DNA from: Methanobacteriota archaeon
Lineage (GTDB): Archaea > Thermoplasmatota > Poseidoniia > Poseidoniales > Poseidoniaceae
NCBI GenBank assembly: GCA_018650165.1
Contig: JABIGM010000050.1
Location: forward strand, 1 to 64,000
Length of the DNA stretch: 64,000 bases
Reading direction: 5' to 3'
Under the pieces are notes generated by a model. The model was given only the letters and a program-made list of their open reading frames with translations. It did not search any database and was not told the DNA's origin. The translations under genes and the position numbers were made by a program. Shown one piece after another: positions 1 through 64,000 of this stretch (the stretch's first letter is position 1; each line of letters opens with the position of its first letter).

Positions 1-948
1 AATTCTACCTTCATTTTCAGCATCACATGCTCTCTTGAAAATATTCTTTCTTTCATCCCAATCGCTTGCAACCTTCGCTTCTGCAACCATCTTTTGCAAC
101 TCGACTCTTCGTAATTGTGAAAGTTCAGGTGACTGCCAAAGCCTTACCAGGCCATCTCTCCTAATGCTGGCCATTGTATCTGCAGCGAGGCCGATCAAGA
201 AATCGCCCAAGTTGGAATTAGTTGATTCGATGAATACCTCTTCCGTCATGCAATGGAGGCTACCCTCAATGGATAGAACCCACCATCCATCTCCCGCTCG
301 ATGAGAAGATAATGGTTCAAGGGAACGCGTGTCTATGGTTTCGAGATTATCCCAGCCATACGGGTGAGGAGAACCTTCCCACAGCATCCCATCTGCTGAC
401 TGTAACAATATCTTGCCACCTGACATACGGCTTACCCAAGACCACACTCTATCTTCGAGTAATCGTTGTGAGTCTTCGTTAGCTAACTTTGCACAGCGTA
501 ATTTTCCATCTTCATCTTGCCACATCAGATGTTCACGGTCAAACCAACCTACAAGGCGCCTTAGACCGCCTACTGCGAGACGTTTTAGCCCTCTACCTTC
601 TTGATTGAAAATGTGGATTTGCCCCTGCCGGCATGATAGAATCCATCCGCCCCCTGGGCGAGGCAAGATATCACTAAATCCGCCAGTTGTAGAACGTCCT
701 TCACCGATTTGTGTACCATCACTAGCCCGGATTAATTGGAAACCATGTCCGCTAAGTACGCCGATTCTGCCAGAATCATGAGCTGCTGCATGGACTCTGA
801 AAGGCAAAGAACGGCGCCAACGTTGATTGAACTCCTCATCGAGTAAGATCAAATCTAATCCCGACGATACAAGAAGACCGCCTCCTACATTACAAGCGGT
901 TGAAATGGCATTTGGCGCTTGCCAAGAACGTGACACTGCCCAACTCAT
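1..948 (-). CDS. Hypothetical protein, 3' end truncated by the window edge. N-terminal Trp/Gly-rich beta-strand (beta-propeller-like) region followed by a helical segment
   Basis: Manual translation from ATG at 948 (ATGA overlap with the stop of the upstream AAA gene): MSWAVSRSWQAPNAISTACNVGGGLLVSSG...GLVRLWQSPELSQLRRVELQKMVAEAKVASDWDERKNIFKRACDAENEGRI. Open for 316 codons to position 1; not in the ORF track because no stop is in the window. Confidence 0.8.
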   Translation of the reverse strand, partial: MSWAVSRSWQAPNAISTACNVGGGLLVSSGLDLILLDEEFNQRWRRSLPFRVHAAAHDSGRIGVLSGHGFQLIRASDGTQIGEGRSTTGGFSDILPRPGGGWILSCRQGQIHIFNQEGRGLKRLAVGGLRRLVGWFDREHLMWQDEDGKLRCAKLANEDSQRLLEDRVWSWVSRMSGGKILLQSADGMLWEGSPHPYGWDNLETIDTRSLEPLSSHRAGDGWWVLSIEGSLHCMTEEVFIESTNSNLGDFLIGLAADTMASIRRDGLVRLWQSPELSQLRRVELQKMVAEAKVASDWDERKNIFKRACDAENEGRI

Positions 949-2498
949 ACGACCGCCTCCATCATTCCCCATGCCACTAATTGGGCCCTAGCATCATTGG
1001 TTAATTTGAACATTCTAGTCCTGCCTTTTTGTTGTACAGACATTATTCCGGCTCTATAGAGGCGGTTGCACATCTGTGACATGCGGGGTCTCCGAATATT
1101 CAATTTATCCTGGAGCCGGGAATCGGATGGAGAAAATTCCCTATCGGATCCAACTTCGATTAGGACTGCTTCGCCATGAGAAAGGTTTCTCAGCGTTTGA
1201 ATATCCAAGGGGTTGCTTTCTTTCTGCCCAATGACTGGACGTCTGATTGCTGCCAATAGATCTGCTAGCCCAACCCCCTGAGGGACTTTTAATGCGTTCA
1301 TTAGTTGACCAAGTAGACCTTCGACTTCACCTTTGTACTCGATTCTAGGTTCGCTAGAAATGATTTCTTCTTCCGGATAGTAGTCTGCTTCCGCTTCATA
1401 TTCTTCTTCAACAATAGGCTCGCTAATCAGCACAGCCTCTGGACTATCTGCAACCCATAGGCTGTTGGCATCAACGTTTTCCGGCTCGGGGGGTGCACTC
1501 TGTACTGCTTTCTTGTCAAAAGGTGGGTTTTCTTGCTTGTTTACCCTGTTTCTAGCCGCTAGACCTCCAAGACCGCCCATCGAGGGCAAAGGTGCAGGAT
1601 ATACGTCTCTAACGGGCTCTTTTGCTAACTCTTCAAGGTCTAGGTCGAAATCTATTGAGACATCCGGTTCACTCACTGTTTCTTCCACATAGGTATCGGC
1701 CGATTCAAGTACTGGCGATTCGATAACTTCCTTAGGAGGTTGTTCGAACTTTATTTCCCGTGGATTTGCTCTCTCTTCATCGACCAAATCTCGCATTACT
1801 CGCATTACTTTCGACGGCATGCCGTTTGTTTTATCGAATACATAATCGAGAGAAATTTCATTTAATTCCCACCCGACTTTTGATGCACTAGCCATCCTAG
1901 CATCACACAATGCTTTGACTTCGCTCTTTTCAAGAGGCTTGATTATCTCGAAACTATCGAATCTATTAACCAACGATTCGGGCCACTGGGCACGTTGTTC
2001 AATTGACAACACGACTACAACCATGGCATTGAGTCTCTCTAATGGAGCGATAAGGTTAGAGCAAACTTCAGCAAGAGTTTTTCCATCAGCATTAGAGTAG
2101 TCGAGTGAAATTAAAGGCAGTGGTCCTTCGATTTCTTCAGTGAATTTGACTAAACGCGAAACTAATTCTTGTACATTAGCAGGGATATCAAACCCAATGA
2201 GTGAACCGTGAACCTCATGCAGTACTCTTTGGGCGTGTTCCGAGGTTGGAAACATGTCGAGGTGGACGTGTTTTCCCGCTTCTTCGGATACACAACGCAT
2301 CAAGGAAGTTTTTCCAGTGCCTCTTTCGCCAATAAGCAAGACTTTGCGTGGATATCGGGCTTTCAGGTAGCGGACCCAATTCGCACTTACTTGATCACGG
2401 CCAACTAACAAGTTGGATTGTCCCCTTTCCAAGGGTTTAGCTTGGAAGGGGTTACCCCTTAGGGCTGGTATTCCAAGTATTGGATGGTCTTCACTCAT
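945..2498 (-). CDS. AAA+ family P-loop ATPase with acidic linker and C-terminal winged helix-turn-helix
   Basis: Walker A GERGTGKTS; Walker B-like LISLDY; Arg-finger-like LVNRF; long Glu/Pro-rich linker; C-terminal LQDKLNIRRPRMSQMCNRLYRAGIMSVQQKGRTRMFKLT (MarR/ArsR-like wHTH). Confidence 0.75.
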   Translation of the reverse strand: MSEDHPILGIPALRGNPFQAKPLERGQSNLLVGRDQVSANWVRYLKARYPRKVLLIGERGTGKTSLMRCVSEEAGKHVHLDMFPTSEHAQRVLHEVHGSLIGFDIPANVQELVSRLVKFTEEIEGPLPLISLDYSNADGKTLAEVCSNLIAPLERLNAMVVVVLSIEQRAQWPESLVNRFDSFEIIKPLEKSEVKALCDARMASASKVGWELNEISLDYVFDKTNGMPSKVMRVMRDLVDEERANPREIKFEQPPKEVIESPVLESADTYVEETVSEPDVSIDFDLDLEELAKEPVRDVYPAPLPSMGGLGGLAARNRVNKQENPPFDKKAVQSAPPEPENVDANSLWVADSPEAVLISEPIVEEEYEAEADYYPEEEIISSEPRIEYKGEVEGLLGQLMNALKVPQGVGLADLLAAIRRPVIGQKESNPLDIQTLRNLSHGEAVLIEVGSDREFSPSDSRLQDKLNIRRPRMSQMCNRLYRAGIMSVQQKGRTRMFKLTNDARAQLVAWGMMEAVV

Positions 2499-2613
2499 AT
2501 TCGGAGTTGAATTAACCGGGTATATGATGTTTCACTCAATTGAGGCCAAGGAGAGGCCCGTTAAGACGCGTTGAAATAAATACCACGGGACTTAATTATG
2601 CCTCAATAACACA

Positions 2614-2646
2614 TAGTTAACGCATAGTTAACGCGTTAGTTGAAGC
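2614..2646. repeat. Three phased 10-bp direct repeats TAGTTAACGC / TAGTTAACGC / TAGTTGAAGC
   Basis: Copies at 2614, 2625 and 2637 (11 and 12 bp period). The first two lie in an exact 11-bp tandem CATAGTTAACG x2 (2612-2633). Palindrome TAACGCGTTA at 2629-2638. Confidence 0.8.
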
Positions 2647-2708
2647 GTTAATTCGTCGGTTTCTTCATCAAGTAGACGCCACCCCCTACAATCCGGGGCG
2701 CATGCACT

Positions 2709-4007
2709 ATGCCAGTTGAAAACAGCCGACTTTCGGGCTTCTTCAAACTCTCTGTAGAGGAAAGAAGAGCAAAGGTCGCCCAATTAGCGAATCTTTCACC
2801 AGAAGAGGCAGAGGTCTTCTCAAAATATGGTGAATTGAACGAAGATTCTGCAAATCGCATGATCGAGAATGTAATCGGCACAATGTCATTACCCGTTGGC
2901 ATTGCAACTAATTTCATGATTGATGGCTCACAGTACCTCATTCCTTTCTGCGTAGAGGAGTCAAGTGTTGTTGCAGCTGCCAGCAATATGGCCAAGCGTT
3001 GCCTTACTAATGGTGGATTTAAGACCGATACTGATAATCCAGTTATGATTTCTCAAATCCAGGTCTTAGGCCTAGATGACACAGAAGCAGCAGGAGAAGC
3101 CATATTGACTGCTAAATATGAGTTGATGGCAATGTGTAATTCACTCCCATCGACCATGATTAAACTGGGAGGTGGATGTAAAGATATCCAGGTGCGTAGC
3201 ATAGATACCATGTCTGGTCGGATGCTAATTATCCATTTACTCATAGATACGAGGGATGCTATGGGCGCAAATGCAGTCAATACAATGGCAGAATTGGTCA
3301 GTGACAAAGTTGAGGAGATTACAGGCGGTAGGGTGCACCTCCGTATTTTGTCAAATCTAGCATCTCAGCGCCTAGCCCGGGTTAAGGCCATATTTACTCC
3401 TGAGGAGATTTCAGATGACGGTACCAGAGAGAATGGAAGTAAAGTTATCACTGGAATCCTTGAAGCACACCATTTCGCCATGGCCGACCCTTACAGGGCA
3501 GCAACCCACAACAAGGGCGTAATGAATGCGATTAGTGCCGTTGCCTTGGCCTGTGGGCAAGATTGGCGTGCAATCGAAGCAGGATGTCACGCATGGGCTG
3601 CTGTTGAAACCGGCACTTACTCTTCAATGACTCGCTGGCATAGAGATGAGAGTGGCAACCTAGTAGGTCGAATTGAGACTCCTATGGCTGTTGGAATCGT
3701 AGGCGGGGCTTCCAAAGTCCATCCTGCTGCTAGAGCTAATTTAGCAATACTAGGAGTTGAATCAGCACAAGAATTAGCCGGAATCATCGCCGCAGCAGGC
3801 CTTGCACAGAATCTAGGGGCAATGCGTGCATTAGCAACCAGTGGGATTCAGGCAGGCCACATGAAATTACATGCGAGAAATATGGCAGTTAGTGCTGGCG
3901 CCCTTGGTGACGAGATTGAAAAAGTCGCAGATATTGTCAATACACAAAGTGGACCAGTTACACAACAACTCGTCAAAGATACTCTTGAAGCGATTCGCAA
4001 TTCTTAA
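2709..4007 (+). CDS. hmgA: Hydroxymethylglutaryl-CoA reductase, class II (degradative/bacterial type)
   Basis: ENVIG, EESSVVAAAS, DAMGAN, RAATHNKGVMN, GHMKLH motifs. Confidence 0.96.
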   Translation: MPVENSRLSGFFKLSVEERRAKVAQLANLSPEEAEVFSKYGELNEDSANRMIENVIGTMSLPVGIATNFMIDGSQYLIPFCVEESSVVAAASNMAKRCLTNGGFKTDTDNPVMISQIQVLGLDDTEAAGEAILTAKYELMAMCNSLPSTMIKLGGGCKDIQVRSIDTMSGRMLIIHLLIDTRDAMGANAVNTMAELVSDKVEEITGGRVHLRILSNLASQRLARVKAIFTPEEISDDGTRENGSKVITGILEAHHFAMADPYRAATHNKGVMNAISAVALACGQDWRAIEAGCHAWAAVETGTYSSMTRWHRDESGNLVGRIETPMAVGIVGGASKVHPAARANLAILGVESAQELAGIIAAAGLAQNLGAMRALATSGIQAGHMKLHARNMAVSAGALGDEIEKVADIVNTQSGPVTQQLVKDTLEAIRNS

Positions 4008-4616
4008 TCACTCATCTTCACCGATTTCTAGCGTGGTCTGCATTCCACCATCTGAATCGGCTTCATCCCTCAAAGCAAGTTTGCTCTCCATACCATCAAG
4101 CATACCTGATGAAACAACCATGTCTCTAAACCAGGCTCTGACTTTTTTACGATCGGTATGTGGACAGCCAAACATCTCAGAGAAGCGCCTTGTTGTGGTT
4201 AGGCGACGAGTATTTCCATCACGTCTTCGACCTACAAGACCTGCCTGAGCCAACTCTCTGATGTGATCATACGCTCTTTGCCCAAGCAATTCAACCAAAC
4301 GAGATTGTGGCATTGGTTGATGGTAAGCAATCAATGCTGCAGCCTTTAGAAGTTTAGGAGGTAGTTCGGATTTGGTCTCCTTAGGCAAATGGTCAGCGAT
4401 AATTGGTTTGACTTCCATTGCCCATTTCCCACTGATTTGTACAACCTGAAGTCCACCACCTCTCCGTCGCTTAATTGAAGATTGAAGGGCAATTAGCGAT
4501 TCAGAGATTTCTTCTTCTTCGTACCCTAGGGTTTCTGATAGTTCGGTAATATCTAACGATCTACCGGCACTGAATAAGGTGGCCTCCAATAGCGTCCCCA
4601 ATGGTATTTCCGACAT
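4008..4616 (-). CDS. scpB: SMC-Scp complex subunit ScpB
   Basis: LEATLF, AALIAYHQPMPQS, TTRRFSEMFG; directly downstream of scpA and smc. Confidence 0.93.
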   Translation of the reverse strand: MSEIPLGTLLEATLFSAGRSLDITELSETLGYEEEEISESLIALQSSIKRRRGGGLQVVQISGKWAMEVKPIIADHLPKETKSELPPKLLKAAALIAYHQPMPQSRLVELLGQRAYDHIRELAQAGLVGRRRDGNTRRLTTTRRFSEMFGCPHTDRKKVRAWFRDMVVSSGMLDGMESKLALRDEADSDGGMQTTLEIGEDE

Positions 4617-4628
4617 GTAAACAACTCC

Positions 4629-5780
4629 TTACTCCACCAACCAATCGGCAGGATTATCTGACATCGACTCTTTTTCTAGTTTGGCCCTTTCCTCTTCTTC
4701 AAGCGCAATTCGAGCACGTTCCGCAAGTCGTGCCGCATGACGCATGGATTCTGTTTCATCTTCCTTTATAGATTCAGAATCATCCGCCATCAATTTGTCT
4801 GCTAAAATTGTAACATTCTCGAAAGTATCTGCATCGGGCCACCTATCTTCAAGCATAATAGGGTCTTCAGGACCCTCTTGACTTATCCATGCAAAACCAC
4901 GGTGCGTAAGGAATAAACCTGCAACGAATGATGTGATTTTTGATTCCATATCATAACCTTCGGGAATTTCTCCAAATGTGTCTTGCAGGATACTTCTCAG
5001 TTCGTTAGTGACATCAGCAACTGGAACCTTTGCCTCGCCTCTAGACTTAGTAACGCGCCTCATTGCATCCCAGCAGCGCTTAATATCGCCTTCCATGTCT
5101 TCTTTATGCATCCTTGAGCCAACATTAGCAAGCATATTCTTTAGTTCATCAGCATGATTACGTCGGTATTCTTCTTTCGCTTTGAGTATCTCTGCCTCAT
5201 CACAAGCATCTTTCAATGCCGACAACAATTCACCAAGAGTAGATGGTCTGCCTTCATCACGCCTTATTCTCTCACCAAAGAATGAAGGAAGAACTTGATC
5301 AGCACTTCCTTCGAGAACAGATGTTGTGAAAATGAACTCGGAGTCATCATATTCCGCTTCCCAACCGAAGTCCATTAGTTCATCATCCACTTCGAGGTCG
5401 AGTGCAATTACTCTATCGAATAGAGTAGATGCCTGTTGTGTGAGGACCTCCCAGGACATCCTAATCAAGCGCCCACAAGCTGGTAAATCAAGACCTGAGG
5501 CTTCTTTACGAACCCGTATAGTGAACAATTTAAGAAATGCTGATAAATCGATATTCCAAGGGTCCATGCCTTCTTCTTTGACCAACGAGAGTACGAGTGC
5601 AACAGATCTGTCAAATGGATCAGTCAATACTTGGTGCTCAGCGCTATCTTCCTGGGCAATGCGTATAATTCGGTCAGCATAGCGTTCAGCCTCACTTGCT
5701 TCTTCTTCCTGTCTCATCAATTGATCGAGAATATCCTGGCGAAGAAACCAGTCGTCTAAAACCGCTTGCTGCATCCTCAA
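4629..5780 (-). CDS. scpA: Segregation/condensation protein ScpA (kleisin)
   Basis: MDPWNIDL motif, RPSTLGELLSALK, C-terminal ITSFVAGLFL; overlaps smc stop. Confidence 0.88.
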   Translation of the reverse strand: MRMQQAVLDDWFLRQDILDQLMRQEEEASEAERYADRIIRIAQEDSAEHQVLTDPFDRSVALVLSLVKEEGMDPWNIDLSAFLKLFTIRVRKEASGLDLPACGRLIRMSWEVLTQQASTLFDRVIALDLEVDDELMDFGWEAEYDDSEFIFTTSVLEGSADQVLPSFFGERIRRDEGRPSTLGELLSALKDACDEAEILKAKEEYRRNHADELKNMLANVGSRMHKEDMEGDIKRCWDAMRRVTKSRGEAKVPVADVTNELRSILQDTFGEIPEGYDMESKITSFVAGLFLTHRGFAWISQEGPEDPIMLEDRWPDADTFENVTILADKLMADDSESIKEDETESMRHAARLAERARIALEEEERAKLEKESMSDNPADWLVE

Positions 5781-8700
5781 ACCTCCGTTTCAGCCTCAGT
5801 CTCTTCCTCTTCTGCATCCGCTTCTTCGCCTTCAGCTAATAATTCGGAAACTAGCCTTTGACGCTCTTCAATTTCACCAGATAGTTCATCAGCTCTTTCA
5901 CTAAGTGCTTCAAAGCCGTTTTCTTCAGTTTCATCGTCTTCATCAATGTGATTGAGTAGCCCACCCAAACTCTTAGGAGCAGGTAATGCTTCTGGAACCT
6001 CTGGCATTTCAGCATCAATGATTCTTGCCTCTTCAATGCGTGAATGATTCTTATCAGCAGCAGTAGTTGCTTCTTTCTCTGCTTGGGCCCCTAATTCAAT
6101 AGCACGTTCACGGTTGAAATCAACGATTCTTCTTGAACATCCATCGCCACCATGTGTAATACCAATATGGTGATCTGCTAATTCTAAGGAAACCTTTCGT
6201 AGAGTAACCATGATGAATTGTGCTGCTTCGCTTCGGTTTCTACACTCAGTAGCGATTAATTTGGAATTCGGAACATCGAGGTTTTGGTCAACTTCATCAA
6301 AGTAGTAGAATGGACTAGGGTCATGGTCCTGTATTGCGAAAATCAATGACAATGAAGCCATCGATTTTTCACCACCTGACAGTCCTTGTAACCTTGATTT
6401 ATTCGACTTACCACGTGGCTGCGCCCACATGTCCAAACCACCCTTGAATGGCTCTTCAGGATTCTCAAGGAACAACTCGCCACGTCCGCCATTGGAGAGA
6501 CGGTTGTATACGACTTTGAAATTCTCATTGACTTCTTTCAAAGTAGCCAATAGGCGTGTCTTCCTCTGATTCTCTAACTTATCAGTAATATCGATAAGAC
6601 GCTTTCGCCTTTCTTGTAGTACCTTGAAATCGCCTTTCATCTCATCAAGACGTTGCTTACAAGCATCATATTGTTCGATTGCAAGCATATTGAAATCTCC
6701 AAAGCGGTCTAATTTCCTTCGCAATTCGTTGACGCTCTTTTGAGCATCTCCGACATTTGGTAAATCTACATCTTCTTCAGCAACTGGGATTGATTCATCT
6801 GCCATTTCCACAAGTAAATCTGCCAAACTATTCTCTCTAACCGCTATACTCAACGTTAGTTCCTCTGCCAATGAACGGCTATTGATTGCTGATGTTGCCT
6901 TCTGATTAGCATTGGCTCTAACCTCTGCTCTTTCTTCGACTAATTCCTTTCTCTCAGTTTCAAGGCCTTCGTGTTCTTCTAGAAGTGAGGAGCGTTCTGC
7001 TTGTTTTTCATCAAGTATCTTCTTTTCACCAATCAGTGATTCATTCCATTCATTAACCGCTTTTTCGCGACCTGCCATTCCGGCTTGGATTTCATCTGCT
7101 CTCGAAGTCAAAGAGTCGAGACGTTGTGACAATAATTCACTCTTTTCTTTGCCACTATCTAGAGTGACTTGAGCCTTGTTTGCTGCACCCTCGGCTTCTA
7201 CTCTGCCTGTTTGAGCATCTAGTAGCCGTTGGCGTATACCTTCAGGACTGGATTCTCTGAGGTCTTCATTCGCAGCATCTCTTGCTGCTTCCGCTTCGAT
7301 GAGTTTTTGTTTAGTATCCTCTAGTAGGGCCACTTTGCCGACATGTTCCGACTCTAAATTAGCAAGACGGTTTTGAAGTTGAGTTGCTATGCCTCGGGCC
7401 TTTGTCAGGGATTTAGCGGCTAATTCTAATTCTGCCTTTAGTGTATTTACCTTAATCAATTGGTCATCTTCTGCAAGAGAATTTAATTTAATTCGGATTT
7501 CATTCTGGCGTGTACGTGCTTCACGAAGTGCCCCAGCAACGGTTTGTGCCATTAACGAAAGTCGTTCTACTTCGCTTACCAGCTTTTCAACTTCACTTGC
7601 TCCGTGAATCTTTCCGCCAAAGCCTGCCTTCATCTTCTGCTTGCTTCCACCGATCATTGCACCACCAGGTTCAGTAATTTCCCCACCAAGGGTCACCAAT
7701 CGAACACCACCCATCAATCTACGAGCGGTACCAATATTATCGACAACGAGGGTATTACGCAGGGCATATGCCACCGCTGTAGCAATTCGAGGGTCGTAAT
7801 CCAACAATTCGTGAGCAAATCCCATGACGCCTGGTTTTCGAACGATCATAGCCGCCTTACCAGATGAACGATTCGCCTGCATTTTGTTGAGAGGTAAGAA
7901 TGTTGCACGGCCTAATTTTCTACTCTTTAGAAGAGCCATTGCTTCGGCTGCCACTTGGTCACTTTCGACTACGACAGAGTTCATTCCGCCGCCGACTGCA
8001 GTAGCAAGAGCCTCTGCATGTGCTGAATCCTTTGGAGCACACAATTCACTAATTGTGCCAATTATCCCTTTCAACTCTCCACGATCTCTTGCTGCCATTA
8101 CTGCCGCTGCACCAGGTGCCATTCCATTGCTACCTGACCTCTTATCGAGTTCTATTCTGGCTGAAGAGAGGCGGCGTTCTGCATCTTGCAGTCTTTTGTC
8201 AACTGCAGATGATTCATCGATAAGTCGCCCTTCTGCAGTTTGCGCATTGCGTAATTCAGTGGCAAGAGCAGTTCGGTCATTCTCAGGATTGGCACCTCCT
8301 AACTCTTCTGCTTGTAGTTCTAAATCGTCATGTGCAAGGCTAGCATCATCCACCGCTTCTTCGGCTGCAGATAATTGCTCTGCAATCATTTCTGCCTGGT
8401 TTGCCACTTTATCGGCTTCTAGACGTGCATTTTGAACCGCCTCACGGCATAGCTCGAGATGCTCGTTTGCTTTCGAAAGCGCACGGGAAAGAGATGCTGT
8501 TGCTTCACCTGAATTCTCCAAAGATTCTCGGATTTCGGCCTCTATGGCCTCGGTCGCCTCAAAAGCGAGTTTGCTAGCAGCAAGTGATTCTTTAGCAGAA
8601 ATTAGATTTGACTCGTGGCTATCTAAATCTGTTTTTGCAGTTGTTATATGCTCTTCCAAGCCTTCAAGAGTTACTTTGTCTTCTGAATCTGCACTTTCAG

Positions 8701-9670
8701 CATCTACAAGATGGTCTTCCTTGAGGGCGATAGAAACCTGTAACTGTCCAATCTCATGATTGAGCCCTCCTTTGTCTCCGCCCATCGCTTCTGAAATTTG
8801 AGTTTCCAAATCACCGATACGGTCATCTAATCCAAGTAATACCTTTTCAGCTTCTTTCACAGACAAATCTAGATTTGCTGCCTCTGAAAGATACCTGGCT
8901 CGCTCATCGGAATGATACTTTATTTCTGCTTTTGCAGTCATATGGCGTGATTGCTGGAGAATAATATTGGCAGAATCGAATTGTTCTTTAGTTTCTTTAG
9001 CCTTTTCAGCGACTGCTTTTTCCTTGCCAAGGGTACTCAAACGGGCTTTCTGTTCATCTTCCACAAGAGATATGCGCTCTATGAAATCTTCAACTTGCCC
9101 TTTTTGACGGTCGGCCTTACGAATTTCATCATCATAGGAAGTAACGCCTGCGACTGAATCCAATACTTTTCGACGCTCTATTGCAGTCATACTGGAAAGG
9201 CGAGTTACATCGCCTTGTAAGACGATATTGTACCCGTCAGGTCGAGCGTTTGCATGACCCAGTATGCGATGAAATGATTTCTGGTTACTTTCTTCGCCGT
9301 TCAAAAGATAAGTTGAAACTGTATTATTCGAAGCAGTCAGCCTAACTTCACGTGTCATTCGAACTTCATCCATATCAAGTGGCAATCTTCTTCGCCCATT
9401 GGAGAGGGTAGGATTGGCGAATACAAGAGTGACTTTTGCATTTCTTGCTGGCCTGTTAGACTTACCGCCATTGAAGATGAGATCTTTGGAGTTTTGGGCA
9501 CGTAATACCTTTGCAGAACGGGCACCTAAGACGAATTGAACCGCGTCCCCACAATTGGATTTACCCGAACCATTCGGCCCTGTAATTGCAGTGAATCCAC
9601 GGTCAAATGGAATCACGGCTTCGCCCTTGAATGATTTGAAGTTTTCAACTTCTAATAATTTTAGATACAT
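5777..9670 (-). CDS. smc: Chromosome segregation protein SMC
   Basis: LEVENFKSF, Walker A GPNGSGKSN, hinge GRATFLPL / RLVTLGGE, signature LSGGEKS, Walker B YYFDEVD. Start placed at ATG 9670 (MYLK) because of the promoter spacing; track ORF starts at 9685. Confidence 0.98.
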   Translation of the reverse strand: MYLKLLEVENFKSFKGEAVIPFDRGFTAITGPNGSGKSNCGDAVQFVLGARSAKVLRAQNSKDLIFNGGKSNRPARNAKVTLVFANPTLSNGRRRLPLDMDEVRMTREVRLTASNNTVSTYLLNGEESNQKSFHRILGHANARPDGYNIVLQGDVTRLSSMTAIERRKVLDSVAGVTSYDDEIRKADRQKGQVEDFIERISLVEDEQKARLSTLGKEKAVAEKAKETKEQFDSANIILQQSRHMTAKAEIKYHSDERARYLSEAANLDLSVKEAEKVLLGLDDRIGDLETQISEAMGGDKGGLNHEIGQLQVSIALKEDHLVDAESADSEDKVTLEGLEEHITTAKTDLDSHESNLISAKESLAASKLAFEATEAIEAEIRESLENSGEATASLSRALSKANEHLELCREAVQNARLEADKVANQAEMIAEQLSAAEEAVDDASLAHDDLELQAEELGGANPENDRTALATELRNAQTAEGRLIDESSAVDKRLQDAERRLSSARIELDKRSGSNGMAPGAAAVMAARDRGELKGIIGTISELCAPKDSAHAEALATAVGGGMNSVVVESDQVAAEAMALLKSRKLGRATFLPLNKMQANRSSGKAAMIVRKPGVMGFAHELLDYDPRIATAVAYALRNTLVVDNIGTARRLMGGVRLVTLGGEITEPGGAMIGGSKQKMKAGFGGKIHGASEVEKLVSEVERLSLMAQTVAGALREARTRQNEIRIKLNSLAEDDQLIKVNTLKAELELAAKSLTKARGIATQLQNRLANLESEHVGKVALLEDTKQKLIEAEAARDAANEDLRESSPEGIRQRLLDAQTGRVEAEGAANKAQVTLDSGKEKSELLSQRLDSLTSRADEIQAGMAGREKAVNEWNESLIGEKKILDEKQAERSSLLEEHEGLETERKELVEERAEVRANANQKATSAINSRSLAEELTLSIAVRENSLADLLVEMADESIPVAEEDVDLPNVGDAQKSVNELRRKLDRFGDFNMLAIEQYDACKQRLDEMKGDFKVLQERRKRLIDITDKLENQRKTRLLATLKEVNENFKVVYNRLSNGGRGELFLENPEEPFKGGLDMWAQPRGKSNKSRLQGLSGGEKSMASLSLIFAIQDHDPSPFYYFDEVDQNLDVPNSKLIATECRNRSEAAQFIMVTLRKVSLELADHHIGITHGGDGCSRRIVDFNRERAIELGAQAEKEATTAADKNHSRIEEARIIDAEMPEVPEALPAPKSLGGLLNHIDEDDETEENGFEALSERADELSGEIEERQRLVSELLAEGEEADAEEEETEAETEV

Positions 9671-9693
9671 CCCTTTCCCTCTCAATCAAGGCT

Positions 9694-9706
9694 TTGAAAC
9701 CTTGAC
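9694..9706 (-). promoter_or_regulatory. Putative BRE/TATA promoter of smc (GTCAAGGTTTCAA)
   Basis: Identical 13-mer lies upstream of kynA (39587-39599); in both cases it is 23 nt from the ATG. Confidence 0.6.
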
Positions 9707-9732
9707 CTCATCACCCCAAGGGCACGAGGGGG

Positions 9733-9813
9733 GTCTTGAAGGTTACGCGATTCACTCTCGCGAGGGGCTGTTTCTGAGAGAAGCAGATTGTAGCCGTGTC
9801 CAACCTTCAGGAC
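9733..9813 (+). ncRNA. Candidate structured small RNA (three-way junction), unassigned family
   Basis: 12-bp closing stem 9733-9744/9802-9813, 5-bp hairpin 9746-9762, 8-bp hairpin 9768-9786. Both G-U pairs form only on the + strand. Confidence 0.4.
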
Positions 9814-10601
9814 GTAACTACGCCATTGTTACATCCGCGGCAGCCTTCTCCACTACAAAGATGGCAAGTTTTGCCCATACTTCCAGTGAAACTATCGCGC
9901 AAACCGCTTTCGAATTCGTCCTCGTATTCAGAAAGTCCTTGATGACCCCATAAATCGCGAACAGTCGTGTAGCGTGAAAGTCCTTTTTTGCTTCCTGCTT
10001 TGCCTAATGAACCAAGATTTCCACCCTTCTTGTAGGCTAGATCTATCTCGTGGATTTGACGATCTCTTTTACTGTCAGCTGATTCTTTTTGCTTTTTGTA
10101 ATTGACTCTATATTTAGGCCCTCTTAGAAGGAATACTCCAATCGCAAATACGCCGATTTGGACAGCGATTGGAGGCGCGGGGAATGGTAGCAATGCAGCC
10201 AAATCTTCAGAAGAGGCCCCCGGCAGTAAATCGAAACGGTCTGCTAGAGCAACGCCACAAAGCAACGCTCCTGCAACAATTGAAGCACGTCTGATTCGGA
10301 CAGCCCAGCGGCCCTTACGCGGCCATCTCATGAAAGAAGTTAGGAACATTACACATCCTTCGAGAGCTAACAATAGATCAGGTGCATCCCACACGCCAGG
10401 GGTGGTAACGCATTCGTTCAGGTCCCCTGAATCCAAATCTTTCTGTATTTCATCAGCATTACACCCTGGGTCGGCTAACCTTGCAAGAATCAACTTCTGT
10501 GGAGGGTCTAGGTTCATCAGCGCCCCGAATTCAACATTGGCAACAGAAATTGCAATCAGGGCCAAACCAATGATTGCTGCCAACTTCTTGATTAGGCCCA
10601 T
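9807..10601 (-). CDS. Hypothetical membrane protein with C-terminal Cys4 (DnaJ-like zinc-finger) motif
   Basis: Several hydrophobic helices; C-terminus CHLCSGEGCRGCNNG. Likely start MGLIKK at 10601 (track ORF from 10649). Confidence 0.7.
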   Translation of the reverse strand: MGLIKKLAAIIGLALIAISVANVEFGALMNLDPPQKLILARLADPGCNADEIQKDLDSGDLNECVTTPGVWDAPDLLLALEGCVMFLTSFMRWPRKGRWAVRIRRASIVAGALLCGVALADRFDLLPGASSEDLAALLPFPAPPIAVQIGVFAIGVFLLRGPKYRVNYKKQKESADSKRDRQIHEIDLAYKKGGNLGSLGKAGSKKGLSRYTTVRDLWGHQGLSEYEDEFESGLRDSFTGSMGKTCHLCSGEGCRGCNNGVVTS

Positions 10602-10653
10602 ATTTAGCGTGAGTATGGCCAACTCCTTATTGATGCCGCACCTTTTCATGGGT

Positions 10654-10667
10654 CACATTTGAATGTG
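10654..10667. promoter_or_regulatory. Palindrome CACATT-TG-AATGTG in the divergent promoter upstream of nadB
   Basis: Perfect 6-bp inverted repeat with 2-nt spacer, 27 nt upstream of the nadB ATG. Confidence 0.35.
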
Positions 10668-10694
10668 TAAGGCTCCACGGCCAAACCGGCTATC

Positions 10695-12275
10695 ATGTCA
10701 AGAGTCGTCATCATTGGCAGTGGAATTGCAGGCCTATTTGCTGCACTGCGACTTGATAAGGCTGGCCATGAAGTCATAATTATCACTAAACAAAGGCCTG
10801 AAGATTCCTCAACGAATTGGGCACAAGGAGGGATTGCAGGAATTCTCGACAAGACTGATGGCGAAGGGATGGCTGCTCACATCAATGACACCTTAGCTTG
10901 CGGAGATGGAGTTTGCGACGAAGAGGTTGTTAGATGCGTCGTAGAAGAAGCAGGAGATCGAATTCGAGATTTACTTTCCATCGGTGTTGATTTCGAAAAA
11001 GATGGCACTGAATTTCATCTCGTAAAAGAAGGTGGCCACTCTACTAGACGGATTTTACATGCAAAGGATGCAACCGGTGCTGAAATTGAAAGAGCACTTA
11101 CAAATGCTGTAGACTCAAGTGATAATATCAGTTTGCGTCCTCACACATTGGGAGTAGACCTTATTCAAAGAACACATGGTAATCCTGAAGACGGAATAAA
11201 GGGGATATGGTGCCTAGATTTAGGCACCGGAAATATGAATGCTATTTCTGCGGATGCTGTACTTATTGCAACAGGTGGATGCGGTCTACTTTGGGAAAGA
11301 ACAACCAACCCATCCGTTGCTAGCGGAGATGGTTTAGCAATGGCTGTTCGAGCAGGTGCAGCCAGCAAAGATATGGCATACTTCCAATTCCATCCAACTG
11401 CTTTGATGGCAGGTAATGACAAACCATTTTTGATTACCGAAGCACTAAGGGGAGAGGGCGGAGTGCTCCTTGACAATGAAGGCCTGATTAAATATAGAGC
11501 GGGGCATGAACAGCCTGAAAAATATTCATTTACCCTAAAATCTTCCCATCATGGTAGCCTTGCAACAAGAGATGTTGTGGCACGTGCTTGTGACCAAAGA
11601 ATGAAAGTAACTGGTGCAGATAATGTTTGGTTAGTCACAGACCACCTAGACAAGACCAAATTGCATAATCACTTTCCAAATATCGAATCTAAATTGAATG
11701 AATACGGATTATCCCTAGGTGTCGACCCGCTACCGGTTGCTCCGGCTGCACACTACATGGTTGGCGGACTATCTGTGGATATCGATGGAAAAGTATTGAT
11801 GGAAAATGGAAATGAAATTCCGGGGCTATATGGTATTGGTGAAGTTGCTTGTACTGGAATGCATGGTGCAAACCGACTAGCTTCAAACAGTTTACTGGAA
11901 GCGGTTGTTTTTGCAAACCGTGCTGCTGACCACTTTATTGCTAGACCAAATAATAACCTCGAGGACGTTCCTTCATGGAGAGCAGAGGGTATGACCAAAC
12001 TGGAAGAACACGCCCCCTTGGTTAGAGATTTAGAAACACTGAGGAAAACGATGACTGACGATGTAGGAATTGTCAGGAATTTTAGTCGGCTCCAAAGGGC
12101 TAAGAGGATGCTTGAATTACTTTCGATAGAAGTTGATCTAATCTGGACAAAAAGTCTACCTTCTAGAGAATTGGTAGAACTTCGAAATTTGATTCTTGTA
12201 GCGACCCATATCACCGAAGATGCGATTAGAAGAACTGAAAATCGTGGACTCCACTATAACAAAGACCTCATTTGA
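10695..12275 (+). CDS. nadB: L-aspartate oxidase
   Basis: GSGIAG FAD loop, STNWAQGGIA, EGGHSTRRILHAKDATG, QFHPT, LITEALRGEG, HYMVGG, HGANRLASNSLLE, ENRGLHY. Confidence 0.95.
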   Translation: MSRVVIIGSGIAGLFAALRLDKAGHEVIIITKQRPEDSSTNWAQGGIAGILDKTDGEGMAAHINDTLACGDGVCDEEVVRCVVEEAGDRIRDLLSIGVDFEKDGTEFHLVKEGGHSTRRILHAKDATGAEIERALTNAVDSSDNISLRPHTLGVDLIQRTHGNPEDGIKGIWCLDLGTGNMNAISADAVLIATGGCGLLWERTTNPSVASGDGLAMAVRAGAASKDMAYFQFHPTALMAGNDKPFLITEALRGEGGVLLDNEGLIKYRAGHEQPEKYSFTLKSSHHGSLATRDVVARACDQRMKVTGADNVWLVTDHLDKTKLHNHFPNIESKLNEYGLSLGVDPLPVAPAAHYMVGGLSVDIDGKVLMENGNEIPGLYGIGEVACTGMHGANRLASNSLLEAVVFANRAADHFIARPNNNLEDVPSWRAEGMTKLEEHAPLVRDLETLRKTMTDDVGIVRNFSRLQRAKRMLELLSIEVDLIWTKSLPSRELVELRNLILVATHITEDAIRRTENRGLHYNKDLI

Positions 12276-13164
12276 GGGCTTTTATCTGTGAAAGGAGCAT
12301 GCCATTAAGCGGTGTTGGGATACCAAGTGATTCACCTCGGGAAACGACCTGCCCACATAACATATCGATTTCAGTCTCTCTTCCTGCTTTGACATCTACC
12401 AACATCGAGCACAGGTTTTCAGATGTAGAATCCAATACTGAATGGAGTTTTGCTAATAACTGATGATCTTCGTCGATTGAAACTCCTAATGCACGTGCAA
12501 TATTTGCTGCCTCTATCATTGTTGATTCCGATTGAGAAAGTAGAGGCTCTTTGCGCAATTCTCCATTTTTTACTCCACAAATTGCTGCCAGTGGGTTGAT
12601 TGCAACATTTAGCAGTAACTTATTCCATAATATCGAAGATACTTCTTCAGCATATGATGCATTAAGACAGGATAGCGTTTCCTCAAATTCCTTTCCTTTG
12701 GGTCCACCTACTATCAGGCTACCTTTTCCCACCCATTCAATGCAACCGGGGTTGATTCGAGTTACTGCATTTGTAGTAACGCCAACCGCAGCATTTTCAA
12801 ACACATTTTCCTTTAAAATCTCCAAGTTTCCAAGGCCATTTTGTAGTGAAAGAACCGGCCCATTTGTTAGAAAAGAAGCCAATTCAGCAAGCCTCCGAGT
12901 GTCTTTTGATTTGCTAGTAATAATGACTTGATCGCAGGTATCTTTGAGCGAAGGATGAATTCCGACTTCATCGAGACTAACTGTCCAATCCTTTGAGTCG
13001 ATACTCAACTCGGGGTGTCCGTTCACTACCAAACCAGAAATTGCTAGCATGGCACCATGCTCACCTCGCGCATGCACAAGCACGTCATAGCCAGAAACTA
13101 CCAACTTTGCTGCGACTAGGCTGCCGATAGCACCGGCGCCCAATACTGCAACCCTCATACTCAC
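12268..13164 (-). CDS. panE: 2-dehydropantoate 2-reductase (ketopantoate reductase)
   Basis: GAGAIG, SLQNGLG, WNKLLLNVAINPL, SMLVDVKAGRETEID, GIPTPLN. Confidence 0.92.
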   Translation of the reverse strand: MSMRVAVLGAGAIGSLVAAKLVVSGYDVLVHARGEHGAMLAISGLVVNGHPELSIDSKDWTVSLDEVGIHPSLKDTCDQVIITSKSKDTRRLAELASFLTNGPVLSLQNGLGNLEILKENVFENAAVGVTTNAVTRINPGCIEWVGKGSLIVGGPKGKEFEETLSCLNASYAEEVSSILWNKLLLNVAINPLAAICGVKNGELRKEPLLSQSESTMIEAANIARALGVSIDEDHQLLAKLHSVLDSTSENLCSMLVDVKAGRETEIDMLCGQVVSRGESLGIPTPLNGMLLSQIKALK

Positions 13165-15557
13165 ACCTCGTGATTAACTAAGTGGAGGATGGTTTCGCCA
13201 TCATTTAATTCAAACCACGAAAATGATACACCGGTCGTTGGAGCTACTGCTGAAACTGTTGTAATAATTCCAGATTCCAACACTATATCATTAGAAATGT
13301 CCCATTGAGGTCCATTTCCATCAAATTCAATATTCAAGGAAATATTATTTGAGGTTGGGTTTTCAACTACAAATTCGTCATCAATAATTTCAACAGATCC
13401 CAACCAATGCTGTGTTCGACTATCGCCTTGCCCTATAATTAGCGGTGGACCATCGATTACTGAGTAATTAACCGGGGTAAAAGTCTGTTCGCAATCTACA
13501 ATGGATGAGCCAACTGGAGCATAGAGGGTAATTGTATCATTTTGATTAGCTAATTGATTGACGGCCAATGGAATAATTGATAGATTCCAATTACGTGTTT
13601 CATTAACGGAGGTTAGTGGAGGTGAGGGTGTGCCTAATCCCAAACAGTTCCCTACATGGTTTAGAGCCAAAATCGATTGACTGAACATTAAATTATCAGT
13701 TGTCAAATCAACACCTTCACTTGGAATTGTAACAAACCGCTGATAATTATATCCTGCTTTGTAAGGTGCATCTCCCAGATAAAAAATATGCCCATCAAGC
13801 CAAGCCATATCATCGCCAGAAAGGCTGTCCAAACAGATTTCAGATTGGCCTTTTTCCACTGTAAGGTTTCCAGTTGTATTGACATCATCCCAAGTGGAGT
13901 AATCAGATATTGGAGGTAAGTTGAGTGATTCTGTCTGTCCAACATGTAATTCAATACATGCTTTAGGATCATCTAAGTCGCCATTAAATTGCCACTCGCC
14001 AACCGGATAATTGGTTTGATCTGGAATCACATTGTGAATGATTAGTTCATCGCCAATATTCCAAATAAATTCAAGCGCTGTTGTATTCCAACTCTCATTC
14101 CATGCAAAGTTGAATTGCAGTTTGACTTCTTCACTCGGATTTACGGTTCCAAAACAACCAGGACCGCTCGTCCCGTCGCCCGGGACGTTATTAGTTCCTG
14201 AATCACAATCGGGAACAGATAATGAGATATTGTTGCCAAATAAACCACCGTGCAAGGTTATAATCCAGTCTTGTGCAATAAGTGAGGGATTGCTTACAAC
14301 TATTGTTTGATTGAACCACCCATCCTCAATTACCAAATTTTGTTCATCCACACTCCAAGAAAGGTCTTGATCCCAATCATCTACTTCGTGGAATGTAATC
14401 TGAGCGGGCAATGCAAACATAAATGCCATGAATAATATCATTCCAATTCTCCTATGATCTTTGTCAGGTAACCCCTTGAAGTCATCCAATACAATTGGCA
14501 GACGAGGGTCACTTCCCTTAGTAATCAGTAGAGATGCACACAATGCAACCACTGGAACCCATAGACTCCATTCTGAAAATGCTCCAAACAGGAAGGCAAA
14601 CAGTAGAACTACCAGCAACAACATCACTTGTGTTGAACCAGACCTTGCTTCTGGAATGCCCATCCTTGCGATTAAAATTCTTCCACCTGGGAATGTAGGT
14701 ATTGGAAGAAGTGCAATCCATCCGAAAAAGGACAACGTAAGGCCTGCACGGGTCAATGGATGCGCCCATGATGTTTTGAGCACCAGCAACGAATCTCCTT
14801 CGAAATTCAGTCCGAGTAAATTCAGCAATAATGGTAATTCAATCGCCAGCGGTGAAGCGGTTAATGGAACCACATCTGGAGTTAATTCAAGACCAACGAG
14901 GGCGAGAATCATTCCAAGAATAATCATCACTAGCGGGACAGACAAGGCAGAGTTGCCCATTGAGCTACGATCTGGCCAGAGCCTAGCATCACTACGGGGC
15001 AATGATGCGAAACCAATGATTCCAAACGGCCACCAAATAATTCCGGGGCCCGGTAGGGGAAACAAATGTGGAAGGTGTACACCGCTCTTTGCTGCAACCC
15101 ATTTTTGGGTGAATGATGCGATAACTAATACTGCAAAAATTGGCAACGAATATCCTAGAAGCGCATCTAGTGAAGCGTTTTCAACAAACCAACCACCAGA
15201 AGGTCGCCCTGAACTCATCCACTTTTCAGCCGCATAGATTGTTGTCAATAATGAGATAATCCACATTGAAATGACAAAACGCATCGATGGCCACTGATTA
15301 CGAGGGTCTGGGATCAGTTGTAGAATCCACGGTTCGTCAGGGTAAAGACGGGCACTGTATCCTAATTCCTTCAAATGTTGATTAATTGTTTCAAGAACTT
15401 CATGCATGTCTTCGTCTTCTTTTTCGGAAACTAAGTAAGTAGGAGTTCGACCACCTATGTCTTCCATAACGTAACAGTGCCTCGAAAGAATTCTATGGAA
15501 TAACTCACGTTGATTCCATGAAACTTTATGAGCAGAAATTACTTCATCTTCCGACAT
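13161..15557 (-). CDS. Site-2 protease (M50)-like polytopic membrane protein, predicted catalytically inactive, with large C-terminal extracytoplasmic region
   Basis: M50-like topology. The HExxH position reads ASFTQ (VLVIASFTQKWVAAKSGV) and the NxxPxxxxDG position reads ALLPIPTFPGG. Likely start MSEDEV at 15557 (track ORF from 15599). Confidence 0.65.
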   Translation of the reverse strand: MSEDEVISAHKVSWNQRELFHRILSRHCYVMEDIGGRTPTYLVSEKEDEDMHEVLETINQHLKELGYSARLYPDEPWILQLIPDPRNQWPSMRFVISMWIISLLTTIYAAEKWMSSGRPSGGWFVENASLDALLGYSLPIFAVLVIASFTQKWVAAKSGVHLPHLFPLPGPGIIWWPFGIIGFASLPRSDARLWPDRSSMGNSALSVPLVMIILGMILALVGLELTPDVVPLTASPLAIELPLLLNLLGLNFEGDSLLVLKTSWAHPLTRAGLTLSFFGWIALLPIPTFPGGRILIARMGIPEARSGSTQVMLLLVVLLFAFLFGAFSEWSLWVPVVALCASLLITKGSDPRLPIVLDDFKGLPDKDHRRIGMILFMAFMFALPAQITFHEVDDWDQDLSWSVDEQNLVIEDGWFNQTIVVSNPSLIAQDWIITLHGGLFGNNISLSVPDCDSGTNNVPGDGTSGPGCFGTVNPSEEVKLQFNFAWNESWNTTALEFIWNIGDELIIHNVIPDQTNYPVGEWQFNGDLDDPKACIELHVGQTESLNLPPISDYSTWDDVNTTGNLTVEKGQSEICLDSLSGDDMAWLDGHIFYLGDAPYKAGYNYQRFVTIPSEGVDLTTDNLMFSQSILALNHVGNCLGLGTPSPPLTSVNETRNWNLSIIPLAVNQLANQNDTITLYAPVGSSIVDCEQTFTPVNYSVIDGPPLIIGQGDSRTQHWLGSVEIIDDEFVVENPTSNNISLNIEFDGNGPQWDISNDIVLESGIITTVSAVAPTTGVSFSWFELNDGETILHLVNHEV

Positions 15558-15623
15558 AGAAAATTCTCCCACTATTCTTGGGGGTACACCCAACCTCAAT
15601 GAATGAATCGGGTATAAATTAAA

Positions 15624-16250
15624 TCACTTATTCTTGAAACGCTTCAAACGGAATGTCTCTTCGCGCTCCATTTCTTCAAGACGAAGTTGAATGAAAACAC
15701 GTGCTTCTTCAAGTTCAGGAATAACCTTGAACTCAAGTGCATTTACTCGCCTCTTAGTAGCTTCAATCTCAGCCAGTAGACGCTTTAGAGTCGCTTCCAT
15801 CTCAGCGGCCTTTACCATTCTCTCAATCAAATTACCAAATGAGTCAGCTGCTTCATCGATATATGGGGATGAACCGGTAAAACCAATCGATCTCTCACCG
15901 AAAGCCTGCTTCAAATTGGAACCTGAAACTGAAGGAACAACTACGCCCATGATATTTCGGCGTTCGACTTCGACCTCAGGAGCCGCAGAGTTAGCAATTG
16001 CTGCTGAGCGAACCTTGAGCCCGCCTTCAATAGCATTAGCCAAGTCAATACGCTGCTTTGCCAGACGATATGTGTCGGTAAGTTCCCTCTTAGCCTCAAT
16101 CATTTCAGCCAATAATTTACGGAATTCGTGAAACAGACCATCACGCTTCATTTTGAGAAGTTTGTATCCGTTCTTGGTTTGCTTAATGCGCCCCTTAAGT
16201 TTAATCAGTTCACTACGTGTTGGTTTTATGTCAAGTGCCATAAATTTCAA
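15624..16250 (-). CDS. atpD: A/V-type ATP synthase subunit D
   Basis: KPTRSELIKLK, LLKMKRDGL, EATKRRVNALE; last gene of the operon. Confidence 0.96.
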   Translation of the reverse strand: MKFMALDIKPTRSELIKLKGRIKQTKNGYKLLKMKRDGLFHEFRKLLAEMIEAKRELTDTYRLAKQRIDLANAIEGGLKVRSAAIANSAAPEVEVERRNIMGVVVPSVSGSNLKQAFGERSIGFTGSSPYIDEAADSFGNLIERMVKAAEMEATLKRLLAEIEATKRRVNALEFKVIPELEEARVFIQLRLEEMEREETFRLKRFKNK

Positions 16251-16274
16251 CTCCTTCTATTCGGTATAGTAAAC

Positions 16275-17654
16275 TCACTCACGGTTGTCCGGATGGTACT
16301 TGTCAATCCATTTTTGGTCTAGGCGAACTAGATATTTGGTATCAATACCAGCCATCAAAGTCCAGCATAGGTCTAATGTTTCTCCAATTGAACGATCTTC
16401 ATAACGAGATTGTCGAAGGAATTTGTCTTCGAATACGCCTGAGAACTCTAGGAGTTGCTTATCACGTTCGTTTAGTGCATCTTCACCAACAATTGCCACT
16501 AGACCACGTAGTTCGCGGCCTTGTGCATATGCTGCATACATCTGGTCAGAAACCGACTTGTGATCTTCACGAGTGGTCTTTTCCCCAATACACGAACCCA
16601 TTAGACGGGAAAGTGATGGTAGAACGTTGATTGGCGGATAGATACCTGCTTGGTGTAATTCTCGAGAGATAACAATCTGGCCTTCAGTAATATATCCTGA
16701 AAGGTCAGGAATCGGGTGAGTAATATCGTCACCAGGCATGGTTAGAATTGGGAATTGAGTTATTGAACCCTTCTTTCCTTTAACTAATCCTGCTCGCTCG
16801 TAAAGCATTGCTAAGTCAGTGTACATGTAACCAGGATATCCACGACGTCCTGGAACTTCTTCACGTGCTGCACCAATTTGGCGCAGAGCATCACAATAGT
16901 TTGTCATGTCAGTATAGATAACCAGTACGTGGTAATCTTTCTCGAAAGCAAGGTACTCCGCTGCAGTTAATGCAAGACGCGGTGTAATAATTCGCTCAAC
17001 GGCAGGGTCATCCGCTAAGTTAACGAATAAAACCGCACTTTCAAGCGCACCAGTTCTCTCAAGATCGGCACGGAAGAAATTGTATTCTTCAGCAGTGATT
17101 CCCATAGCACAGAATACTACAATGAATTCTTCGTCAGACGCAGTTAACTTTGCTTGACGAGCAATTTGCAATGCGATATCATTGTGTGGTAGACCTGATG
17201 CTGAGAAAATTGGCAACTTCTGTCCACGAACCAATGAAGTACAACAGTCGATAGCTGAGATTCCAGTTTGAATGAAATCGTGCGGACTACGGCGGCTGTA
17301 AGGATTGATCGCTGCACCAATAATGTCTGATGACTCTTCTGCAACAATATCTGGGCCACCGTCACGTGGGCGGCCTGCACCGTCAAGAATACGACCGATT
17401 AAATCAGTCGAAACCGGGAGTTTGAAAACATCTCCCATGAAGGTAACACCTGATTCTCTGTCGATTTTTGCAGTTCCTTCGAATACCTGTACGATAACTA
17501 AATCATCAGATGTATCGAGTACTTGTCCGTTCTTAATTGTCCCATTGGATAATCGTAGTGATACGATTTCACCAAAGGCGACAGGCTCTGTCTTATTCAA
17601 GAAAACTAGAGGTCCCTTGACGTCTGTAATTGTTCTATATTCTTTTCCAGTCAT
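16275..17654 (-). CDS. atpB: A/V-type ATP synthase subunit B
   Basis: [47 protein letters not shown]. Confidence 0.98.
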
Positions 17655-17666
17655 GATTACTCCCCC

Positions 17667-19406
<1,740 letters not shown>

Positions 19407-19431
19407 ATTTTATTCCTCCATTTTTTGGAAA

Positions 19432-19734
19432 TCATTTCCACAAGTCGACTCCTATTGCCTTACGAATAGTTTCTCGCAAGGTGGTGTCCTCCTCAGTACC
19501 TATACCAAGAACAGTTGGAGTGACGCTTTCAGAAAGTCTATCGCGTAGACGTTCTGGTAGGGAGGCTAGAACCGCGGAGTCGACCACCACGATTCCCACA
19601 CCCTTTGTTGTGAGCAAATCTCTGAAGACTTTCGAGGTATCCTCTTCTCCTTCAGGATTGTATAAAGTACTAATTCCAGCTAACTGAAACCCGAGTGTGA
19701 ATTCGGGGCTACCTACTACTGCGATTTCCATCAT
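19432..19734 (-). CDS. atpF: A/V-type ATP synthase subunit F
   Basis: IAVVGSPEFTLGFQLAG, IRKAIGVDL. Confidence 0.95.
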   Translation of the reverse strand: MMEIAVVGSPEFTLGFQLAGISTLYNPEGEEDTSKVFRDLLTTKGVGIVVVDSAVLASLPERLRDRLSESVTPTVLGIGTEEDTTLRETIRKAIGVDLWK

Positions 19735-19740
19735 ATCACC

Positions 19741-20781
19741 TCAGAGGACGTGTGCCTCCAAAACCTCAGAATCTAGTCCTGCCATGCGGCCACGGACTAT
19801 GAGGCGTAGATCTTCGATTTCCTGAACTTTAGTAGACACGTAGTGTATTACAGGTAGGGCTGAAATTGGGTGGAGGTAACTCATACGCTCCATCTGCTTT
19901 ATCTCGCGTTGACGTAGCCAGGTAATGATTGGGTCCAGCGTTCTTTCCTCATCAGAGGAAGAGACTGCTTCTTGGAATCCGTCAGAATCGAAGTTGTTAG
20001 ATTGTCTTAGTACATCGAGAAGTCCGTCTTTGTTGCTAACAACTTGAGCGAAACTTCTCTCTTTAATCAGGCGGCCACCAGAGATGAGCGCCTTTGAAAT
20101 TTCCTCGCTAGACAAGCCGAAAGCATGTCCTTCGAGTATATTGATAATATTGCGGTGATCTATTTCACCTGCTAAATGGTTGCGTAAAATTCGTACATCT
20201 GGAGCGCCTCCTTGAAGCATACTCATGGAGTGCTTGAAGTAATGGCGATCAAGTGCGTCTTCATACACTTGCAATCCTTCATCTTCATTGATAGCAAGTA
20301 ATGCCTTTCCGAATGGAAGTCGGCGCATTTGCTCAACTGCATCACGAAGGGTTGTCGATTCTTCGATAATTCGTAACCATGGTGTATTGACATCACTCTC
20401 TTCTGGAAGAATTGAATGTGCAACCTTCTTCACTCCAACTTCATTTACAATTGCACGAAGAACTACCTTCGCGTTGTGGTAGCGGAAACGCCCAGTGTAA
20501 ATCTCAACGAGATCACGAACCTTTCCATTACACAAGCCCAGTATATTGGACAATTCTGCTTGTAAATTGTGTGTAAGTGCGGCTTCGACTAAATCTCCAC
20601 CAGTAAAGTGGCCAGCGTAAAGGTCAATCTCAGTCCTGTAACCACTATCCGCCACTGCGACGGTTAATTGGTCAGGTGACTGTTGGATAAGTTGCCTTAG
20701 GCGTGTACGGTCCATCAGACTCGCTTTGCGAGCTTTAGCACGTGCAGCCACGTAAGCAGTGTTGTTTCCAAGGATTGACAT
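19741..20781 (-). CDS. atpC: A/V-type ATP synthase subunit C
   Basis: YVAARAKA, NAKVVLR, EIDHRNI, EIEDLRLIVRG; operon position. Confidence 0.92.
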   Translation of the reverse strand: MSILGNNTAYVAARAKARKASLMDRTRLRQLIQQSPDQLTVAVADSGYRTEIDLYAGHFTGGDLVEAALTHNLQAELSNILGLCNGKVRDLVEIYTGRFRYHNAKVVLRAIVNEVGVKKVAHSILPEESDVNTPWLRIIEESTTLRDAVEQMRRLPFGKALLAINEDEGLQVYEDALDRHYFKHSMSMLQGGAPDVRILRNHLAGEIDHRNIINILEGHAFGLSSEEISKALISGGRLIKERSFAQVVSNKDGLLDVLRQSNNFDSDGFQEAVSSSDEERTLDPIITWLRQREIKQMERMSYLHPISALPVIHYVSTKVQEIEDLRLIVRGRMAGLDSEVLEAHVL

Positions 20782-20802
20782 AATTTTCGACTCCGTAATT
20801 AT

Positions 20803-21366
20803 TCATCCAAATAGGGCTTCGTTTACAGCAGCCCTCTGTTCAATCCATGCATTGTCCAACAATGTGTCAAAGCGTAAATCGAAAGATAGAGTTCCATCTT
20901 CGGCCTCTAGTACGAAACCACCCAAACCATCTACCTCGTCACCAATTGAGTATCCCTTAGCGGAATCCTCAAGAGCTGCACGATCGATTGATGTAGGGCG
21001 TAAAACCATCTTGCTATCTCCAAGATTTCCCGCTTTCTTTACGAGACTCTTGAGCAGACTCGCACGTCCTGCGAGGCTTGCACTACCCAACATCTCACGA
21101 GCAGTTGCTAATGTAGCATCTAACTCAACACGTCGGGCAACGAGAATTTCTTTCTGATTAGCTTGGCGAGCAGAAGCAACCACTTCACGAGCGATTTGTT
21201 CTGCTTCTTTGTTCGCCTTACCCGACGCATCTCCTTCGATGGAGTTTGCACGAGTAGTAGCCTCAGCTAGGATGGTCTTCGCTTCGTTCTTAGCTGCCTT
21301 GATGGTAGCCTTAGCTTCCGCTTCTGCTGAAGCGGAAATATCCTTTGCGAGTTGTTCTAGCGTCAT
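20803..21366 (-). CDS. atpE: A/V-type ATP synthase subunit E
   Basis: Ala/Lys/Glu coiled coil then GGFVLEAEDG...DLRFDTLL; operon position. Confidence 0.92.
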   Translation of the reverse strand: MTLEQLAKDISASAEAEAKATIKAAKNEAKTILAEATTRANSIEGDASGKANKEAEQIAREVVASARQANQKEILVARRVELDATLATAREMLGSASLAGRASLLKSLVKKAGNLGDSKMVLRPTSIDRAALEDSAKGYSIGDEVDGLGGFVLEAEDGTLSFDLRFDTLLDNAWIEQRAAVNEALFG

Positions 21367-21376
21367 ATATTCACCT

Positions 21377-21413
21377 CCGGCCTAACCCGAGAACTAATCT
21401 CGGAGATAGCCAG
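21377..21413 (-). other. Intercistronic stem-loop between atpK and atpE
   Basis: CCGAGA-TTAGT-TCTCGG inner stem (21387-21403), extended by CTGGCTA/TAGGCCGG with one bulge and one G-U pair. Confidence 0.45.
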
Positions 21414-21419
21414 TATTGC

Positions 21420-21713
21420 TCATAGGAACAATGGTAGAGCACCTAGAATCACGATAGATTCAGGCAATGCGGTAAAGATCAGAGCTGGTCCGAATTTCGA
21501 ACCATCTTCAGCAAGCATACCGACAGCGGCGCTGCCAATGCTTCCCTGAGAGATACCTGCTCCAAGACCTGCTAGTCCAAGTGCGATACCCGATCCCATG
21601 TATTTACCCCATCCGTCATAGTCGCCAGCAGCTAGCACACCTGGTGCTAACATGGTGATTCCCATGAGTACGATTAGTGCTCTTAGGCTCATTTTTACGA
21701 TATTTGTGTTCAT
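21420..21713 (-). CDS. atpK: A/V-type ATP synthase subunit K (c, proteolipid) with N-terminal signal-peptide-like leader
   Basis: GLAGLGAGISQGSIG...ALPESIVILG single hairpin with catalytic Glu; start ATG 21713 preceded by CAGGAGGA. Confidence 0.95.
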   Translation of the reverse strand: MNTNIVKMSLRALIVLMGITMLAPGVLAAGDYDGWGKYMGSGIALGLAGLGAGISQGSIGSAAVGMLAEDGSKFGPALIFTALPESIVILGALPLFL

Positions 21714-21753
21714 ATTTTTTTCCTCCTGTTTTTGTCCAATTGGGACTATGATA

Positions 21754-23778
21754 TCAGTGGCCCTCCACATGTAGAGGACGGCCACCTAGTGGTGTAAACT
21801 CTTGTCCAGAGCCGTCGTGGAACTTGCCCATCCACTCAACGAAGTGTAGACGGACAGCGTGGATGCTCGGTGAGAGCAATCCAAGTGCAAGTGCGAAAAC
21901 CTGGACTCCTATCCAGATTAGCAAACAGAATACTGCGACTAAGTAATCACCGGAAGAGAATGCATCGGCCATTCCATGGAATCCCATTTCATTTCCAACT
22001 TCTGCAATCTTTACTCCAGCAACACCTACTGCCATTACTCGAAGATAAGAAAGGGTGTTAGCAAGTAGGCCAAACGTTTCAATTGGACCCATGATAATAC
22101 CTCCAAGCCAGCCGAATCCTTCATACACAGCAAGGCCGTAAATTAGACAAATTACACCTACTACGACCATCATGGACCATAATGAGCCTTCGAAAGTCCC
22201 GTACCTTTCATCGGTAATGAATCTTAGAATATGAGCGGATCCTCCGACCAAAATTAGAATCCAAGAGCCCTTCTCGAAGAATGCTGCGACTGGACCATGT
22301 GCCCTGAATACGTTGATGAATCCAATAATGAATCCAAGAAGTAAGTGTGCGCATCCAAGATATATTGACAAAAGGATGTAATCTTGTAGAGCGCCGCCTG
22401 CGCGGTGGAATGGAAGATAAGTGTGAGATAGGCCGAATAATTCCTCAAATACAGTTCCTGTTAGTGTGTGGTGTGTCGCATTGTAAAGAGACTCATAGAA
22501 TGGTGCAAGTAGAGCCCAATCTTCAATGATAAAACCGAATGCTTCAGCTGTAAGCACTCCAACGATGAATGTTGCAATACCCATGTTCATCAAAATTCTT
22601 GCGCCAATAGCGCCAACAGGGTCATGCCCCATCTTGGATTTTAGGAACATTGCTAGCATCATAATGACTAATCCGTATCCTGCATCTCCAAGAATCAATC
22701 CATAGAAAATTGGGAAGGTAATTGCGAGCATACTTGTAGGGTCTATCGTTCCATATTTTGGACGACCTACTAGATTGGTAAGTAGTGAAGCGTGACGTGT
22801 CGCCTGAGCGGTATTATACTCAAATGGAGGGTATTCGGTCTCATGGTGGTGATCATCATGGCCATGTTCTTCTACAAATTTTTCAATCTTCAAGTGTGAG
22901 CATACCTTGGAAAGTACACTTCTTGCTTCATCCGCAGCAGAAGTCGGAACCCATGCTTCTAGGGCGTATGCATGAGCGCTAGTTGCACACAATGTATGCC
23001 CAGTTAGGATTTCACTTTCTCTCTCCAGGTGTTCTTGAACTGCAAGTAACATTCTTTGATTATTTGAAATCCATGTCTCCATCTTTGAGTCACATTCAGA
23101 AATCGTTTTGTTTGAAATTTTGATATCTTTTTCTGCCTCTTCAAGTAATTTGGAAGGTTTTCCTTTGCCGCTAGGAATTTGAATTGATTTAGCACCAAGT
23201 TCACCCATTGCCATTTGTACTTCTGCGGCTTCTTTACCTTGACAAGCAACTGCAATTACATTTCCAGCAATATGCATTTCAATACGGTCTACTAATTCAC
23301 CAAAAACTTGTGTCGCCTTGTTAGCTTTAGGAGTCTCGCCAACATAAACGTCCAGTGACGATATCTCAGTCATCAATTCAAGTGGGATATTTAGAGGATT
23401 AATTGTTGATAGAATAGAAACCCTTTCTTCAAGCCGGGTAATTTCTGCAACTGCTTCGTTCTTTTTGACAATGGTCTCAGAAATAGTATCTATTTTCTTA
23501 GGGAAGTTTCCAGAAATTGCTTGCTTAACCGCCTTAGCAGAAACTGGGCCATCTTTGTTTGCACAATTTAGAACAGATCTTGCAGAACGTACCTTCGATA
23601 ACAAAGATGAGACGCTGTCTGCATCTGGATGCGGAGTGCCTACTGATATTCCGTCGGTATCGCCAGAGTAAGGTGTGATGTGGACATTACCCAAATCTGC
23701 ACACAAACGTAGAGCATCGTCAAGTTCGCTTTGCGAACCCGCCATTGTGAGGCGAGACATCTCTACAGCACTAAGCAT
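21754..23778 (-). CDS. atpI: A/V-type ATP synthase subunit I (a)
   Basis: PKYGTIDPT, FYGLILGDAGYG, LANTLSYLRVMAVG, HAVRLHFVEWMGKF; His-rich loop EEHGHDDHHHE. Confidence 0.96.
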   Translation of the reverse strand: MLSAVEMSRLTMAGSQSELDDALRLCADLGNVHITPYSGDTDGISVGTPHPDADSVSSLLSKVRSARSVLNCANKDGPVSAKAVKQAISGNFPKKIDTISETIVKKNEAVAEITRLEERVSILSTINPLNIPLELMTEISSLDVYVGETPKANKATQVFGELVDRIEMHIAGNVIAVACQGKEAAEVQMAMGELGAKSIQIPSGKGKPSKLLEEAEKDIKISNKTISECDSKMETWISNNQRMLLAVQEHLERESEILTGHTLCATSAHAYALEAWVPTSAADEARSVLSKVCSHLKIEKFVEEHGHDDHHHETEYPPFEYNTAQATRHASLLTNLVGRPKYGTIDPTSMLAITFPIFYGLILGDAGYGLVIMMLAMFLKSKMGHDPVGAIGARILMNMGIATFIVGVLTAEAFGFIIEDWALLAPFYESLYNATHHTLTGTVFEELFGLSHTYLPFHRAGGALQDYILLSIYLGCAHLLLGFIIGFINVFRAHGPVAAFFEKGSWILILVGGSAHILRFITDERYGTFEGSLWSMMVVVGVICLIYGLAVYEGFGWLGGIIMGPIETFGLLANTLSYLRVMAVGVAGVKIAEVGNEMGFHGMADAFSSGDYLVAVFCLLIWIGVQVFALALGLLSPSIHAVRLHFVEWMGKFHDGSGQEFTPLGGRPLHVEGH

Positions 23779-23787
23779 CTTATCACC

Positions 23788-24105
23788 TCAGTTTGACATA
23801 AGAGAATCGATTACTATTTGAACGGCTGCTGAACGACGGTCACCAGCAGAGGATTGTATTCCCCCAACCTTAACCGCGCCTTCCGCATGCACAACTTCTG
23901 CTTCCTTTCCAGCCTTATTGCGTGCTGAATCAAGAGTTTTTACTGTGGAACTAACCGCGCCATCCTGTGCGTTCTGAACAATATCAGCAGCTTCTTTACG
24001 AGCATCAGCAAGAATCTTTGTTGCCTTCTCTTTTGAAGCAGAGATTGTTGTGTCTGCTGATTCTTCTGCATTTTTTATGCTTTGAAGTACATCCGCCATA
24101 CCCAT
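23788..24105 (-). CDS. atpH: A/V-type ATP synthase subunit H (G)
   Basis: Short Ala/Lys/Glu coiled coil, first gene of the operon. Start MGMADVL at 24105 (or 24099) after AAGGTGG. Confidence 0.85.
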   Translation of the reverse strand: MGMADVLQSIKNAEESADTTISASKEKATKILADARKEAADIVQNAQDGAVSSTVKTLDSARNKAGKEAEVVHAEGAVKVGGIQSSAGDRRSAAVQIVIDSLMSN

Positions 24106-24237
24106 AGTTACCACCTTAGTGTCCCGCCCGACTAATATCGGGTTCATAACCCTCGTGGTTGAGAAATTGAACAGACTTTACCAAACTCAATAGAAAACAC
24201 ACCAAATGGTCATATCCGAAGTTCTTGCCGAACAACC

Positions 24238-24978
24238 ATGTCGGACCGCTCTAGTACCGGGGGTTTTGATGCCTCGGGAATTGATGAAGATGCGTGGACT
24301 GAACTGGAACGGCAGTTGGAAGCAACAATTCCAGTATACGACCGCGTGAATCGAATTATGACTCTTGGTTTCGACAAAAGTATGCGAAAACATGTACGTA
24401 ATCATGCCAAATCTGGCATGAAAATCCTTGAAGTTGGTTGCGGCCCTGGCTCGTTTTCCGTAGACTTAATCGGAATGGATTTGACATGCCTTGACCCTAG
24501 TACAGAGATGCTCAAAGTATGTAGAAAGCGAGTTGACGCTATACGAACTGAGCGAGCCGAGACTCCGGCCGTATATGTTGAAGCCGTTGCAGAAGAAATT
24601 CCTCTTCCAGACAATACTTTCGATAGAGTATTCTGCTTGTTTTCATTCCGAGATTTCAAAGATAAAAGAACTGGCCTTTCAGAAATTTTCAGAGTACTCA
24701 AGCCGGGGGGCCAATTGGTAATATGCGATGCAGGTAAAGCGAACTGGTTGCATGGATTATTTGGTAGAATTTACATGGCGACATTTGTTCAATTGGTTGC
24801 ACGAATTGTAACTAAAGACCCCAAACACCCATGGAAATGGCTAGCGAGAACCTATACTCATTACGGGACTCATTCGTACTACAAATCCATGATGAAAGAA
24901 GTGGGTTTTACTGAGGTAAAAGCAAGACTATTATTTCCCGGAATGTCTAGCCGCTTCAAGGCACAAAAACCAGAATAG
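24238..24978 (+). CDS. Class I SAM-dependent methyltransferase, UbiE/MenG family
   Basis: YDRVNRIMTLG, ILEVGCGPG, AEEIPLPDNTFDRV, EIFRVLKPGG. Confidence 0.88.
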   Translation: MSDRSSTGGFDASGIDEDAWTELERQLEATIPVYDRVNRIMTLGFDKSMRKHVRNHAKSGMKILEVGCGPGSFSVDLIGMDLTCLDPSTEMLKVCRKRVDAIRTERAETPAVYVEAVAEEIPLPDNTFDRVFCLFSFRDFKDKRTGLSEIFRVLKPGGQLVICDAGKANWLHGLFGRIYMATFVQLVARIVTKDPKHPWKWLARTYTHYGTHSYYKSMMKEVGFTEVKARLLFPGMSSRFKAQKPE

Positions 24979-25040
24979 TTCTGTATAATGTGGGATATCT
25001 TACCTGTATAATTATATCATGGTTATATTGAGTTAAAACC

Positions 25041-25865
25041 ATGGAAGAGAAAGTCTCGAAAGCCGACTCCGCCCCTTTAATAAATCTCAAAGGCCTAGAT
25101 CGGCACTATGGAGAAGGTGATACTTTAGTTAAGGCCCTCGATAACATTTCACTCGAGATTGATAAAGGCGAAATTGTAGCACTTCTTGGGCCATCTGGAT
25201 CAGGGAAAACCACTCTTCTAAACGTAATTGCTGCATTGGATATTCCGACTGCTGGAACTTATGATTTCGAGGGTGCACGTGTACCTTTAGGTAAAGTAGA
25301 GAGTATGACTGCTTTTCGACGAAATAATATAGGATATATTTTCCAATTCTTCAATCTTTTAGCCGACCTTACGGCTCTTGAAAATGTTCTCTTAGTCCAA
25401 GATTTATCTGATTCAAGGGATAGGGACAAAGCCGTAGCATTGCTGAAATCAGTTGGTTTGAGCGGTCTGGAAGACCGATTTCCCTCACAGATGTCAGGAG
25501 GTCAAAGGCAAAGAGTTGCAATAGCACGGGCCTTAGCAAAGAGTCCACGTTTGATATTGGGTGATGAATTAACTGGGAATTTAGATTCAGAAACCAGTGC
25601 GACTGTGATGGAAGCGCTAATTAAAACCTGTAAAAAAGAAGACATGACTACAATATTTGTTACTCATGACCAAACCTTGACTCGATTTGCAACCAGAATA
25701 ATTCACCTCGATAGTGGAAGAATTGTCAAAGACGAGTCCGGTGGAATTAACAATATGGCAACTACTGCAAAAATGGCTGCTGGCGAAGTGATAGAGGATA
25801 CGATTGGTGGAGTCAAAAAGGTTGCATCAAAGGTAAAGGGTTTTGTCCAGTCAATCGTGGAGTGA
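25041..25865 (+). CDS. ABC transporter ATP-binding protein (LolD/MacB type)
   Basis: GPSGSGKTT, IFQFFNL, MSGGQRQRVAIARAL, ILGDELTGNLD, VTHD. Confidence 0.95.
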   Translation: MEEKVSKADSAPLINLKGLDRHYGEGDTLVKALDNISLEIDKGEIVALLGPSGSGKTTLLNVIAALDIPTAGTYDFEGARVPLGKVESMTAFRRNNIGYIFQFFNLLADLTALENVLLVQDLSDSRDRDKAVALLKSVGLSGLEDRFPSQMSGGQRQRVAIARALAKSPRLILGDELTGNLDSETSATVMEALIKTCKKEDMTTIFVTHDQTLTRFATRIIHLDSGRIVKDESGGINNMATTAKMAAGEVIEDTIGGVKKVASKVKGFVQSIVE

Positions 25866-28258
25866 TCGTCTTGAATAATTTGCTTTTAAGGCGATTGAGA
25901 CGCAGCTTGATGCGGACTAAACTTAGACTTTTTACGGTGGTATTATTGATCACCTTATCGGTGTATGCGGGCGTGGTTTTCTCCGAACATAGCAGAAATG
26001 CAGAATTGGTTTACGAGGATTTTTACACTGAAACTAATCTAGCCGATTTAATTGTAACAACATACGATATAGAGAGTAAAGAAAATCTTACTATTGCTTG
26101 TGGCTCTATCGAAAATGTCGATTGTGAGGCTAGTCTTGTCCTTACTGGGCAGTCAAATTACACATTTGCCAGTGGTGAAGAAAAATGGTTGAAATCAACA
26201 TTCTATGGCATGGGTGAAGGCGATGTAACCGGTATTTGGAGTTACGAAGGCAGTACTTCACCCCAAACTGGTGAAATTGTAATTGATGCACATTTTGCCA
26301 ATAATGATTCTGTAATGATGTCAATTGGCGACAGTATTGATCTGATTGTTGCTGAAGGCGAAATACATACACTGGAAGTTGTAGGGATTGCCTACAGCCC
26401 TCTAGAATTATTTTATGCAGAACCTGGTGTGATTTTTCCTCAAGAGTCGACATATGTAGTTGGATACCTCGATGTTGAATACCTCGCACTAATATCAGGT
26501 AATCAGCCCGATTCAAGAAATACATTAAATATCGATTTGGAAGGTACTCCTGACTTTGATTTTTCAAACACAGAAATTAATGAAGGAGAGGAATTAGATG
26601 ATTTAAAAATAATAATTTCAGATTCCCTTAATGAGTCCGGAACACCCGGAATAGTACTTGACAGAGGAGATTTACGAAGTCCCGAATTATTGCGATTAGA
26701 CCAGCAAGGCCTAGAAAAAACATCTCCGTTTATTCTGGTAGTATTACTATTCATCAGCGGATTAGTAATCGCAATTTCACTTGACCGATTAATCAGAACA
26801 CAATCACGAGAAATCGCAGTTATGCGTACGGTGGGAGCATCCAGTAAAGATGTGATGCTGGGCTATCTATTAGTGCCACTAGTCGTTGGAATCCCAGGAG
26901 TTGTAATGGGAATCTTGCTTGGGATTTCATCGATTGGCTCAGAGGCTTTTACTAAATTTTATTTTGGATTCCTTGGAGTCCCTGTGGTAGAAATTCGACA
27001 TCATCCCGATTTATTATTCACTCTGGGTAGTTCCGCTTTGGCAGTGATTTTCTTATTCGGGATTAGACCCGCTTGGAAAGCAGCTAAAATCCAGCCCCTA
27101 GAGATTTTGGGCCAGGGCGATGACCGCACTCCCAACCGTTTTATTTCGTACATAACTTCGAAGATGTCACCTGGTATAGGACTGGGTTTACGTTCCACAT
27201 TTAGAAAGCCGGCTAGACTACTAGTGACTCTTGTAGCACTCTCTCTCGCCATGGTTATTCTGGGTGGAACAATGATGTTTATGGCAGGATTTACTGATGC
27301 ATTCAATGAGTCTACAGATAAGCAAGAAAATTGGGAATATCAATTTTCAATGCCTTCATCTAGTGAAGAAAATGTAAGTAACTGGGCAATCGGAAACACA
27401 ACATCATTCGAACTTACTCTCACTTCAAGTTCAGTAGTTGCAGGCACAAATAAGGAAATAATTCTCAAAGGATTAGATGTGATTTCCGATGAAGATGATG
27501 CAATGCATCGATTAAATTTGCTTGAAGGCGATTTACCTGATAAGAATAAAACACCACCTGAAGTAATCCTCGACGAAGGTTCTGCAGAGTTAGAAGAATA
27601 CTCTGTTGGAGATACAATTGTTATCGATTTCCAAGGCACTAAGCACGAATTGAAGATTTCGGGAATCGCTCGTGAATTATCCCGCTCGATTTATTTCCAC
27701 CGCGCTGATTTGATTCCAATCGTTGGGGAAGAAGCAAATGGGGCATACCTCATTCTATCTCCTGAAGGTAATTTGGAAGAGATTCGCGCTTCAACATACT
27801 CAATTGTTGAAAAAGCGGTAATGGTAGAAGGTTTCAAAGAAATCCTAAAGCAACAGGAAGCGATAATGCAAACTACATACGCAATCGGTGGATTACTTGC
27901 CATTGCAATACTGTTCAATACATTGTTGATCAATCTTTCAGAGAGGGATTCAGAATTAGCAACTCTCCGAGTATTAGGTGCTAGCCGGAGTCGGCTTGCT
28001 GTCATATTGACTGTCGAGCATACATTCATTGGTTTACTGGGAGGCATCGCAGGTGCAGCTACTAGCGTTGCATATTATTCATCGATGGCTGCTTTAATGT
28101 CTACTTGGGCATTCCATTTGCCAGTAGTGATAAATTACACTGTTATGTTCCAAGTTATTGGATTTGTTTTGGTCGCAGCTTTACTGACAACCCCTGTTGG
28201 GATTTGGCGAATTGGAAAAATGGATCTCCTAGAAGTTGTTGCAAGACACGAACGTTAA
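25862..28258 (+). CDS. ABC transporter permease, FtsX/MacB-like, two permease domains
   Basis: REIAVMRTVGAS and RDSELATLRVLGAS motifs, two large extracytoplasmic domains; overlaps ATPase stop. Confidence 0.9.
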   Translation: MIVLNNLLLRRLRRSLMRTKLRLFTVVLLITLSVYAGVVFSEHSRNAELVYEDFYTETNLADLIVTTYDIESKENLTIACGSIENVDCEASLVLTGQSNYTFASGEEKWLKSTFYGMGEGDVTGIWSYEGSTSPQTGEIVIDAHFANNDSVMMSIGDSIDLIVAEGEIHTLEVVGIAYSPLELFYAEPGVIFPQESTYVVGYLDVEYLALISGNQPDSRNTLNIDLEGTPDFDFSNTEINEGEELDDLKIIISDSLNESGTPGIVLDRGDLRSPELLRLDQQGLEKTSPFILVVLLFISGLVIAISLDRLIRTQSREIAVMRTVGASSKDVMLGYLLVPLVVGIPGVVMGILLGISSIGSEAFTKFYFGFLGVPVVEIRHHPDLLFTLGSSALAVIFLFGIRPAWKAAKIQPLEILGQGDDRTPNRFISYITSKMSPGIGLGLRSTFRKPARLLVTLVALSLAMVILGGTMMFMAGFTDAFNESTDKQENWEYQFSMPSSSEENVSNWAIGNTTSFELTLTSSSVVAGTNKEIILKGLDVISDEDDAMHRLNLLEGDLPDKNKTPPEVILDEGSAELEEYSVGDTIVIDFQGTKHELKISGIARELSRSIYFHRADLIPIVGEEANGAYLILSPEGNLEEIRASTYSIVEKAVMVEGFKEILKQQEAIMQTTYAIGGLLAIAILFNTLLINLSERDSELATLRVLGASRSRLAVILTVEHTFIGLLGGIAGAATSVAYYSSMAALMSTWAFHLPVVINYTVMFQVIGFVLVAALLTTPVGIWRIGKMDLLEVVARHER

Positions 28259-28397
28259 CTCTAACCCGGCCAAATCGACCACCTCTAAAGTACAGGTGCG
28301 CCATTGTGGGCCCTGTAAGCATCAACTTACTAAGTTGCTATCGCGATAACTCTTGTTGTAAGCAATGGCTTTGGAACTCGCCGTCGCACAGGCATCA

Positions 28398-29210
28398 TCA
28401 AGCGATACGCTCGACTGTCTCTGGAGTGATTCCTTCTTCAGGAGTAACTCTGTAAACCAGAATAGAAAGATTTTCAGGAGCGTTTCTAAACTTAGAAACG
28501 ATCATTGAAGTCTCGAATTCTGAACCGACCGTCCTGACCTTGAAATCGCAAACCATGTCAGCTATTGCTGCCATTTCTTGCTTGATTGCAGGAGTAATTG
28601 TATCATTAGATACTGTGATGAATAGTATACCTCGGGTCAATTGGGTGTGTGCTTGCATCATTCTGAGCATTGCGATTACACGATTTGGGTCTTCTCTTTG
28701 CATAAAGAAATCAAGGGAATCTACTACTGCTCTAAAATAAGGATTCAGTGACATTATTTCATTGGTCATTTCGGTTAGGAAATCCTGAGTATCATCATCA
28801 ACGAATCTGGTTTGTGCAAGTCTCTGGATATCTGGAAGTTTGAATCCTTCTAGGCGGTAACGGCTAGCAAGTAACTCTTTTTCGAGAACCCTTGCATTAT
28901 ATTCTTCACCAAGAGTTCGCACACCAATATCTGTTGGCCAACCATATTTTTTGAATACACGAGCGATTTCAAGTTGGCTTTCATTCGTAGAAATTAGAAT
29001 TGTATTATCCGGTTCTTCTGCGGGAGAGGTAAACTGTTTTGCAAACAATTCGGAACCTGCACCAACATCGGTAAAGCCGATGACTAAGAAGCCGCGGGGG
29101 ACCCCTCCGTACATTGCGTTGTCGAACTTTGGGACACCAAAACTTCCGACACTGCCGAAAAAGCTCTCATCTTCCTTATCGAATTTAAGTTGCTCAACCA
29201 TACAAATCAT
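28398..29210 (-). CDS. KaiC/RAD55-like RecA-fold protein with degenerate Walker A
   Basis: FDNAMYGGVPRG, P-loop reads TDVGAGSEL (no Lys), RAVVDSLDFF, SKFRNAP. Confidence 0.8.
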   Translation of the reverse strand: MICMVEQLKFDKEDESFFGSVGSFGVPKFDNAMYGGVPRGFLVIGFTDVGAGSELFAKQFTSPAEEPDNTILISTNESQLEIARVFKKYGWPTDIGVRTLGEEYNARVLEKELLASRYRLEGFKLPDIQRLAQTRFVDDDTQDFLTEMTNEIMSLNPYFRAVVDSLDFFMQREDPNRVIAMLRMMQAHTQLTRGILFITVSNDTITPAIKQEMAAIADMVCDFKVRTVGSEFETSMIVSKFRNAPENLSILVYRVTPEEGITPETVERIA

Positions 29211-29214
29211 CTCC

Positions 29215-29799
29215 TCAGTGGATTACCACCTGGCCACGATCTATTAGATCGGTGCAGTATAAGTCAAGATTTGAAAGTACCATTGGTGGCACTTGATCTG
29301 GAACATTCAAAATAACTGAAAGTACCTCTCTTTGACGGAAGGTATTGATGAATACATGCAGATATTCAGCAAGCATACGTTCTTCATTGTAAATTGCAAG
29401 AGCATTTACGGAATCAATAACCACGAAATTACGCTCAGAATTAGAGATTCTTAATGTGTAAAGCGTCCTAAGTAAGACACTTTCAAGCATAATTGGGCTA
29501 TCAACAAATGAAATATTAGGATATTGAACATCGGTTCCACCTAGCGTTCCAGATGAAACTAAATCGATGAACTGGATTCCTGAAACATCGACACCAATTG
29601 CTTCAAATGCTTCGATAATTTCGACTGCACCTCGTGTCGCACAGATATAGACGCCACTCATTTCAAACATCTGCATAAGAGGAATCATTGTAGATGCTGT
29701 TACCATAAAAGCGTTAGAATTACCACAACGTACCTGTATCGATGAATTCAGGCTGACTTCAGTCAACTGTTCGGCGATTCTCTGGTCCAATTCAAACAT
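29215..29799 (-). CDS. Inactive RecA/KaiC-fold protein (no P-loop)
   Basis: GVYICATRG, IQFIDLVS, FVVIDSVNALAIYN pattern of inactivated KaiC-like domains. Start MFELDQ at 29799. Confidence 0.65.
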   Translation of the reverse strand: MFELDQRIAEQLTEVSLNSSIQVRCGNSNAFMVTASTMIPLMQMFEMSGVYICATRGAVEIIEAFEAIGVDVSGIQFIDLVSSGTLGGTDVQYPNISFVDSPIMLESVLLRTLYTLRISNSERNFVVIDSVNALAIYNEERMLAEYLHVFINTFRQREVLSVILNVPDQVPPMVLSNLDLYCTDLIDRGQVVIH

Positions 29800-29801
29800 A
29801 A

Positions 29802-30602
29802 TCAGGACCCCCATCTGCTGGTCTTATCGCTAACGGCTCCCCATTTCAACATTGGAGTGAGCATTACTCCAAGTGGGGTTAATTCAATTGCGTGTTTGGC
29901 ACGACTATGTGAAGTTCCTCGCATTTTTACAACTTGTAAAAACCTAAGTAAATGGCCCATTCTCTCAACGTCTCCCATGACAATAATTCCGTCTGCGATT
30001 GCTTCTTCAACACCAAATGATGACCAATGTGCATTTTCAGTAGCAGATGTAATCTCTGAAATTAAAATGGTTGTACAACCTAGTGTTGCAAGTTTCTTTC
30101 CAAGAGTGAATAGGAAATCACGAATCAGTTGTTCACTTTTAATTTTGTAACAAAGAGTTGTTACAGAATCAATAACTAATCTTGTGACACCAATCGTGTT
30201 AACAATGTCGACAATTGCTTTGATTAAAGCGTGAACGTCATCAAGGTCGAAAGAGGCTTTGTCTAATCCAAGCCATGAGTACAATACATCCATATCGAAG
30301 ACGTTGATTAATCCGTTATCGATCATATTCATGTCAAAGAAAGCGTATTGGCGAATATTCTCTAATAATTTGACACTTGGCTCAGTTGCAGTAAAGTGCG
30401 CACACGCCTCACCGGCAAGTGCACCTCTTACCAAGAATTCCATTGCAAAAGTAGTCTTTCCAGAACCACAGGTTCCGGCTGCAAGAACCGTTGAACCGTA
30501 AGGTATTCCACCCCTTAGAATTTCATCCATTCCATGTATACCGGTGATGCAACGATCACGGCTGTAGACTGCTGCTGGCTCCATGGGTAACAGTCGAGCC
30601 AC
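29802..30602 (-). CDS. Single-domain KaiC/RAD55-family ATPase
   Basis: TGIHGMDEILRGGIP, intact Walker A GTCGSGKTT, RLVIDSV, GVEEAIADGII, QVVKMRGTSHS. Confidence 0.92.
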   Translation of the reverse strand: MARLLPMEPAAVYSRDRCITGIHGMDEILRGGIPYGSTVLAAGTCGSGKTTFAMEFLVRGALAGEACAHFTATEPSVKLLENIRQYAFFDMNMIDNGLINVFDMDVLYSWLGLDKASFDLDDVHALIKAIVDIVNTIGVTRLVIDSVTTLCYKIKSEQLIRDFLFTLGKKLATLGCTTILISEITSATENAHWSSFGVEEAIADGIIVMGDVERMGHLLRFLQVVKMRGTSHSRAKHAIELTPLGVMLTPMLKWGAVSDKTSRWGS

Positions 30603-30637
30603 ACCTTCACACTAAATGAACGATACGCCGAAAACAT

Positions 30638-31717
30638 TCAAACTTCGCCCGGTGTTGGTGATTGTGAAACATTCCAAGATGATGCTTGAGCTGGAGGGCC
30701 GCCATTCCATACAATTGTGTTGTTAGAAAGGAGAGCGGTTGTCGGGAACCATTCTATTTTGCAAACTTGGTTGCCAGCGCTTTCATCTTCTTCAGCAAAT
30801 AACATTCGTAGGCGTCCAGAATTATCATCTAAACCATTTATCGAACCAACACCGAGGAATCCACTTATTCCAAGATCATAAACGACTGAGGCATTGCCAA
30901 TGATTTGGCTTGCTGGATCGCCACTGAATAGTGCGATTTCCCCCCCTGGTATCACGCCTGATTTGTAAAGGTAATCTGATGACCCGCTACTGCTACTTCT
31001 CTCGAATGACCACCCTATCAATGAAAGTGCGAATCCATTTTGGTTCTCAACCTCTATCCATTCAGGACCACCATCGGCAGGGCGCGGGGAAATTTCAGTA
31101 ATACGCAGTACCTTTGGTGCTTTTCCGCCATCGTGAACTTCTAGACTTACTGAGATTACATCTATACCACTGATGAATGTTCGGCTTGCTACCGATGAAG
31201 TGCTGGCTGTTGAACGGTCAGAGCCCCCGTCAAATAACACCATTCCTTCTCTCGAAGAATTAGTTGACGATTCAATTTGTATTAGCAATCTTACTTGTAA
31301 ATCCGATGCCAACCCCAAACCGCCCGTCATAGCCTCTATGCTAACATTAGATAATGCATTCACGCGTTCTAGATCAAGAGTTCCGTTATTTATTATCCCA
31401 GGTTGAAGTACCCCCTCATACAAATTTGTAACAGGTATTTCATGCCAATTATCTGTAGCATTACTCTGGTCACGCACTCCGTCGACATAAGGAACAAACC
31501 AACCGTTTCCATTTGTAAGACGGTCTAAGCCATCTACTGCTGAACGGTCGATCAAATCTGTATATGGGTCATTACTACCCAATTCTAATTGTGCCAGCGA
31601 CATAAAAGCAGTCAATATCATCAAGAAAAGAGTAAATGCAGACAGGAATTCAATAACTGCAACTACCGCCTCATCCCCTATTTCGGGAGATTTACGAGAG
31701 TGTTTAGCCCCCTGCAT
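30638..31717 (-). CDS. Type IV pilin-like (class III signal peptide) protein with C-terminal lamin-tail domain
   Basis: N-terminus GDEA/VVAVIEFLSAFTLFLMILTAF; LTD signature LRITEISPRP..GPEWIEVENQNGFALSLIGWSF. Confidence 0.65.
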   Translation of the reverse strand: MQGAKHSRKSPEIGDEAVVAVIEFLSAFTLFLMILTAFMSLAQLELGSNDPYTDLIDRSAVDGLDRLTNGNGWFVPYVDGVRDQSNATDNWHEIPVTNLYEGVLQPGIINNGTLDLERVNALSNVSIEAMTGGLGLASDLQVRLLIQIESSTNSSREGMVLFDGGSDRSTASTSSVASRTFISGIDVISVSLEVHDGGKAPKVLRITEISPRPADGGPEWIEVENQNGFALSLIGWSFERSSSSGSSDYLYKSGVIPGGEIALFSGDPASQIIGNASVVYDLGISGFLGVGSINGLDDNSGRLRMLFAEEDESAGNQVCKIEWFPTTALLSNNTIVWNGGPPAQASSWNVSQSPTPGEV

Positions 31718-31839
31718 AATTATCGGGGGCGCATAAGGGAGTCAATAGGGTGTCGCCCGTATCTTAGAATAAGTTGACAATAGTGGCAATACCACCTCTA
31801 GTCACCGATTGATATTTGAGGGGCGGATGGTAGGGTAAC

Positions 31840-34821
31840 ATGATGTCCAGCGCGTATGCTGAATCAAGTAATGCCTCACGAGGGAGGAGCGTTGGCTTAG
31901 TAGCGCTATTGATATTATCAACATTAGGTGGTATATTGTTGACACCGAGTGTGTCTGCGACAGTCAGTGGAGATTACGAAATAACTGCTTCAATTTCACC
32001 ACGCCCTGGAGATTTCATAACTGCATGGGACCCTGTTTCTCTTGAAGTACAAGTCACTAATACTGGTTTCTTTTACAATACTGAAACACGAACTATTGAA
32101 TGGTTTGTTTGTGAAGGGGTAAAGGATGTTAGTACTTGTTTTAACGAAAGGGAAGATTATGGAACTGGGGCAATTGAACCGATTGCGGTTGGACAAAACT
32201 TAACTTACACATTCCTCACTTACTTTAGTTCTGACGGAGATGAAGGCGCCTATACCCTGGTTTATAGATTCTCAGATTCCGACACAAATACTACGAATGA
32301 TGTTGGAATCTATACTTTTAATTTCGCACAACAATTGGTAGATGTCTCCGTGGGAGCGCAAGACCCAATCGGCCAATTGAGTGGATTAGCAAATTACAAT
32401 GGTGAAATGATACTCAATACTGACACCGATTATAATATGAGTATAGATGGAATTGTTTCTTCGTGCGCATCATGCGGATTAGTAGCAGGAATTGGATGGG
32501 AGTTAATTGACAATTCTGGAACAGTTGTAGCTAATTCATCAAACCAGGTTTCTAATTTACCTTCATGGGGCCAGACCACATTCACAAGGGATATGCCGCC
32601 TCTCAATTTCGACACCGAGGGCCGCTATACACTGTCATATGGCCTGATGAATTCGAATGGGACACCTTTAGGTGACATGAATGCGTACAATGATGTTCAG
32701 AGTGTAGAGGTCGTATTTGATGACACTGTCGACCTGCAAGTTACCTCTATGTACCCTCTAAATGCTCCGGATTCCTCGACATACTTCTATGGAGATGATA
32801 GCGTCTCTGTGACTATATCGAACATAGGAAATCATTCTGTTGTCGAACCTCTAGTAAGGTTCTCTGTAATGGATTTGAGCGGAACTACTGAATCCGAAGA
32901 AGATTGTAATCCATCAGTAATTTTGCCAGGCCAATACGAGAGATGTATTTTCGATTTGAACAAGTTAGGCGATAAAAGACTCAAGGTATTCGTAAGTGAA
33001 GCCTTAGAAGAAGGCACTGATGCTAAGCCGGCTGACAACGTGCTGAATGTAGTTTCAGAGGTTATTGCTGGCGATATTAATCCTCTTATTGAACAGAGTA
33101 ATTTCTATGGGAAATACAAGACTGCAGACAACATTACTTTCACAGCACGTACACTGACAACAGCCGCTGGACCACTCACATATTCATGGTATCTAGCAGG
33201 CATGATAGAACTGTCGACCTTACCAGGCTTCATAGAACTCGGAGCAGAAGGTAAAGAAGTGCAAATTCCTGCAAGCGGGATTGGCCTAGGTGACCATTTC
33301 ATTACGCTTAGAGCCGTTGATGCCCTCGGCACAACGGAGTCTACCACTACTGAAATAACAATATTCAACAGTACGGATATTGGAGTTGGCAATTGGATGA
33401 ATGGTTCAGCCGTCACCAGAACACATGCAATCGGAAATTCGATGTATGACTTCCCTCTTTCAGGGGTAAATTATGGACCGGGTGAAAACTTGGAAGCTTT
33501 GCTAAGATTTTCCATAGATGTAATTCCGACAACAGAAGAAATTGATGCCGGAATGGATTGGATGGAATTTGATATTAACATTACATCTTTAATTCCAAAT
33601 AATGTCCCTCGTTCATCTATTGCCATCCACCAATTATATGGATTTGACCAGTTAGATTGGGACCCACTTGATGGAGATAATAGTTTCGAAATCATTGACA
33701 ATGACACCATCAGAGTACACATTATCGAAAACATGGATCTATTACTTGTTGGAGAATTGCCCCCCCCAAATATCGATTCGGGACAGCCAATATTGACACT
33801 CCTCCCTGATGGAGAAATGCAAATCGATTGGGAACCAACTGGAGATTTAACAAATCCATACTTTGGAGGATGGAATATCTATCGAGTTACTAGCCCGATT
33901 ACAGCATCTGCATATTTCCCTGACCCTGAAACCGTTAACAGTGAATTTGTCTGGAATGGTTTGATGAGTGGGACACTATCTGTTACTCTAGAAGGTACAA
34001 CAAATAGTTGGATAGATGAACGGCAATTAGAAACAGGCATTTGTGCATCCTATGCAATTATCCCAATTGATAGAGCTGGCAATCCTGAACACTTGAAAGC
34101 AAAGGTATCCTTAGAAAATGGTTTACCTGGACTAACATGTGGTGATTCAATCGACCCTTCAGCAGAAGTAAGTGGGTTTAAAGCAACTACATCTTACAAC
34201 AATGCCACTTCATGTTACGACCGATTCAATGATTGGAATCGATGCTACGAAATCGAATTGTCTTGGACATGGCCAGATAATGAGCCTGAGGGTGAACTCT
34301 CATGGAACTTATACCGAATTGAACAAAAACCGCAAGATGTAGATTTGAGGTATATTGACCCACTCGTTACTAATTTGACAAATGTTCCCGGTGAAAAGGG
34401 CTCTCTGGTACAATATGGAACTGAATATGATGGAATAATGCCATACAGGACATATTACTACATCCTTGCACCGTTAGATAGCGTGGGTAACGAATACACA
34501 GTAGTAGAATACCCTTCAAGCAATGTGAAACGAGTGTATGTTGAGGACCAATACTGGGTTTACAATGAATACCGTATTCCTGAGCCACCTGAGCCACCTG
34601 AGCCTCCATATGGAATCGAATGGTTAGGGGAACTCGAAGAATACATGCAAATTGAAAATTTCCAAATTGCAGGCATGGTGATGCTGCTTACAATAGTAAT
34701 CAACTTCGTGGGACTGCCTCTGGTTCTGAAAAAGCGTAAGAAGATGGCAAGGGTCCTAGCAAAGCGTGCTGCAAATCAGCCAACGGATTTGGATGATGAG
34801 TTCGAAGATTTCTTCAACTGA
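31840..34821 (+). CDS. Large secreted, C-terminally membrane-anchored beta-sandwich (CARDB/PKD/Fn3-like) surface protein
   Basis: Signal peptide, Asp/Thr/Asn-rich beta repeats (DTNTTND, DLQVTSM, PADNVL), EPPEPPEPP linker, TM helix followed by KKRKK. Confidence 0.75.
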   Translation: MMSSAYAESSNASRGRSVGLVALLILSTLGGILLTPSVSATVSGDYEITASISPRPGDFITAWDPVSLEVQVTNTGFFYNTETRTIEWFVCEGVKDVSTCFNEREDYGTGAIEPIAVGQNLTYTFLTYFSSDGDEGAYTLVYRFSDSDTNTTNDVGIYTFNFAQQLVDVSVGAQDPIGQLSGLANYNGEMILNTDTDYNMSIDGIVSSCASCGLVAGIGWELIDNSGTVVANSSNQVSNLPSWGQTTFTRDMPPLNFDTEGRYTLSYGLMNSNGTPLGDMNAYNDVQSVEVVFDDTVDLQVTSMYPLNAPDSSTYFYGDDSVSVTISNIGNHSVVEPLVRFSVMDLSGTTESEEDCNPSVILPGQYERCIFDLNKLGDKRLKVFVSEALEEGTDAKPADNVLNVVSEVIAGDINPLIEQSNFYGKYKTADNITFTARTLTTAAGPLTYSWYLAGMIELSTLPGFIELGAEGKEVQIPASGIGLGDHFITLRAVDALGTTESTTTEITIFNSTDIGVGNWMNGSAVTRTHAIGNSMYDFPLSGVNYGPGENLEALLRFSIDVIPTTEEIDAGMDWMEFDINITSLIPNNVPRSSIAIHQLYGFDQLDWDPLDGDNSFEIIDNDTIRVHIIENMDLLLVGELPPPNIDSGQPILTLLPDGEMQIDWEPTGDLTNPYFGGWNIYRVTSPITASAYFPDPETVNSEFVWNGLMSGTLSVTLEGTTNSWIDERQLETGICASYAIIPIDRAGNPEHLKAKVSLENGLPGLTCGDSIDPSAEVSGFKATTSYNNATSCYDRFNDWNRCYEIELSWTWPDNEPEGELSWNLYRIEQKPQDVDLRYIDPLVTNLTNVPGEKGSLVQYGTEYDGIMPYRTYYYILAPLDSVGNEYTVVEYPSSNVKRVYVEDQYWVYNEYRIPEPPEPPEPPYGIEWLGELEEYMQIENFQIAGMVMLLTIVINFVGLPLVLKKRKKMARVLAKRAANQPTDLDDEFEDFFN

Positions 34822-34871
34822 TTGCGTCAACCGTCTGCTTTATCTCAAATAGTCAAGTGGCCGGATTGCTT

Positions 34872-34954
34872 GCGGCGATCGCATAGCCTGGCCATTGCGT
34901 CGGATTGCTAATCCGATGGGTCTTCCCACGGGGGTTCGAATCCCCCTCGCCGCG
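34872..34954 (+). tRNA. tRNA-Ser(GCT)
   Basis: Acceptor GCGGCGA/TCGCCGC, anticodon arm TCGGA-TTGCTAA-TCCGA, long variable arm TGGG-TCTT-CCCA, T arm GGGGG-TTCGAAT-CCCCC, discriminator G; no intron; CCA not encoded. Confidence 0.97.
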
Positions 34955-34979
34955 CCTCAAAACAACTCTACTATGTTCG

Positions 34980-36062
34980 TTATTCAGCGTTGAGAACCTT
35001 ACGCTTATCGCTGACTGAATCTTTCCACTTAACCATTAAATTATTCACTATTGGAATTAATACTACAAATCCAGTTGTCCAATACCATATTTGATTTGTT
35101 GGAACTGCAACAACATAAACGAATGCGATAAACATCCAGGCAAGATAACCAAGGGACCGCATAAATGAGTCGAATGCAAGGGGCATACGCCCATTAGAAT
35201 CAAATTCTTCATTAGGATTGATTCTCCATACTGAGATTGAATACCAGATTGTGATTACAGTTGCTAAAACAGCCCATGCTTCTGGCAAACCAGATTCTGG
35301 CCAGAATAGAGGCACTGCGCCTAATAGCAATAGCAGTGCACAGTAGATTTTAGATTCAAAAAGAGTTCTTTCTGGCCCTTTTACATCAGGCATCATAGGA
35401 ACTCCTACCTTACCATACTCTCCACTTCGATAAAGTGCTAAAGCCCAAAAATGGGGCGGAGTCCATAGGAAGATTAGCATGAATAACATCCAAGGGATAG
35501 GTGAAGCGAGGTCAACGGGATTATAATTATCTGGAATACTGGTTGATGCTGCGGCAACAATCCAGCCGATCAGTGGAGGAGTTGAGCCCGCTATACCACC
35601 GATTACGATATTTTGTGGCGTCCTTCTCTTAAGCCAAATTGTGTATACTAATACGTAAAACACTACTGAAAAAAGAGACCAGAATGCCGCTTTCCAGTGG
35701 TATGGAAAGAATATCGCACTACCGCCAACCGCAGTAATAAGTCCAAAAATCAAGGCATGTCTCGGTGAAATCCAGCCATTAGGGAGAGGTCGGGTGCGAG
35801 TACGTGACATTCCGGGGTCTATGTCTCGGTCGTAGACCATATTGATTGCATTAGAACCTCCCGCTGCTAATGTTCCCCCCACAATTGTAACCATGCAAGC
35901 TTCTAGAGTGTTAAACCAAGTTCGATCTCCGGCCAATACCTCACTTCGCACTAAAAGGTCGTGAGCAAAAATTGCACAGACCGCAGTAACTTGAAGCAAT
36001 ATAACAACTCGCAGTTTCATCAACTGCAAATAAATCATTAGAAGACTAGGCTTTTCACTCAT
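34980..36062 (-). CDS. ctaB: Protoheme IX farnesyltransferase (heme O synthase)
   Basis: NMVYDRDIDPGMSRTRTRPLP, YTIWLKRRTPQNIVIGG, FLWTPPHFWALAL. Likely start MSEK at 36062. Confidence 0.96.
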   Translation of the reverse strand: MSEKPSLLMIYLQLMKLRVVILLQVTAVCAIFAHDLLVRSEVLAGDRTWFNTLEACMVTIVGGTLAAGGSNAINMVYDRDIDPGMSRTRTRPLPNGWISPRHALIFGLITAVGGSAIFFPYHWKAAFWSLFSVVFYVLVYTIWLKRRTPQNIVIGGIAGSTPPLIGWIVAAASTSIPDNYNPVDLASPIPWMLFMLIFLWTPPHFWALALYRSGEYGKVGVPMMPDVKGPERTLFESKIYCALLLLLGAVPLFWPESGLPEAWAVLATVITIWYSISVWRINPNEEFDSNGRMPLAFDSFMRSLGYLAWMFIAFVYVVAVPTNQIWYWTTGFVVLIPIVNNLMVKWKDSVSDKRKVLNAE

Positions 36063-37104
36063 CTTCTCCACCTTCGTTGCTCAGTTGCAATAAAATTAAT
36101 CCAATTGATGCACTAAAGAAACTAGCCACTCCAATTATCAAATGTAGTATAGATAAACTTTCAGGGAAATCTCCCATTTTAGCAAAGACGACATACATGC
36201 CTCCCACTAAAACATTCAGTAACCAAAACCCAGTTGCCAAATCCATACATTTCGCAAAACCATGGTGTGCATTTGTCTCAGTTGCCTTCTCTCGGATTTT
36301 CATTCCACCCATAATCAATGCAATACCAACAATTCCCGCCCCTAAACGATGAACCATTTGAACAAGTATCCCACTTCCATCAAGGCTGGGGAATATGTCG
36401 CCTTGACATTTTGGCCAGCCGTCAGGGAAACCTACTGAACATCCTTGATTTCCATTTGCTGATGATGAGACCCAAGCACCAAGAATCAATAGCAAGAATA
36501 TTGCTCCTGTAAGTATCATCACGCGTTTTAATTCAGATCGTTTGAACTTCAAGGGAGCGAACATCATTGGCCAGTTAGCACCCTCGATTCGTCGCATCTT
36601 GAAATATTGCCACAATAAAATGAACACAAAGGATGATGCAAGACCGAGATGTAGTGCTACAGACCAATCTGCATTGTCAAATTTGACCGTTATTGCTCCA
36701 GCAACTCCTTGAATAGTTAACAAAATCCCAGTAAGGAATGAGACTTTCACCAGGGTATCTCCGTACACTTCTTTTCGTTTCCAAATTATCAAGAAATTTA
36801 TCAAAACTGGTATGGCCATGATACTTGCAAGTAATCTGTGAATCCATTCAGTAAATATTTCAAATGTGGTATAACGATGATCTTCTCCACGACTATCAAA
36901 CTCTCCTGTGTCATTATACCACTCACCTTGGTCTTCTTCAGAAATATCAAATCCCCAAGTCCCGAAACATTGTGGCCAATCTGGACACGATTCACCTGCA
37001 TCATAAATACGGATTGTCCCGCCAACTATGATAACCAGAACCGACATTATTACAACAGCAAGTGGTAATGTCGAGGGGCGTCGGAGCCATTCGGATACCA
37101 TCAT
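36055..37104 (-). CDS. ctaA: Heme A synthase (COX15/CtaA)
   Basis: GESCPDWPQCFG, EWIHRLLA, second Cys loop GCSVGFPDGWPKCQG, QMVHRLGA, LHL. Confidence 0.93.
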   Translation of the reverse strand: MMVSEWLRRPSTLPLAVVIMSVLVIIVGGTIRIYDAGESCPDWPQCFGTWGFDISEEDQGEWYNDTGEFDSRGEDHRYTTFEIFTEWIHRLLASIMAIPVLINFLIIWKRKEVYGDTLVKVSFLTGILLTIQGVAGAITVKFDNADWSVALHLGLASSFVFILLWQYFKMRRIEGANWPMMFAPLKFKRSELKRVMILTGAIFLLLILGAWVSSSANGNQGCSVGFPDGWPKCQGDIFPSLDGSGILVQMVHRLGAGIVGIALIMGGMKIREKATETNAHHGFAKCMDLATGFWLLNVLVGGMYVVFAKMGDFPESLSILHLIIGVASFFSASIGLILLQLSNEGGEDE

Positions 37105-37157
37105 GTTGCGGGGGTAATAGGCTCCCTTTTAACAAACCGGACTTCGTGGGCTGGTTA

Positions 37158-38135
37158 ATGAGGACTGTGCTACTAGCCTGCTTATTCGGGGCCATCATAG
37201 TTTTCTCTAGCCATTCCGGCGCCCACGGAGCAGATAGTGTTCATTCAGAGGGGTATATTGTAGACGTTGTTGTTATCGATTTACAGTGTGATGAAAACCA
37301 TACATGCATCTCTAAGCCTACTAACGTCGTAGAATATTTTGGAGCCGATTGGTGTTCTGAATGCCCCGAAGTTGAACAACAATTACAGGAAACTTCTAAT
37401 CAATCGGCCTTGATTATTAGCCACCGCCCTTCATCTATTGATGATTATTGGTTACAAGCCTCTCGCGATAGGTTCCTCGATGTCTATGGATTGTGGGGCT
37501 ACCCTACACTTACTATCGATGGGCATTATATTCTAGCTGGACCTACACAATCGAGAGAACTGAATACACTATTATCAGATTCTGTCTCAAATTACAGTGG
37601 AATCTCAAATTTGACACTAGAAAATAATATTTTGAACTTATCAGGTGACCTTGATGGTCTAATGCTTGATGCTTGGACTGTAAGGTCTACTCAGAATCTA
37701 ACTAACATGGTGGTGAATCATACAAATCTTAGTGAAACTAATGTTGTTGGCCTCAATGGCGACAAATTAGTAATTGTAATATCCCAACCAGGGTTTATCA
37801 AATTGGTTTCAGGCTCATCACTCCCTGCAAATGATTACATTCCAGATGGGGGATTAAACGATATTGGAGAAAATAGCGATTCAGTAAGAGGTTCTACGAT
37901 CATCATTATCACTATTTTGTTACTGATAATTACATTACCTGCAACCTATCAATTACTGGCTGTCATGAAATCTCCAATATCCGAACAACCTGATTCATTA
38001 GAGGAAAAAGAAATTACGAGGAGATTTCATTCAACCGATGGTCCGAATATAGTGGTTGAGCAAAAAATAATTACTAACATTTCTGATAGTGTTATCATGG
38101 GCAATGTCAGCATAGATAGCCTAGAAAATGAATGA
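37158..38135 (+). CDS. Secreted thioredoxin-fold protein (CxxC) with C-terminal membrane anchor
   Basis: Signal peptide from ATG 37158, VEYFGADWCSECPEV, YGLWGYPTLTIDG cis-Pro loop, C-terminal TM helix. Confidence 0.7.
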   Translation: MRTVLLACLFGAIIVFSSHSGAHGADSVHSEGYIVDVVVIDLQCDENHTCISKPTNVVEYFGADWCSECPEVEQQLQETSNQSALIISHRPSSIDDYWLQASRDRFLDVYGLWGYPTLTIDGHYILAGPTQSRELNTLLSDSVSNYSGISNLTLENNILNLSGDLDGLMLDAWTVRSTQNLTNMVVNHTNLSETNVVGLNGDKLVIVISQPGFIKLVSGSSLPANDYIPDGGLNDIGENSDSVRGSTIIIITILLLIITLPATYQLLAVMKSPISEQPDSLEEKEITRRFHSTDGPNIVVEQKIITNISDSVIMGNVSIDSLENE

Positions 38136-38218
38136 TTGCTTTTCTATCGTGATGCGCAGGGTTCAATAACAGGGCGCTGGTCGCAAACTTCGCACGTAAT
38201 GTGCATGAGGTGTCAAGA

Positions 38219-38470
38219 ATGGTCAAACCAATCCGCCCACATACCCGCTTTGAAAGAGCTAGAATCATTGGTGCACGTGCCCTCCAAATAGGAATGGGTG
38301 CACCATTAAATGCTCCTGAAGATGTCCTACGTGAGGCTTTCAAGGAAGAATTAATTTCACTTTATGGACTAGAAGAAGCATCTGTTCGCTTTGTTCTAGA
38401 CCCGCTAAAGATTGCAATGTATGAGTACGATAACGAACTCATTCCAATCGATACCGACCCTCATAATTGA
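38219..38470 (+). CDS. rpoK: DNA-directed RNA polymerase subunit K (Rpo6)
   Basis: [21 protein letters not shown] ... [13 protein letters not shown]. Confidence 0.94.
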
Positions 38471-38480
38471 GGCCCGGACA

Positions 38481-39563
38481 CTAATTGTCTGCGGCGTAGC
38501 CGTAGAAGTTTGAATTAACTGGGTCCGCTATTGCATCTCGCTTGACTAGCATGGTCCTAACTGCCCATAGGTCGGTGAAAATACGGTACTTCAATGTCAT
38601 GTCGAGATAATCGACACCACTAGATCCTCCAGTTCCCATCCTTCTACCAATCATTCTCTCGACCATTCTAGCATGGTGTGAACGGAATAGTAGCATTGCT
38701 TGTTCTAAATCAACTACAGTATCAACAAGTCTTCTTGGCCAAGAAAGTAATGGCAATTCTCGGTATGATTCAATATACAATAGTCCTGCTCTTGCAGGAT
38801 TTGCGACTCCATCTGGGAGTAAAAAATCTCTGGCACCAACTATTCCAGATTCTATTCTTGGACGTATTGATTCTTCAGTACCATGCCCAATCTTCACCAT
38901 GTGAGCGATTACTGACTCGCCGTGCTCCACCATGGATGACAGGTGATCTTCCACATAATTTTGTAGAATTTCAGTATCACCAGATACTCCATTAACTGGA
39001 GTTCTTGCTAACCAACGGGATAACACTTCATTTAGTGAAGGCAATTCATCAATACGATTCATGTTAGCCATTACTGAATCACTTAATTTACCTTCAGAGT
39101 GCAACTTTCTATTATGTTCCATTGGGTCCATCCCTCCAACACGTTGCTCAGATTTCAACCCCAACAACATCTCCAACGTTCGCATTTGCCAACTTTCAAA
39201 GCCTGAAGAAGTTCCTAAACGGTCACGGAATGCTAGGAAATCTTGTGGTGATAACGTCTCCATTACTTTCCATTGAGAGGCCAATAGCCTGAATATCTCC
39301 GAACATCTCTCCAAATGGCTAACAACTACCGGGATTTTATTTTCTTCAACATCGGGAACATTCAGCAAATGAAGGGCTTCTTCTAATTCGCGATTAACTT
39401 GTTTGAACCACAATTCAAAGGCCTGGTGCACCACAATGAAATGCATTTCGTGGTTCGAAGGGGCTGGATCATAACCTTCAGGTCCAGATTGAAGAGATAG
39501 TAGTTCATCCAATTGTAGAAAGTTGCCGTATGTCATACGAATGCCCGGATTTTCACTGCCCAT
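38481..39563 (-). CDS. kynA: Tryptophan 2,3-dioxygenase
   Basis: TYGNFLQLDELLSLQ, HEMHFIVVHQAFELWFKQ, GTSSGFESWQMR, HHARMVERMIG, GTGGSSGVDYL. Confidence 0.93.
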   Translation of the reverse strand: MGSENPGIRMTYGNFLQLDELLSLQSGPEGYDPAPSNHEMHFIVVHQAFELWFKQVNRELEEALHLLNVPDVEENKIPVVVSHLERCSEIFRLLASQWKVMETLSPQDFLAFRDRLGTSSGFESWQMRTLEMLLGLKSEQRVGGMDPMEHNRKLHSEGKLSDSVMANMNRIDELPSLNEVLSRWLARTPVNGVSGDTEILQNYVEDHLSSMVEHGESVIAHMVKIGHGTEESIRPRIESGIVGARDFLLPDGVANPARAGLLYIESYRELPLLSWPRRLVDTVVDLEQAMLLFRSHHARMVERMIGRRMGTGGSSGVDYLDMTLKYRIFTDLWAVRTMLVKRDAIADPVNSNFYGYAADN

Positions 39564-39586
39564 GATGAGCCCACAGGGGGTAGGGC

Positions 39587-39599
39587 TTGAAACCTTGAC
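39587..39599 (-). promoter_or_regulatory. Putative BRE/TATA promoter of kynA (GTCAAGGTTTCAA)
   Basis: Identical to the 13-mer upstream of smc, same 23-nt gap to ATG. Confidence 0.6.
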
Positions 39600-39687
39600 G
39601 GAGGATAAAAACGAGGATGGAAGTTCAAGTTTTTGGGTTGAAACAATTTTTCTATTACTCTATTTGCGTAATAGTCATTAATGAAAC

Positions 39688-40815
39688 ATGGAAGCCGTCG
39701 ACATGGGCGTAGATATCGGACTGTTGCGAAACTGGCTTGATTCCTATGACCCAGAGCAAATTACGATTGGTGTAGTTGCCTCTCACTCGTCTCTACAAAT
39801 TCTTCATGGCGCCCGCCAAGAAGGTTTCAAAACCCTAGGTATCGCAGTTGGAGAAAATCGTCGCCGATTCTATTCAGCATTCCCTGGTGCAGAGCCAGAT
39901 GAGTGGTTGATGCTAGACAATTATAGAGAAATGCTCGACCATGCCGAATGGTTTAGAGAGCGTAATGTCATCATCATACCCCATGGTTCTCTTGTAGAAT
40001 ACCTTGGAAGTTCGAATTTCAAAAATTTAGAAGTCCCAACGTTTGGAAACCGGGGGATTCTACATTGGGAAAGTAGCAGAGAGTTACAAAGGAGGTGGCT
40101 AGAAGAAGGTGGCTGCTCTATTCCTAAGGTTATCGATGACCCACACGACATAGATGGCCCTGTTATTGTCAAATACGCAGGTGCCAAAGGTGGTGAAGGG
40201 TACTTTATTGCAAGAGATTATCGTGACTTTAAGCGAAATGTAAACCTCGATGAAGAATTCACAATCCAAGAATATGTTCTCGGATGTAGATATTATCTTC
40301 ACTTTTTCTTTGACCCTACCTCTGACGATGGTTTCCAAGTTCAAGGACGTGGAGTTAATGCAGGCAAAAACCTTGGTCGGCTTGAATTAATGAGCATGGA
40401 TCGAAGAGATGAATCGAATGTTGATGAATTTTACAAACTTGGAAGCCTTCGTGACCTGCGTGAAATGAATTTAGAACCTTCATTCGTAGTTACTGGTAAT
40501 CAGCCAGTCGTAATCAGAGAAAGTCTTCTACCGAGAGCTTTTGAAATGGCAGAGGGAACAGTTGCTGCTTCGTTTGAACTAGAAGAAGGGGCACGAGGAA
40601 TGATTGGAGCGTTCTGTTTGGAAACGATTGTCAATGATAAATTAGAATTCAGAGTTTTTGAGATTAGTGCACGTATAGTTGCGGGTTCAAATCCCTTTGT
40701 TGGCGGCTCTCCATACAGTGACATCAATGAACCATTTATGTCCACAGGACGCCGCATAGCACGCTCAATAAAGAAGGGTATAGAGAAAGATTGTCTAGAC
40801 AATATCCTATCTTGA
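39688..40815 (+). CDS. purP: PurP-family ATP-grasp protein (formate-phosphoribosylaminoimidazolecarboxamide ligase or PurP-like paralog)
   Basis: ASHSSLQI, IPHGSLVEY, PTFGNR, GAKGGEGYF, VVTGNQPVVIRESLL, FEISARIVAG, MSTGRRIA. Confidence 0.88.
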   Translation: MEAVDMGVDIGLLRNWLDSYDPEQITIGVVASHSSLQILHGARQEGFKTLGIAVGENRRRFYSAFPGAEPDEWLMLDNYREMLDHAEWFRERNVIIIPHGSLVEYLGSSNFKNLEVPTFGNRGILHWESSRELQRRWLEEGGCSIPKVIDDPHDIDGPVIVKYAGAKGGEGYFIARDYRDFKRNVNLDEEFTIQEYVLGCRYYLHFFFDPTSDDGFQVQGRGVNAGKNLGRLELMSMDRRDESNVDEFYKLGSLRDLREMNLEPSFVVTGNQPVVIRESLLPRAFEMAEGTVAASFELEEGARGMIGAFCLETIVNDKLEFRVFEISARIVAGSNPFVGGSPYSDINEPFMSTGRRIARSIKKGIEKDCLDNILS

Positions 40816-40853
40816 AAGGCTTAGGTGCTGCCAATTAAACTCGTGATTAAATC

Positions 40854-42551
40854 TCACTGGTCTTCATCAGAGTCACTACCGTCCCATTCGCCGCTTTCAA
40901 GTGCTGCCAATTTTGCTTTGGCTTCGGCGGCTTGGGCTGCTCTTTTCTCAGGATCGTCAATCGTAAATTCGGAAATAAGCATTATCGCATCGCCGCTAGA
41001 AATCATACCTTCGAATTCCTTGATTTCTCCACCTGCATTACAGATTACTTTGAAACTGGTAGGGTCCTTAGAACGGCGCTTCTTGTGTTTCTTGTAGTGG
41101 TGCACATAGGCCTTGTAAGTTCCACCTGGTGCTTTACCTTCTGGCCAAACTACATTCTCAACTGGCTTCTTTGATTCTGGCCTTACATTGGCATCGACAT
41201 CTAATTCTCCACCGCAAGCAGACTCCCTGTTACCACCATGAATTCTTTCTCCTGATGGGCAGACTACATGCAAATCTAAATCATTATAATTATTCCATAT
41301 CAATGAAATTTGTACATCAGATGATTTTGCACCTTCTCTCTCAAGTCTCTCTTTGAGTTCTTTCATTGCTTCCTGAGTTGCCTTAATAGATTCAAGTTCA
41401 GCAGCCTCATTCTCAACTATCTCTGCCAATCTTTGTTCTTCGGCTTCTGCTAATTCTATTTGACGAGTTTCTTCTAACTCAGTTGCAAGTCTCTCTTCCT
41501 CAGCAATCTTCTCGGTTTCCTCTTCCATGATTGCTTGTTCTATCTCCTCTTCTGTTCCTCTTTCATCAGGGGCATCGAGTGTGAACTCGCATACTAACAT
41601 GATTGGGTCCCCATGAGACAATTCAGATTCATAATGAGCGATTGTTCCACCGGTATTGCATACAACTCTGAACTTAGTCGGGTCTTTAGAACGGCGTTTA
41701 TTGTGCTTCTTGTAATGGTGAACATACACTTTGTAGTCGCCCGGTGGTGCTTTGAAATCAGGCCAAACTATATTTTCAACAGGTTTCTTAGTTTCTGGAC
41801 GAACATTAGCGTCAACATCTAATTCACCGCCACATTCTGAGGTTTTATTTCCTCCATGAATTCTTTCGCCGGAAGGACACAATACATGTAAATCCAAATC
41901 ATTGTAATTGTCCCACATGAGTGAGACTTGAACTTCAGAAGACTTGGCACCTTCTCTTTCCAACCGATTCATCAAGTCGCGTTCGGCCTGTTCCGAAGCC
42001 ATCTGTGCTTCGAGTTCTTCTGATTCTTCTGAGGCCTCGATTTCTGCTTGTCGCACCTCTTCGGCTTCTTCCAGTTCCTGTTGGCGCTCTATTTCTCGCT
42101 CTTCAGCAAGTCGCTTCTCTTCTGCCAAACGTTCTGCTTCGCGCTCTTCAGCAAGTTTCCTGGCCTCTTCTAATTCAGCCTCACGTTGTGCTTCGTACTC
42201 CGCTTTGAGTCTTGCTTCTTCGGCTTCTTCTTCTGCTAAACGTGATTTTTCTTCGTCGATTAATTTTTTTGCTGCATCATCAGCAAGAGACTTACGAGCT
42301 TCTTCCTCTGCTAGTAAAATGGCCCTTTCATCTCTACGTTTTGAAGCAAGGTGCCTTTCTATCTCTGCTAGTTTCCGGTCAAAATCGTTGTGCGCTTTGG
42401 AAAAATCAGGGCTACCTCTGCGTGTTAAGTCTTGACGTTGGATAGTCATACTCCGGCTAGCACGGTCATCCTTTCGAACCAGCATAAACCAGATCCCAAA
42501 TAGAAACGCCCCTCCTAAAAGGCCAATCATTAACCAAGATACGAGGTCCAT
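40854..42551 (-). CDS. Membrane-anchored coiled-coil protein with two tandem YfaP/DUF2135-like domains
   Basis: N-terminal TM helix, Glu/Ala/Arg coiled coils, two ~133-aa copies containing VQ(V/I)SLxWxNYNDLDLHVxCPSGERI...GGELDVDAN. Confidence 0.75.
   Translation of the reverse strand: MDLVSWLMIGLLGGAFLFGIWFMLVRKDDRASRSMTIQRQDLTRRGSPDFSKAHNDFDRKLAEIERHLASKRRDERAILLAEEEARKSLADDAAKKLIDEEKSRLAEEEAEEARLKAEYEAQREAELEEARKLAEEREAERLAEEKRLAEEREIERQQELEEAEEVRQAEIEASEESEELEAQMASEQAERDLMNRLEREGAKSSEVQVSLMWDNYNDLDLHVLCPSGERIHGGNKTSECGGELDVDANVRPETKKPVENIVWPDFKAPPGDYKVYVHHYKKHNKRRSKDPTKFRVVCNTGGTIAHYESELSHGDPIMLVCEFTLDAPDERGTEEEIEQAIMEEETEKIAEEERLATELEETRQIELAEAEEQRLAEIVENEAAELESIKATQEAMKELKERLEREGAKSSDVQISLIWNNYNDLDLHVVCPSGERIHGGNRESACGGELDVDANVRPESKKPVENVVWPEGKAPGGTYKAYVHHYKKHKKRRSKDPTSFKVICNAGGEIKEFEGMISSGDAIMLISEFTIDDPEKRAAQAAEAKAKLAALESGEWDGSDSDEDQ
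40950..41966 (-). repeat. Intragenic domain duplication (approx. aa 196-329 and 402-534)
   Basis: Copy 1 ~41565-41966, copy 2 ~40950-41348; high amino-acid identity with many synonymous differences. Confidence 0.9.
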
Positions 42552-42629
42552 GTGCGGGCCTAAGATAAACTGGGACTTATTACCATCGGCTATTAATAAC
42601 GGGTAATATTGGAATTTTGTTTAATATAC

Positions 42630-42696
42630 TAATCATATAATCGTTTAACAGGGACAAGCCATACTTGTAATCTATAAGTTATTTCTTATATGATTA
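42630..42696. promoter_or_regulatory. 11-bp perfect inverted repeat TAATCATATAA ... TTATATGATTA in an AT-rich divergent promoter
   Basis: Arms at 42630-42640 and 42686-42696, 45-nt spacer containing small ACAAG/CTTGT and ATAAG/CTTAT inverted pairs. Confidence 0.45.
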
Positions 42697-42711
42697 TGCA
42701 AACAATAAATT

Positions 42712-43371
42712 ATGCGCGAGGTACAACTGAAGTGGTCACCCGAATCAATTTCTAAATCAGAAATTGGATTGATCACAAATGTTGCTTCTTCGTATGAAGT
42801 GGTGGCCCATCTTGAAGTAGCTAAAGATGGTGTGCGGCAACTTGTCAAAATTAAATTTAAAGAAGAAAGGGGCCCTGATGACCTGATGAAAATACCATTT
42901 TTGATTGTCGAGGGCCCAATGCGGCCACATCCATTGCCTGAGAATGGAGGTACTGGCTACATTGTAGTTTGGAATAACCACCCATTATCTGTTGCCGCAA
43001 TTAATTTCGATAGCCTGCATGTCATCCCTCCATATGTAATCGGAGAAGATGGTGTCCAAATCACAATACGTGGCCTTCCTGAAGGTGTTAGTGGATTTCT
43101 AAAAGTAGCAAGAGTGATGTTGCCTCCAGACAGTATTAATGTGGTTGATATTGCCGAAATGGAAGATACTATTCTGAAAATACTTACACCCAAACAACTT
43201 GAAATATCGATACTAGCAGTTCGTTCAGGCTACTATGAGAGCCCTCGTAAAATTAGCAAAAAGGAATTATCTGACTTATCCAATATTCCTCGTTCGACTC
43301 TTCAAGAACATTTGGCCAAAGCTGAAGCCGCATTGGTCGACTGGGCTGTAAAAACACATCTCTCCAAGTGA
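42712..43371 (+). CDS. HTH-10 (bacterio-opsin activator type) transcriptional regulator
   Basis: C-terminal LTPKQLEI...GYYESPRKISKKELSDLSNIPRSTLQEHLAKAE. Confidence 0.88.
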   Translation: MREVQLKWSPESISKSEIGLITNVASSYEVVAHLEVAKDGVRQLVKIKFKEERGPDDLMKIPFLIVEGPMRPHPLPENGGTGYIVVWNNHPLSVAAINFDSLHVIPPYVIGEDGVQITIRGLPEGVSGFLKVARVMLPPDSINVVDIAEMEDTILKILTPKQLEISILAVRSGYYESPRKISKKELSDLSNIPRSTLQEHLAKAEAALVDWAVKTHLSK

Positions 43372-43408
43372 GAAAGTATTGTCAATACACCACCCCCCCC
43401 CTGTAAAC

Positions 43409-44179
43409 ATGAGCGACATTGAATCACTGTTGCCAAACGGAAAAGGCGTTTGGATTCCGATTGATCATGGAGTCTCCGATTATCCAGTTGTAGGTTTAGA
43501 AAACCTTGATGATTTGATTGCTAGTATCTCGCATGCAGATGCTATTGTTGCGCAAAAAGGTGTTGTATCACAATACGCTTCAAGTGAAGTGAGCATGGTT
43601 GCACATTTATCCGTATCGACTAGGCATTCAGGCGCCAGGTCTAGCGATAAAGTGCTTGTAGGAAGTGTTGAAGAATCATTGTCAAGGGGTGCAAGGGGAG
43701 TCAGCGTACAAGTCAATCTTGGAAGTCCAGATGAACCTGAAATGGTTGAACGCTTGGGCATGATTACCAATGAGGCTCATTTCCTAGATTGCCCAGTATT
43801 GGGCATGGTATATCCACGTGGAGAGAATCTCAACATTATGGATACTGATGATACTGAAGGCGCCGCTCATGCTGCAAGATTAGCATTTGAAATGGGATGT
43901 AGTGTAGTGAAGACAAAATGGACTGGTTCTATTGAATCATTCCGTAAAGTGACATCTGCTGTCCCAATACCTGTACTAATCGCTGGAGGTCCTGCTAATA
44001 ATACTACAAAGCAAATCCTCACCACTGTTTACCAAGCAATGCAAGCAGGTGGTAGTGGTGTTTGTATGGGGAGACAAGTATTCTCACATGAATCTCCAGG
44101 AAAAATGGTAAGTGCACTTCTAGCAATTGTTCATGATGGTCTGGAAGTAGAACAAGCCATGGAACTTACAGGATTGTGA
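43409..44179 (+). CDS. 2-amino-3,7-dideoxy-D-threo-hept-6-ulosonate synthase (AroA', DhnA-type aldolase)
   Basis: IPIDHG, AHLSVST, MVYPRG, AHAARLAFEMG, VVKT Schiff-base Lys, MGRQVF; next to AroB'. Start ATG 43409 lies 23 nt after a TATTGTCAA box. Confidence 0.88.
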   Translation: MSDIESLLPNGKGVWIPIDHGVSDYPVVGLENLDDLIASISHADAIVAQKGVVSQYASSEVSMVAHLSVSTRHSGARSSDKVLVGSVEESLSRGARGVSVQVNLGSPDEPEMVERLGMITNEAHFLDCPVLGMVYPRGENLNIMDTDDTEGAAHAARLAFEMGCSVVKTKWTGSIESFRKVTSAVPIPVLIAGGPANNTTKQILTTVYQAMQAGGSGVCMGRQVFSHESPGKMVSALLAIVHDGLEVEQAMELTGL

Positions 44180-44183
44180 AATT

Positions 44184-45155
44184 ATGCAGGTTTGGCTCGA
44201 ATCTGGTACACGCCAAGAAGGTGTGGACCTATTACTTGGTGAAGATTTACTTGTTGATGGTGCTGCTCTATACATTGAAGGACGCCAAGTTGGAAGGAAG
44301 GTCGATGTAAGCAACGCAGATGGACAAGCAAGAGCAAGAGCAATGGCGGGTAGTGTCGAATGGATATTACTTGATCTCGGTGAATGGAAAATGATCCCAA
44401 TTGAAAATATTGTTGCGGTTTGTGATGGTTGCCCGACAAAGGTCGCAGCCCGTATATCTTCATCTGAACAAGTTCTCGGGGCTGCATTTGCATTACAAAT
44501 AGGAGTTGATGCTTTGCTGGTCACTGAAGATATCCTTCCAACCGCCCTTATTGCAAAATCTCAACGAGGAGAAATAACCCACGTTTCATCTGAAATTGAA
44601 AAAGTGCCTTTCGCTCTATCTGAATTAGAAGTTATTGAAGTAAAAGAAGGAGGCATAGGGGACCGAGTTTGTGTGGACCTTACTTCAATGCTAGATATTG
44701 GAGAAGGGATGTTGGTTGGTTCCAGTGCATCATCCATGGTTTTAGTTCATGGAGAGACCATTGAATCTGAATTCGTACCGACTCGGCCATTTAGAGTAAA
44801 TGCCGGTGCATCTCATTCTTACATTCTGAAAGGTGATGGTTCTACTTCTTACCTTTGTGAACTGAAAATGGGTGATGAAGTAATGGTTATTGGCGCCACA
44901 GGAACATCACGAATTGCAACGGTGGGACGTATTAAAATTGAACGAAGGCCGTTTTTGTTATTTCGTTGGAAGGATGACAACCATAATGAGGCAGGTACAC
45001 TTCTTCAGCAAGCAGAGACCGTACGACTTGCCACCTCATCTTTCGACTTTGTATCAATTACAGAACTCGTAGTGGGCACGAAATTAATGGGATGGAGTGG
45101 CGGTGTTGGCCGCCATGTAGGCATGCCAATCAGTGCAGAGGTAATTGAAAAATAG
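44184..45155 (+). CDS. 3-dehydroquinate synthase II (AroB')
   Basis: WKMIPIENI, GIGDRVCVD, GEGMLVGS, PTRPFRVNAGA, GRIKIERRP, LQQAETVRL. Confidence 0.93.
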   Translation: MQVWLESGTRQEGVDLLLGEDLLVDGAALYIEGRQVGRKVDVSNADGQARARAMAGSVEWILLDLGEWKMIPIENIVAVCDGCPTKVAARISSSEQVLGAAFALQIGVDALLVTEDILPTALIAKSQRGEITHVSSEIEKVPFALSELEVIEVKEGGIGDRVCVDLTSMLDIGEGMLVGSSASSMVLVHGETIESEFVPTRPFRVNAGASHSYILKGDGSTSYLCELKMGDEVMVIGATGTSRIATVGRIKIERRPFLLFRWKDDNHNEAGTLLQQAETVRLATSSFDFVSITELVVGTKLMGWSGGVGRHVGMPISAEVIEK

Positions 45156-45163
45156 GTGAAAGA

Positions 45164-46045
45164 ATGGCAGTTTTAGGCTCAGGCTCTTCTAATGGTGGGT
45201 GCAGTCTCCTCCATGCAGCAGGGCTTGGCTATGGCGCCTCATTGGCTCTTGACCTTCCAGTAAAGGTTAGATTATTGGATAAATCTCCAAAAAAGGAATT
45301 GGTTGACCCTGATGGATTGTTGGCTGCTGTGATAGAAGCATGGAGTAATTCTTCACTTCCTTTACCAGATTACGAGTTGTTTTGGTCGGTTAAATCCAAA
45401 GTTCCCCCTAGACAAGGACTGAAATCTAGTGCTGCAGTTTCTGTTGCAGCGATTCGTGCATTATGTGCCGCTACAGATACTGAACTAGATAATTCTCAGA
45501 TTGTTGATCTTTCTGCTGCTGCTCAGTTAGCAGCAGGAGTCTCACTTACCGGTAGCTATGATGATTCGTGGGCAGCGGTTGAAGGTGGTTGGAAACTCGT
45601 TGATATTAATGCACAAGATGCACGTTCAGGTGTTCTTTTGGAATCTAAAGGGCCATCTTCGGATGATTGGAATGTGCTGTTGATCTTAAGAGGTGACCGT
45701 GAAGAAAGGCCTGCGATTGATGACTTTACTTACCACCAACAAGCATTTTCACAGGCACTTAGTGCTTTACAAGAGGGTAAAGATTTGGTAGCACTAACTT
45801 GGAATGGCAGAGGTGTTGTTGGAGCATTAAATGACCCTGAAGGCCGTAGAATGACAAATGATGCCTTCGTAAATGGTGCAAGAGCCGCTGGAATGAGTGG
45901 CTCGGGGCCAGCAATTGTGATTTTTGCCCCTGCAATAAGCAAACCTACACTTGAACGGTTATCTAAATGGTATGAACGATTTGGTGATGTCGAAGTTATC
46001 AAAACTACAGTAATTAATGCAGTATTCGAAGAGAGTGATGAATAA
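45164..46045 (+). CDS. aroK: Shikimate kinase, archaeal GHMP-kinase type
   Basis: GLKSSAAVS, GVSLTGSYDD, AAGMSGSGPA; aro operon context. Confidence 0.9.
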   Translation: MAVLGSGSSNGGCSLLHAAGLGYGASLALDLPVKVRLLDKSPKKELVDPDGLLAAVIEAWSNSSLPLPDYELFWSVKSKVPPRQGLKSSAAVSVAAIRALCAATDTELDNSQIVDLSAAAQLAAGVSLTGSYDDSWAAVEGGWKLVDINAQDARSGVLLESKGPSSDDWNVLLILRGDREERPAIDDFTYHQQAFSQALSALQEGKDLVALTWNGRGVVGALNDPEGRRMTNDAFVNGARAAGMSGSGPAIVIFAPAISKPTLERLSKWYERFGDVEVIKTTVINAVFEESDE

Positions 46046-46093
46046 TCACATTGATGAATAGAAGCCTTCTCAATCGTGTTGATACTAATGCGC

Positions 46094-47077
46094 ATGAGCT
46101 TGGGTGAGAGTATGATTGTCACTCTCTTTGGAGAGTCTCATGGCCCCGCAGTAGGCGCACTTATAGAAGGAATGCCACCAAATATCGAACTTGATTTAGA
46201 ACAATTAATCGACGACATGGTGTCGCGTAGACCTGGTTCAGGTCTTGCAAGCAAAAGGAAAGAAACCGACGATGTTGAAATTATGTCAGGTGTCCATGCT
46301 GGTAAGACCACAGGGATGCCAATTCTCTTATTGATAAAGAATGAAGATGTTCGCTCTAAGGATTATTCATTTTTACCTTATCAACCACGTCCGGGACATG
46401 TTGATCATCCAATTAATGTCAAGACCGAAGGTGCTGCAGATTTACGAGGTGGTGGCTCTTTTTCTGCTAGGCTAACAGCCGGGCTTGTCGCAGCATCGTC
46501 AATTTCTAGAAAAGTAATTCCAGATGAATGGGTTGTTGAAGCAACTATAGGTGCACTAGGTGGTAAAGAAGGTGAAGATGGTATTGCACTTGCTGAACAA
46601 GCACGAAAAGAGGGAGATTCGCTTGGAAGTAGAGTCGATCTAGTAATTTCAGGTTTGCCAGTTGGTCTAGGAGAACCGTGGTTTGATGGCCTTGAACCCG
46701 CTTTAGCAAGAGCGTTGATGGCAATACCTGCTGCTAGAGCTGTTGAGTTTGGCAGAGGTGTTCGCGCAGGCGAAATGCGAGGGAGCCAGCACAATGACAA
46801 ATGGGGTAAAGGCATGACTCTTTCAGAGGGCGCTGATGGTGCACTTGGAGGAATGGCTAGTGGAGCGCCGATTAGGGTAAGAATAACCTTCAAACCACCA
46901 AGCGGTATATCTTTGCCACAAAAAACATTCAATGAAATATCAGGAGTAATGGAGGAGTTAGCAATCAAAGGAAGGCATGACCCTGTCATCGCTCCACGCG
47001 CACGACCTGTTGTCGAAGCAGTTGCACGACTTGTCATTGCAGATTTGGCGATTCGCGGAGGATATATCGATGAGTGA
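46094..47077 (+). CDS. aroC: Chorismate synthase
   Basis: FGESHG, RRPG, RPGHVD, RGGGSFSAR, GMASGAPI, FKPPS, GRHDPVI. Likely start MSLG at 46094. Confidence 0.94.
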   Translation: MSLGESMIVTLFGESHGPAVGALIEGMPPNIELDLEQLIDDMVSRRPGSGLASKRKETDDVEIMSGVHAGKTTGMPILLLIKNEDVRSKDYSFLPYQPRPGHVDHPINVKTEGAADLRGGGSFSARLTAGLVAASSISRKVIPDEWVVEATIGALGGKEGEDGIALAEQARKEGDSLGSRVDLVISGLPVGLGEPWFDGLEPALARALMAIPAARAVEFGRGVRAGEMRGSQHNDKWGKGMTLSEGADGALGGMASGAPIRVRITFKPPSGISLPQKTFNEISGVMEELAIKGRHDPVIAPRARPVVEAVARLVIADLAIRGGYIDE

Positions 47078-48314
47078 TATTGTAGTTCACAAATTTGGCG
47101 GTTCCTGTCTTCGAGAAGGCAGTGATATCGACAGAATTGCTGAAATTATACAAAAAACACCAGGTAAGCCATTGATAGTAGTATCTGCCCTCTGGGGAAT
47201 GACTGACCGGCTATACAGGGCAGCCAGAGAACCTCATTATGCTGGACGATTAGTTCAGGATGTCACATCTCAGCACCTACTGTTTGCACCAGGGCTAGAT
47301 TCCGGCGATTTCAGTCAATTATTCAACCAAGTAATTTCTGGTATTTCTATGGAATTGGTTAAATTATCAGGTGGTGAACCATCATTACGATCTGAAAATT
47401 TAATTTTAGCCGCAGGAGAAAGACTGAGCGCCCTTGCTGTTGCACATCGACTACGTTCGATGGGAATGAATGCTCATCCTGTTGGTGCAGAAGATATTGG
47501 GTTAAAACTCAAAGGAACTGGACGTGCAAGTCAGATTGATATTGAAGCGTCATCCCAGAGTTTAAAGCGCGGGAATTTGATTGGCATTCCAATACTAACT
47601 GGATGGTTTGGTGAAGGGTCGGATGGTGATATTGCGATACTCTCAAGAGGAGGATCGGACCATTCTGCTGCTGCTTTTGCAAATTTAATGAATGCAAAGA
47701 AATTGATTCTTTGGAAAGATATTGATGGAATAAAACAATTGAATCCAAGATGGGGAATCGATACTCCAGCGATACCTTACCTCGGCTATGGGCAAGCCGC
47801 TGAATTATCGATACATGGCACACCTGTGATTCACCCAGCGACAGTCACTCCACTCATTGAACAAGGAATTCCTCTTGAGGTTCGCAACATAAATGCTCCA
47901 TTCGTAAAGGCACCTACAGTAATTGGACCGGACATCACCCCTTCATCTGCAATTGCAATTGGTTGTCATCCAGGCGTAGCAGTAATAACGCAAAGGAATT
48001 CAATCAATAGCGAATTATTGGCCCGATTGGAACAGGCTGATGTTCACCCGTGGTTGATGAACTCAACACCAGAGGAAATGCGGATGATCATCCCTACGCA
48101 TGAAATAAAGCATATCTCTGATTTGATAGAGGGCAGCATTGAGTACAAAACTGCAGTCATATCGATAATTGGTAGTTTTGATTATACCTCGATTGATTAT
48201 GAGGTTGTATCTACTAACGAATATGGAACTCGATATATCATAGAAACAAAGGACTTACATCAAGCCCTACGTAACTTGTATCAGTCCTTGTTTTCTCTCC
48301 AAGATTGCAAGTGA
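47070..48314 (+). CDS. lysC: Aspartate kinase
   Basis: VHKFGGS, VVSALWGMTD, AAGERLSA, LSRGGSDHSA, WKDIDG, VIHPAT. Start at ATG 47070 overlapping the aroC end. Confidence 0.85.
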   Translation: MSDIVVHKFGGSCLREGSDIDRIAEIIQKTPGKPLIVVSALWGMTDRLYRAAREPHYAGRLVQDVTSQHLLFAPGLDSGDFSQLFNQVISGISMELVKLSGGEPSLRSENLILAAGERLSALAVAHRLRSMGMNAHPVGAEDIGLKLKGTGRASQIDIEASSQSLKRGNLIGIPILTGWFGEGSDGDIAILSRGGSDHSAAAFANLMNAKKLILWKDIDGIKQLNPRWGIDTPAIPYLGYGQAAELSIHGTPVIHPATVTPLIEQGIPLEVRNINAPFVKAPTVIGPDITPSSAIAIGCHPGVAVITQRNSINSELLARLEQADVHPWLMNSTPEEMRMIIPTHEIKHISDLIEGSIEYKTAVISIIGSFDYTSIDYEVVSTNEYGTRYIIETKDLHQALRNLYQSLFSLQDCK

Positions 48315-49201
48315 GTTGGAAGGTCTAAGATGAAAAGACCGCCAACGATTATGAATACAAAGAGAGTACCTAGTGCCACTCCATAAACCGAAATCAATTC
48401 TACTGATTCTTCCATTCGAAGGGCGGTTTGTTCCGAGAATAGGCTAATGAAGGCTGGTAGAATTGTATTTACTGAAAGTACCAGCATTGCAAGCGTTCCA
48501 GCAATTAGTGGATTGATAACTAATGAACGGTGGTATTTACCAATAATTTTCTTGACATTCATGACATAAACTTCACGGGTTCTGATAGAAGTATCAAGCA
48601 TACTGAATCGGAGTACACCATTAGATAGTTCGAAATACATTACAAGGAGGACGGCATAGATTACCACAAGAATAGTTAGCATCAATTCACTTTCCATAAA
48701 TGCTTCACCAAACAAGTCTTGTGAAAATGAAACCTTTGAAGATGCAAATCTCATTACAGATAGGATGAATAAAACATAAGATACTAACAAGAATCTAGCA
48801 TCTCTGAACATTGTGCCCCAGAATCCAGTTCCTACTGCACAGACTACAACCATTATTTGGAGTATACTTGCTACTGTCATTGAGCCTGTTACTGTAAACC
48901 AAATAGTTCCGACTGCAGGTGTAACGATGTAAGTTAGAATACCCAATGCGATGAGAACGCCATAGCACCCAAGTTGAAGGTTTTGCACCATCTTATCCGC
49001 AGGTAAGAATTTCATTTTTGGGACTAGGGGGCCACCCAATAAGCTCTCAATGAAAGTAGGAATCTCGACTGTTGGAATTGCATCCTTCGGGATTTCTCCT
49101 GAAGAAGAAGAGGTTCCTGCAAGCTTCTTTCTAGAAGGTGCAGAAGAGCGGACGGTTTTTCCGTCATATAGATGGGCTGTGTCACCGGACTTTGTCGCCA
49201 T
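48281..49201 (-). CDS. Hypothetical polytopic membrane protein (MoxR operon)
   Basis: About 7 hydrophobic helices; follows the DUF58 gene by 12 nt. Confidence 0.75.
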   Translation of the reverse strand: MATKSGDTAHLYDGKTVRSSAPSRKKLAGTSSSSGEIPKDAIPTVEIPTFIESLLGGPLVPKMKFLPADKMVQNLQLGCYGVLIALGILTYIVTPAVGTIWFTVTGSMTVASILQIMVVVCAVGTGFWGTMFRDARFLLVSYVLFILSVMRFASSKVSFSQDLFGEAFMESELMLTILVVIYAVLLVMYFELSNGVLRFSMLDTSIRTREVYVMNVKKIIGKYHRSLVINPLIAGTLAMLVLSVNTILPAFISLFSEQTALRMEESVELISVYGVALGTLFVFIIVGGLFILDLPTHLQSWRENKD

Positions 49202-49213
49202 AATATTCCCTCC

Positions 49214-50536
49214 TCAGAATCCTCTTGCACCTGCTAGTGCGGTAGATAGAAGCATATCTGGCTCCCAATCCATGATGTTGACTCCCAAACTGCTCAGTTC
49301 GCTAATCAGTACATCTCTTTCGGTTTTCAGAACTTCATAACCAGTACGGTCGAGTCTCTTAGCATCGAATTCAAATTCGAGGCTTGAAGGTGAAAGTACA
49401 GTAACATCGAAATTACGAGCTCTGAAATCACGTAGTGCACTAATAATCGTAGGATCATCTTCTAAATTTGAAAGTACGATAATTGGACTTCCCTTATTGA
49501 TATGCGGTAATATTCGGTTAACTACCACTTGAAGTGGTACGTTTCCACGAGCCATTGCGCCTGCTAATTTAGTTAGTATGACGTACAATTGTTTCTTACC
49601 AGTGTCACGGTCTACACTTACAACTTCATCACCGTAGGTGATAAGTCCAACCGAATCTCGTCGACCAAGGAAAAACTTAGCAAGACTAGCGGCCGCCCTT
49701 GTCGAGTAAACCAATGCATTTCGTGAAACAGGACCTGTTTCGGAAACTGCACGTGAATCCACAATCAGAATGATATCACTGACTGCATCTCTCTCACGCT
49801 CATTGACCATTAATTTACCACTACGGGCATATGCAGACCAGTTAATCGCTCGGAATGAATCTCCTTCGAAATACTCACGGAGTGAGTAAAACTCGGAACC
49901 AGGTCCTGGTTGACGGATATTTACCGCACCTGTGAAAATTTTCGGAACACGTGATTTGACGAATGTATCTTTCAATTCTTCCATCTTCGGGAACACAAGG
50001 AAGTCGTTGTAGACATGCAGCTCTTTTTCCTTGTGGAATAACCCGAATGGGTCTTGAACACGGACAGCAACCGGGCCAAGGCTGTAGAATCCTCTCAAGG
50101 GGCATTCGACTGTGTATTCGATGAAGGTTTCACGGCGTGGACCAAGTTCCATTAAGATGTAATTTGCACCATCTTTGATGCGCATTACTTCAGGTACTCG
50201 GTCACGTACTTCCAGAATCTTTCCTAGTGCAGAGTGATTTTGCATACGCAAAGTCACTCCAACTTCACCATCTTCGAAAATTCGGGCACTAGAGAGTTTG
50301 CGCATTGCAGAGACATTAGAAAGAGCAACTCCTTCTTCACCTGTCCATTCATCAGCACGACGACCACTTGCAGATACATCTGCGTGGCTGCCGAATAATG
50401 CGGCCCATGTAAGGAATACAAAGATTACCACAGCAATGGTAACCAGTTGAGAATTCCTCAAGGTTAGACCTAGCAAATACATTGCTACTGCCAGGGATCC
50501 CAGCATTGCACTCTTACGACTCCACATGCTACGCAC
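49214..50536 (-). CDS. DUF58 family (vWA-related) protein
   Basis: RGFYSLGPV...DPFGLF, GSEFYSLREYFEGD, INWSAYAR, RRDSVGL. Confidence 0.92.
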   Translation of the reverse strand: MRSMWSRKSAMLGSLAVAMYLLGLTLRNSQLVTIAVVIFVFLTWAALFGSHADVSASGRRADEWTGEEGVALSNVSAMRKLSSARIFEDGEVGVTLRMQNHSALGKILEVRDRVPEVMRIKDGANYILMELGPRRETFIEYTVECPLRGFYSLGPVAVRVQDPFGLFHKEKELHVYNDFLVFPKMEELKDTFVKSRVPKIFTGAVNIRQPGPGSEFYSLREYFEGDSFRAINWSAYARSGKLMVNERERDAVSDIILIVDSRAVSETGPVSRNALVYSTRAAASLAKFFLGRRDSVGLITYGDEVVSVDRDTGKKQLYVILTKLAGAMARGNVPLQVVVNRILPHINKGSPIIVLSNLEDDPTIISALRDFRARNFDVTVLSPSSLEFEFDAKRLDRTGYEVLKTERDVLISELSSLGVNIMDWEPDMLLSTALAGARGF

Positions 50537-50563
50537 TCTCTCTATTTCCGATCATTAATTTAA

Positions 50564-51739
50564 TCAAACGGTTGGTACAGGTACTTCGCGTAAGATTGCT
50601 TGGATAACTTCACCAGGTTCTAGACCTTTGATCTGGTGTTCAGGCTTCAAGATAATTCTGTGTGCTAGAGCTAATTCTGCAACGGTCTTAATGTCATCAG
50701 GAGTGATGAAATCGCGACCACGTAGAGCTGCTGCTGCGCGTGAAGTCTTCAGGAGAGCCTGAGAACCACGAGGTGAAGCGCCGACTAGAACACGAGGATC
50801 TTCACGGGTTCTTGTTACAACTTCAACCATGTACATGCGTAGAGCTGGGTCGACATAAATGTCTTCACATGCTTGTTGCATAGCGATAACACGCTGTGGG
50901 TCTGTGATAACATCGACATCGACGGCATCCTTTCCACGTTCAATACGACGGCGCAGAATTTCATCTTCATCTGCACGATCTGGGTAACCTACGCTCATCT
51001 TGAACAGGAAACGGTCAAGTTGTGCTTCAGGTAGTGGGTATGTTCCTTCTTGTTCGACAGGGTTTTGTGTTGCCATAACAATAAATGGCGCTGGGAGTTT
51101 GTGAGTGACTGTACCGATAGTCACCTGCTTCTCTTGCATAGCCTCAAGCAAAGCAGCTTGAGTCTTTGGAGGAGCACGGTTAATCTCGTCAGCTAGTAGC
51201 AGGTTACAAAATAGTGGACCTGGTTTGAAGGTAAATTCTCCCTTCTTAGCATCGTAGATGTTTGTACCGGTAATGTCTGCTGGTAGCAAATCCGGAGTAA
51301 ACTGCACACGCTTGAAGTCACAACCTAACGCATCTGCGAAAGTATTGGTCATCAAAGTCTTAGCAAGTCCTGGATAATCTTCGAACAGTAGGTTACCGTT
51401 TGATAGAATATTGATCAGAACGTTGTCAATAACGTGTGCCTTACCGATAATTACCTTCTGGACTTCGGCGCTAATCGCTGACGATATCGCTCCGACGGCC
51501 TGAAGACGTTCACGGACCTCTGGGCTACTCTGGTGTTTAGGCTGTGCCTGTGCCGGGGCTGGTGCTGCGGGTGCAGGTGCTGCAGGGGCTGGGGCCGGTG
51601 CTGCTACTGGCATAGGTGCCGGTGCTGCAGGTGCAGGCGCTGGTGGCGCTGCTGGGGCCGGGGCCGGTGCTGGCGGTGCTGCTGGTGCAGGTGGTGCCGG
51701 CGCAGGGGGGGCTGCGGGTGGTGGTGGTGCTGGCTGCAT
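50564..51739 (-). CDS. moxR: MoxR family AAA+ ATPase with Pro/Ala-rich N-terminal extension
   Basis: EDYPGLAKT, RVQFTPDLLPADITG, LLADEINRAPPKTQAALLEAM, ATQNPVEQEGTYPLPEAQLDRF, GASPRG. Confidence 0.95.
   Translation of the reverse strand: MQPAPPPPAAPPAPAPPAPAAPPAPAPAPAAPPAPAPAAPAPMPVAAPAPAPAAPAPAAPAPAQAQPKHQSSPEVRERLQAVGAISSAISAEVQKVIIGKAHVIDNVLINILSNGNLLFEDYPGLAKTLMTNTFADALGCDFKRVQFTPDLLPADITGTNIYDAKKGEFTFKPGPLFCNLLLADEINRAPPKTQAALLEAMQEKQVTIGTVTHKLPAPFIVMATQNPVEQEGTYPLPEAQLDRFLFKMSVGYPDRADEDEILRRRIERGKDAVDVDVITDPQRVIAMQQACEDIYVDPALRMYMVEVVTRTREDPRVLVGASPRGSQALLKTSRAAAALRGRDFITPDDIKTVAELALAHRIILKPEHQIKGLEPGEVIQAILREVPVPTV
51541..51739 (-). repeat. Low-complexity Pro/Ala repeat (PAPA/APPA) coding region
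   Basis: About 66 aa MQPAPPPPAAPPAPAPP...APAPAQAQ; much more GC-rich than flanking DNA. Confidence 0.9.
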
Positions 51740-51759
51740 GTCTTTTTTACCTCCTTAGG

Positions 51760-53340
51760 TTATTTCCCCCAAAGTCGAATTTGCTGCAAAATTTGCCTCA
51801 GTTCTTCGTTGGAGTATGAACGCTGTTGTGAATACAACAACTCAATCAGGCGTGGGTCCTTTACCATGGACTGGATTTCACCTGGTGTTTTCCTGGCCAT
51901 TTCATCACGGGTCAGGTCGCTAACTTGGCGCACTTTGGCCATCATGGCCTCCCGCACGCGGGTAAGATATAGATTCGGATCTACTTTGTTTGGTCTTTCC
52001 CTGAATCTCGTAAGGTCGAATACATGGCGCCAATTTTCTTTCTCTGGAACCACCATAATTGCAATAGATAGCAAAGCCATCAGATTCAGTACAATCAACC
52101 ACTTCAACAAGGTATCACTTGTTAACATTACAATTGCACCCATCGCCTCTGTGAATGGAGATGAAATCGCTGAAGTTATGTGGCGTGATTCATCGAATAC
52201 AATGTAGAAGTTTTTATTTTCACGAGTTATTGTCAACGAAATTTCGTCATTCTCGTGCTCCATCATATCCCTGATTAGTGTGACAAAATAATCTTTATTG
52301 CCTTTCCAATCAGTTTCGCTCCCATCTTGGGAAGAAAGTAATGATTCCCAGCATGACCTTCCGTCATAGTGGATTGAATCACATTGTTGCTTACCAGTAA
52401 CTTCTGCATCTGCAATATCCCAAAGATGGTTAGCAAATACGGAGTGGTCGGAAATGAATACAATACTTCCAGTTACATCGACTTCTCCTTCTCGAATACC
52501 CTTGACTTGGTCAATAGTTTCGATTCCAGGATAATCCATACGTACAATTAGCCCGGTGTTATTACCTCCGAGAATCGGATTGTCTTTGTCGTTTGCGTCC
52601 ATGTTTTCTCTAGCTATGAAAGCAGAGCCTGAAGCATGAGCCAGTACCTTCACATTACGTGAACTATCTTCATTATCTAGAACCTGAATCGCAGTAGGCC
52701 TGTGGAAGAGAATCGGTAGCGCACAATCATCGAATTCACCTGCGTTTGAAAGGTTAGAATCGCTGCAGTACGGTCGCCTCTCATACTGGTCTTCCCATAC
52801 TTTGTTTACTCCAGCAACTGCCCATAACTTTCGTGCATCTGGCGCCTCTTGTACACCAGTTTGGCTAGCTACCTCGTAGTATCTGTTTGGATCGACGACT
52901 GGGGCATCAAAAAATTTCACATCGAACTTATCTGCAACTGTTTGAGCATTGGTAGAGTTTGATGCGATTATGACCTTGCCACCGTTCTGAGTGACGAAAT
53001 CATAAATTGCATCAGCTTCAGAATTATCAAATGGTTTCTCAGGTGCTGCAATGATTAGCATTGTGCGGTGAGGTTCCCTCCAATCATTCACCAACATTGG
53101 AGTAGACATTGTATTTGCAATAACATAATCCAGTCCGTCATCACCAAGATCTCCTCTCATGGTAGATATCTGCTGATACTGAAGATTAGTATCCTCACTA
53201 TCTGTAACATAAGCAGAATACACGGTCTCCTTACCAGAAGCTGTTACAATGATGACAGTTGTTGAAAGTAGCATGGCTGCGACGAAGCCAACTAGTAACC
53301 AAGTTTCTAACTTGACCCCTGTTGTCTCTTCATCAGCCAT
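51760..53340 (-). CDS. DUF4350-like membrane-anchored protein (MoxR operon)
   Basis: N-terminal TM, LIIAAPEKPF..EADAIYDFVTQNGGKVIIA, VFISDHSVFAN, VFDESRH then TM; typical partner upstream of MoxR. Confidence 0.7.
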   Translation of the reverse strand: MADEETTGVKLETWLLVGFVAAMLLSTTVIIVTASGKETVYSAYVTDSEDTNLQYQQISTMRGDLGDDGLDYVIANTMSTPMLVNDWREPHRTMLIIAAPEKPFDNSEADAIYDFVTQNGGKVIIASNSTNAQTVADKFDVKFFDAPVVDPNRYYEVASQTGVQEAPDARKLWAVAGVNKVWEDQYERRPYCSDSNLSNAGEFDDCALPILFHRPTAIQVLDNEDSSRNVKVLAHASGSAFIARENMDANDKDNPILGGNNTGLIVRMDYPGIETIDQVKGIREGEVDVTGSIVFISDHSVFANHLWDIADAEVTGKQQCDSIHYDGRSCWESLLSSQDGSETDWKGNKDYFVTLIRDMMEHENDEISLTITRENKNFYIVFDESRHITSAISSPFTEAMGAIVMLTSDTLLKWLIVLNLMALLSIAIMVVPEKENWRHVFDLTRFRERPNKVDPNLYLTRVREAMMAKVRQVSDLTRDEMARKTPGEIQSMVKDPRLIELLYSQQRSYSNEELRQILQQIRLWGK

Positions 53341-53441
53341 TTAGTGTCACCTCGAATTCGGCTACGAGCAAACGCAACATCTTTCGCAACTTCGGACCAT
53401 TCATATAGATTCTCGTGGCTTGCTCAATAATAATATTGGAA

Positions 53442-53471
53442 TATCATTCCCGATGAAGCGGTATCATTCCC
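53442..53471. promoter_or_regulatory. 10-bp direct repeat TATCATTCCC x2, 20-bp period, upstream of the MoxR operon
   Basis: Copies at 53442-53451 and 53462-53471, flanked by inverted TGCTCAA (53421-53427) / TTGAGCA (53475-53481). Confidence 0.4.
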
Positions 53472-53494
53472 TATTTGAGCACAAATAACGCCGA

Positions 53495-54421
53495 TTAACG
53501 ACGAATTGTGGCAGCAAACATTACCGTTAAAATACAAATAAAGGCTGAAATTGCAGGAAGTGAATTTTCTTTAACTTCAAAATCAGAAGAGTCCGTACTA
53601 TCATTTCCTTCATCTTCTTCTTTGACCAAAACGTCTGGCGCATCAACATTAAATTCCAATTCACCCTCATACGAGATGCCGTTTCCTTCACTGGTAATAG
53701 TTACAATAAATTTGCAGGTTTTATCTGGGTGGCTAGAAGGAGCAAGTAATTTGACTGTACCTGCTTTGCTAACAGATATCGCTTCGCCTGTGTTCAAGGC
53801 TGTTATTTGTTCAAAGTTCATCTGAGGGCAACCTTTGAACGAAAGCCCTATTTTCGTTAAAGCATCGTCTACATTACCAATATTTAGTACACGGATTGTT
53901 ACTTCTTCATGGGTACCAGATTTTATTTCAGGCCCTTTACCATTAACCACTGGTTCAAATTCAATTTCAAATCCAAAGACTGATGAAAATTGAACTTGCT
54001 TTTCTATTTCTTTTTCACCAATACTCTGATCTCCAAAGAGAAGGGTCGCTTTCAAAGTAACAATATCGTAATGAGACTGCCTCGCATCTATCAATTCGCC
54101 ATTACTATTCAATCCACTTCCTGAGATCATTAATTCAAATGTCTCATTCGAGTTTGCCGAAACCGATACTTTCCCAGGGTCATCGACAATGAATAAATCA
54201 TTGGTCTCTATTTCAAAATCAAGGTCTGCAGGCACAGGCCGAGAATTGTCCACCCAGAATTTGATAACTAATTCAAAATTATAATTTGAATCTAATTCCA
54301 TAATCATAGGTTCTTTATCGCTATCCCATCCAATTTCCCAATCAGGGACACCTACATCTTGGGCACTTACAACAGGGCTGAGTATTGCCAATAGCAAAAT
54401 AGATGAGATGATTTTCTTCAT
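53495..54421 (-). CDS. Secreted Ig-like protein with PGF-CTERM-like C-terminal sorting signal
   Basis: Signal peptide MKKIISSILLLAILSPVVSA; C-terminus ENSLPAISAFICILTVMFAATIRR. Confidence 0.75.
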   Translation of the reverse strand: MKKIISSILLLAILSPVVSAQDVGVPDWEIGWDSDKEPMIMELDSNYNFELVIKFWVDNSRPVPADLDFEIETNDLFIVDDPGKVSVSANSNETFELMISGSGLNSNGELIDARQSHYDIVTLKATLLFGDQSIGEKEIEKQVQFSSVFGFEIEFEPVVNGKGPEIKSGTHEEVTIRVLNIGNVDDALTKIGLSFKGCPQMNFEQITALNTGEAISVSKAGTVKLLAPSSHPDKTCKFIVTITSEGNGISYEGELEFNVDAPDVLVKEEDEGNDSTDSSDFEVKENSLPAISAFICILTVMFAATIRR

Positions 54422-54425
54422 TTTA

Positions 54426-55370
54426 TCACTCCTCACATGCTCTTTTGACAAGTATTTTGATCATATTTCTTCGATACCTTGGCGGTAAAGCAGTATTGTT
54501 AACCGGTTTCGTTGAATCGTAGATTGCATTACAAATTGCTTTAACATCGCCATTAGAGATTGCTACTTCCTCATCATGTCTGCGAGGAATACTTTCCAAA
54601 GCAGTTGTTGCAACTCTTAGTGTACTTCTGTCACCCTTCTTCCATGCGGCTGCTGCGCCAGCTTCTGGAAAATCCCATGACTCTCTAACTCGTAACTTGC
54701 GATAGGCTCCAATCCAGTCCTCTACATCATCGGGTAGAGTTACTTTCAGCATAAATTCACCAGGCTGCAGAATATTTCGCGTCATTCCATCTAGTTGATA
54801 GAACTCATTTACCAATACATTTCGAGGGCCATTTGGGCCAATCAGATGTGCTGTAGCATTCAAAACCATCAACGTTGGAGCGATATCTCCTTGGTAAGTA
54901 GCGACACACAACTCATTTTGGTTAGGAATCACTCGGCAATCAGAGCCTGTTCCACAATCACACTTGTGGCACCAATCAATACTACTTCGCCACTCTTCTG
55001 TTTGATTATACCAGAAACATCGAGTATCCAAGCAAAGATTTCCGCCAAGAGTGGCGTTTCTTCGAATTAGCGAGGAAGCCACTTTACTAGCGGCTTCCGC
55101 TACAAGTGGGTGAGCATTGCCACCTTCTGCGAGGTCATGTAATCGTGCCATACAGCCTATTTCGGTCAGAGAAATAGAATCGATTCCTGCGATTTTTGCG
55201 AGTGAAATCACATGAGGTTTAGTATTAATGTGCCATTTGTAATTTGGAATTAAATCGGTGCCTCCTGCGACCCAATCAAATTCTTCACCTGCTTCTAACA
55301 GTCCAGCGGCTATTACACAGGCATCTTCCACAGATTGAGGATGGTGTAATTCAAACGGTGGCATCAGCAT
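54426..55370 (-). CDS. hcrB: Xanthine-dehydrogenase-family FAD subunit with 4Fe-4S insertion (HcrB-like)
   Basis: AGGTDL, IRRNATLGGNLC, Cys-rich insert RCFWYNQTEEWRSSIDWCHKCDCGTGSDCRVIPNQNELC, RKLRVRESWDFP. Confidence 0.8.
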   Translation of the reverse strand: MLMPPFELHHPQSVEDACVIAAGLLEAGEEFDWVAGGTDLIPNYKWHINTKPHVISLAKIAGIDSISLTEIGCMARLHDLAEGGNAHPLVAEAASKVASSLIRRNATLGGNLCLDTRCFWYNQTEEWRSSIDWCHKCDCGTGSDCRVIPNQNELCVATYQGDIAPTLMVLNATAHLIGPNGPRNVLVNEFYQLDGMTRNILQPGEFMLKVTLPDDVEDWIGAYRKLRVRESWDFPEAGAAAAWKKGDRSTLRVATTALESIPRRHDEEVAISNGDVKAICNAIYDSTKPVNNTALPPRYRRNMIKILVKRACEE

Positions 55371-58171
55371 TACTTACCATCCTCCATTTTTCTTTGCTCG
55401 ATTTTAGTCCAAGCACTACCTGCAAGGCCAAGCCCCTCTAATTGTTCAGAGGTAGGCCTCACTGCGATTTTCCAATCTCCATCTTGGTCCTCGGGGGGAA
55501 CGGTTGGGTCAAATCCAAATAATACTCCATTGATGTAAGGGTCGGTATCTTCTGAACGCTGACGGCGACTATCTCTTCCTCCGTGTTGTGAAGAACGCTG
55601 AACAATTTTTTGCTGTAACTCAGAGAAATCTAAACGTGGCGTAGGTAGGTCTTGGGCCTCAGCAATGTCTTCTCTCTTCATTTTCTTTGCAATTGCTGCC
55701 CAAACCTTGTCTGGTGTCAAAGGTAAATCATTGATTCTGATTCCAATTGCATCGTAAACTGCATTTACCACTGCAGGGAGAATTGGTAGAAGTGGGCCTT
55801 CTCCTGCTTCTTTAGCCCCGAATGGCCCTTCTGGGTCACATGATTCAATTATTATTGGAGTTACATTTGGCATTTCGTGAACACTTGGGATCTTGTAATC
55901 AAGTAAATTTGGATTCTGTAGATGACCGGTTCTCCCATACACCATTTGTTCTGAAAGCACCTGACCCAGACCCATATGGCAAGAACCGATGATTTGCCCT
56001 TCTACTGCGAGTGGATTCAGTGCTTTACCACAATCATGAGCGGCCCAAACATCTGTACATTTGATGAGTCCTGTTTCAACATCAACATCAACTTCGGCAA
56101 CATAGGCTGAAAACGAATATGCAGGAGCAAGGCCCGCTGCTGCACCTTTGTGAACTCCTCCCATCGGCGGTGTTCTGTACGCACCACTAGCAATTAGCGC
56201 ACCTTTGTCCTCTTGTGATTTATGCAATGCCTCGAGATAAGAAACTCCAATCGCGGGGTCTCTTTTACTGTAAATTCTCCTGTCGTTCAGTATCAAATAT
56301 TCCGCCGGCATATCCAATATGCCACTCGCCGCATCCACCAATTGCTCACGAATTTCGAGTGCTGCACTGATGGCAGCATTCGCATTCATGAATGTGACTC
56401 GAGATGAATATGAGCCTAAATCAACTGGACTAGTATCGCTTTCATGGGAGCGAACATGTATCATTTCCAATGGGAGTGCTAACACTTCTGCAACCACTTG
56501 GGCTATAGCAGTAGTAGACCCTTGTCCAATATCTGCAGCACCGGTATGAACTGTAACGCCTCCATCCATATCAATCTGGATATGTACGGTCGCATGAGGG
56601 AATTTATTTGGATCCCAATGAATAGGAAGTCCAGACCCTGATATGAAGAAACCACATCCGATTCCGATTCCCTTTCCTAAAGGTAATTTCCTGAACTTAG
56701 AATCCCACTGGCTACCTTCGCGCACTCGCTCTAATGCTTGCCGCATACCATTCGATGTAATTCTGAATCCAGTAATTGTTTTTGAATGTGGAGGTAATAA
56801 ATTTGCTAACCGTAAATCGATAGGATCTACTTGTAATTTTTCAGCCAAATCATCCATACCTACTTCGATTGCACATCTAGTGTTCACAGCACCATGGCCG
56901 CGCATTGCTCCACTAGCCGGTTTGTTTGTCCAAACACGAGCACCGGTATAATGGAAGGAACCTAACTCGTATGGAGCGGTTGCTAAAACACCATTGTAGT
57001 AAGAAGTGACGTGGCCAAAAGACGCAAATCCGCCTCCGTCAATCAAAGCATCAATCTCAAATCCGGAAATTCTCGCATCCTCATCTGCAAACATTTGTAC
57101 TTCGATGTGAGAGGGATGGCGTCCACGATTTACCCAAAAGACCTCTTCTCTGTCAAAAGTAATTCTAACTGGGCGCCCCGCTTTTCTGGCTAAAATCGCC
57201 GCACACATTTCATGCGGGAAAGGATCTGACTTTCCACCAAATCCACCGCCAACAAATGTTCGTATCACGTTGACCTGGTGCATTGGGACATCTAGAACAG
57301 TCGCTAGAGCTCTGTGTGCATAGTGCGGTACTTGCTGGGGGGTGTACAGTTGTAGACGCCCGTTTGAATCCCAATGAGCAACAACAGCATGGGGTTCGGT
57401 GAAGCCATGATTGACACCCATGAATTTCCATTTGCCATGGTGTGTTGCTCTGGCTTGTTCTAATTTGGAACGGTCACCAAACTCTTGGAAAACTCTTTTT
57501 TGAACATTGGTGGAGCCAATGTGATATTGCCCGCGCCAATGGATTGGATCATCAACGTCCAATAATCCCTTTTTGGGGTCATGAACCGCATCTAGAACTT
57601 CATATTCCACTTCGATTAATGCCGCCGCTTCACGAGCAGTTGGTTCGTCAATTGCAGCAACACAAGCCACAAGGTCCCCTACATGCCTGACTTTTTCAAC
57701 AGCCATTGCGTGTTCATCTTTTGTCACCGGTAGTACACCAAAGCGCTGCGGTGCATCAGCACCTGTAGACACCGCTAAAACGCCCGGTAGTGCTTCGGCT
57801 TTGGAAGTATCAATACTCTTAACCTTAGCATAATGATGAGGTGAACGAACAATTCTTCCAATTATTTCATTTGGCAATCGCACATCATCACCATACCATG
57901 CCTGGCCCGTAACTTTGGCATTACCATCAACTAAAGGAGTTCTTTTTCCAACAGATGTTCCAGTCCTGTATTTATCATGAAGATGTTGACCTGCCGGCTG
58001 TGATTCATTTCCGCCTTCAACTTCTGGGATGAAATCCATGTCTCTATCGGCCATTTCGGGCCTTGAACCACCTGAACCGGGAGGATTAAATTTAATTTTA
58101 CCTGCAACACGCTTTCCATCAACACGAACATCAGTGTTGCTTCCAGGTTGTTGAACATAGCCATCAGTCAT
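55370..58171 (-). CDS. hcrA: Xanthine-dehydrogenase-family molybdopterin-binding subunit (HcrA-like)
   Basis: KVTGQAWYGDD, QQVPHY, GGGFGGK, PASGAMRGHG, DIGQGS, GSYSSRVT, GAKEAGEGP. Confidence 0.8.
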   Translation of the reverse strand: MTDGYVQQPGSNTDVRVDGKRVAGKIKFNPPGSGGSRPEMADRDMDFIPEVEGGNESQPAGQHLHDKYRTGTSVGKRTPLVDGNAKVTGQAWYGDDVRLPNEIIGRIVRSPHHYAKVKSIDTSKAEALPGVLAVSTGADAPQRFGVLPVTKDEHAMAVEKVRHVGDLVACVAAIDEPTAREAAALIEVEYEVLDAVHDPKKGLLDVDDPIHWRGQYHIGSTNVQKRVFQEFGDRSKLEQARATHHGKWKFMGVNHGFTEPHAVVAHWDSNGRLQLYTPQQVPHYAHRALATVLDVPMHQVNVIRTFVGGGFGGKSDPFPHEMCAAILARKAGRPVRITFDREEVFWVNRGRHPSHIEVQMFADEDARISGFEIDALIDGGGFASFGHVTSYYNGVLATAPYELGSFHYTGARVWTNKPASGAMRGHGAVNTRCAIEVGMDDLAEKLQVDPIDLRLANLLPPHSKTITGFRITSNGMRQALERVREGSQWDSKFRKLPLGKGIGIGCGFFISGSGLPIHWDPNKFPHATVHIQIDMDGGVTVHTGAADIGQGSTTAIAQVVAEVLALPLEMIHVRSHESDTSPVDLGSYSSRVTFMNANAAISAALEIREQLVDAASGILDMPAEYLILNDRRIYSKRDPAIGVSYLEALHKSQEDKGALIASGAYRTPPMGGVHKGAAAGLAPAYSFSAYVAEVDVDVETGLIKCTDVWAAHDCGKALNPLAVEGQIIGSCHMGLGQVLSEQMVYGRTGHLQNPNLLDYKIPSVHEMPNVTPIIIESCDPEGPFGAKEAGEGPLLPILPAVVNAVYDAIGIRINDLPLTPDKVWAAIAKKMKREDIAEAQDLPTPRLDFSELQQKIVQRSSQHGGRDSRRQRSEDTDPYINGVLFGFDPTVPPEDQDGDWKIAVRPTSEQLEGLGLAGSAWTKIEQRKMEDGK

Positions 58172-58188
58172 TGTAACACCTCATTTGA

Positions 58189-58776
58189 CTAATTTGGACC
58201 TGAAGGATGGGGGTCAGAGTGGGCTGAACTCGCAGGCTTTGCCGGTGAAGCATCTCCTCTATGGATCTCAGCCGCTGCTTGGATTGATTGAATTATTTGC
58301 TGATATCCTGTACAGCGACAAAGATTACCTTCGATAGCAGTTGATATCTCTGCATCGGTAGGATTAGGATTCTTATCGAGCAGTGCTTGAGAGGAAATTA
58401 AGAAACCAGGCGTACAAAAGCCACATTGGGAACCTCCATGCTCTGCAAAACATTGCTGAATCGGTGCGAGGTGAGCGCCATCAGCAAGCCCTTCAACTGT
58501 CGTGATTGTGCTGCCTTGTACATCTTGAGCCATGGTAAGGCAAGATAAACGTGGTTGGCCATCTACCATCACTGCGCAGCAACCACATGTCCCCATGTCA
58601 CAACCGCGCTTCACTCCGAGGCATCCAACTTTATCTCTAAGGACATCTAGTAAGACTGCATTAGAAGGGGCTAACACCTCTTGAGGTTGCCCATTAACCT
58701 CTGAGTTCCAAACTTTAGTATGTGCCGCTGGAATCATAGAAACATGCTCATCACCTACCATCTGAGACACCAACAA
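58189..58776 (-). CDS. hcrC: 2x[2Fe-2S] subunit of XDH-family enzyme (HcrC-like)
   Basis: GCDMGTCGCC...SCL, QCGFCTPG, NLCRCTGY. Confidence 0.85.
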   Translation of the reverse strand: MLVSQMVGDEHVSMIPAAHTKVWNSEVNGQPQEVLAPSNAVLLDVLRDKVGCLGVKRGCDMGTCGCCAVMVDGQPRLSCLTMAQDVQGSTITTVEGLADGAHLAPIQQCFAEHGGSQCGFCTPGFLISSQALLDKNPNPTDAEISTAIEGNLCRCTGYQQIIQSIQAAAEIHRGDASPAKPASSAHSDPHPSGPN

Positions 58777-58856
58777 CCCATGGGAAGTCGAATCACCCTT
58801 TCAGCGTTGGCACGATTGGATAATAATTTGAGATGATGAAAAACAATAGTTCTAGA

Positions 58857-60230
58857 TTATTTTCTTGATGAAACTACCGTGTAATCTTCTGACCCGGCCT
58901 TTGGATTATCCCAATCATCATCTCCCGGCAATACTAATCCATCTCCAATTGCTACCAAATCAAATGCTAGTTTAATTTGGTCGCTACAAAGTTTACTCCA
59001 ATCGAAGGATGGGTCTCTCCATTTCATCCACAATCGCATTCTTCTCCACGCGATTGTTCCTCTAGAATAGAGTTTCATCTGTAATTTACCAGCCATAGGC
59101 ATCCACCATAGCATCAACGGGAATACCGCATAAGCGGGAAGTGAAAACAGAAATTCGAGAGTTACACTATATTCTGCAAACTGGGCAATAGGACTTGTAT
59201 CTGAAAGTAAAGCCCAGGTGAATACACCTGCTGCAAGCATCCACCAGATTGGATAAACTACAAATGCAGTATAGAGTTTCAAAGCACCTCGGCTAGATTC
59301 TTTGAATCTTGGCCCAAATATTCTATCACCTGAAAATACCATTAGGTAGGGTGGAATTGAACCAATTATTGCACTCAAGGTAACAAACCCAACCATAAAT
59401 GACCATGCAAATAGCCACCACCAAATCGATATCAGAAATCCTTTACTCGTTACAGATTTTGGTCGAGAATCAACATGTCTCGGTTTGAGATTATAGGAAT
59501 CAAGTAGTTCGACGTGCTCTCTAGTGCGCTGTTCTAACGCCTTACTTTTTGCAGCATCGTTTAGTGCCAGCCATTCCCAGGCTGCTCTGACTCTTCTTGC
59601 ACCAAGTATGTCTTCTCCATAACTAGAGCGCTGTTTTAGATCGGGGGTTTTACGCAAGCGTTCAGCGCGAATAATTGAGCGAGCATTCCAAATTAATTCC
59701 CTATCATTCCAGTTCTCTCTTGAAAGTGATGCACGCGATATCTCACCTGAAATTATTTCGCTCAATCCTTCTACTGAGCCACTAATTTCTATAGGCCTTT
59801 CAACTGTCAGAGCGACCCGTTCACGGAAGTAAGACTTGCGGCTATAATGAATCCCGACTGGAATTACTACAGGCTTTTCATCACCAGCTAATTCATTGGC
59901 GCGTAATGCAATTTTCGCTGCACAATCTCGAATCGCTTTTGCACGGGGAAGGTCGTGAGATTCGCCCTCTGGAAATACAACTACACTTGACCCTGCAGCG
60001 ATTTGTGATGCGATTACTTCTAATTCCTCGTCATCATCTACCACTCCGTCGAATTTGACCTGGTCACCTCTTAGTAGCCCCTTGGTCAACATTTTATCAA
60101 ACAAGCCACCTGGGTGCCAAGATACGATAATTGAGCCTCTGTCTTTTGAAATGTTATCTGCATCTATTATGCTTATTTCACGAAACCACGTGGCCATCAA
60201 AACTCGACTAAACCAGTTTTGCAGCCCCAT
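58857..60230 (-). CDS. PlsC-like lysophospholipid/glycerol acyltransferase with C-terminal TM hairpin
   Basis: SWHPGGLFD (H-x5-D), VFPEGESH, VIPVGIHY. Likely start MGLQ at 60230 (track ORF from 60332). Confidence 0.75.
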   Translation of the reverse strand: MGLQNWFSRVLMATWFREISIIDADNISKDRGSIIVSWHPGGLFDKMLTKGLLRGDQVKFDGVVDDDEELEVIASQIAAGSSVVVFPEGESHDLPRAKAIRDCAAKIALRANELAGDEKPVVIPVGIHYSRKSYFRERVALTVERPIEISGSVEGLSEIISGEISRASLSRENWNDRELIWNARSIIRAERLRKTPDLKQRSSYGEDILGARRVRAAWEWLALNDAAKSKALEQRTREHVELLDSYNLKPRHVDSRPKSVTSKGFLISIWWWLFAWSFMVGFVTLSAIIGSIPPYLMVFSGDRIFGPRFKESSRGALKLYTAFVVYPIWWMLAAGVFTWALLSDTSPIAQFAEYSVTLEFLFSLPAYAVFPLMLWWMPMAGKLQMKLYSRGTIAWRRMRLWMKWRDPSFDWSKLCSDQIKLAFDLVAIGDGLVLPGDDDWDNPKAGSEDYTVVSSRK

Positions 60231-60368
60231 GATTGGTCCTGTGCGGCTGAGGCTTTCACTTCTCGCCCGTTTTAGCAATAAATAAGAGGGTTCAAACAGT
60301 ATTGCCGGTTCGAGCGAATCAGAGTACAACAACCTGTACTACAGATTCCTCCTAATGGCGGTGAAGTT

Positions 60369-62303
60369 ATGAACAACTACAAGCAAATTTTCAGTTTATT
60401 CGGAATTGCAATTCTTTTGGCGCCCTTGGCTGTTGCGACTGTTCCAGTTTCAACATCAACTAATGGTGATGAAGAGCCATTAGGATGGTGGACTGAGACA
60501 ACTGTTGACCGAAATAAAAACAAGGTTGGAGACATGGTTGAGCTTCATATCGACAATCCTATTTTCTTAGATGAAGAAAATACATTACCTTTGATTATCG
60601 ACTTTCACTATACACCTGGCCAAGATGAAATAGACATGCTAAGGGTTAGTGTAGATTATCAACATCAATTCATTCTCCACGGAATCGATGCACTAGCAGG
60701 AAGAGTCCCAGTAACTGAATTGCTTACACTGAGAGACCTTCCGGGAGTTGTAATGGTCGAATTAGATGGTGTCCTCACTATTGCAAATGCAGATGCTCGT
60801 GCTGGTCATGGCGTTGATATGGCATTCGAAGAAACCGGATATGATGGCTCGGGAACAACTGTTGCTATTATTGACACAGGCCTAGATGGCAATCATACCA
60901 GTATTGATGATCAAGACGATGACCCGGTGACTGATGACCCTAAAATTCTGGCATTCTATGATGCAGTTGCTAATGCTGGTAATACCAATGGCACTGATTT
61001 CCCATACGATGACCATGGACACGGTTCACACTGTGGAGGAACAACTGCAGGAACTGGAGCTCCTACCTACGAGCATGTAGGGATGGCACCTCAAGCCCAT
61101 CTAGTTGGCGTCAAAGTTCTCGATGGAGGTGGCTCAGGGTCTTTCGCTGGAGTTATGGCGGGGATGCAATGGACTATCGATACAATGCACCAATACAATA
61201 CAAGAGCCGCTTCTATGAGCCTAGGTGGCCCAGGTGGAATCGAATGGACTTCATCAGAAGAAGACAGTGTTAATCGCCAAGCCAATGAAATGGTACGCGC
61301 CGGTATTGCGCTATTTATTGCAGCCGGTAATACTGCATTTAGTGCCCAAATCGGAACTCCTGGTTCGGCTGAAGATGTAATCACCGTTGGTGCTTTAGAC
61401 AAGAATACTGCTATTGCAATTTATTCGAGCCAAGGCCCAACTGAAGAAGGGCGTGTCAAACCTAACATCGCATACATGGGTAGTGACATTATGTCTGTTG
61501 CAGCAAATACTGGCGACCAATACACCGGTATGAGCGGTACAAGTATGGCTACACCGGGAGCCGCTGGTGTTGGAGCATTGATGTTACAGGCGAACCCCGA
61601 TTTATCTCCATTCGATATTAGAAATATTATGCAAGAAACCGCTACATATCGACAATGTCATTACATGGGTGCAAATGAGCCTTGTCCTGAAGATTTGATC
61701 CCTAAAAATCGGCAAAACAATGTTTATGGCCACGGCCACGTCAATGCTCTTGAATCGGTAATAGAGGCTGCTGAATATCAGCAGCAATGGAACTTTGATC
61801 GCAATATTACCCTGAATGTAAGTAATTCATTGAATTCAAATGGCCATGTATACTTAGGCCCTGGAGATTCGATTGAGATAAGATTGAACCAAGGTGTAGA
61901 CACCGTCCAATGGATGAGCAATGATTTGAGAGATTCATGGTCTAACATTCATTCATACGACCACGGCAGCACGGTTATTCTCGAATATGATGAAATTGTT
62001 CACGAACTCGAACATCTCCCCGGAATTATGCTAGAAGGCAATCACACACTATCGATGAGAGGACTAGAGGGGACTAGTTCAAGTCCTTTGATTTCTATCG
62101 ACATTATGTTAGGTGAAAATATCCCAGTAGAAGATCCCGCAGAAGGTTCAACGAATTTCGTGCTATATGGTTCTGTAATTGCGGCCATATTACTTACAAT
62201 AATCATTCTTGCGGCGACATTAACCAATAGGAATGAATCTGAATTCAACACTAGTGACGACTCTGATATCCAAGAAGTGGTGGATGCTGAAATAATCTCC
62301 TAG
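60369..62303 (+). CDS. S8 (subtilisin-like) serine peptidase, secreted, C-terminally membrane-anchored
   Basis: Catalytic triad motifs VAIIDTG, HGHGSHCGG, GTSMATP; oxyanion AAGN; signal peptide, prodomain, C-terminal TM. Confidence 0.95.
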   Translation: MNNYKQIFSLFGIAILLAPLAVATVPVSTSTNGDEEPLGWWTETTVDRNKNKVGDMVELHIDNPIFLDEENTLPLIIDFHYTPGQDEIDMLRVSVDYQHQFILHGIDALAGRVPVTELLTLRDLPGVVMVELDGVLTIANADARAGHGVDMAFEETGYDGSGTTVAIIDTGLDGNHTSIDDQDDDPVTDDPKILAFYDAVANAGNTNGTDFPYDDHGHGSHCGGTTAGTGAPTYEHVGMAPQAHLVGVKVLDGGGSGSFAGVMAGMQWTIDTMHQYNTRAASMSLGGPGGIEWTSSEEDSVNRQANEMVRAGIALFIAAGNTAFSAQIGTPGSAEDVITVGALDKNTAIAIYSSQGPTEEGRVKPNIAYMGSDIMSVAANTGDQYTGMSGTSMATPGAAGVGALMLQANPDLSPFDIRNIMQETATYRQCHYMGANEPCPEDLIPKNRQNNVYGHGHVNALESVIEAAEYQQQWNFDRNITLNVSNSLNSNGHVYLGPGDSIEIRLNQGVDTVQWMSNDLRDSWSNIHSYDHGSTVILEYDEIVHELEHLPGIMLEGNHTLSMRGLEGTSSSPLISIDIMLGENIPVEDPAEGSTNFVLYGSVIAAILLTIIILAATLTNRNESEFNTSDDSDIQEVVDAEIIS

Positions 62304-62372
62304 AATCGTAATTTCTCCATGTTTACCGGCTCAACATTGAAAAGCCGTTATGCAAAATCATAGATGAGAAAT

Positions 62373-64000
62373 ATGTCTAATCTACCATCTCGGCCTCAAA
62401 GGCCGACAGGAAAACAGAATCTTTCTGCACGAATTGGAAACCTTTCTGCAAATGCAATCCTTGCACCTCCGGTGACTATGGGGACTGTTGGACAAGCACC
62501 AGTAAATGCGGTAAACTCTGGAATGCAAAAATTTGCTCAATTGATTCTATTTGCAATTGCAATGATTGCGATATGGGCAGGACTTCTCTCCATTGCCTTT
62601 GGTGGCGATGAACAAACCCAAATGAATTTCCTAGTCCTTGGAATTGGAGGAATTTTATCAGGTGTTTTGGCGATTAGCCTAGTCGAGTTTCAAGTTAGGA
62701 AGGGGGGAAATGAATTACAAAATGTCCACGATTATATGCTTGGAGTAGCATTTTTCTTCTTAGCAGTGGGCACTCTATGGGGCACTAGATGGCTTATTGG
62801 GTTCTTAGCGGGGCAAGAGGTACATTGGCTTATTCCCGAGGGAACAGACCCCTTGGATAGTGGCTGGATTCCATCTGCAAATGCAATATATTTGCAAATG
62901 GCTGCGACTTTAGCACTTGCTTTGGCACAGACATTCTACCTCATGCGACTGAAAGGAGTAACTACCTTTGGATGGTCAGTAACAACATTTACTCCTCTTG
63001 TAGTAGCCCTTATTGGTTCAAGCATCTGGATGGAGTGGTCAGATAACATAGTATCATGGGAGTTAGGTATCGCAATGATTTCATTAGCCTCGCTTTCGAT
63101 GTGGCTATCTCTACGTGCAAATAGTGGAATAATATTCTCGGTAGTAGCTGTAACCTCAGGCCTATTACCGATGCTCTACGAATATAATAACGAAGATGTA
63201 GGGTCGGGCGGAGCTCTCTCGCTTTTGGTATTCATCATTGCAGTACAGGGAATTCTAGCAGCAGATAGAAGGCTCCGGCAAGATTTGATGCAATGGACTT
63301 CAGCTTTATTAGTTGGAGAAGTTGTACTAGCAATGATACTTGCACGAGATGCAGATTTCGAATTGATTCTTGGACCAATTCGTCAATCGGAACTTGGATC
63401 TCTTGAACCATATCTCACATTACAAGTTGGTTTATGGATGACAGTACTAGTTGCATATTTCCCTGCAACTCTCAAGCGGAGAATTCCTTACATGCCAATA
63501 GGCCTAGCAGGCTCTCTATTCATAATCAGTTCATCCGCAGGCTTAATCCCATGGATTGTAACTTTGGTAATGCTACCGTACCTATTGGTGATATCCAAGG
63601 TCACAAGACAGTGGGTGGCCAATTGTACAATGATCGCTACTGGATTCTCCTTCTTCATACAATCACACTGGATGGGAGGATTTGAGCCAGGTTGGTTGGA
63701 AGCAACAATTCTGATTGTAGTCTTGGCTAGTGGGGAAGTTGGAAGACAAAAAGGCCACCTCTCCGACTGGGCACACTTCGTCACTTTGGGACTTTTAGTA
63801 ATTTCAAAATCCGTTCTATTTGGAGACGACCCGTATGTACCTTGGGCGATATTCATCTACGCTGTTGTTTCATCATACATGATGATGGTCAAATCCGAAG
63901 CAAATGGAAGCAAGCAAGATGCTTTCGAAGCTTCATCCGCTACTGCTGGCTCGATGGTCATTGCTGTAATCCTCTCTTTATTCGATAGACTGGAAGTCCC
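62373..64000 (+). CDS. Large polytopic membrane protein, 3' end truncated by the window edge
   Basis: Manual translation MSNLPSRPQRPTGKQNLSARIG...QKFAQLILFAIAMIAIWAGLLSIAF, then continuous hydrophobic helices. I translated the 5' part; the absence of a terminated ORF in this frame in the track is consistent with run-off. Alternative ATG at 62364. Confidence 0.8.
   Translation, partial: MSNLPSRPQRPTGKQNLSARIGNLSANAILAPPVTMGTVGQAPVNAVNSGMQKFAQLILFAIAMIAIWAGLLSIAFGGDEQTQMNFLVLGIGGILSGVLAISLVEFQVRKGGNELQNVHDYMLGVAFFFLAVGTLWGTRWLIGFLAGQEVHWLIPEGTDPLDSGWIPSANAIYLQMAATLALALAQTFYLMRLKGVTTFGWSVTTFTPLVVALIGSSIWMEWSDNIVSWELGIAMISLASLSMWLSLRANSGIIFSVVAVTSGLLPMLYEYNNEDVGSGGALSLLVFIIAVQGILAADRRLRQDLMQWTSALLVGEVVLAMILARDADFELILGPIRQSELGSLEPYLTLQVGLWMTVLVAYFPATLKRRIPYMPIGLAGSLFIISSSAGLIPWIVTLVMLPYLLVISKVTRQWVANCTMIATGFSFFIQSHWMGGFEPGWLEATILIVVLASGEVGRQKGHLSDWAHFVTLGLLVISKSVLFGDDPYVPWAIFIYAVVSSYMMMVKSEANGSKQDAFEASSATAGSMVIAVILSLFDRLEV

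Follow-up and report, generated by a model that had tools for sequence, protein, structure and literature searches.

An hcrCAB-like operon of Marine Group II archaea encoding a predicted molybdenum enzyme related to 4-hydroxybenzoyl-CoA reductase

Results and Discussion

A Marine Group II (MGII) archaeon of the order Poseidoniales (MGIIa) carries three genes predicted to encode a complete molybdenum enzyme, with 4-hydroxybenzoyl-CoA reductase (HCR) as its nearest studied relative, and the enzyme is part of the core gene set throughout the order. It is probably part of a previously undescribed, oxygen-tolerant breakdown of phenolic acids via CoA esters; we tentatively read it, at slightly less than even chances, as an aryl-CoA dehydroxylase that is linked to ferredoxin and supplies an oxygenase route of the BoxB type. 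A literature search found no paper describing an Hcr-type enzyme of MGII.

Gene organisation and family assignment

The operon lies on the minus strand of the window (the whole stretch of 64,000 nucleotides that was analysed) and comprises an HcrC-like small subunit with two predicted [2Fe-2S] clusters (58776..58189, 195 aa), an HcrA-like molybdenum (MCD) subunit (58171..55370, 933 aa) and an HcrB-like FAD subunit (55370..54426, 314 aa). A GAGGTG motif is found 6 nt upstream of the ATG of the molybdenum-subunit gene, which overlaps the FAD-subunit gene in the sequence TAATG. The Pfam domains fit the original prediction of an hcrCAB-like operon (Fer2_2 and Fer2 in the small subunit; Ald_Xan_dh_C, MoCoBD_1 and MoCoBD_2 in the molybdenum subunit; FAD_binding_5 in the FAD subunit), and its gene order and coordinates proved exact. 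The enzyme is predicted to contain molybdenum-MCD, FAD and two [2Fe-2S] clusters, plus one additional [4Fe-4S] cluster. Both gene order (small, large, FAD) and domain set are like those of HcrCAB from Thauera aromatica (PDB 1RM6/1SB3), used as HCR reference together with HbaBCD of Rhodopseudomonas palustris and the NCBIfam families TIGR03193, TIGR03194 and TIGR03195.

These three families are the best NCBIfam matches of the small (187.7 bits, equivalog cut-off 257.8), molybdenum (800.5 bits, cut-off 994.55) and FAD subunits (219.5 bits, cut-off 404.55), respectively, all three scores lying below the cut-offs. The best PDB match is 1RM6 for both the molybdenum subunit (1RM6_A, 623 bits) and the FAD subunit (1RM6_B, 158.9 bits by sequence, TM 0.84 by fold), which bears out the assignment to the Hcr type. 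The small subunit is 48–50% identical to those of bona fide hcr loci, the molybdenum subunit 39–41% to equivalog-grade HcrA, and the FAD subunit 33–34% to equivalog-grade relatives; other Thermoplasmatota homologues of the molybdenum subunit share 57–58% identity with it.

Tree analysis placed the MGII protein in an HCR superclade (support 0.998). Bona fide HcrA sequences from Aromatoleum, Thauera and Sulfuritalea form one clade of it (support 1.0), and bacterial sequences around P0124 form another. The MGII protein belongs to a Thermoplasmatota clade (support 0.962/0.999) beside the bona fide HcrA clade and not inside it. The subunits group with HCR and not with oxidative hydroxylases, and no characterised oxidative enzyme was found inside the superclade; this superclade stands apart from the 117 other representatives in the tree, which are unlabelled. 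Of the 84 positions of the HcrA signature, 32 are common to MGII and 52 differ, including GGGFG-H-R, PKDNG, R378 and W732. Because of these differences, the position outside the HcrA clade and the scores below the cut-offs, the MGII enzyme is, judged by sequence, not an equivalog of HCR. The superclade position, with HCR as the nearest characterised relative of all three subunits, argues for an aryl-CoA dehydroxylase, while the sub-threshold scores and the 52 deviating positions argue against it.

The Cys-rich loop of the FAD subunit

A Cys-rich insertion (residues 113–160, 54891..55034, minus strand) is the predicted [4Fe-4S] site of the FAD subunit. Its cysteines C118, C134, C145 and C155, recognised in the original prediction, indeed match the four cysteines that hold the cluster in Thauera HcrB (1RM6_B). 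All four, as well as R117, N122, Q123, W127, R128 and K136, are fully conserved in an alignment of 20 FAD subunits drawn from MGII, other Thermoplasmatota and bona fide hcr loci. This shared set of four cysteines and six further loop residues again favours the dehydroxylase reading. The loop is missing in a distant fused form (L031), and modelled without metal it has low pLDDT. An additional C137-x-C139 is present as had been noted, within a 3-residue insert that occurs only in MGII, but it is variable within Poseidoniales (A137 in L025, Y139 in L026). Since the CxC is not invariant, it probably does not ligate a cluster, contrary to the suggestion that it may alter cluster ligation.

The loop had also been regarded as the hallmark of HcrB/HbaD. 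It is not exclusive to them, as the oxidative PaoABC carries it too (bioRxiv 10.64898/2026.07.15.738685). PaoABC of E. coli (PDB 5G5G/5G5H) is likewise a xanthine-oxidase-family heterotrimer whose FAD subunit bears an additional four-Cys [4Fe-4S] loop, and among the sequence matches of the MGII FAD subunit PaoB and 5Y6Q_B, both with this loop, rank second and third. A PaoABC-like aldehyde oxidoreductase for detoxification of aromatic aldehydes is nevertheless improbable. The PDB sequence matches to PaoB (76.9 bits) and PaoC (217 bits) are far more distant, the PaoC and PaoA family scores (300.9 and 127.8 bits) fall far short of their cut-offs (1180 and 322), and the tree puts the MGII protein elsewhere. 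Moreover, PaoABC is periplasmic with a Tat signal, whereas direct reading of the sequences revealed no twin-arginine signal in any MGII subunit, including the N-terminus of the small subunit.

Active-site residues of the molybdenum subunit

The AMRGHG and KEAGEGP motifs reported for the molybdenum subunit are both present, and the catalytic Glu is kept as E791; its retention is the same for both reaction directions and does not distinguish them. At the substrate site, S315, Y392 and H426 align with positions that we take to be E802, R880 and F914 of bovine xanthine dehydrogenase (XDH). H426 and Y392 are specific to the superclade and, with a loop at residues 513–527 that is not in the outgroup, are further points in favour of a dehydroxylase; AMRGHG, Y392 and the 513–527 loop are shared with HcrCAB.

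The same residues bear on a xanthine or purine dehydrogenase, the function that Damashek et al. 2021 (PMC9723583) put forward for MGIIb genomes, citing 'xdhC and yagS' genes. Automatic annotation does assign the enzyme to the 'xanthine dehydrogenase family', a xanthine/uracil permease is strongly transcribed in MGIIb, and the NCBIfam XdhA models rank second among its family matches, with 524 and 517 bits. These scores are, however, far under the cut-offs (780 and 916), and for the superclade members tested, too, the XdhA models are only the second-best matches. With S315 and Y392 in place of the purine-binding E802 and R880, H426 in place of F914, and a tree position in the HCR superclade, this explanation is the least probable of those considered here.

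Distribution and genome context

Sampling across the Poseidoniales recovered the enzyme from 150 of 151 genomes and from all 58 high-quality ones (58/58); it is a core component of the order rather than part of a niche pathway. It is single-copy and is the only xanthine-oxidase-family enzyme found in the source genome. Maturation genes are present as well: besides MoaC and MoeA, the source genome has XdhC and a MocA-like gene about 9.5 kb from the operon, and in MGIIb the genes for XdhC and the MocA-like cytidylyltransferase lie directly upstream of it. Of these, MoaC and MoeA are genes of molybdenum-cofactor synthesis. An acyl-CoA dehydrogenase gene is located beside MocA/XdhC in MGII, and thiolase and acyl-CoA dehydrogenase genes surround the homologue in MGIII; acyl-CoA genes are persistent neighbours of the Hcr-type locus. 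A gene for a ferredoxin-reducing 2-oxoacid oxidoreductase is found on the same contig as the operon. The order-wide presence, the nearby maturation genes, the acyl-CoA neighbours and the 2-oxoacid oxidoreductase would all suit a dehydroxylase, although peripheral catabolic enzymes seldom have a strictly core distribution.

The host is aerobic as proposed, an ocean archaeon that respires oxygen, with haem A synthase (36127–37062) and TDO (38547–39536) encoded in the window. A true HCR that serves a cryptic, anaerobic route via benzoyl-CoA, for instance inside particles, could account for the relationship to HCR and the identical cofactor set, and nitrate reductase has been reported from some MGII genomes (PMC6461757). 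We consider it very improbable, since the enzyme is a core gene present whatever the habitat and the tree sets it apart from bona fide HcrA. The absence of benzoyl-CoA reductase and CoA ligase noted originally for the window was also borne out more widely: among 41 MGIIa genomes the BcrAD/BadFG ATPase family was found in just two, with no benzoyl-CoA reductase ATPase found in the other 39, and 11 genomes of the genus gave no match to the benzoate-CoA-ligase family at E<=1e-30. The absence of class I and class II benzoyl-CoA reductases from MGII is largely shown. In these respects the MGII host differs from that of HcrCAB.

Linkage to box genes and a proposed route

A short BoxB-like gene, overlooked originally, is located elsewhere in the source genome and is near-core in MGII (39/41 MGIIa and 21/21 MGIIb genomes). 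In bacteria, box genes are physically linked to hcr-type genes. In Emcibacter (L093) hcrCAB-boxC-boxB form one operon in which hcrA, boxC and boxB, the genes scored, are all above equivalog cut-offs; in Pseudolabrys (L116) hcrCAB is followed by a benzoate-CoA ligase gene and is convergent with boxB-boxC. Overall, boxB lies within 3–6 kb in 8 of 80 bona fide hcrA loci, and boxC-boxB, mostly with an aryl-CoA ligase, in 12 of the 44 P0124-clade loci with enough flank. Three of 80 loci (L128, L143, L147; two of them among these 44) have a short BoxB of the MGII type (47–50% identity) without BoxC, two of the three again with an aryl-CoA ligase. Both bacterial clades flanking the archaeal clade are thus linked to O2-dependent boxB/boxC and aryl-CoA ligase genes. 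As equivalog-grade hcrCAB adjoins O2-dependent boxC-boxB, finding an Hcr-type enzyme in an aerobe is less of an anomaly than originally supposed. The clusters of these uncultured bacteria, including metagenome relatives of P0124, pair an HCR-superclade enzyme with a BoxB-type di-iron oxygenase in oxygen-using organisms. Their function is a prediction, and the only literature found on hcr-box clusters is a passing mention for SAR324 (PMC4782131).

We propose that the 2-oxoacid:ferredoxin oxidoreductase would reduce ferredoxin, which would pass electrons one at a time to the [4Fe-4S] cluster at the surface and on through FAD and the two [2Fe-2S] clusters to molybdenum. There the para-hydroxyl group of an aromatic acyl-CoA, 4-hydroxybenzoyl-CoA or a close analogue, would be taken off, and the aryl-CoA product would be attacked by the short BoxB-type di-iron oxygenase. 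Phenolic acids would in this way enter a CoA-dependent pathway that tolerates oxygen and follows the scheme 'reduce first, then epoxidise'. Substrate, direction of electron flow, ferredoxin partner and coupling to the short BoxB are what we infer here, with the bacterial linkage and the near-core BoxB-like gene as supporting observations. Against the route, BoxC searches in MGII returned generic crotonases only and no BoxA equivalog was found, which with the lack of a benzoate-CoA-ligase match means that no candidate was found for CoA-ester formation or ring opening. Furthermore, while the bacterial genes are adjacent and usually accompanied by boxC and a benzoate-CoA-ligase type, in archaea no hcr-like gene adjoins a short boxB-like gene, and the two are distributed differently outside Poseidoniales (family f22 has only the former, f23 and f29 only the latter).

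The enzyme might instead be an oxidative molybdenum hydroxylase or dehydrogenase acting on another aromatic, heterocyclic or CoA-bound compound, with electrons running from molybdenum through [2Fe-2S], FAD and [4Fe-4S] to ferredoxin or to some other one-electron carrier belonging to the aerobic chain. This is a serious though rather unlikely alternative. It accommodates the retained Glu, the aerobic host, the loop in PaoABC and 5Y6Q, the deviations from HcrA, and the negative searches for aryl-CoA ligase and BoxC, and a core distribution suggests a housekeeping substrate. However, it is at odds with a superclade devoid of characterised oxidative enzymes and with the much lower similarity to PaoC (300.9 versus 800.5 bits), and since Box genes that consume benzoyl-CoA accompany both flanking clades, along with aryl-CoA ligases, removal of a hydroxyl group fits better than addition. 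Among the closest known systems, the urolithin C 9-dehydroxylase Ucdh/UcdCFO of Enterocloster bolteae differs, by description only, from the aryl-CoA dehydroxylase that we favour: it has no [4Fe-4S] loop, shares only about 33% identity with HCR, depends on NADH and acts on a substrate that is not a CoA ester.

Terminal extensions of the molybdenum subunit

Unlike HcrA, the MGII molybdenum subunit has extensions of about 72 residues at the N-terminus and about 105 at the C-terminus, as had been claimed, since the PDB alignment spans residues 73–827. Both are MGII-specific and about 40% conserved between MGII families, with fixed motifs. The N-terminal extension (residues 1–72, 57956..58171, minus strand) keeps GYxQQPGK..F..PGSGG, IP..GG and H.HD in both MGII families at 35–68% identity. 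In the AF2 model of the subunit (pLDDT 83.9) residues 1–60 have pLDDT < 40, so this region probably becomes ordered only within the complex.

The C-terminal extension (residues 831–933, 55373..55681, minus strand) is absent from HcrA, from the six closest homologues of other Thermoplasmatota (L032, L033, L035–L038), whose alignments end near query residue 830–846, and from the MGIII locus L034 or the fused 2Fe-2S-Mo form L031, homologues from other branches of the Thermoplasmatota. Across MGII it is 40–52% identical, with fixed Y.NG..FG.DP and AG.AW motifs. AF2 models it as a folded add-on (pLDDT mostly 83–96, with one 10-residue block at 70) that includes a long helix at residues 852–872.

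Gene organization and subunit architecture

The hcr-like operon of this Marine Group IIa (MGIIa, Poseidoniaceae) contig consists of three co-directional open reading frames on the minus strand, encoding a 2Fe-2S subunit (58776..58189; 195 aa, with two [2Fe-2S] motifs), a Mo subunit (58171..55370; 933 aa) and an FAD subunit (55370..54426; 314 aa), in the order and at exactly the coordinates originally predicted. All Pfam assignments are above gathering scores, i.e. Fer2_2/Fer2 in the first subunit, Ald_Xan_dh_C, MoCoBD_1 and MoCoBD_2 in the second, and FAD_binding_5 in the third, a domain set typical of a heterotrimeric Mo-MCD hydroxylase of the xanthine-oxidase family. A GAGGTG motif is found 5' of the Mo-subunit gene, and the Mo and FAD genes overlap in TAATG; the three genes therefore probably form one translational unit.

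The expected AMRGHG and KEAGEGP motifs could both be identified in the Mo subunit. Its N- and C-terminal extensions are real, since the alignment with 1RM6, the 4-hydroxybenzoyl-CoA reductase (HCR) of Thauera, covers residues 73-827 only. Both extensions are about 40% conserved between MGII families and contain fixed motifs, and they could not be found in the aligned closest non-MGII homologues. In the AlphaFold model residues 1-60 are disordered, while residues 831-927 are folded (pLDDT mostly 83-96, with one 10-residue block at 70) and include a long helix at 852-872.

Relationship to 4-hydroxybenzoyl-CoA reductase and other molybdoenzymes

The best NCBIfam family for each subunit is the corresponding HCR equivalog, although all scores remain below the cut-offs: 187.7 bits on TIGR03193 for the 2Fe-2S subunit (cut-off 257.8), 800.5 bits on TIGR03194 for the Mo subunit (cut-off 994.55) and 219.5 bits on TIGR03195 for the FAD subunit (cut-off 404.55). 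Control hcr loci score 1143-1352 bits on the equivalog model. Phylum-wide, a homologue is present in 87 of the 301 Thermoplasmatota genomes searched, and none of these 87 reaches the HCR equivalog cut-off. By far the best solved relative is 1RM6: its chain A scores 623 bits with the Mo subunit, compared to 272 for the runner-up, and its chain B 159 bits with the FAD subunit; the AlphaFold model of the latter fits chain B with a TM of 0.84. Relatives from a plasmid search have at most 36% identity and uninformative names, and public pipelines name the protein either '4-hydroxybenzoyl-CoA reductase subunit alpha' or 'xanthine dehydrogenase family protein'.

As to the latter name, scores on XdhA/XdhB models are far too low (524.2 versus a cut-off of 780, 516.6 versus 916 and 278.1 versus 849.5). 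Moreover, the purine-binding Glu and Arg (bovine E802 and R880) are missing: Ser, Tyr and His are found in MGII at positions aligning with E802, R880 and F914 of bovine xanthine dehydrogenase, with S315 and Y392 at the first two. These substitutions argue against the reading as a 'putative xanthine dehydrogenase' (Damashek et al., PMC9723583), which we consider unlikely. A form I aerobic CO dehydrogenase can also be dismissed, with 288.8 bits on TIGR02416 (cut-off 991) and a GAMRGHG loop in place of AYRCSFR with its Cu-binding Cys.

Family tree analysis was based on 177 Mo subunits, comprising 150-odd 50%-cluster representatives, 22 named loci, 7 MGII and 8 other Thermoplasmatota sequences. 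The 22 named loci, from Aromatoleum, Thauera, Sulfuritalea, Geothrix and alphaproteobacteria, were retrieved with the equivalog-grade representative P0136, and together with it they constitute a monophyletic bona fide HcrA clade (support 1.0) on a long stem, with MGII outside. An encompassing HCR superclade has a support of 0.998. Within it, MGII belongs to a Thermoplasmatota clade (support 0.999, or 0.962 when the MGIII branch is included), the sister relationship of the bona fide and archaeal clades has a support of only 0.53, and a bacterial clade around representatives P0124-P0131 is the next neighbour. Bona fide HcrA has 84 signature positions, at which it conserves residues that are rare in the outgroup. 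Of these, 32 recur in MGII; they are superclade-wide and include H426 (in AMRGHG), Y392, R412 and the 513-527 loop. The 516-518 motif of this loop reads PIH in MGII, compared to PVH in bona fide HcrA. MGII differs at the remaining 52, HcrA-specific positions, and lacks the GGGFG-H-R and PKDNG motifs among them. By these sequence criteria, i.e. scores below three cut-offs and a position outside the bona fide clade, the MGII enzyme is not an HCR equivalog. Almost certainly, it belongs to the HCR superclade and is functional as a Mo-MCD/FAD/Fe-S enzyme.

The [4Fe-4S] loop of the FAD subunit

As predicted, the FAD subunit has C118, C134, C145 and C155 at the aligned positions of the four HcrB cluster cysteines. 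Across 20 aligned FAD subunits (MGII, other Thermoplasmatota and bona fide hcr loci) these cysteines never vary, and neither do R117, N122, Q123, W127, R128 and K136. The additional C137 and C139 are located within a 3-residue insert found in Poseidoniales only, and vary within this order (A137 in one MGIIa genome, Y139 in one genome of a third family), so they are unlikely to be cluster ligands. The suggestion that they alter cluster ligation was abandoned for this reason.

The [4Fe-4S] loop is present in the oxidative PaoABC as well (bioRxiv 10.64898/2026.07.15.738685), and hence it is not a hallmark of HcrB/HbaD alone, as had been assumed. Furoyl-CoA dehydrogenase HmfB may have such a loop too, although a furan review makes no mention of it. 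The shared loop might point to a periplasmic aldehyde oxidoreductase of the PaoABC type, but aldehyde oxidation of this kind is unlikely, with scores of 300.9 for PaoC (cut-off 1180) and 127.8 for PaoA (cut-off 322). Direct reading of all three N-termini revealed no twin-arginine motif, and thus no Tat signal as in PaoABC.

Distribution and maturation genes

Homologues place the host in the Poseidoniaceae (MGIIa) of the order Poseidoniales, and the predicted O2-dependent functions, haem A synthase and tryptophan 2,3-dioxygenase, are both encoded within the window. The Mo subunit was found in 150 of 151 genomes sampled over Poseidoniales, including 58/58 high-quality genomes and 22/22 genera, as a single-copy, full-length protein with 68-90% identity. 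It is the sole MoCoBD_1 protein found in the host genome (80% complete), which also encodes one DMSO-reductase-family protein. Within the order, the enzyme is a universal Moco client.

The host genome search proposed with the original prediction identified the Moco synthesis genes MoaC and MoeA, and XdhC with a MocA-like nucleotidyltransferase (G000:C28:68219-69594, minus strand), so that a lack of molybdopterin synthesis does not speak against the enzyme. The MocA-like, XdhC and acyl-CoA dehydrogenase genes overlap within a single operon on the minus strand (G000:C28:68219-70714; L011:6220-8715), 9.5 kb from the hcr-like operon and 4-7 kb past the window end. Since the scores are below the model cut-offs (60.2 bits on TIGR03310 versus 186.45 for the MocA-like protein; 115.4 versus 161.6 for XdhC), both were named by their Pfam domains and gene position. 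In MGIIb, the other MGII family, the MocA-like gene and XdhC are located directly upstream of the small-subunit gene. The acyl-CoA dehydrogenase gene adjoins them there too, despite rearrangements. Its product is of a generic short-chain type and not diagnostic, since even the best matches, AcrC and cyclohexanecarboxyl-CoA dehydrogenase, score far below cut-off. Moco synthesis has been included in MGII core metabolism before, tied mainly to nitrate reductase (Rinke et al., PMC6461757). The homologue in MGIII, on a separate branch of Thermoplasmatota (L034:7572-13878, genome G176), consists of adjacent 2Fe-2S and Mo subunits only; its flanks encode a thiolase, an acyl-CoA dehydrogenase, which takes the place of an adjacent FAD subunit, and a second thiolase-like protein.

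A short BoxB and other aromatic-pathway genes in archaea

A relative of the O2-dependent benzoyl-CoA epoxidase BoxB, of about 390-416 aa and here called short BoxB, is encoded in 39/41 MGIIa and 21/21 MGIIb genomes. It scores 170-217 bits on TIGR03225 (cut-off 499), compared to 38 bits on PaaA. Its gene cluster (L120:2815-10546 in MGIIa genome G003; C7:3773-7285 in the host genome) includes genes for 183-, 334- and 196-aa proteins of no assigned family, an EamA transporter and a 3-hydroxyacyl-CoA dehydrogenase. Divergent to it are genes for an aldehyde dehydrogenase and a crotonase, the latter with a sub-threshold best hit to 'oxepin-CoA hydrolase, alternative type'. Beyond generic crotonases, no BoxC could be identified in MGII.

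The original prediction had noted the lack of a benzoyl-CoA reductase and a CoA ligase, and this extends beyond the window: the BcrAD/BadFG ATPase family occurs in only 2 of 41 MGIIa genomes, and a search of 11 genomes at 1e-30 gave no member of the benzoate-CoA-ligase family (TIGR02262). Since no benzoyl-CoA reductase could be identified, a cryptic anaerobic benzoyl-CoA pathway, one of the explanations first offered for an Hcr-type enzyme in this host (as a low-oxygen aromatic pathway), is unlikely. A Sulfolobus-type 2-oxoacid:ferredoxin oxidoreductase is encoded on the same contig as the operon, suggesting that reduced ferredoxin is available.

In no archaeal genome does the hcr-like gene adjoin the boxB-like one. 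Among Thermoplasmatota outside Poseidoniales, 9 genomes have both genes (seven of them from one family), 15 have only the hcr-like and 16 only the boxB-like gene. These distributions overlap only in part and do not support obligate co-inheritance.

Bacterial hcr-box clusters

Using the MGII short BoxB as probe, a BoxB homologue was found within 3-6 kb at 8 of 80 bona fide hcrA loci; the two hcrA-linked homologues that were scored are full-length and equivalog-grade. The operon of an Emcibacter sp. MAG (L093:7447-15409, plus strand) has the order hcrC-hcrA-hcrB-boxC-boxB, followed by a BzdR/BoxR-type regulator gene, and the members scored (hcrA, boxC and boxB) are above NCBIfam equivalog cut-offs. 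This operon joins an 'anaerobic' reductase to an O2-dependent epoxide pathway. In the Pseudolabrys cluster, a benzoate-CoA ligase gene comes after hcrCAB, and boxB-boxC is convergent to them.

The non-equivalog P0124 clade was represented by 80 metagenome loci, of which 44 have a flank of 5.5 kb or more on one side. At 12 of these 44, boxC-boxB is present, mostly with an aryl-CoA ligase gene. Three of the 80 loci, two of them among the 44, encode next to the HCR-like Mo enzyme a short BoxB that shares 47-50% identity with its MGII counterpart, and lack BoxC (metagenome contigs L128:14904-16088, L143:7909-9024 and L147:1632-3035). An aryl-CoA ligase is also encoded at L128 and L147; none was found in the short flank of L143. 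In both bacterial clades that bracket the archaeal clade, hcr-type genes are thus physically linked to genes of oxygenases that consume benzoyl-CoA. In the literature searched, nothing was found on hcr-box clusters beyond a passing mention in SAR324, and no description of the MGII enzyme.

No BoxA equivalog was found in MGII or in four alphaproteobacterial genomes with hcr-box clusters. Proteins of 589-626 aa with a BoxA-like FNR-type reductase domain are encoded within the hcr-box loci L108, L116 and L117 (G410:C1:2738094-2738738, G409:C14:47252-47914 and G411:C1:645055-645714); the domains score 77-81 bits, far below the BoxA cut-off. These proteins may stand in for BoxA.

Predicted reaction and role

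MGII are uncultured and rank with the most abundant surface-ocean heterotrophs, and their diet is still inferred from genomes. HCR chemistry is taught as strictly anaerobic. An Hcr-type enzyme in an aerobe, originally regarded as an anomaly, is less anomalous than assumed, because the [4Fe-4S] loop is also found in PaoABC, MGII encode a short BoxB, and BoxB homologues lie near 8 of the 80 bona fide hcrA loci.

Both the phylogenetic bracket and the short BoxB shared with bacteria speak for a dehydroxylation that is ferredoxin-linked, acts on a para-hydroxyaryl-CoA and feeds a BoxB-type oxygenase; we put forward this reaction tentatively, with slightly less than even confidence. If such coupling exists, marine phenolic acids would have a sink in MGII, oxic habitats would commonly host HCR chemistry, and 4-hydroxybenzoate-type compounds would be a rational choice for enrichment, cultivation and isotope probing. 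The main rival reading, an oxidative hydroxylase acting on another substrate, has the loop of oxidative PaoABC on its side and the bracket against it, and seems less probable. It would make the MGII enzyme the first oxidative member of the HCR superclade and provide a handle on what sets catalytic direction in this enzyme family.

Extending the predicted dehydroxylation to a pathway, we propose, more speculatively and with considerable doubt, that all MGII run an oxygen-tolerant hybrid route, and that a 'reduce, then epoxidise' strategy is also used in several bacterial phyla. Phenolic acyl-CoA esters of phytoplankton or tyrosine origin would first lose their para-hydroxyl through the ferredoxin-driven Hcr-type enzyme, after which the short BoxB-type di-iron oxygenase would open the ring without BoxA or BoxC. 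Reductive dehydroxylation would then be a widespread aerobic strategy, and the route would explain the retention of Moco synthesis in the order.

Genes downstream of the operon

Directly downstream of the operon (window 48281-54451, minus strand), a syntenic block is kept in all six other Poseidoniales loci. It encodes a surface protein of low conservation with an anchor at its C-terminus, DUF4350, MoxR AAA ATPase and DUF58 proteins, and a protein of 306 aa. Despite this synteny, no functional link of the surface protein, DUF4350, MoxR and DUF58 genes to the operon was seen. Antisense to the MoxR and DUF4350 genes lies a Cys/Arg/Trp-rich open reading frame of 224 aa (window 51533-52207, plus strand), in the sole 2-kb stretch of raised G+C (0.495), where a coding region of low complexity has most likely left a spurious open frame on its antisense strand.
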